Virus record (IMG/VR): IMGVR_UViG_3300046468_000217
Span: 1 to 25,023 of that record
DNA: 25,023 nt
Strand: one strand, 5' to 3'
From: a virus
Taxonomy: Duplodnaviria; Caudoviricetes
Part shown: positions 1 to 25,023 of the stretch, piece by piece
How the letters are laid out: each line of letters starts with the position of its first letter
Numbering within the stretch: position 1 is the stretch's first letter
Program-made: the position numbers and the translations under genes
Notes under the pieces: model-generated
What the model was told of the DNA's origin: nothing
What the model saw: only the letters and a program-made list of their open reading frames with translations
The model's database searches: none

Positions 1-1044
1 CAGTTGAATTTGTTGTTCTGTTTGTGCTTCTGGTTGCATTTCTGGCCAGTCACTATCCAATTTAAATATCATATTATTAGATACATATGACTTCTTTTCC
101 TGTCCACCATCATAAAAGTATAGAAGTGGCGGTGCCGTGTTTGCTAAAACCTGTACATTATATGCATTAATAAGTGAGTGTATACTGCTAAAACCTCTAG
201 GGTCTGCTCCTTGGAAATTCAGTGAACTAGCCCAAGTTGTAATTTTATCGTTGTCCCAATACTGCCCAACAATGTCCTTGTATGTTGAATCGTCTGTCCA
301 TATTCTTTCATATCTGGAACCATAGTTGTGATATTCTGTGTGTAATTGTAATTTAATGCTGTCACCAACTCCAGTAACCAAGTATGTGTTTAGCTCTATA
401 GAAGCATAACCACTCATTAACTTAATTAACATTCCGTTTTCTAATTCAAATGTCTTATTGTCATCTACAAATGTGTGGGCTGTTTTGCCGTTGACATCTG
501 TTAGTAGATCAGTAGTATATGTGCCTGTACCATTAGTGTTGTCACTTTCATATACTGGCATATCACTTACCCAATAATACGAATTATAGTTTACAAACTT
601 ATCATTATCAATTGGTGGTGCAAAACTATATGTCTGTGCATTGTAGGCACTATTATAACTGTAGTGATCAAAGTCTATACCCACACTATTTGCAATATCA
701 TCTGGTGTCAACATACTGTTGATTGTTGAATCTTCTAGTTTTGTTACAATACTTGGATCCAGTTGTCTGTTTCTGCGTACTGTTGTTTTACTTGCTTCCT
801 TTAGGTATACATCGCCTTGGTTAGCAACGCCGCCTTGACTACTACCAACATAAGCATCAATGTCTTCTAAACTGCCCTTGGAGATCATTTGATCCAGGGT
901 TGCATCCATCCATTTTTGATTTAATGGGGTGTCAAATACTGACGGTAAGTAGTCAGTTGCTTTGATCTTGTTTGTTTTATAAGTTCCAGATCGCTTTTTA
1001 TTTTCAGCAATTGTCTGTTTCTTGGATTCGTAGTTCTCGGACAT
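1..1044 (-). CDS. Large baseplate wedge/structural protein, N-terminal part (runs off window start)
   Basis: Not in the ORF track because it is truncated. ATG at 1044 lies 8 nt after the gp6-like stop and translates MSENYESKKQ...TDYLPSVFDTPLNQKWMDATLDQMISKG..., an LPxxFxTxxNxKxxxATLDQ start I associate with the large wedge proteins that follow gp6 in large myophages. Confidence 0.65.
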   Translation of the reverse strand, partial: MSENYESKKQTIAENKKRSGTYKTNKIKATDYLPSVFDTPLNQKWMDATLDQMISKGSLEDIDAYVGSSQGGVANQGDVYLKEASKTTVRRNRQLDPSIVTKLEDSTINSMLTPDDIANSVGIDFDHYSYNSAYNAQTYSFAPPIDNDKFVNYNSYYWVSDMPVYESDNTNGTGTYTTDLLTDVNGKTAHTFVDDNKTFELENGMLIKLMSGYASIELNTYLVTGVGDSIKLQLHTEYHNYGSRYERIWTDDSTYKDIVGQYWDNDKITTWASSLNFQGADPRGFSSIHSLINAYNVQVLANTAPPLLYFYDGGQEKKSYVSNNMIFKLDSDWPEMQPEAQTEQQIQL

Positions 1045-1052
1045 TTTAAACC

Positions 1053-4000
1053 TTAAGCTGCTCTAATATTACTTTGTGTGATATTATCTATAATATCAAT
1101 GTCTGTTGCCGACACATCAGGAATCAACAGTTCTCCTCCCAATGGTGTAATCTGGAAAAGATCTCCAAATACACTAGTAGACAATTGTGGTACAATAACA
1201 AAACTGCTAATAATACCTGCTAGTTCTTTATGTACATAAGCCGCCAGTTCAGTGAAGTAGAATGTTTCACCAAAGTCCCAATTGTCTATGTTAAAGAAGT
1301 TACCAATCTCTTCTACTACTTTATCTTTTATTTCATTATCAGTAAATCTTGTGCCTGGCACTTTGATAATTCTAAACTTTGCTTGTAGTGATGCATCTGC
1401 TTTGGCACCAAATAATACTTTGTAGTTTACTGGTCTGTAAACGATACTATCACTCATTGCCTTTTTACCTGTTTGCTGTGAGAAACTCTGCTTCAACTCA
1501 TCAATTGTAGGTGCTACAGGTTTTACTAGATCCTCTCTAGTATCCTTTAACCAGTTTCTATATGATGTGTCGTAGTAACGTGTTAACACAAAAACATCTA
1601 TTAGGTTTGTAAAACTAGGATCAACAACTTCATTGTCTGCAGGAACATGTGTCCACTCAAAACGTAGATTATCCTGTGCATTTCCATAAGCAGTACCAGT
1701 TCCTAGACCTTCACCTGTTGCTGTAAATGTTACACCAACAGTATTTGCACTAGCACCAAGGCCAGTAAAATCTGTTGTGCCTACTGTACTAATCGTGTAT
1801 GATCTACCAACTACAAATGCACCAGCAGTTTCTACAGTAATACTATTGAAGCTATCTGGATCATCTGGCCTGTCATCATTGTTGTTATCCACTAGACTTA
1901 GAATAATTTTGTTTTGGTTATATATTCCACTCTGGTCTCCCTGTGTGTCAAACTCATATCCGTATATGAAGAAGTCACTACTTGGAAATCCAGTTCTAGT
2001 TAAGTCTTGTAATTTAACTTTATCTCTTTGTTTCTTATTACTCTGTTCATTTAATTCAAATTCGTTAGTAATATTACTAAAGTCTATCTGAGAACTTTCC
2101 AGCGTATAACGTAACACTCTAGTTGTTATATCCCACTTGTCTGTTGCACTAGTCGAATCAAATGCAATATGTATTGTCCAGTTATTATCTAAACTACTAG
2201 CATCAACTGGATTGTAAGCAAAGGGAGTAGGGAAAGCCGTATCCACTGCACTAGGCAATGGATCTCTATCTATAATATCCCAACCTAAATTTAAGAAATC
2301 ATATTTTAGTGCAAACGTTTGTCTGTTACCCAAGAACTCAATAATGTTAGCTCTTTCAGTTGGATCAAACTGTCTTGTGTACGCTGGAATAATGTACATC
2401 ATCTTATAGCCGTTTGGAATTGTTGCATCAAGACTAATTGCACCAAAGTTTCTGTTTGCTGTTAGTCCTGTTGGGTTACCATCAGCACCATCAATACCCA
2501 ATCCACTTGCAAAAATCTTACTTACTTTTGCCCACTTAACTTTTCCACCTGCTGCAAGTAATCCAGTACCGGCATCCAATGCACTACCAAATTTAACAAG
2601 AGCACCTACTCTTAAATATTTTAAATAATTGTTTTGTGTTTTACCAGTACGTTTGATTACACTTTCATTGTCAGTAAAATATCCTGTGTTGGTAGTACCT
2701 GTTTGTTGCCAAGTAAACGGAAACTTTGAATCTCCATTTCTATAAATGGTATCCTCAATAGTATCAAATGTTCCTCTATACTCGCTGAAGTATAGATTAA
2801 TTAGTTCATCGTCTTGAATAATCTGTTTAAGCAATTGATCAAATACTGTACTAGGTGTCATGTCAGTTGCATATTTAACTTTAGTCTGCGTAGTCTTTGT
2901 TACTTTACCGTCAGTTGCAAATAAGTTTAGATTAGTATACGCACCAGTTGGATCATTAAGCGTTACGAAACGACTATGTCCACTGTGTGTTCTGTTGATA
3001 CTTTTAATTTTTCTAATGTTATCGCTCTGTGTATACAAATAACTATTGTAATCATCTGCCGTGATCATGCGGTCCTGTGTTGCATAAATGCGTGGCGCAT
3101 TTGTTTTTATATCGTCCAAACTTTCACTGCTACTAGCGTTGGTTACACTTTCTCTTAGTTGTACTGCAAGTACGGCTGTATAATTATTACCGTCTGCACC
3201 TGTATAGTCTATACTAATACGTTTTGTTCCAATGTCATCAGGTCTCAACACATATGTTTGGTTCTCACTTTTACGATACCATATACGAATTATTCCTGTT
3301 GGTGCATTACCAAAACTTTTATCAGCAAAGCATACACTAATTTTATTATCTTCTCTTGTCTTAACGCTGTAAATGTCTCTGATACCCTGGTTAATAAAAT
3401 TATAGTTTGCACTCTGTCCATAGATATTATCTACCTTAGTCCATTTTTTATTAACTGTTCCATCTGCATTTACTGTCTGTACCCAAACGTCCGTTGAGTT
3501 GATGTTAACTTCATCTATGTCCAGCGTCATTCCACTTAGTGATTCAGTAATATTAAAATCTTTAAATGTTAACTGTCCTTGTTTGAATCCCACAAAGAAA
3601 CCTGTGTGGTTACTACTGATACTTTGTCCATCATTTTTATATTGGATACTAAATGATCCACTTGGATCAGGTGTATTTTCAATCATTGTTTGCTGTGCTA
3701 TATCGTAATCCAAACCAACAGCATTAAATGATACACTTGAACCCTGTGCAAGTCCAGTAAATGTAAACACAATTTGATCTGCTACATTGTTTGTATTGTA
3801 GTATTGTGTAGCAATACCATTTTCTGTTACTTGTCTACGAGGACTACCGAATTGATTACTCTGTACAAACAGGGCATTCATTACTGTTGTAAAGTTATCT
3901 AGGTTGTCTGCTGTTGTTGTATTCTCAAAACGAATCTCTTCTCCACCAAGTGTTGTACCACTTGCGCCAATAACATTCTCGTTTGTTTTTATACTTGTAA

Positions 4001-4358
4001 CTTTTAACAAGCCAAAAGGTGTAACGTTTCGTCTAGGTTTGTATCCTAAAAACTCTGAGAGTTTAAAGACGCTGTCCTGTCTTTCTGCTGTACTTAAAAA
4101 GTTATTTCTGCTGTTTAGATCTACTCTAAATGCTAAGTTGTGTCCGAACTGTGCTATAACATCGAGGAGTGCAACAAATTCTGCACTTTCTACCCAATCA
4201 CTATAGCTTTCCGGATAATTATTTTGAATGTACTCAATCATTGAAGTACGGATAGTATCAAAATCATACGCTTGGAAGTTTGCGTTTACATAGGACTCAT
4301 AAACTGCTTTATAATCCTCTGCCGCAAATAACCTGCTTTGTCTTACCTGTTGTGCCAT
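1053..4358 (-). CDS. gp6: Baseplate wedge subunit, T4 gp6-like
   Basis: 1101 aa. N-terminal DFDTIR..MIEY..Y.D..ES.EF.ALLD.IA..G..L.FR.DLN...FL.TA.R.DSV.KL...LGY.P motif, later ESLDDIKTNAP..YATQDRMITADDY motif. Lies next to gp25. Confidence 0.85.
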   Translation of the reverse strand: MAQQVRQSRLFAAEDYKAVYESYVNANFQAYDFDTIRTSMIEYIQNNYPESYSDWVESAEFVALLDVIAQFGHNLAFRVDLNSRNNFLSTAERQDSVFKLSEFLGYKPRRNVTPFGLLKVTSIKTNENVIGASGTTLGGEEIRFENTTTADNLDNFTTVMNALFVQSNQFGSPRRQVTENGIATQYYNTNNVADQIVFTFTGLAQGSSVSFNAVGLDYDIAQQTMIENTPDPSGSFSIQYKNDGQSISSNHTGFFVGFKQGQLTFKDFNITESLSGMTLDIDEVNINSTDVWVQTVNADGTVNKKWTKVDNIYGQSANYNFINQGIRDIYSVKTREDNKISVCFADKSFGNAPTGIIRIWYRKSENQTYVLRPDDIGTKRISIDYTGADGNNYTAVLAVQLRESVTNASSSESLDDIKTNAPRIYATQDRMITADDYNSYLYTQSDNIRKIKSINRTHSGHSRFVTLNDPTGAYTNLNLFATDGKVTKTTQTKVKYATDMTPSTVFDQLLKQIIQDDELINLYFSEYRGTFDTIEDTIYRNGDSKFPFTWQQTGTTNTGYFTDNESVIKRTGKTQNNYLKYLRVGALVKFGSALDAGTGLLAAGGKVKWAKVSKIFASGLGIDGADGNPTGLTANRNFGAISLDATIPNGYKMMYIIPAYTRQFDPTERANIIEFLGNRQTFALKYDFLNLGWDIIDRDPLPSAVDTAFPTPFAYNPVDASSLDNNWTIHIAFDSTSATDKWDITTRVLRYTLESSQIDFSNITNEFELNEQSNKKQRDKVKLQDLTRTGFPSSDFFIYGYEFDTQGDQSGIYNQNKIILSLVDNNNDDRPDDPDSFNSITVETAGAFVVGRSYTISTVGTTDFTGLGASANTVGVTFTATGEGLGTGTAYGNAQDNLRFEWTHVPADNEVVDPSFTNLIDVFVLTRYYDTSYRNWLKDTREDLVKPVAPTIDELKQSFSQQTGKKAMSDSIVYRPVNYKVLFGAKADASLQAKFRIIKVPGTRFTDNEIKDKVVEEIGNFFNIDNWDFGETFYFTELAAYVHKELAGIISSFVIVPQLSTSVFGDLFQITPLGGELLIPDVSATDIDIIDNITQSNIRAA

Positions 4359-4360
4359 TA

Positions 4361-4750
4361 TTAAAACTCTGCCTCTGCAAATTCTCTATCGAACTTCAAT
4401 TGTAATACTGTCTCTGTCGTAGTAGGCAAATATAACAATTGTATACTAATTGTAATTGAACTAGTATCTTCTTCCACTCTAACATTCTTAGTCATTAGAC
4501 TGAATCTAGGATCGTAAGTAACTACGTCATTTACGTCTTGTTCAATTAACTCTATTGTATTTTCATCCAATGGTTGAAATACATAAAAAGGCAACATGCT
4601 ACCAAATGAGGGTTGACTCCATTTTTCGCCCTTACGGATTTTAAAATGGTTGTCAAGGTCCTGTTTTGCTAGGTCCAGCTTAGTCATTTGCTTCGCTGAT
4701 CTTATCTGACCTCTTGTTGTATATCCTATACCTGTGTTGTAATTGTTCAT
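4361..4750 (-). CDS. gp25: Baseplate wedge subunit, gp25/GPW family
   Basis: 129 aa with DL..QDL.NHF..RKGEK...P.FGS.L...F.PLD and YDPR motifs; directly upstream of gp6-like. Confidence 0.88.
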   Translation of the reverse strand: MNNYNTGIGYTTRGQIRSAKQMTKLDLAKQDLDNHFKIRKGEKWSQPSFGSMLPFYVFQPLDENTIELIEQDVNDVVTYDPRFSLMTKNVRVEEDTSSITISIQLLYLPTTTETVLQLKFDREFAEAEF

Positions 4751-4755
4751 ACTAA

Positions 4756-4763
4756 TATTTAGC
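4756..4763 (-). promoter_or_regulatory. Putative T4-type late promoter (GCTAAATA)
   Basis: Minus-strand GCTAAATA 5 nt upstream of the gp25 ATG; variant of the T4 late consensus TATAAATA. The same octamer occurs at 11160 and 23141. Confidence 0.6.
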
Positions 4764-4787
4764 TGAAAAAAACCGACGTTTCTAATT

Positions 4788-5342
4788 CTATACAGTTATA
4801 ACTAAACTTTTATCAACAGATACTAGTTCTTCAGGCCAAAACAGGAAATCACGCCAGGATTCGTCCGGAATATACAATGTAAACAGTCTTGCGTTACGAT
4901 TTATTTCATGATAGCTGGGTTGGTATGGTATTGAGATGGGTTGGATTAGTTTGTTGGACTTTGAACTGTTACATGGTTTACATGCACTAGCACAATTTTT
5001 CCATGATGTTCTGCCTCCGTGGCTTTTTGGGATAACGTGATCTATTGTTAAATCTGCTTGCCGGTGTTTTGTGCCACAGTACTGACAAGTATAGTTATCT
5101 CTTATAAACATGTTTCGCCTGGTAAATTTTGCTCTCGTTGGTAGCTTATGATAACGATTAAGCATTACAATACTTGGCATTGGCATCACAAAGTTTTCAC
5201 TATGTAAGGGTTTATCCTCATAGCTCTTTACAATTTTTATCTTATCGGAAAAATATGCTTTCACGGCACTCTGCCAACTGATTGTGCTTAGTGGCAACAG
5301 GCTTAACGGCTGTGCATCTGCATTAAGTAATAGTACACTCAT
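4788..5342 (-). CDS. HNH endonuclease (McrA-like, VLLLNA.. family)
   Basis: RDNYTCQYCG...LTIDHVIPKSHGGRTSWKNCASACKPCNSSK: Zn-binding CxxC pairs plus HNH core; N-terminal VLLLNADAQPL. Confidence 0.92.
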   Translation of the reverse strand: MSVLLLNADAQPLSLLPLSTISWQSAVKAYFSDKIKIVKSYEDKPLHSENFVMPMPSIVMLNRYHKLPTRAKFTRRNMFIRDNYTCQYCGTKHRQADLTIDHVIPKSHGGRTSWKNCASACKPCNSSKSNKLIQPISIPYQPSYHEINRNARLFTLYIPDESWRDFLFWPEELVSVDKSLVITV

Positions 5343-5347
5343 GCGAA

Positions 5348-5355
5348 TATTTATG
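5348..5355 (-). promoter_or_regulatory. Putative late promoter (CATAAATA) for the HNH gene
   Basis: Minus-strand CATAAATA overlaps the upstream stop codon and ends 5 nt before the HNH ATG, the same spacing as at gp25. Confidence 0.5.
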
Positions 5356-6082
5356 TAGACAGATTTGCTAGGTTTACGATTTGCCTTTTTCTAGACTGTG
5401 TCATCTTGGGCAGGAATCTATTTGTTTCTTTATAGTATACATACTCAGCTTGGTTTAGAGATTTAGTTGTTTCAAATCCATTAGGGTATAGTGTTCTAAT
5501 ATTTTGTAGTCCTTGTGCTTTAAGTAGTGATCTTGATTTGACACTACCATAATCAGCTAACATCATAATCTTTGCTTCACCCTGGCGTACTATTCTTTGA
5601 TTACCACTTAGAACTAGAGCCGTTGCAACCCATTGCCATTGTTCATTGACAATATAATTGTTTATCTTAAACTGTCTATCCGGTGTTCCTGTTTTTGATA
5701 TATCATTAGTAAAATAGAATAGACTAAACAGAGCATCATAATTTGTTTGACTTATAAGTGATAGAGGTACAATCTTTTTAAATGCTCTCTCTTTATTTTT
5801 TAAGTCTTCAATAAAGAAACTATAGGCCTCTGATTCTGTTAATCCATTGCTGTCATTGCCATTTGAAAATCCATAACCAATAACTGGTAAACTGTTTACT
5901 GTATACACAAAGGGAGACCATGATTTTTGTTTAAGTATAAAACTTATAACACCAGTACTTGCTTCCAGATCTGTCAGCGGGATTTTTGTATCTGTCATTT
6001 CACTGTTTAAATTTGTAAACAAATCAAACTCCACCAGATCGTTTTCTGATATTGTGTTTGATAATGTATAAGTTCTTGGCAT
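5351..6082 (-). CDS. Lysozyme-fold (GH24-like) baseplate-associated protein, probably degenerate
   Basis: IGYG, T..EA...F..DL...E, SQ..YDAL.SL.Y and R..EA motifs of phage lysozymes; immediately follows the gp5-like gene. The catalytic E/D/T triad is not evident. Confidence 0.6.
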   Translation of the reverse strand: MPRTYTLSNTISENDLVEFDLFTNLNSEMTDTKIPLTDLEASTGVISFILKQKSWSPFVYTVNSLPVIGYGFSNGNDSNGLTESEAYSFFIEDLKNKERAFKKIVPLSLISQTNYDALFSLFYFTNDISKTGTPDRQFKINNYIVNEQWQWVATALVLSGNQRIVRQGEAKIMMLADYGSVKSRSLLKAQGLQNIRTLYPNGFETTKSLNQAEYVYYKETNRFLPKMTQSRKRQIVNLANLST

Positions 6083-6083
6083 C

Positions 6084-7295
6084 TTAAGTATTACCCTCTG
6101 AATTTCTAAACTTTTCTTCTTGTTTGTTTACACCCTTCCACGGATGATGTTCCGGAACTCTGCTTGCCGCACTTGACAATACATTCTTGTTCTCAACTAA
6201 TTGGTTAGTAATAATTCTACTAGGCAATGTAGGAGTAGGACCGTTCATATCAATTCTGGCCGCTTGTTCCATATAGTTACCTGCAACAGTTACATTACCA
6301 TTAAGTGCCGCCTGCACATTCATATTGGCCGCTGTGAATAAATTATAATCTCCAGTAGTTGCTTCAAGGTTAAGGCCTTCAGTTCCTGTTGATCTAATGT
6401 TTACACCCATATCACTTTCAATATTAACATTGCCTTTTGCATGTATATTAAAGTCTTCTTCACTGTGAATACTAACACTTGTTTCACTATACACATCAAT
6501 TCTTCCATCAGCGTCCATTTCAACCCAAGCATTACCTTTGTGGTTGGTTATAAACATAAATTCGTTTGTATCATCTATTAGTATTTGAGCGCCACCTCTA
6601 GTTCTGAAACGCATGTTTGTACTTTTGCCTTCAATATCACCATCATCCATTGATATAACATGTCCACCTCGTGTCGTAATACCAAATACTCTACTGGGTG
6701 ATTCTCTTCTAGCACTACTGTTTGAATGTCCTCTACTAAAATCTTCAGTCAATCCTTGTGTAGTTAGTGTTTGTAACTGTTTACTATCAATTGGTTTTTT
6801 ATCTGGATCTGTCTTATCATATGGATTCTTCTCACCAACTGGTGCTAGTTTTCCATCAGGCTGGCCTTCTGAACTTGCTCTGCCTCCCAACATATGATTT
6901 CTATCTTTTGAAATAAAACTTCCCATTAGAAAGCCTTCTTCTCTACTGGTTGTAAATGCAATCAATACTTCTGTGCCAACAGCAGGAGGTTGTGGCCACA
7001 TACCATAACTTTTTGGAGTGCCGTTCTCACCGCCCTCTTCAGTACCATATTTTGTAGGATCAAAACTTCCTTCTAATGCTTCTGTTGTTCCACCAAATGG
7101 AGATACCAACAGTACAATTCTAGGAGCACTCGTACTTCCAAACTCTGGAATCTGTACTTCAATTCTACCTGAGTATAGACTGTCTTTATTTTTAACTACG
7201 TTACCAACATATAAACCATTAATATTATTGATACCACTGCCGCCACCTTGTTTAACTCTATCAGGTACTCTTGTGCCATCAGTTCTAACTAACAT
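6084..7295 (-). CDS. gp5: Baseplate central spike, gp5/VgrG-like (OB fold plus beta-helix)
   Basis: G.V..N.D....GRI.V.IP OB-fold start, SYGMWPQPP.VG..VL..F, SSARRESPS.VFGI.T.GGH..SMDDG, repeated short beta-strand units, C-terminal RVPEHHPW. Confidence 0.75.
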   Translation of the reverse strand: MLVRTDGTRVPDRVKQGGGSGINNINGLYVGNVVKNKDSLYSGRIEVQIPEFGSTSAPRIVLLVSPFGGTTEALEGSFDPTKYGTEEGGENGTPKSYGMWPQPPAVGTEVLIAFTTSREEGFLMGSFISKDRNHMLGGRASSEGQPDGKLAPVGEKNPYDKTDPDKKPIDSKQLQTLTTQGLTEDFSRGHSNSSARRESPSRVFGITTRGGHVISMDDGDIEGKSTNMRFRTRGGAQILIDDTNEFMFITNHKGNAWVEMDADGRIDVYSETSVSIHSEEDFNIHAKGNVNIESDMGVNIRSTGTEGLNLEATTGDYNLFTAANMNVQAALNGNVTVAGNYMEQAARIDMNGPTPTLPSRIITNQLVENKNVLSSAASRVPEHHPWKGVNKQEEKFRNSEGNT

Positions 7296-9169
7296 TATCT
7301 AACCTCCATTTCGTTCACTAGTAATACTGTACTTACATTTCTATTTCTATACGCAGTTAGTGTCTGATCAAATTTTCCTTGGCTCATTGATGTTTCAATC
7401 TTTCTAATTTCATATACGCCACTGGCCGCTATGTCTATTTCTCCACCCACACTTGCTTCAGGGTCAGTCATAGCTTCGTCTGGTAAATGGTTTAGAAATA
7501 ACACTAGACTATCTGTATTTAGATAGTTAGCTGATGTTACAACCGCATCATTTGTATATACGCCAGGCGTACCCATCCAAAATGGATCACCTTTAATTTT
7601 AAACTTAACTTGGATATAGTCTGTGTTTCTACTTCTAAATTCTAAATCAGCCAGTGCATCTATTGTGTCAATAGCACCCGGGCCTTTTGATTCGTTTACT
7701 TGTTGACTATCAGGACTTGCAACAGCATAAGCATATGCAATACGTTCCATGAATCCCTGATGTGAACCATCCACTTCACTTAATGAAGTTGCGTATGCAC
7801 CGCCGGCAGCCTTGGGGACTGTAATTGGCGTTGGGTTAGTGGGTACATGGGATTGCTTAATTTCTGGGTATGCCATACCATTTGCAGGATCCTTTGCCAT
7901 GAAAAATGCATTGTCAATCATTAAGTCAAAATTTTGTATCTCTGTATTCATTCCGTTATACAAGTAATCATACTTTTTTGTAATAGGCAAACTTTCAAAT
8001 AGAGTACGTTGGAATGATCTATCATTCTGTTTTTCTTTTTGCTTTGCTGGATCGTTTTGTGGTATGCTATAAGTTATATCCAAGTCAACTATTAGTTCTA
8101 TTTCCATTTCACTTGTGTCAGTAAATTCATCTGTGCCATCACCAAACGTAACCTTAGGAGTTACACTAATTACTGTTCGCTTGACACCGTCTGTTCTTTC
8201 CAATGCGTTTAGTTCTCCTAGTGCAGGAACGTTTGAAGTTAAGAACTTTCTAAGATAACTTATTAAGTTGGTTTCACTATTGATGTTTGCATTGATTGTG
8301 TCTTTATTATCTGTATTTCTATTCTGTCCGCCAGCCGTTTCGGCATTACTTGTACCAGCAATAGGTTTTGAACCTAGATCAAAACTTTCCGTTACTTGTG
8401 CTTTACCATATGAATTGGGTCCAGGACCATTGCTTGGTACTACCTTACCAACTGTCGTTGTAGCATTAGGACCTAGTGTTATCTTCCAGGTATGCTTACT
8501 GACTGGATCCTTATTCTCTGGTGACTTTCTGTATTCTATTTCTGATTCATTTAGTTTTGCTTCCAGTAGTTTTAGGTATTGTTTTACTGTGCTTGCGCCT
8601 TCCACAACAATATCTGTTTTTACTTTGGATAACGCAATTGCTGTCTTTGGAGAGTTATGTGCAATAATATTATGCTGTGTTCCGCTCTCATTGATTGAAC
8701 TTTGAATCTGCTTAAAAATTAGACTGTAAAAGAATTGTCCACCATATTTTAAATTCTCTTTTGTTTCTGGATCTACTCCTTGATATTCCACTTTTAGAAC
8801 ATACTTAGCACTCTGAAGTGTTATAAAGTTAAAGGGTCTACTGTATTGTAATACTCTGTTTAAAAGTTTAAATCCCAATATCTCATACAAATTGAATTGA
8901 AATACACCACTGACTGTATTACCACTTGTGCTACCCGGGGTAACATAACTTATAATACTTAGGTTGTCAAGAGCGTATGTAGACGTTGCTCCACTTTCTG
9001 CAATTACAACCGCAAGTGGTTGTCCTGTACTGTCTCTAGGAACTTCAAGACTCGCTAGAGTATTTGGATTATTCCAGACACTAGGATGCACCAAGTATAA
9101 TGTTAACTTGTATGTCGGACTGTCAACTGTTGACATCCAATTGGGTGTGATTTTTACTTGTGTTGCCAT
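7295..9169 (-). CDS. Baseplate hub protein (gp27/gpD-like), putative
   Basis: 624 aa between the gp53-like and gp5-like genes; C-terminal IKGDPFW...SGVYEI..IE...SQGKF.QTL...R resembles hub proteins. Confidence 0.55.
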   Translation of the reverse strand: MATQVKITPNWMSTVDSPTYKLTLYLVHPSVWNNPNTLASLEVPRDSTGQPLAVVIAESGATSTYALDNLSIISYVTPGSTSGNTVSGVFQFNLYEILGFKLLNRVLQYSRPFNFITLQSAKYVLKVEYQGVDPETKENLKYGGQFFYSLIFKQIQSSINESGTQHNIIAHNSPKTAIALSKVKTDIVVEGASTVKQYLKLLEAKLNESEIEYRKSPENKDPVSKHTWKITLGPNATTTVGKVVPSNGPGPNSYGKAQVTESFDLGSKPIAGTSNAETAGGQNRNTDNKDTINANINSETNLISYLRKFLTSNVPALGELNALERTDGVKRTVISVTPKVTFGDGTDEFTDTSEMEIELIVDLDITYSIPQNDPAKQKEKQNDRSFQRTLFESLPITKKYDYLYNGMNTEIQNFDLMIDNAFFMAKDPANGMAYPEIKQSHVPTNPTPITVPKAAGGAYATSLSEVDGSHQGFMERIAYAYAVASPDSQQVNESKGPGAIDTIDALADLEFRSRNTDYIQVKFKIKGDPFWMGTPGVYTNDAVVTSANYLNTDSLVLFLNHLPDEAMTDPEASVGGEIDIAASGVYEIRKIETSMSQGKFDQTLTAYRNRNVSTVLLVNEMEVR

Positions 9170-9170
9170 A

Positions 9171-9458
9171 TTATGTAAAGTTCGTAGGTATTTGGATCTC
9201 TAAACCCGAAACAAAATCCACTATTGGATCTTTTAGTGTATCAGGATTGAACTCTGCGAATACCCACCATAATCTTGCGTTTCCATAAAGTTCATGTGCA
9301 AGTTTATCAGGTTTGTTCTCGTATGCAGATGTAATGGTAAACGGTTCCACTAACATTTCAGATTTGTTGCTGATGCTACTGTCCATGATATCTAAGTAGC
9401 CACCATTTACAAGTTTTGTAGTTCTATACATACTGTCTGTTCTATATTTTGTGGGCAT
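9171..9458 (-). CDS. Baseplate wedge LysM-like protein (gp53/gpX-like)
   Basis: 95 aa with PDKLAHELYGNARLWWVFA..N...DPI.DF..G..I.IP motif. Confidence 0.8.
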   Translation of the reverse strand: MPTKYRTDSMYRTTKLVNGGYLDIMDSSISNKSEMLVEPFTITSAYENKPDKLAHELYGNARLWWVFAEFNPDTLKDPIVDFVSGLEIQIPTNFT

Positions 9459-10561
9459 TAGTTAAATCCTTTTGTCAATGCTTTGCCTGTTGCGTATTCT
9501 CTAACATTAAATGCGTTCTGTACATTTGCAGGAGTCTGTTGAACTGCTAAGTCAATTGACATTACAAACTGTACAGGAATACTTGTTGAATAATCAACTT
9601 TCCATTTCTCACTTCTTGATTCATTACTTCCTGACTTTTGGGATGGATCAACTGTTACAAAGTCAACATCTTCTGCATAGGTATAGTTTACGCTTCGCAC
9701 TACTACTGGAATTTTTTCTGCATTGCCCGATCCATATGCACTAAACAATAGTACTGGAGGTGGGCTACCTGCTGTAGCGTTTCTTTCCTTTGCATCACCT
9801 AGGAAAGCACCAAAGTCTCCCTTAGTTGCAAACCTTAAAAAGTGTAGACTTGCTAGTGAGTATTCTGATTCAGCGATTGTTGTCGCTGTGAATGTTGCTG
9901 TTATCTGAATTGTTGGATTGGGAGTGTTCTGATAATACTGTTGTTGGTATACACTATGCGTTGTATCATAGGTTCCATAGTTAGCACTATAATTCCACAT
10001 GATAGTTGGTGTATATGGAAATATAATTCCAAATCCTGTCTTAAGAAGTGGATCCATTAATCCGCCACCCATTAGTAGGTTGTTCTTTGCATTTGTTGAG
10101 TATAGCCTTACTCTATTTTCACTAGGTATACCCGCTACTATCTGTGGCTTCACAGGATCAACTGGTGCTTTATAGTCTTCAAAACTATCCGGTTCCACAA
10201 AGGCTGGTCCAGTTGCATCTTGTTTCTTTGGAACTACTTCTGGTTCAGCTTCATCTTTTTTATATGCTACACCACTCCAGTCTTCACCGGCGGCTTCCAG
10301 TCTTTGTTGTTCTTTAATAGTATCTTTTAAAGCCTGTGCTTCTGATGGTTTAAGTCTTCCCTGATCAACTAAAAAATCTGCTTGTTCTTCATTGACTAGT
10401 GCATAGCCTCCACTATCTGGTTCAACACTACCATCTTCATTAATAAACGGCTTAATTTTTACTGGTGCCGCACCTGAATTGGTGTTGTCACCTGCTCTTG
10501 TATAGCTGGTGTCATCATTTAACAGCATTTGGTCTGGACTTATTTTTTCTATTTTTGCCAT
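9458..10561 (-). CDS. Tail-tube initiator/baseplate-tube junction protein (gp48/gp54-like), putative
   Basis: GIIFPYTPTI...Y...Y......HS.Y and GSPPPVLLFSAYG...PVVV.SV.Y motifs, after an acidic low-complexity N-terminal ~145 aa. TAATG coupling to both neighbours. Confidence 0.6.
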   Translation of the reverse strand: MAKIEKISPDQMLLNDDTSYTRAGDNTNSGAAPVKIKPFINEDGSVEPDSGGYALVNEEQADFLVDQGRLKPSEAQALKDTIKEQQRLEAAGEDWSGVAYKKDEAEPEVVPKKQDATGPAFVEPDSFEDYKAPVDPVKPQIVAGIPSENRVRLYSTNAKNNLLMGGGLMDPLLKTGFGIIFPYTPTIMWNYSANYGTYDTTHSVYQQQYYQNTPNPTIQITATFTATTIAESEYSLASLHFLRFATKGDFGAFLGDAKERNATAGSPPPVLLFSAYGSGNAEKIPVVVRSVNYTYAEDVDFVTVDPSQKSGSNESRSEKWKVDYSTSIPVQFVMSIDLAVQQTPANVQNAFNVREYATGKALTKGFN

Positions 10562-11142
10562 TAGCCTTTTAGCTTCCCCTTAATAAAGTCAAATACCTGT
10601 GCATCAAACTTACCAAAGAAGTCAGTAAAGACTGCAATTTTCTCTTGATCGTCTGCGTCTGAACGCATAACTGCACGGAAGTCACTGGCACTTCTGCCCG
10701 CATCTTTAATAGGCACAGTATATACATAACCAGCTTCATCAGATGTTACAAGTGGCTCACCGTCTTTCCACCATTGTAGGTATCCCATTTTCAATCTGTT
10801 TGCATCTTTTTCACCATACACTAACACAAGAGCAGTTTTCTTTGGATCTCTGCCTGCTTTGGACATGTCAACATTGTATGGGTGCGTTTGTATAATATGA
10901 TTTGCTGGTATGCCAAACATCTTTGTCATTAGTCCAGCTTTCTCATCAAAAGTAAACGGATCACGCTCTGGTTCTGCATTCTTGCCCACCATAGTGCTGA
11001 TAAATACATTGTCTGCACCAAACTTACGAACTAAATCCATATAAACTTGATGGTGTCCGCTGTGCATGGGTTGGAATCTTCCGCCATAAAACACCGCAAT
11101 ATCAGTGGTGGCGGCTTCCATTAATAAATCTGTATAACGCAT
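10561..11142 (-). CDS. HxGH nucleotidyltransferase (cytidylyltransferase-like)
   Basis: GGRFQPMHSGH and SASDFR motifs. Start reassigned to ATG 11142 (MRYTDLLMEA) because AGGAGA lies 6 nt upstream and the track start overlaps a promoter motif. Confidence 0.82.
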   Translation of the reverse strand: MRYTDLLMEAATTDIAVFYGGRFQPMHSGHHQVYMDLVRKFGADNVFISTMVGKNAEPERDPFTFDEKAGLMTKMFGIPANHIIQTHPYNVDMSKAGRDPKKTALVLVYGEKDANRLKMGYLQWWKDGEPLVTSDEAGYVYTVPIKDAGRSASDFRAVMRSDADDQEKIAVFTDFFGKFDAQVFDFIKGKLKG

Positions 11143-11159
11143 TGTAAATCTCCTACTGG

Positions 11160-11167
11160 TATTTAGC
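11160..11167 (-). promoter_or_regulatory. Putative late promoter (GCTAAATA) of the baseplate operon
   Basis: Minus-strand GCTAAATA just upstream of the AGGAGA RBS of the first gene of the leftward structural operon. Confidence 0.65.
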
Positions 11168-11181
11168 ATAGAAAAAACAGG

Positions 11182-11210
11182 TTGACAGGGTATCTAATAG
11201 GTGTTAGTAT
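11182..11210 (+). promoter_or_regulatory. Sigma70-type early/middle promoter
   Basis: TTGACA (11182-11187), 17-bp spacer, TGn-extended TAGTAT (11205-11210), A-tract upstream; RBS AAAGGA and ATG 11233 follow. Confidence 0.82.
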
Positions 11211-11232
11211 TAGTAATAACAAAGGAATAATC

Positions 11233-12099
11233 ATGGCTAGAAACCACTATCTATCGAACAAAGAGTTACTAAAAGAGATCCATCGTTCAAAACTATCCTA
11301 TAGTTGGGTAAGTGATGAGAAATACGAATGGAACGATCTAATTATTAATAGTCTGGATGAAATTAACCCAGAAACGATTGCTGAGGCAAAGCAGACAAGA
11401 GCTGCTAGGATGCAAAAAGAGGCACATGAGGCACAGGTAAAACTGTGGGAACAAGGATTGCTGGAAAGAAAGACAAAGCCCAGAGCTATTGACTTTGCAG
11501 TTGATCCTGATACTATCCCAGTAACAGATGTTGTATTTCGTGTCATGACTTTCGAGCATGTTCCAGAAGAGCCTGGAAGAAAAAGCAATCCTAAACAAGA
11601 AGCAGATTACCACACACGTTGTAACTTCCCTCCTTTCAAACATTTTGCACTAAAAGGTAAAAAGTGGACTGAGGTAGCTAGGAGTCACTGGGAAGGTGGT
11701 AAGGATAATGGACACTTTAGTATTACAAGTGGTAATACTACTGAAAGACTTGCTAAGATGTATCTCATGCTATGTCATAGATACAGTATGCGAGGTAACT
11801 GGCGTGGATACACATATGTAGATGAAATGCGAGGACAAGCCTTGTTGCAGTTAGCACAGATAGGTCTACAGTTTAACGAAGCAAAGAGTCAAAATCCATT
11901 TGCTTATTATACTGCCGCCATTAATAATAGTTTCACAAGAGTGTTGAATCTAGAAAAACGTAGTCAGAATATTAGAGATGATATTCTTGAGGAAGAAGGA
12001 TTGAATCCAAGTTTCACTAGAACATTCAATGCAGAGTGGGAACAGAAGATGGCCAACATTGCAGAAGCCAATCCACAAAAAGAAGAGACAAAGGAATAA
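11233..12099 (+). CDS. gp55: Late-transcription sigma factor, T4 gp55-like
   Basis: HYLSNKELL N-terminus; NWRGYTYVDEM...FNEAKSQNPFAYYT..INNSF.R.LN.EK motif. Start moved from the track TTG (which is the -35 box) to ATG 11233 with RBS AAAGGA; 288 aa. Confidence 0.88.
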   Translation: MARNHYLSNKELLKEIHRSKLSYSWVSDEKYEWNDLIINSLDEINPETIAEAKQTRAARMQKEAHEAQVKLWEQGLLERKTKPRAIDFAVDPDTIPVTDVVFRVMTFEHVPEEPGRKSNPKQEADYHTRCNFPPFKHFALKGKKWTEVARSHWEGGKDNGHFSITSGNTTERLAKMYLMLCHRYSMRGNWRGYTYVDEMRGQALLQLAQIGLQFNEAKSQNPFAYYTAAINNSFTRVLNLEKRSQNIRDDILEEEGLNPSFTRTFNAEWEQKMANIAEANPQKEETKE

Positions 12100-12102
12100 G
12101 TT

Positions 12103-13131
12103 TTGTTATTTGATGAAGTAGTAGTCTTTACCGATATCCATTTCGGTATGAAGAATAATAGTCGCCACCATAACCAAGACTGTGAAGACTTTATTATATG
12201 GATGATTGATCAAGCAAAAGCTCGTGGTATTACAAAATGTATTTTTATGGGAGACTGGCACCACCAACGTGCAAGTATTAACGTAAGTACACTCAACTAT
12301 ACCATAAGTAACTTGCGGAGAATCAATGATGCATTTGAAGAAGTGTATATGATTATGGGAAATCACGATCTCTACTATAGAGAGAAACGTGAGATCAATA
12401 GTATACCAATGGCAGAAGAATATCCCAACATTACTGTTGTAAATGAACTAATAGTCAAGGATAATATTGCCATTGTTCCCTGGCTAGTTGATGATGAACA
12501 CAAGGCTCTTAAGGATCTAAATGTAAAGTATATGTTTGGACACTTTGAATTGCCTAGTTTCTATATGAATGCTATGGTACAGATGCCTGATCATGGACAT
12601 GGAGTTAAGGCTGAGGATTTAACTAAGCCTGAACTTGTGTTTAGTGGACACTTCCATAAACGCCAGAGAGTAGGCAACATTATATATACAGGTAATGCTT
12701 TTCCACATAATTATTCAGATGCATGGGACGATGACAGAGGACTTATGTTCTTAAAGTGGGGAGGCGAGCCAGAATACGTTGCTTGGCCTGATGCTCCTAA
12801 ATATAGAACGATATCTTTAAGTAAACTTATTGACAAACCCGAAGAAGTGTTGTCTAATAAAGTACATTGTCGTATTGCACTAGATGTTCCTATTACATAT
12901 GAAGAAGCAAACTTCATTAAGGAAACATTTGCCGCTCAATATAATCTTCGTGAGATTGCTCTTATGCCTAGTAAGAAAGAGGAACACACAAATGATTGGA
13001 ATAGCGGAATAGATATCGAAGTTGAAAATGTGGATCAGATAGTCCTAAGTCAGCTGGAAACGATACAGAGTGATACCATAAGAAACGAACTACTAATCAA
13101 CATATATAACGGTTTATCAATAAATGCTTAA
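12103..13131 (+). CDS. gp47: Recombination endonuclease subunit, gp47/Mre11/SbcD-like
   Basis: Metallophosphoesterase motifs DIHFG, GDWHH, GNHD, GHFE, SGHFH; TTG start after AAGGA; coupled to gp46. Confidence 0.93.
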   Translation: MLFDEVVVFTDIHFGMKNNSRHHNQDCEDFIIWMIDQAKARGITKCIFMGDWHHQRASINVSTLNYTISNLRRINDAFEEVYMIMGNHDLYYREKREINSIPMAEEYPNITVVNELIVKDNIAIVPWLVDDEHKALKDLNVKYMFGHFELPSFYMNAMVQMPDHGHGVKAEDLTKPELVFSGHFHKRQRVGNIIYTGNAFPHNYSDAWDDDRGLMFLKWGGEPEYVAWPDAPKYRTISLSKLIDKPEEVLSNKVHCRIALDVPITYEEANFIKETFAAQYNLREIALMPSKKEEHTNDWNSGIDIEVENVDQIVLSQLETIQSDTIRNELLINIYNGLSINA

Positions 13132-14893
13132 AATCAAAAATATTACAGTAAAAAACTTTATGAGTGTGGGTAATGTTACTCAAGCCGTACAATTTGATGA
13201 TCAAGGACTAACACTAGTCCTAGGTAATAACATTGACTTGGGAGGAGATGGTTCACGTAACGGTACAGGTAAAACTACAATAGTTAATGCACTAAGTTAT
13301 GCACTATATGGTAATGCTCTGTATAATATTAAGAAGGATAACCTAGTTAATAAAACCAACAACAAACAGATGTTGGTAACTGTTGACTTTGAGAAAGACG
13401 GACAAAGTTATCGTATTGAACGTGGTAGAAAGCCAAACTTGTTCAAGTATATAGTTGATGATATTGACAATGCATCAACAGATGAGATGCAGGGTGAAGG
13501 ACGTGAGAGTCAAGCAGTAATTGAACGTACTCTGGGTATGAGTCATACTATGTTTAAACACGTTGTTGCACTCAATACATATACTGAACCTTTCCTTAGT
13601 ATGAGAGCTAATGATCAACGTGAACTTATTGAGCAATTGCTGGGTATAACAAAACTTAGTGAGAAAGCTGATGTACTAAAGGATCTTGTAAAGCAGAATA
13701 AGGATAGTATTCAAGAAGAAACATATAAAATCAGAGGTACTGAAGAAGCCAATGAACGTATTGGCAGTAGTATCAAGGATCTAGAACGTAGACAATCAGT
13801 ATGGTCCAACAGACGTGATAGAGATGTCGTGGATCTATGCCAGGAACTGGCTGATCTTGAGAAAGTTGATATTGATGCTGAACTACAAGCACATATTGCC
13901 TTTGCAGAGTTTAATAGTCGTAGAACACAGATAGACACAGTAAATGCCGAGATTGCAAGGCTAACAACTACTATTGAACGTGAACAAAAACGTATGGATA
14001 AAGCACAAAAGGACTTGGATCATACCCTAGATCACAAATGTTATGCATGTGGACAGGAACTACATGATGAAGCACATGAAAAGATTGTGGCAACTAAGAC
14101 AGAGGCTGTTGCAGATTCAGTAAGACATATTACTTCTGACAGCGAAAAGATAAATGATTATAAGAGTGCCTTGATGGATATTGGTGAACTAGGTACAGCA
14201 CCTTTACTGCATTATAACACAGTACAGGAAGCATATGAGCATCAAAATAAGATAAGCACTACGGATACAGAAATTAAACGTAAGCAAGCAGAATTAGATC
14301 CTTATGAGGAGCAGATTGATACACTTCGCAATACTGGTTTACAAGAAATAGACTGGAGCGAAGTCAATAGACTCACAGAGCTTAAAGATCACCAGGACTT
14401 CCTACTAAAGTTGCTTACAAATAAAGACAGCTTTATCCGTAAAAGGATAATTGAACAAAATCTACAGTTTATGAACAGTAGATTAGAATATTATATTACT
14501 CGTTTGGGATTACCACATGAAGTGCAGTTCCAATCGGATCTAACAGTTAGTATTATACAGTTAGGACAGGATTTAGATTTTGATAACCTATCTCGTGGTG
14601 AACGTAACAGACTTATACTAGGTTTAAGTTGGGCGTTCAGAGATGTGTTTGAAAGTATGAACCATCCTATTAACCTAATATGTATTGATGAACTTGTTGA
14701 TAGTGGTATGGATACAATTGGTGTTGAGAGTGCTCTAGGAGTACTTAAAAAGATGGAGCGTGAACGTAATAAAAACATTTTGCTTATTTCTCATAGGGAT
14801 GAACTTGTTGGCCGTGTTAATAGTGTACTACAAGTCACAAAGGAAAACGGATTTACAACGTTTAGTACCGAAGTGGAAATAGTTGACGCATGA
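13124..14893 (+). CDS. gp46: Recombination ATPase subunit, gp46/Rad50/SbcC-like
   Basis: Walker A NGTGKTT, coiled coils with central CYAC zinc hook, signature LSRGE, Walker B ICIDE, LISH H-loop. Confidence 0.95.
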   Translation: MLKIKNITVKNFMSVGNVTQAVQFDDQGLTLVLGNNIDLGGDGSRNGTGKTTIVNALSYALYGNALYNIKKDNLVNKTNNKQMLVTVDFEKDGQSYRIERGRKPNLFKYIVDDIDNASTDEMQGEGRESQAVIERTLGMSHTMFKHVVALNTYTEPFLSMRANDQRELIEQLLGITKLSEKADVLKDLVKQNKDSIQEETYKIRGTEEANERIGSSIKDLERRQSVWSNRRDRDVVDLCQELADLEKVDIDAELQAHIAFAEFNSRRTQIDTVNAEIARLTTTIEREQKRMDKAQKDLDHTLDHKCYACGQELHDEAHEKIVATKTEAVADSVRHITSDSEKINDYKSALMDIGELGTAPLLHYNTVQEAYEHQNKISTTDTEIKRKQAELDPYEEQIDTLRNTGLQEIDWSEVNRLTELKDHQDFLLKLLTNKDSFIRKRIIEQNLQFMNSRLEYYITRLGLPHEVQFQSDLTVSIIQLGQDLDFDNLSRGERNRLILGLSWAFRDVFESMNHPINLICIDELVDSGMDTIGVESALGVLKKMERERNKNILLISHRDELVGRVNSVLQVTKENGFTTFSTEVEIVDA

Positions 14894-15078
14894 TACCTGA
14901 TGATGACGACAATGATGAAGGATTCATTAGTTTGGATATGTTTAGCAACAAAGGATACAAGGACGCAGATCCTGATACACCTTTCACCACAACACCTGAT
15001 TATGGAATACTAGAAGTTAAGAAAGAACTAGGTGTGGATATCATACAGGAAATAAAGAAGACGTTTGAAGATGATTGA
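14890..15078 (+). CDS. Small acidic hypothetical protein
   Basis: 62 aa; ATGA overlap with the gp46 stop and overlap with the next start; fills the gap exactly. Confidence 0.6.
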   Translation: MIPDDDDNDEGFISLDMFSNKGYKDADPDTPFTTTPDYGILEVKKELGVDIIQEIKKTFEDD

Positions 15079-15580
15079 GTACGTTATTCCACTACAAGAT
15101 TTTACATGGGATAAACAATCTCTATATGATGCACAAGATAATCACCCCAACTACAAAGCCAATGGTTTGTACAAAAAACTACATGCCTTTGATACTTCTA
15201 CAGAAGCAAAAATGTGGGATTTGATGGAATATGATATTCCTGTGGCGCAGGAAATTGAAGATAGATTTAATTGCCGGACTGACAGCAAGTTTACAAAGGT
15301 GCTGGCTGGTGGTTATATGCCCACACATATTGATCCAGGTAGAACTGCGGTTGTTATGTTTTCTTTAACGGACAATCCTAGTCCGGTTGTATATTTTGAT
15401 GGAGAAAAAGAAATCTTTACACATCACTATGATTGTGCTACTATTATAAATGCAAAGATACATCATGGTGTTCCTGTCAATACAAGTGATAGGATTGCGT
15501 TTCAGGTAAATTTATACTTGCCTTGGGACGAAGCATGTAAAATGCATCAGGAAGGAACACTTTATGACTCACACATTTAA
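15071..15580 (+). CDS. 2OG-Fe(II) oxygenase-like protein
   Basis: HxD (PTHID), distal H (IHHGV) and R (DRIAFQ) in double-stranded beta-helix spacing. ATG 15071 preferred over the track TTG 15065. Confidence 0.7.
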   Translation: MIEYVIPLQDFTWDKQSLYDAQDNHPNYKANGLYKKLHAFDTSTEAKMWDLMEYDIPVAQEIEDRFNCRTDSKFTKVLAGGYMPTHIDPGRTAVVMFSLTDNPSPVVYFDGEKEIFTHHYDCATIINAKIHHGVPVNTSDRIAFQVNLYLPWDEACKMHQEGTLYDSHI

Positions 15581-16427
15581 AAGAGGTGTTGTTTGGCAAG
15601 CTGGTGCTAGTGGAAATTTTATCTGCAGTCAGTTTGTTCCACCAGAAGAAGTCATGTACTTTGAAGAAGGAAACGAATACAAAGTAAAGAATAACTTTAA
15701 ATATTTTTTAAACATCAGCAAAGAAATATTGCCAGAAATGGAAACCATTGCATGTCACCCTTTTCCCACCAAGTGGATACAAGATAATGACATTTATATT
15801 GATGAACTTTTGATGGTTAAGCCTGATTGGTTTAGTGAACTATTGTTGTATGCCAAAAGAATGATGCAGTTTAGAGCATCGCCAAATGATCTAGTTTGGA
15901 TGGTAAAGCAATCATACAAATTAAGTTACAACAAAGAATTAGATTGGCATAATTTTAAAGATGTGCAAGCACTAATAAAAATTTGTGATAGAATAAAACA
16001 AGATACTGGATTAAACACTGGTGACATTAGCCGTCAAAATACCTTGTGTGTATTATACCTGGTGTGGTTAAAGTCTAAGAAACTTAGTGACGATAACGAC
16101 AATTTAAAAGCATTTCTAAGACAAGAACTTATTGACCCTTGTATGAAAGCCGTTGAACGTAACACGCATCTAAACACTGAACCGTATGATAATGCAGTTA
16201 TAGAGTTGGAAGCAACAGGAAAGATAGGCAAGGTTCATAATGTAGATTATGAAGATTTGTTTATTAACTGTAACAGCGTTATTGGTATAGACGTCAATGA
16301 CATAAAAGATTACAGTACCAAGAATGTAGACTTGTTGAATATAATTTGTAAAATTACAGACAGTACTGATCTGTTGACAAGACTAGATTCTTTTAAAGAG
16401 AAACTGAATAAGGCAACTAATGGGTGA
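15564..16427 (+). CDS. Hypothetical protein, weakly sulfotransferase/P-loop-like
   Basis: 287 aa. N-terminal strand plus AGASGNFI loop and late VDYEDLF resemble sulfotransferase-fold motifs. The ORF is well supported; the function is weakly supported. Confidence 0.45.
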   Translation: MTHTFKRGVVWQAGASGNFICSQFVPPEEVMYFEEGNEYKVKNNFKYFLNISKEILPEMETIACHPFPTKWIQDNDIYIDELLMVKPDWFSELLLYAKRMMQFRASPNDLVWMVKQSYKLSYNKELDWHNFKDVQALIKICDRIKQDTGLNTGDISRQNTLCVLYLVWLKSKKLSDDNDNLKAFLRQELIDPCMKAVERNTHLNTEPYDNAVIELEATGKIGKVHNVDYEDLFINCNSVIGIDVNDIKDYSTKNVDLLNIICKITDSTDLLTRLDSFKEKLNKATNG

Positions 16428-16884
16428 TTGGAAATACAAAAGACAGATCGTAGAAAGTCTACCGGAAGACTGCGTGGGATTTGTTTATATAATCACTAAT
16501 ACTATTACAGGCAAAAAATACATTGGCAAAAAACTGGCAAAATTCGCAAAAACAAAATACAAAATGCACACACAAAAAAATGGCAAAAAAGTTAGAAAAA
16601 AGATAAGATCAAAAATAGACTCAGACTGGCAAGAATATTATGGCTCCTCAAAGGCACTAACAGCAGATATAGAAAACTTAGGCAAAGACAAATTTAAAAG
16701 AGAGATATTGTTCTATTGTGCCTCAAAGGCAGAATGCTCATACATTGAAGCAAGAGAACAATTTACACACAGAGTACTTGAAAGTGATGATTACTATAAT
16801 GGTCACATACAAGTTCGTGTTCATGGCTCACATATACTAACAGAACAACTCTTAAACAATCCCACAGACACAAAGTCAAACTAA
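16420..16884 (+). CDS. Stand-alone GIY-YIG nuclease
   Basis: GFVYIITN..TGKKYIGKK, SDWQEYYGSS, FKREIL..C..K.E.SY.E (candidate catalytic Glu), YYN; single domain of 154 aa. Confidence 0.88.
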   Translation: MGDWKYKRQIVESLPEDCVGFVYIITNTITGKKYIGKKLAKFAKTKYKMHTQKNGKKVRKKIRSKIDSDWQEYYGSSKALTADIENLGKDKFKREILFYCASKAECSYIEAREQFTHRVLESDDYYNGHIQVRVHGSHILTEQLLNNPTDTKSN

Positions 16885-16907
16885 TATAGGCAAAGAATGC
16901 TCCGATT

Positions 16908-17218
16908 GGTCGTGATAGCTCGACCCACCTTGAACGCATGGGAACGCATGTTTGGATCTGGTGTAGCAAAGTGTCACTGCGTTGGTTTGACAAACCGAAA
17001 TGATCAAGCTCTTCTGACAATTGAAACTTGAGGGTAGCACAAAGTCGTTGATATGGCAATGTGTGTTCCTGCGTTATTAAGCAGTAAGTAAAAAGGTACC
17101 GCGTAACCGCCTTTTCCTAGCGTTAATTAGGTTTTACTATATCGATGTGTTGACTTTGACGGGAAAAGTCGATTTTGCATTTGGCCTTATCAGGCTAAGT
17201 GTGAATGACAGATCAAGG
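16908..17218 (+). ncRNA. Candidate structured non-coding RNA of unknown family
   Basis: Eight or more back-to-back stems with many G-U pairs valid only on the + strand; 3' TGACAGATCAAGG (17206-17218) pairs with 5' CCTT (16928-31), GATCTG (16955-60) and TCA (16974-76). Visibly more GC-rich than the flanks and without a credible ORF. Confidence 0.65.
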
Positions 17219-17228
17219 AAAAGACATA

Positions 17229-17236
17229 TATAAATA
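17229..17236 (+). promoter_or_regulatory. Putative late promoter TATAAATA
   Basis: Exact T4 late consensus upstream of ORF 17353, but within a very AT-rich tract where chance matches are likely. Confidence 0.45.
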
Positions 17237-17288
17237 CCATATAATAATATATTATAATTACCATATATAGATTAGTAATAATAATCGA

Positions 17289-17327
17289 AATACCGTAGGT
17301 ATTGAAGATTAGATGCCGTAAGGCATC
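17289..17327. repeat. Twin perfect inverted repeats sharing a CCGTA(A)GG core
   Basis: AATACC-GTA-GGTATT (17289-17303) and GATGCC-GTAA-GGCATC (17312-17327). Confidence 0.8.
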
Positions 17328-17352
17328 ACTAATATGACAGCAAAGATATATA

Positions 17353-17793
17353 ATGAACTTCGACATATTCAAAATGAAATTCCTTGAGTGGACTGAGAAT
17401 GTTATTGAAAAGAAAAAAGACGATGGTTTTGCTATCTGTCCGTTTGCCAAAAAGGCACGTCTAGACAATAAAATACAGTTCATTGATTGTACAACAGCTA
17501 CTAGTGAGTTACTTGCATTTGACAAAGAAAAATACGAAATAGGTATTGCTTGGTTGGGTGATTCAGTAAACATGGACATCATTGATGAAGTTCTAGAGCT
17601 TTATAAAGCAGAAAACCCGGACCTATTATACTTTACAAGTACAACAGATTCAGGCTACTTTGCTAAGAACTTTACTAATTGTGTGTTTATTCAACTAAGG
17701 GGTGATATAGATAATCGAAGGCAACAGTTACATAAAACCAAATACTATGACAGTTGGCCAGAGCATTACTATAAAATAATAACCGGACACTAA
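17353..17793 (+). CDS. Hypothetical protein, DUF1415-like
   Basis: W..NVIE......AICPFAKKA N-terminal motif resembles the CPFA motif of DUF1415 proteins. Confidence 0.55.
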   Translation: MNFDIFKMKFLEWTENVIEKKKDDGFAICPFAKKARLDNKIQFIDCTTATSELLAFDKEKYEIGIAWLGDSVNMDIIDEVLELYKAENPDLLYFTSTTDSGYFAKNFTNCVFIQLRGDIDNRRQQLHKTKYYDSWPEHYYKIITGH

Positions 17794-18007
17794 CTGCGTT
17801 TATTCATTTCCTCTGTACGCTTATTCATTCTCTCGATCAACATCTGAACAGCCGGCAAAGGCATAGTCATGATTTCATGATAACCAACGGCACCACCACT
17901 ATATAATATTATGTCTATGTAGCTTTCTTCAACGGCTTTTCTTTGCTCGTCATAGCGTTCTACAATTTGTTGTATCTCCAACGGCTGACTAGTGGATATC
18001 AACCTAC
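17790..18007 (-). CDS. Small baseplate-hub/tail assembly ORF (gp51-like), possibly reached by -1 frameshift
   Basis: Helical ORF with SGGAVGYHEIMTMP motif in the -1 frame overlapping the end of the gp26-like gene. No convincing own RBS/start; the track start 18047 lies inside the upstream gene. Confidence 0.55.
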
Positions 18008-18835
18008 GAAAAAATTTGACACATCCAGTTCTACTTCTTGTGTCCATTCATTAGCACATTCAATACACTTGGCTTTGAACTTTGTATCCATGCCATCATC
18101 ACTTAATGCTTCAATTCTATCTTTGATTGCATCGTGATCTTTCTTACTGATATTTTGTAACCACTCCCGAATCATATCTTTGTCTACAATAACATCTGAA
18201 CTGTCGGGTGCTTGTACACTTGTGATACAACTTGTGATAACATCAACTGTTAGCGTAGCAAGTTCAACAAAAGTTTCTCCAAACATTTTGGACTTTGTGT
18301 TGTCATCAGCTTCACTGGCAATTAGGCTATCAACCATCTTTTGTCTTTTGATGTTTTGTATCTGCATGAGAGTTCTGTCATCAATTGTATAGGGTCTAAC
18401 AATTATTTTAAAGTTACTTTCCAGTCTTACTTCTGTATCAAACTCAACTTCTTTAATTTGTGATAGTAGTTGATCACTATCAATTGTCAATTGATTAAGG
18501 TGTTTACATTTTGGGCATTCAAGATCTACGTCAAACTTGTTACCATACGTTGCTTGTCTAATAGCAATTAATAGCACAAGTAGATCGTTAACTGGAATCT
18601 GTCTGGGATTTTGTATATCCGGACAGCATGATTCGAGTAGTGCAACATTGGCTTCTCCGTTAAACAACGCATCAGGCGTTTTTGTTAACAGTTCGTCTCT
18701 GGCACTCATAGGATACACGGCTAGTTCATTATCAACACTTAATTTTGGCTTTGGATCGTACCATTTTGCCCCTGAAGGCAATGATACAAACACAGCAGGC
18801 TTTTTATATGCCTGGATTAGAGGATTTTCTGACAT
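17999..18835 (-). CDS. gp26: Baseplate hub assembly protein, T4 gp26-like
   Basis: NPL..Y....V.LPS.., M.ARDE...KTPDAL.NG, D...LLIAIR.A.YG, CPKC and CIEC motifs, terminal NFF; RBS GGAG and TATAAATA upstream. Confidence 0.72.
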   Translation of the reverse strand: MSENPLIQAYKKPAVFVSLPSGAKWYDPKPKLSVDNELAVYPMSARDELLTKTPDALFNGEANVALLESCCPDIQNPRQIPVNDLLVLLIAIRQATYGNKFDVDLECPKCKHLNQLTIDSDQLLSQIKEVEFDTEVRLESNFKIIVRPYTIDDRTLMQIQNIKRQKMVDSLIASEADDNTKSKMFGETFVELATLTVDVITSCITSVQAPDSSDVIVDKDMIREWLQNISKKDHDAIKDRIEALSDDGMDTKFKAKCIECANEWTQEVELDVSNFFVG

Positions 18836-18850
18836 CTGGTGTTTTCTCCG

Positions 18851-18897
18851 AATAAATACTTATGTATAAAGCGTCAATAGTATTTATACATTAAATA
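18851..18897. promoter_or_regulatory. Divergent late promoter cluster
   Basis: Plus AATAAATA 18851-58, minus TATAAATA 18881-88 (exact T4 late consensus) and plus ATTAAATA 18890-97 within a 73-bp divergent gap. Confidence 0.65.
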
Positions 18898-18908
18898 GGT
18901 AGTTAATT

Positions 18909-21002
18909 ATGGATATAGGACAAATTGCTAGTATATTTTCTTCTTTGCCCAGCTGGGTTTCAGAAGATACTATGCAAGGTATATTGAGAAGTCAACGGGG
19001 TAACGTTGATGCCAATATAGCCAAGATCAATAAGATTTCTGCTAAATGGGGTTTAGATCCTATTGAACAACAAGTCGATAATATTATTGACAACAAACAA
19101 AAAGGTATGCAGGCTACTAAACGTATGTCTGCACAGACTAGATCCGCAGTAAATGATCTAATGCGAGAAAACGATCCTATTCAGGGTTTGGGTGCTGGTA
19201 TTAGTTTAGTTGGTGGTGCTCTTGGTAATGTCGGAAAAGGAGTTGACTTTCTAACAGGCAACAAATTAGGTAAATTTGCCAAGAAGGCAGTGGGTAAAGA
19301 TTTATTGAAAGCAGGAAACAAAGGGCTAGGTGCTCTGGCAGGAGTCGCCGGATTTACTGCTGGTACAAGTGCTTTCATAATGAGTTTGGAACGAGATATT
19401 CGTGCAATGGTTGAAATGAGTGTATTCACTAATACAGCTGAAATGCAATATATTAAAGAAGCTGCCAATGGTGTTGGTATGAGTATGGTGGAAGCCACAA
19501 AGATGTTACAAGGCAGTAGTGCAATGGTAGCCTATGTCGGAGACGGTGATGTAGCATCAGGTACACTAAAGTTTTTAAAGTTTGCAAGTAAAATAGAAAA
19601 AATGAACACCGAAGGTAAAGGTGGTGTTAGTGACTTTGGATTGGGTGTAGATCAACTTGCACAACGAATGGCACAGGAAACAGCATTGTTATATGATCTA
19701 AATGAATTGACAGAAACAGACTTAACTGCCAAGGGACAAGCATATAAAAACTTTGAAACAATGGAAGGTATGATGACCTATATGGCAGACTGGACCGGCG
19801 TTAGAAAGAGTGAATTACTTGACCAGGGTATGCAAGCTGATGCAATGATAGATTATAGAATGGCTCTAAAACAAAACAAAGCACATTTGGAAGAGGCCTA
19901 TGGTGAAGGCACTATGATGGCAGTCAATAATGGCAGAAGAAGATTAGCAATGCAACTAGCAATGGTTCCAGAACTACAAACAGAATTATTGAGAGCTGTT
20001 GACAAAACAGTAAACGATATACAATATAATGGAGGCGATTCAGTAATCTCCTTTAACCAAGAATTTTTAGATAAGATGAATGTCCTGGATCCAAACTTAG
20101 CAAACAGAATGACAAAACTTGTTAGTGATATAAGCACAGGACAATTTAAAGATGATCCAATACAACAGGATATAGAAGTTAAGAGACTATTAAACGATAT
20201 CAGTAATGCAAAAACTGTAGATGGTCCTGGAGCAATGTTTAAAGAAGTTAACTCATTAATTGCTACAACTAACCTAGTTCCTAATCTTGATATGTCAGAT
20301 GCTGAACAAAGAGAAAAAGCGGCAAGTGTAAAAGAGAAAGCTGAACAAGGCGATGTAATGGTTGATTCAGTAGACAATACTCGTAAGGCACTACGTCAAG
20401 GTGTTACTGCTCTTGCGCCGTCAACGGAAACAGTAGTTAATTTATTTGGTGACTTGACAGGCGGTGTGCAACTATTTGGTAAAGCAGTATCCTATATTCC
20501 AGGATTTGAACAGATGCAAAGTGTTCTGGGAGAAGATGCAATTGGAAAGTATCGTGTTGATCCAAGTACAACATATGGTCCACAGATGAGTGATTTTGTT
20601 GATCCTCCTACAGTACCAAAACGAAAAAGACAAAGACGTAGAGGTGATAGGTCAGGCGTAACAGGACCTAAAGTAGTTGTACCAGTTACTGGTACTGATC
20701 CAAAAGAAGAAAATACTTTCCTTGGAAATATATGGGATAAAATTACAGGAAAGTCTGATGAGAAAGAAGAAGCTCGAATAGCAGGATTAGAGACACCAGT
20801 TCTAACAGCAAAACTTGAAGAAGTCAAGAAGAAAATTGCAGAACTAGAGGTATTAAAGAAATCAGCTAAAAATCGTAAAACACGTGGTGACTTTAATAGA
20901 AAATTACAATCTCATGAAAGAGCAATGGCTAGAATATTGGCTGACATAGAAGCAAAGACAAAACAATCAACACTCTCGGAGACAGTAGAAAATGGCAAGT
21001 AG
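18909..21002 (+). CDS. Tape-measure-like protein 1
   Basis: 697 aa, helical, Ala/Gly/Met-rich, with a hydrophobic Gly/Ala stretch; next to the gp26-like gene; shares motifs with the following ORF. Confidence 0.55.
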   Translation: MDIGQIASIFSSLPSWVSEDTMQGILRSQRGNVDANIAKINKISAKWGLDPIEQQVDNIIDNKQKGMQATKRMSAQTRSAVNDLMRENDPIQGLGAGISLVGGALGNVGKGVDFLTGNKLGKFAKKAVGKDLLKAGNKGLGALAGVAGFTAGTSAFIMSLERDIRAMVEMSVFTNTAEMQYIKEAANGVGMSMVEATKMLQGSSAMVAYVGDGDVASGTLKFLKFASKIEKMNTEGKGGVSDFGLGVDQLAQRMAQETALLYDLNELTETDLTAKGQAYKNFETMEGMMTYMADWTGVRKSELLDQGMQADAMIDYRMALKQNKAHLEEAYGEGTMMAVNNGRRRLAMQLAMVPELQTELLRAVDKTVNDIQYNGGDSVISFNQEFLDKMNVLDPNLANRMTKLVSDISTGQFKDDPIQQDIEVKRLLNDISNAKTVDGPGAMFKEVNSLIATTNLVPNLDMSDAEQREKAASVKEKAEQGDVMVDSVDNTRKALRQGVTALAPSTETVVNLFGDLTGGVQLFGKAVSYIPGFEQMQSVLGEDAIGKYRVDPSTTYGPQMSDFVDPPTVPKRKRQRRRGDRSGVTGPKVVVPVTGTDPKEENTFLGNIWDKITGKSDEKEEARIAGLETPVLTAKLEEVKKKIAELEVLKKSAKNRKTRGDFNRKLQSHERAMARILADIEAKTKQSTLSETVENGK

Positions 21003-23130
21003 TTATAATATAAATTTACCTGACGGATCAAGTCTACCAGTTCCAGCCTGGGCAACAGAACAAACGCTACAATCGGTAGCACAGATGCTGAATAAGAACA
21101 ACTTATCAGTAGATATTATCACTGATCTAATGCAAGAAAATAATATGGACGTGGGTGATGTTGCGGCCAAGATGCAACAACTAGCTGATGTAGATAAAGC
21201 AGAACTTCAACAAAGACTTTCAGAAGCAAAGAAACAAGGCAAGAACTTCGGCGCCAAACTAACAGGTGTATTGGACAAGTTTAACAATACAGAAAAACCA
21301 CTGAGCAGTTTAGTTGACATGGCTACTGGATTAGGAAAAGAGATAAAAGAAGGTTCAAGTAGTTTTGGTAAAGATAAAGAAAAAATAAGTAAAGGCTCTA
21401 GTGTAATGAGTAGTGTCATGGCCAAGCTGGGCAAGGGCATGGGAGTAGCAGGTGATATTGCTGTTGTATATGCTGGTTTCATGGCAGGTAAAGCAGAAGA
21501 ATTTGCCAAAGCACAACAGAATATGATTGACAGTGGTGCTATCTTCTTTGAAAATGCGGCGGCCTTTAATGCACTACAAACACAGGCAAGAGATGCAGGT
21601 ATTGGTTATGAGAAGTTTACAACTATTGTGGGTAATTTCGGAAGTGCAATGGTTGGATTAGGTGGCAACGTTAGTAATGGTGCTGTAGAGTTTGCCGTTC
21701 TAGCAGAAAAACTAAATGATGCAAGTGACCAGTTCGGAGACTTTGGTATGACAAGTGAAAACCTAGCAGAAGGTTTTGCTGAGTTTATTGAAACACAACG
21801 TATGGCTGGAAATATAGATAGAACACAAGTAGGATACGGAGACAAGTTAGTCAAAGCATATCAAGAACTATTAATTGAAACAGGTTCATATGCAAGTGCT
21901 ACAGCGTTCACAAGAAAACAGATGTTAGAATCATATACAGAGGCTATGAGTGCTCCAGTATTTGCAGGTACAATGAAAATACTGGACAAACTTGGAGAGA
22001 CTGGTACTAAAGAAGCGGCTCAACAAATACAAACACAATTAACACTACTCAACAAAGCCGGCGTTACAGATATAGCAGGACCGTTACTTGGTGCTTTTGA
22101 ACAAGCATTAAGTTCATCAACAGGTGATTTACAAAGTTTTGATATTACTAGTTATCTAGCAGAAAATGGTGGTGAACAATTAATTGCAACACTTGATAAT
22201 GTAAACTCTACCCTACTAACTGATATCAATACAGCAATCCGTAATGGAGAAAAGATATCTGGAGATATGTTGCAGGACTTGGTTGCGGCATATGAAACTG
22301 TTAAGCCTGGAATGGTTATTCCTGCTGGTGCAACAGATGGCCTAATGGGTTATATGAAACGAACTCAAAACCAAATGGAAGAGTTCCGTTTAAAAACTAA
22401 AGCAGTATCTGAGATGTCAGAAGAAGAACGTGCAGGTCTTAAAGACAAACATAAGAAAGATTTAGAAGGTGCAGGAAAGTTAACTAAAGTAATGAACGAT
22501 GTTACTGAAGGATACCTAAAGGCAATGGATGCTCTAACACTTCCAATGGACACCTTTGGTACAGTTCTAGATGGAATAACAACTGGAATGCAAAAGGTCA
22601 CTGGTAATATGGTTGAAGGCCTAAGTACAGAGGGTAAAGGTTTTATGCCTGGATATGAAGGATACCATAAAGAAGGTGCTGCGATGCGTGGTGAGAACGC
22701 ACTAGGCAAGGCACGAAAAATAATGATTGACGGAAAGCCAAATGGATTGAGATCCGGAGGTCCTATCGGAGCAGGATCCATGGCTCTTGTGGGAGAAGAA
22801 GGTCCGGAAATATTACAAATGGGTGATATGGGAGGAATGATCTTCCCTAACAGTACATTAAATAATCTGGTTGACATGTATAAAGAAAGCATGTATAATG
22901 GAGATAATAAAGCTATGGTATCTCCTAATAGTAATGATCCGACTCAATTGAGTGCAGACACACTAACGCAGGGTTATGGTGATGGCGGTTACGGTGAAGA
23001 AGACACAGAGCTACAGGATATTCTAAGGATGAAAGAAGAAACAGTAAAAACTCTTAGAAGCCTGGACGGTGTATTAGCCGGTATGTTTGCTCTAAGCGAA
23101 CAGCGAACCGTTGCTTCTGAGATGTCTTAA
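20992..23130 (+). CDS. Tape-measure-like protein 2
   Basis: 712 aa helical protein; C-terminal GGPI..G..ALVGEEGPEIL....G.I.PN motif typical of tape measure proteins. Confidence 0.68.
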   Translation: MASSYNINLPDGSSLPVPAWATEQTLQSVAQMLNKNNLSVDIITDLMQENNMDVGDVAAKMQQLADVDKAELQQRLSEAKKQGKNFGAKLTGVLDKFNNTEKPLSSLVDMATGLGKEIKEGSSSFGKDKEKISKGSSVMSSVMAKLGKGMGVAGDIAVVYAGFMAGKAEEFAKAQQNMIDSGAIFFENAAAFNALQTQARDAGIGYEKFTTIVGNFGSAMVGLGGNVSNGAVEFAVLAEKLNDASDQFGDFGMTSENLAEGFAEFIETQRMAGNIDRTQVGYGDKLVKAYQELLIETGSYASATAFTRKQMLESYTEAMSAPVFAGTMKILDKLGETGTKEAAQQIQTQLTLLNKAGVTDIAGPLLGAFEQALSSSTGDLQSFDITSYLAENGGEQLIATLDNVNSTLLTDINTAIRNGEKISGDMLQDLVAAYETVKPGMVIPAGATDGLMGYMKRTQNQMEEFRLKTKAVSEMSEEERAGLKDKHKKDLEGAGKLTKVMNDVTEGYLKAMDALTLPMDTFGTVLDGITTGMQKVTGNMVEGLSTEGKGFMPGYEGYHKEGAAMRGENALGKARKIMIDGKPNGLRSGGPIGAGSMALVGEEGPEILQMGDMGGMIFPNSTLNNLVDMYKESMYNGDNKAMVSPNSNDPTQLSADTLTQGYGDGGYGEEDTELQDILRMKEETVKTLRSLDGVLAGMFALSEQRTVASEMS

Positions 23131-23140
23131 TTAAATTATA

Positions 23141-23157
23141 GCTAAATACATTAAATA
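23141..23157 (+). promoter_or_regulatory. Putative late promoter(s) for the portal gene
   Basis: GCTAAATA 23141-48 and ATTAAATA 23150-57, then AAAGG and ATG 23171. Confidence 0.62.
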
Positions 23158-23170
23158 AAAGGTTACACAA

Positions 23171-24832
23171 ATGAGTTGGAAGAAACATTTTACGAGATAT
23201 GATGGCGATGCGAAAGCTGGCCAAACGAAAGCGAATCGTTGGCAGAGCTGGCTACCTGAAGTATACTCCGGTATGCCCAATCGTACAGAACGTTATGTTC
23301 AGTATGATCAGATGGATCAAGACAGTGAAATTAATGCGGCACTAGATACTATTGCTGAATTTAGTACACAAAAAGAAACAAAGAATTTACTTCCATTTGA
23401 AATTAACTATAAAGATGAAGCAACAGAATCAGAAGTTAATGCATTAGAAACAGGAATGAAGCAGTGGTGTAATATCAATGACATGGAAAGACGTGTATTT
23501 GGTATGTTCAGAGCGGCCATTAAATATGGTGATCAGTTCTTTATTCGTGATCCAGAAACATACAAACTAATATGGGTTGATCCTAGTGATGTTAGTAAAG
23601 CAATTGTTAATGAAAGTAATGGTAAAGAAATTGATCAGTATATCATTAAAAACGTTGCACTAAACTTACAAGACATGGTAGCAGTTGACACAAAGAAGAC
23701 TGCCAATGTTGCACAAAAAGGACAGACAACAAGTTATACAACTCCACCAAATACCAATGCAGGTGTTTATCATGGCAACTACAACAGTAGTAATACTGAA
23801 TATGCAGTTGATGCCAGTAACGTTATACATATTGCACTAACAGATGGTATGAGTGCTAACTGGCCCTTTGGAACAAGTATTCTTGAAAGTGTATTTAAAG
23901 TATACAAGCAAAAAGAATTACTAGAAGATTCAATTATCATTTATAGAGTACAACGTGCTCCAGAACGTAGAGTGTTTTATATTGATGTTGGTAACATGCC
24001 GGCACATAAAGCAATGAGTTTTGTTGAGCGTGTTAAAAACGAAGTACATCAAACTCGTATACCTAACAAGACAGGTGGCGGAACAAATGTAATGGATGCG
24101 GCATATAACCCGTTATCAATTATGGAAGATTACTTCTTTGCTCAGACAGCAGAAGGACGTGGTTCCAAAGTTGATGTTCTACAGGGTGGTGATAACTTAG
24201 GCGAGATTGATGACCTAAAGTACTTTAATAATAAACTTATGCGAGGCTTAAGAGTACCAAGTAGTTACCTACCAACAGGTGGCGAAGATGGAACGGCAGC
24301 ATATAATGATGGTAGAGTTGGAACAGCTCTAATCCAAGAATTTAGATTCAGCAAGTACTGTGAAAGAATTCAAGCAATTCTACAAACCTCACTTGATACT
24401 GAATTTAAACTTTTCCTCAGACACAGAGGAATTGAAATACCAAGTAGTTTATTTGATCTACAATTTACTGAGCCACAGAGCTTTAGTCAATATAGAGACA
24501 TTGAACTAGAATCCCAACGAGCTACACTATTCTCACAGATTGAAGGTGTTGGTTACTTGAGTCGTAGATTCTTAATGAAGAAGTATCTAGGCCTAACTGA
24601 AGATGAGCTAGTTGAAAATGAACGTATGTGGAGAGACGAAAACGATATTAAGTCAGAAGCAGAAATAGACTCTAAAGGAGATCTTGGAAGTCTAGGACTA
24701 CGTTCAGGTGATGTTGAAGGATTTGAACCTACTGATGTCGATGCAGAAGTAGATGATATTGATGGTGATGTACCAGGCGTAGATGATTCTTCTGAATCTC
24801 CTATACCAGGAGATCCTCCGGAGGAAAACTAA
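23171..24832 (+). CDS. gp20: Portal vertex protein, T4 gp20-like
   Basis: LLEDSIIIYRVQRAPERRVFYIDVGNMP..KA, EDYFF....GRGS.V..L.GG.NLGEIDD..YF..KL..GLRVP.S motifs; acidic tail. Confidence 0.96.
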   Translation: MSWKKHFTRYDGDAKAGQTKANRWQSWLPEVYSGMPNRTERYVQYDQMDQDSEINAALDTIAEFSTQKETKNLLPFEINYKDEATESEVNALETGMKQWCNINDMERRVFGMFRAAIKYGDQFFIRDPETYKLIWVDPSDVSKAIVNESNGKEIDQYIIKNVALNLQDMVAVDTKKTANVAQKGQTTSYTTPPNTNAGVYHGNYNSSNTEYAVDASNVIHIALTDGMSANWPFGTSILESVFKVYKQKELLEDSIIIYRVQRAPERRVFYIDVGNMPAHKAMSFVERVKNEVHQTRIPNKTGGGTNVMDAAYNPLSIMEDYFFAQTAEGRGSKVDVLQGGDNLGEIDDLKYFNNKLMRGLRVPSSYLPTGGEDGTAAYNDGRVGTALIQEFRFSKYCERIQAILQTSLDTEFKLFLRHRGIEIPSSLFDLQFTEPQSFSQYRDIELESQRATLFSQIEGVGYLSRRFLMKKYLGLTEDELVENERMWRDENDIKSEAEIDSKGDLGSLGLRSGDVEGFEPTDVDAEVDDIDGDVPGVDDSSESPIPGDPPEEN

Positions 24833-24833
24833 T

Positions 24834-25023
24834 ATGAGATTTGGTGAATTAGCACAATCGGCTGAAGATGATGAGCATAATAAATGGGATATCGATGATA
24901 CTCGACGCCCTAGACTTACATTAAGACAACTTAATAAGATGCGTGGCATGAGAGAAATCGCAAAGGCAGAGCATATTGAACAGGTTGATCAGTTTAAAAC
25001 AATGTACGGTGCAACTGCTCCTG
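24834..25023 (+). CDS. Small hypothetical head-region protein (partial)
   Basis: ATG 1 nt after the portal stop with GGAGG upstream; MRFGELAQSAEDDEHNKWDIDDTRRPRLTLRQLNKMRGMREIAKAEHIEQVDQFKTMYGATAP, open to the window end. Confidence 0.75.
   Translation, partial: MRFGELAQSAEDDEHNKWDIDDTRRPRLTLRQLNKMRGMREIAKAEHIEQVDQFKTMYGATAP

Follow-up and report, generated by a model that had tools for sequence, protein, structure and literature searches.

We identified a conserved element of roughly 340 bases behind the gp46 operon of a marine T4-like phage, the core of which recurs with different 5′ domains in other uncultured phages and in small islands of bacterial genomes. Judged from sequence comparisons, the element probably serves as a self-anchoring R-loop RNA primer at a phage replication origin, working like ColE1 RNA II. 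It was found in a 25,023-nt stretch of DNA, all of which was analysed (hereafter the window), whose source is a fragment of a T4-like phage with the gene order baseplate genes, gp55-like sigma factor, gp47/gp46 and a SegE-like GIY-YIG nuclease gene, then a 468-nt gap (16885-17352) followed by a 146-aa ORF, a convergent baseplate hub gene and a portal gene. This is the longest real gene-free gap in the window, as a preliminary description had noted; a larger one on the gap listing falls inside the open-ended ORF 1-1044 and was discounted. The limits given there for the element, 16908-17218, proved too narrow: from a start at about 16881, the element runs through a repeat whose end is at 17223 and on into a tail that extends to about 17327 (Table 1). 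At least half of the words from 16300-17900 occurred in 15 of 24 listed sequencing runs, whose records read seawater, marine or viral metagenome. Elsewhere in the window, an HNH endonuclease gene (4788-5342) was inserted between baseplate genes, and the segment between the baseplate hub and portal genes (18909-23130) contained two long ORFs (697 and 712 aa) that had no Pfam or PHROG matches.

Table 1. Positions in the window of the element's parts and of the gene preceding it
Feature	Position	Strand	Evidence or remark
Stand-alone SegE-like GIY-YIG nuclease gene, 154 aa	16420-16884	+	PF19835, E 1.9e-32; phrog_447
Conserved 5′ motif CTAANNNAGGC	16881-16891	+	17/31 homologs
Variable 5′ domain	16901-16998	+	Helices 1-3 and 6 covary; no Rfam match
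Conserved core	17004-17145	+	Mutual information, covariation, alignment with class A, class B and island elements
Hairpin holding repeat copy 1	17150-17172	+	Stem as drawn 62% paired in homolog columns
Repeat copy 1, GGAAAAG	17162-17168	+	In hairpin 17150-17172; proposed anchor
Long hairpin between repeats	17174-17205	+	97% paired, 5/13 pairs with double changes
Repeat copy 2, GGAAAAG	17217-17223	+	55 nt after copy 1; proposed DNA landing site
AT-rich tract, possible unwinding element	17215-17290	.	86% AT in the window's AT-richest 70-mer, beginning at 17215
Two mini-hairpins, loops C(GTA)G and C(GTAA)G	17289-17303, 17312-17327	+	Sole such hairpins (stem of at least 5 bp) in the window

Evidence for the structure is comparative. 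Homologs were gathered by pattern and neighbour searches; a profile matched 167 of the 236 sequences (58 distinct and full-length), and we aligned 31 representatives that shared less than 93% identity (mean 64%). The 85-pair structure obtained from RNAalifold, mutual information and inspection of this 31-sequence alignment was 91.9% paired over the 31 homologs, with double changes in 54 pairs. None of 500 shuffles reached the observed pairing and slid controls gave 35-41%, these controls leaning toward the structure because it was derived from the same alignment; the homologs are related, so that p-values overstate significance. Many helices were 95-100% paired with 10-15 double changes per pair. 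Individual stems were scored in 29 homologs, leaving out the window and L093, a row misaligned at its 5′ end, which was kept in the covariation and repeat statistics. The region had been called highly structured in the preliminary description. Single-sequence folding was at chance level: against dinucleotide shuffles, z was -0.75 on the + strand and +0.41 on the - strand for 16880-17240, significant on neither, and -1.3 for 16908-17218, with only the hairpin pair 17150-17205 standing out (z -5.3). In contrast, comparative covariation shows a real structure. The earlier strand argument also held in part: at paired columns, 306 G-U cells against 35 A-C cells indicate a + single strand, a bias that fits RNA and single-stranded DNA alike.

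The stems proposed earlier can all be drawn where they were placed, and several were well conserved in the 29 homologs, including GGTCG/CGACC (92% paired) and the 14-bp stem at 17174-17205 (95%). Covariation supports the GCAC/GTGT-GTCG/TGGC arm, the AAGG/CCTT stem and CCTAG/TTAGG. TTGGTTT/AAACCGA was 85% paired and is better drawn as a 5-bp stem with the loop TGACA; CTGC/GCAG was 96% paired, is nearly invariant, and its outer bases are part of covarying helices. Other stems were replaced: GCTCT/AGGGT (75% paired) gave way to TCAAG/CTTGA (100% paired, with double changes), and instead of the AGTAAAA/TTTTACT register (74%) covariation prefers AGTA 17083-86 with TACT 17135-38. GCG/CGC (78% paired) was unsupported, and so was a single closed multibranch domain, the two parts of its closing 5′-3′ helix being paired in 47% (CCTT/AAGG) and 39% (GATCTG/CAGATC). 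In the resulting fold, the 5′ domain consists of a hairpin (16908-25), a helix CACC 16926-29/GGTG 16960-63 around the hairpin 16932-53, and a two-hairpin module that was lost as a block in 4 of the 31 homologs; a candidate loop-loop pairing, GTCA 16973-76/TGAC 16988-91, was 94% paired and invariant. The core comprises the bulged TCAAG/CTTGA hairpin (17004-31), an arm (17032-70), the helix 17083-86/17135-38, a stem (17093-17113) with a conserved 11-nt loop, and a hairpin (17116-31). It also contains a pseudoknot, absent from the preliminary description, in which loop 17048-54 pairs with 17139-45 and 6 of 6 pairs have double changes. The 5′ motif CTAANNNAGGC was retained where the element sits ~180 nt beyond the stop codon and could possibly be a promoter or processing site. 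AGGC motifs resembling the 5′ end of the element were also observed upstream of a conserved 340-aa gene, presumably gp32-like, in G002 (C1 105327 and 105396), and likewise in G001 and G003.

A search of Rfam gave no matches for the element at the gathering cut-off. In line with the preliminary description, no tRNA or tmRNA was called: ARAGORN predicted 0 genes, and the Rfam tRNA score (21.6 bits) was below the cut-off of 29. That weak tRNA-like score lies at 16957-17025, where the loop TTGACAA carries an anticodon-like GAC triplet; the bacterial islands integrate at tRNA-Val(GAC), and the resemblance is probably due to chance. Nevertheless, only part of the former view of an undescribed large phage ncRNA stands. 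The element is large, structured, on the + strand, non-coding and without an Rfam family, but its 3′ two-thirds are homologous to the uncatalogued part of elements bearing the Polynucleobacter-1 motif (RF01718). This motif was found right after the GIY-YIG gene in 12 of 20 scanned loci (of 80 GIY-YIG homolog loci). The window itself lacks RF01718, staying below the membership score of 37 bits with no match up to E 10, and a profile of RF01718-bearing elements matched its 3′ part (E 6.5e-6). In the locus L088, the RF01718 domain was fused to a window-type middle and 3′ end, this being the only non-tRNA Rfam match among 18 window-type loci scanned. The core could be aligned across phage classes, which are ~49% identical, and islands. 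The element is thus modular, with several 5′ domains on one core, and the window copy belongs to a larger RF01718-containing element, with the core, the pseudoknot, the repeat-hairpin-repeat module and the position after the gp46 operon in common. Besides the 5′ domain of the window, the core was seen joined to at least three more (L099-L101, L081-L086, L088), Polynucleobacter-1 among them. The motif was reported by Weinberg et al. 2010 (PMC2864571), whose accessible text states no function for it. In the literature searched, which included few subscription papers, we found no description of the element, and Polynucleobacter-1 was named in that paper alone. The 29-151-nt candidates of Fremin et al. 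2023 (PMC10690425), from the same database, may include pieces of the element.

The nearest upstream gene at 145 core loci, some contigs being counted more than once, encoded a GIY-YIG nuclease in 111 cases, a RusA-like protein in 24, another protein in 6 and an unknown one in 4. Because the GIY-YIG and RusA-like genes never co-occurred in four large contigs (mutually exclusive in 4 of 4), a predicted role as the branch- or junction-resolving enzyme of the recombination operon is suggested for the GIY-YIG protein. The slot after gp46 was occupied by GIY-YIG in the window, by a RusA-like gene (the upstream ORF of L087) or by endonuclease VII in a cultured Vibrio relative (L303:16188-16688). A PDB sequence search with the GIY-YIG nuclease gave zero matches, and the PHROG label 'NAD synthetase' on this minimal GIY-YIG protein looks wrong. 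The proximity of the two genes could be taken to mean that the element is a guide RNA for the nuclease, in an OMEGA/HEARO-like ribonucleoprotein, or that it targets its own locus for nicking by a phage nuclease. We consider this very unlikely. In the window, the start of the element does coincide with the stop codon of the nuclease gene, GIY-YIG is its usual neighbour, and a short variable segment lies within a conserved scaffold. However, the obligate linkage to one nuclease family that characterizes OMEGA/HEARO systems was not seen: 24 of 145 loci have an unrelated RusA-like gene in the upstream place, two elements occur in G001, a genome scored 100% complete in which tblastn found no match to this GIY-YIG, the islands examined have no such nuclease beside the core, and the sole matching target found was the element's own locus. 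GIY-YIG is therefore a usual and replaceable neighbour of the element and no required partner.

A pair of direct repeats flanks the long hairpin (Table 1). The repeated word is highly variable (25 distinct words across 31 homologs), and within each homolog the two copies match: the longest own-pair match averaged 7.2 nt (5-9, 31 of 31) compared to 4.15 across homologs, a value reached in none of 2000 permutations. Among ordered pairs of close relatives, the own match beat the other's in 81 cases versus 8, with 11 ties. The repeat pair was also present in 64 of 79 other GIY-YIG loci (classes A-C), 8 of the 15 misses being sequences cut short, and in 8 island elements; in the island L330, the core was recognized by profile and repeats were not located. 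An intramolecular partner for the repeat was considered as well and rejected as chance, its complement occurring in 1 of 31 homologs only (the window, CTTTTCC 17111-17117). We also observed that L108 lacks the hairpin and second repeat found in the near-identical L109 and L110, which may be a natural deletion or an assembly artefact.

The ends of the repeats show a polarity. At the first 3′ difference, copy 1 had G where copy 2 had A, or T where copy 2 had C, in 38 of 68 distinct pairs, compared with 44 of 284 at positions further out; 6 pairs showed the reverse (class D, 13 versus 2 reverse; classes A-C, 24 versus 0). These counts come from related sequences and not from independent events. 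An ACTC/ATCT difference 5′ of class A-C repeats is a product of the chosen anchors and was not counted. The polarity favours base pairing between copy 1 as + strand and copy 2 as - strand, a pairing that would be expected to tolerate just such differences. Two observations count against a primer here: a 7-9 bp hybrid is weak unless a protein helps, and the first 3′ difference in islands favours the reverse polarity (4 versus 1 of 8). In 7 of 8 island elements, the base 5′ of the repeat, which is an anchored position, was G against A. The same wobble polarity is predicted if a nicked or nascent - strand jumps from copy 2 to copy 1, by primer translocation or target-primed reverse transcription, because this needs the same base pairs. 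We give such a jump hardly any credence, as a PF00078 reverse transcriptase was found in none of five related phage records, two of them scored complete, and the hairpin between the repeats is kept in 31 of 31 aligned homologs.

Downstream of the repeats, the AT-richness of the tail was outstanding (top 0.3%) in the window and G004 only, and the corresponding regions of G001-G003 ranked at 8-19% of 70-mers. All 30 homolog tails long enough to score had a G(N)NA-loop hairpin, mostly C-G closed. The common tail loop GCGTTAGC is the mini-hairpin of St-1/alpha3 primase origins (match to PMC13037366); such mini-hairpins are described there as far stabler as DNA than as RNA, and as occurring at G4, St-1/alpha3 and ssiA priming sites and at N4 promoters. 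Those in the window likely fold as single-stranded DNA. The pseudoknot, the co-changing repeats and the tail, all missed in the preliminary description, suggest a replication function in cis more than a free-standing ncRNA. In the primer reading, the element would be transcribed on the + strand and would then fold, with copy 1 displayed in a loop from which it would pair with the template strand at copy 2. A persistent RNA-DNA hybrid seeded in this way would run into the AT-rich tract. The RNA, either cut by RNase H or terminated there, would supply the end that primes leading-strand synthesis, and the displaced + strand would fold its mini-hairpins and allow helicase/primase to enter.

The exchange of the core for replication genes in bacterial islands speaks most strongly for a replication role. 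A genome scan yielded 7 contigs, 6 of them bearing the core; L295 was rejected as a chance pattern match. In L294, the core lies in a ~7.9-kb island between tRNA-Val(GAC) and its 30-bp copy, in the order integrase, three small unknown genes, core and TerS-like gene. Among 301 sampled genomes of the family Halieaceae, the core was found in 8 and the ~98-aa gene of the island in 11, in 10 of which tRNA-Val(GAC) was beside the island. The ~98-aa gene was followed by the core in 7 of the 11 islands, at most 6 of these being independent cases since the element is 100% identical in the islands of G006 and G010, by primase and DUF5906 helicase-like genes in 2, by a Rep_trans-like ORF in 1 (ESM feature score 0.96 with low recognition, a lead) and by a truncated remnant in 1. 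No primase or Rep families were found among the scanned ORFs of RNA-bearing islands, suggesting that these small tRNA-integrated islands likely use the core instead of replication genes of their own; island ORFs of ~200 and ~140 aa that belong to no family could hide an initiator. In a sample of the family Rhodobacteraceae, only the query genome matched (1 of 301), and the island-type motif gave 0 matches in viral contigs. Two properties of the islands count against the primer reading: their repeats are 75-88 nt apart, and no mini-hairpin tail was seen in the island sequences inspected. As to cargo, tandem alkaline phosphatase genes were present in two RNA-bearing islands (L294:987-5264; L332:5636-9066), and Cus-type metal efflux genes follow in L330 and DUF499/DUF1156 genes in L331.

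The islands bear on three further alternatives. One is a role in transcription or packaging, in which an R-loop would switch on the neighbouring late promoter, terminate the transcript of the gp55-gp46 operon, or mark the packaging start by the small terminase gene of the islands. The sequence ATAAATA, which we take to be the T4 late-promoter consensus, occurs at 17230-36, is mostly intergenic in 3 of 4 related contigs, and is probably the late promoter of the next gene. In 21 of 30 tails it lay no more than 60 nt from the end of the element, and a TerS-like ORF follows the core in several islands, as this alternative would have it. However, ATAAATA was missing from the other 9 tails, and islands with primase-helicase genes keep their TerS gene too, so that the element replaces replication genes and not packaging genes; we therefore regard such a role as quite unlikely. 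The second alternative, a trans-acting ribozyme or scaffold RNA similar to GOLLD, ROOL or OLE, with the repeats as a by-product of, for example, template switching across the hairpin, would be in keeping with the size, the pseudoknots, the invariant unpaired motifs and the swappable 5′ domains. It appears highly improbable, because the repeats hold their register and co-change across ~49%-identity classes and islands, the island slot pattern would be left unexplained, and Rfam ribozyme models gave no matches.

The third is an origin made of DNA only, whose + strand folds when single-stranded and whose repeats are protein-bound iterons or a DNA-DNA strand-exchange pair, with no need for an RNA. 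The excess of G-U over A-C fits any + single strand, the island slot speaks for an origin and not for an RNA, the tail hairpins are of the DNA type, and direct repeats are present in T4 oriE (PMC3016281). On the other hand, the loops in the body of the element are not of the C(GNA)G type seen in its tail, and the single-base co-changes in close relatives and the phage wobble polarity suit base pairing rather than protein binding. Folds such as this one, of 300 nt with multiple junctions, a covarying pseudoknot and invariant loops, are typical of RNA. A DNA-only origin is thus unlikely.

Several searches for direct signs of transcription or initiation were also made in connection with the proposed primer. 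Counting against it, a sigma-70 promoter scan gave 6 sites versus 4.5 +/- 2.3 expected by chance; a terminator scan gave none. Contigs from 4 of the 6 RNA runs in which part of 16300-17900 occurs, which show neither strand, ends nor level and so are neutral as to a transcript, were scattered across the whole 15 kb; their depth in the bin 17016-17516 was 0, 0, 0.51 and 0.18 in the 4 RNA runs, and one contig spans 16633-16981. In four large contigs, the skew of GC and TA measured at four-fold sites was explained by gene strand, with no replication-type switch at the element, a weak test given that T4-type late replication is recombination-dependent (PMC3016281). The presence of two elements in G001 counts against the primer reading as well. 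In this 382-kb phage, a class C element occupies the usual site and a window-type core lies elsewhere amid small genes (C1:25789-26021 and 200191-200617, both on the - strand). The closest cultured relatives by gp55 were jumbo phages at less than 50% identity, three of whose 357 records were examined (Paride, Phosso and Vibrio 2.275.O). Paride and Phosso have the gene order of the window and a 1-1.5-kb poorly coding gap at the matching site; these syntenic gaps contain hairpins (L301:16860-18374 in Pseudomonas phage Paride, L302:19586-20987 in Sinorhizobium phage Phosso), and in Phosso a ribonuclease HI gene directly follows. Four nucleotide profiles of the element classes gave zero matches at E 1 in the three phages, and blastn of the element against 50,697 GenBank phage records gave none.

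A broader idea, which we put forward tentatively and as less than an even bet, is that of a portable, RNA-programmed origin: interchangeable 5′ domains would sit on a pseudoknotted scaffold whose variable 7-9-base guide opens its own DNA, and marine phage satellites may have captured this scaffold in place of primase-helicase genes, with the RNA alone as initiator. Replication origins of large T4-like aquatic phages are hard to find from sequence, and the element points to a candidate that many uncultured phages have at one syntenic site. The function-less Polynucleobacter-1 motif would find its place among the swappable 5′ domains of a larger RNA, and the replication of some marine satellites without replication genes would be explained. 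The matched repeats make the primer idea directly testable; if true, it would provide a natural, sequence-programmable self-priming RNA beyond ColE1 RNA II.

In ColE1, RNA II is anchored through a G-rich loop. It forms a persistent hybrid with its template (PMC5043065), and the likeness to our element is a long folded non-coding transcript, here putative, with proposed template re-pairing and priming and no encoded initiator (PMC5043065). However, the element has no sequence or Rfam relation to RNA I or RNA II, occurs in phages and islands, and has a freely varying 7-9-nt repeat pair as its anchor; no antisense RNA I was seen. T4 oriF and oriG use a transcript, an R-loop and an AT-rich unwinding element (PMC3016281), and our element, also in a T4-like phage, would similarly combine a transcript with a following AT-rich tract. 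The T4 origins differ in needing only ~100 bp and in having a sequence-independent R-loop, compared with the conserved 340-nt pseudoknotted scaffold and matched repeat pair found here. Polynucleobacter-1 shares the genomic slot after the GIY-YIG gene and is followed on its 3′ side by sequence homologous to the window core; in contrast, the window bears another 5′ domain of ~100 nt, and the 141-nt RF01718 model excludes the core, the repeats and the tail. Finally, some marine satellites have no known replication gene (Eppley et al., PMC9618062). The islands resemble these PICI-like satellites, or VEIMEs, in having an integrase, a small terminase and, in some members, primase-helicase genes; the words 'non-coding' and 'noncoding' do not appear in the main text of that paper (PMC9618062), whereas in the islands described here an RNA-like core occupies the replication slot.
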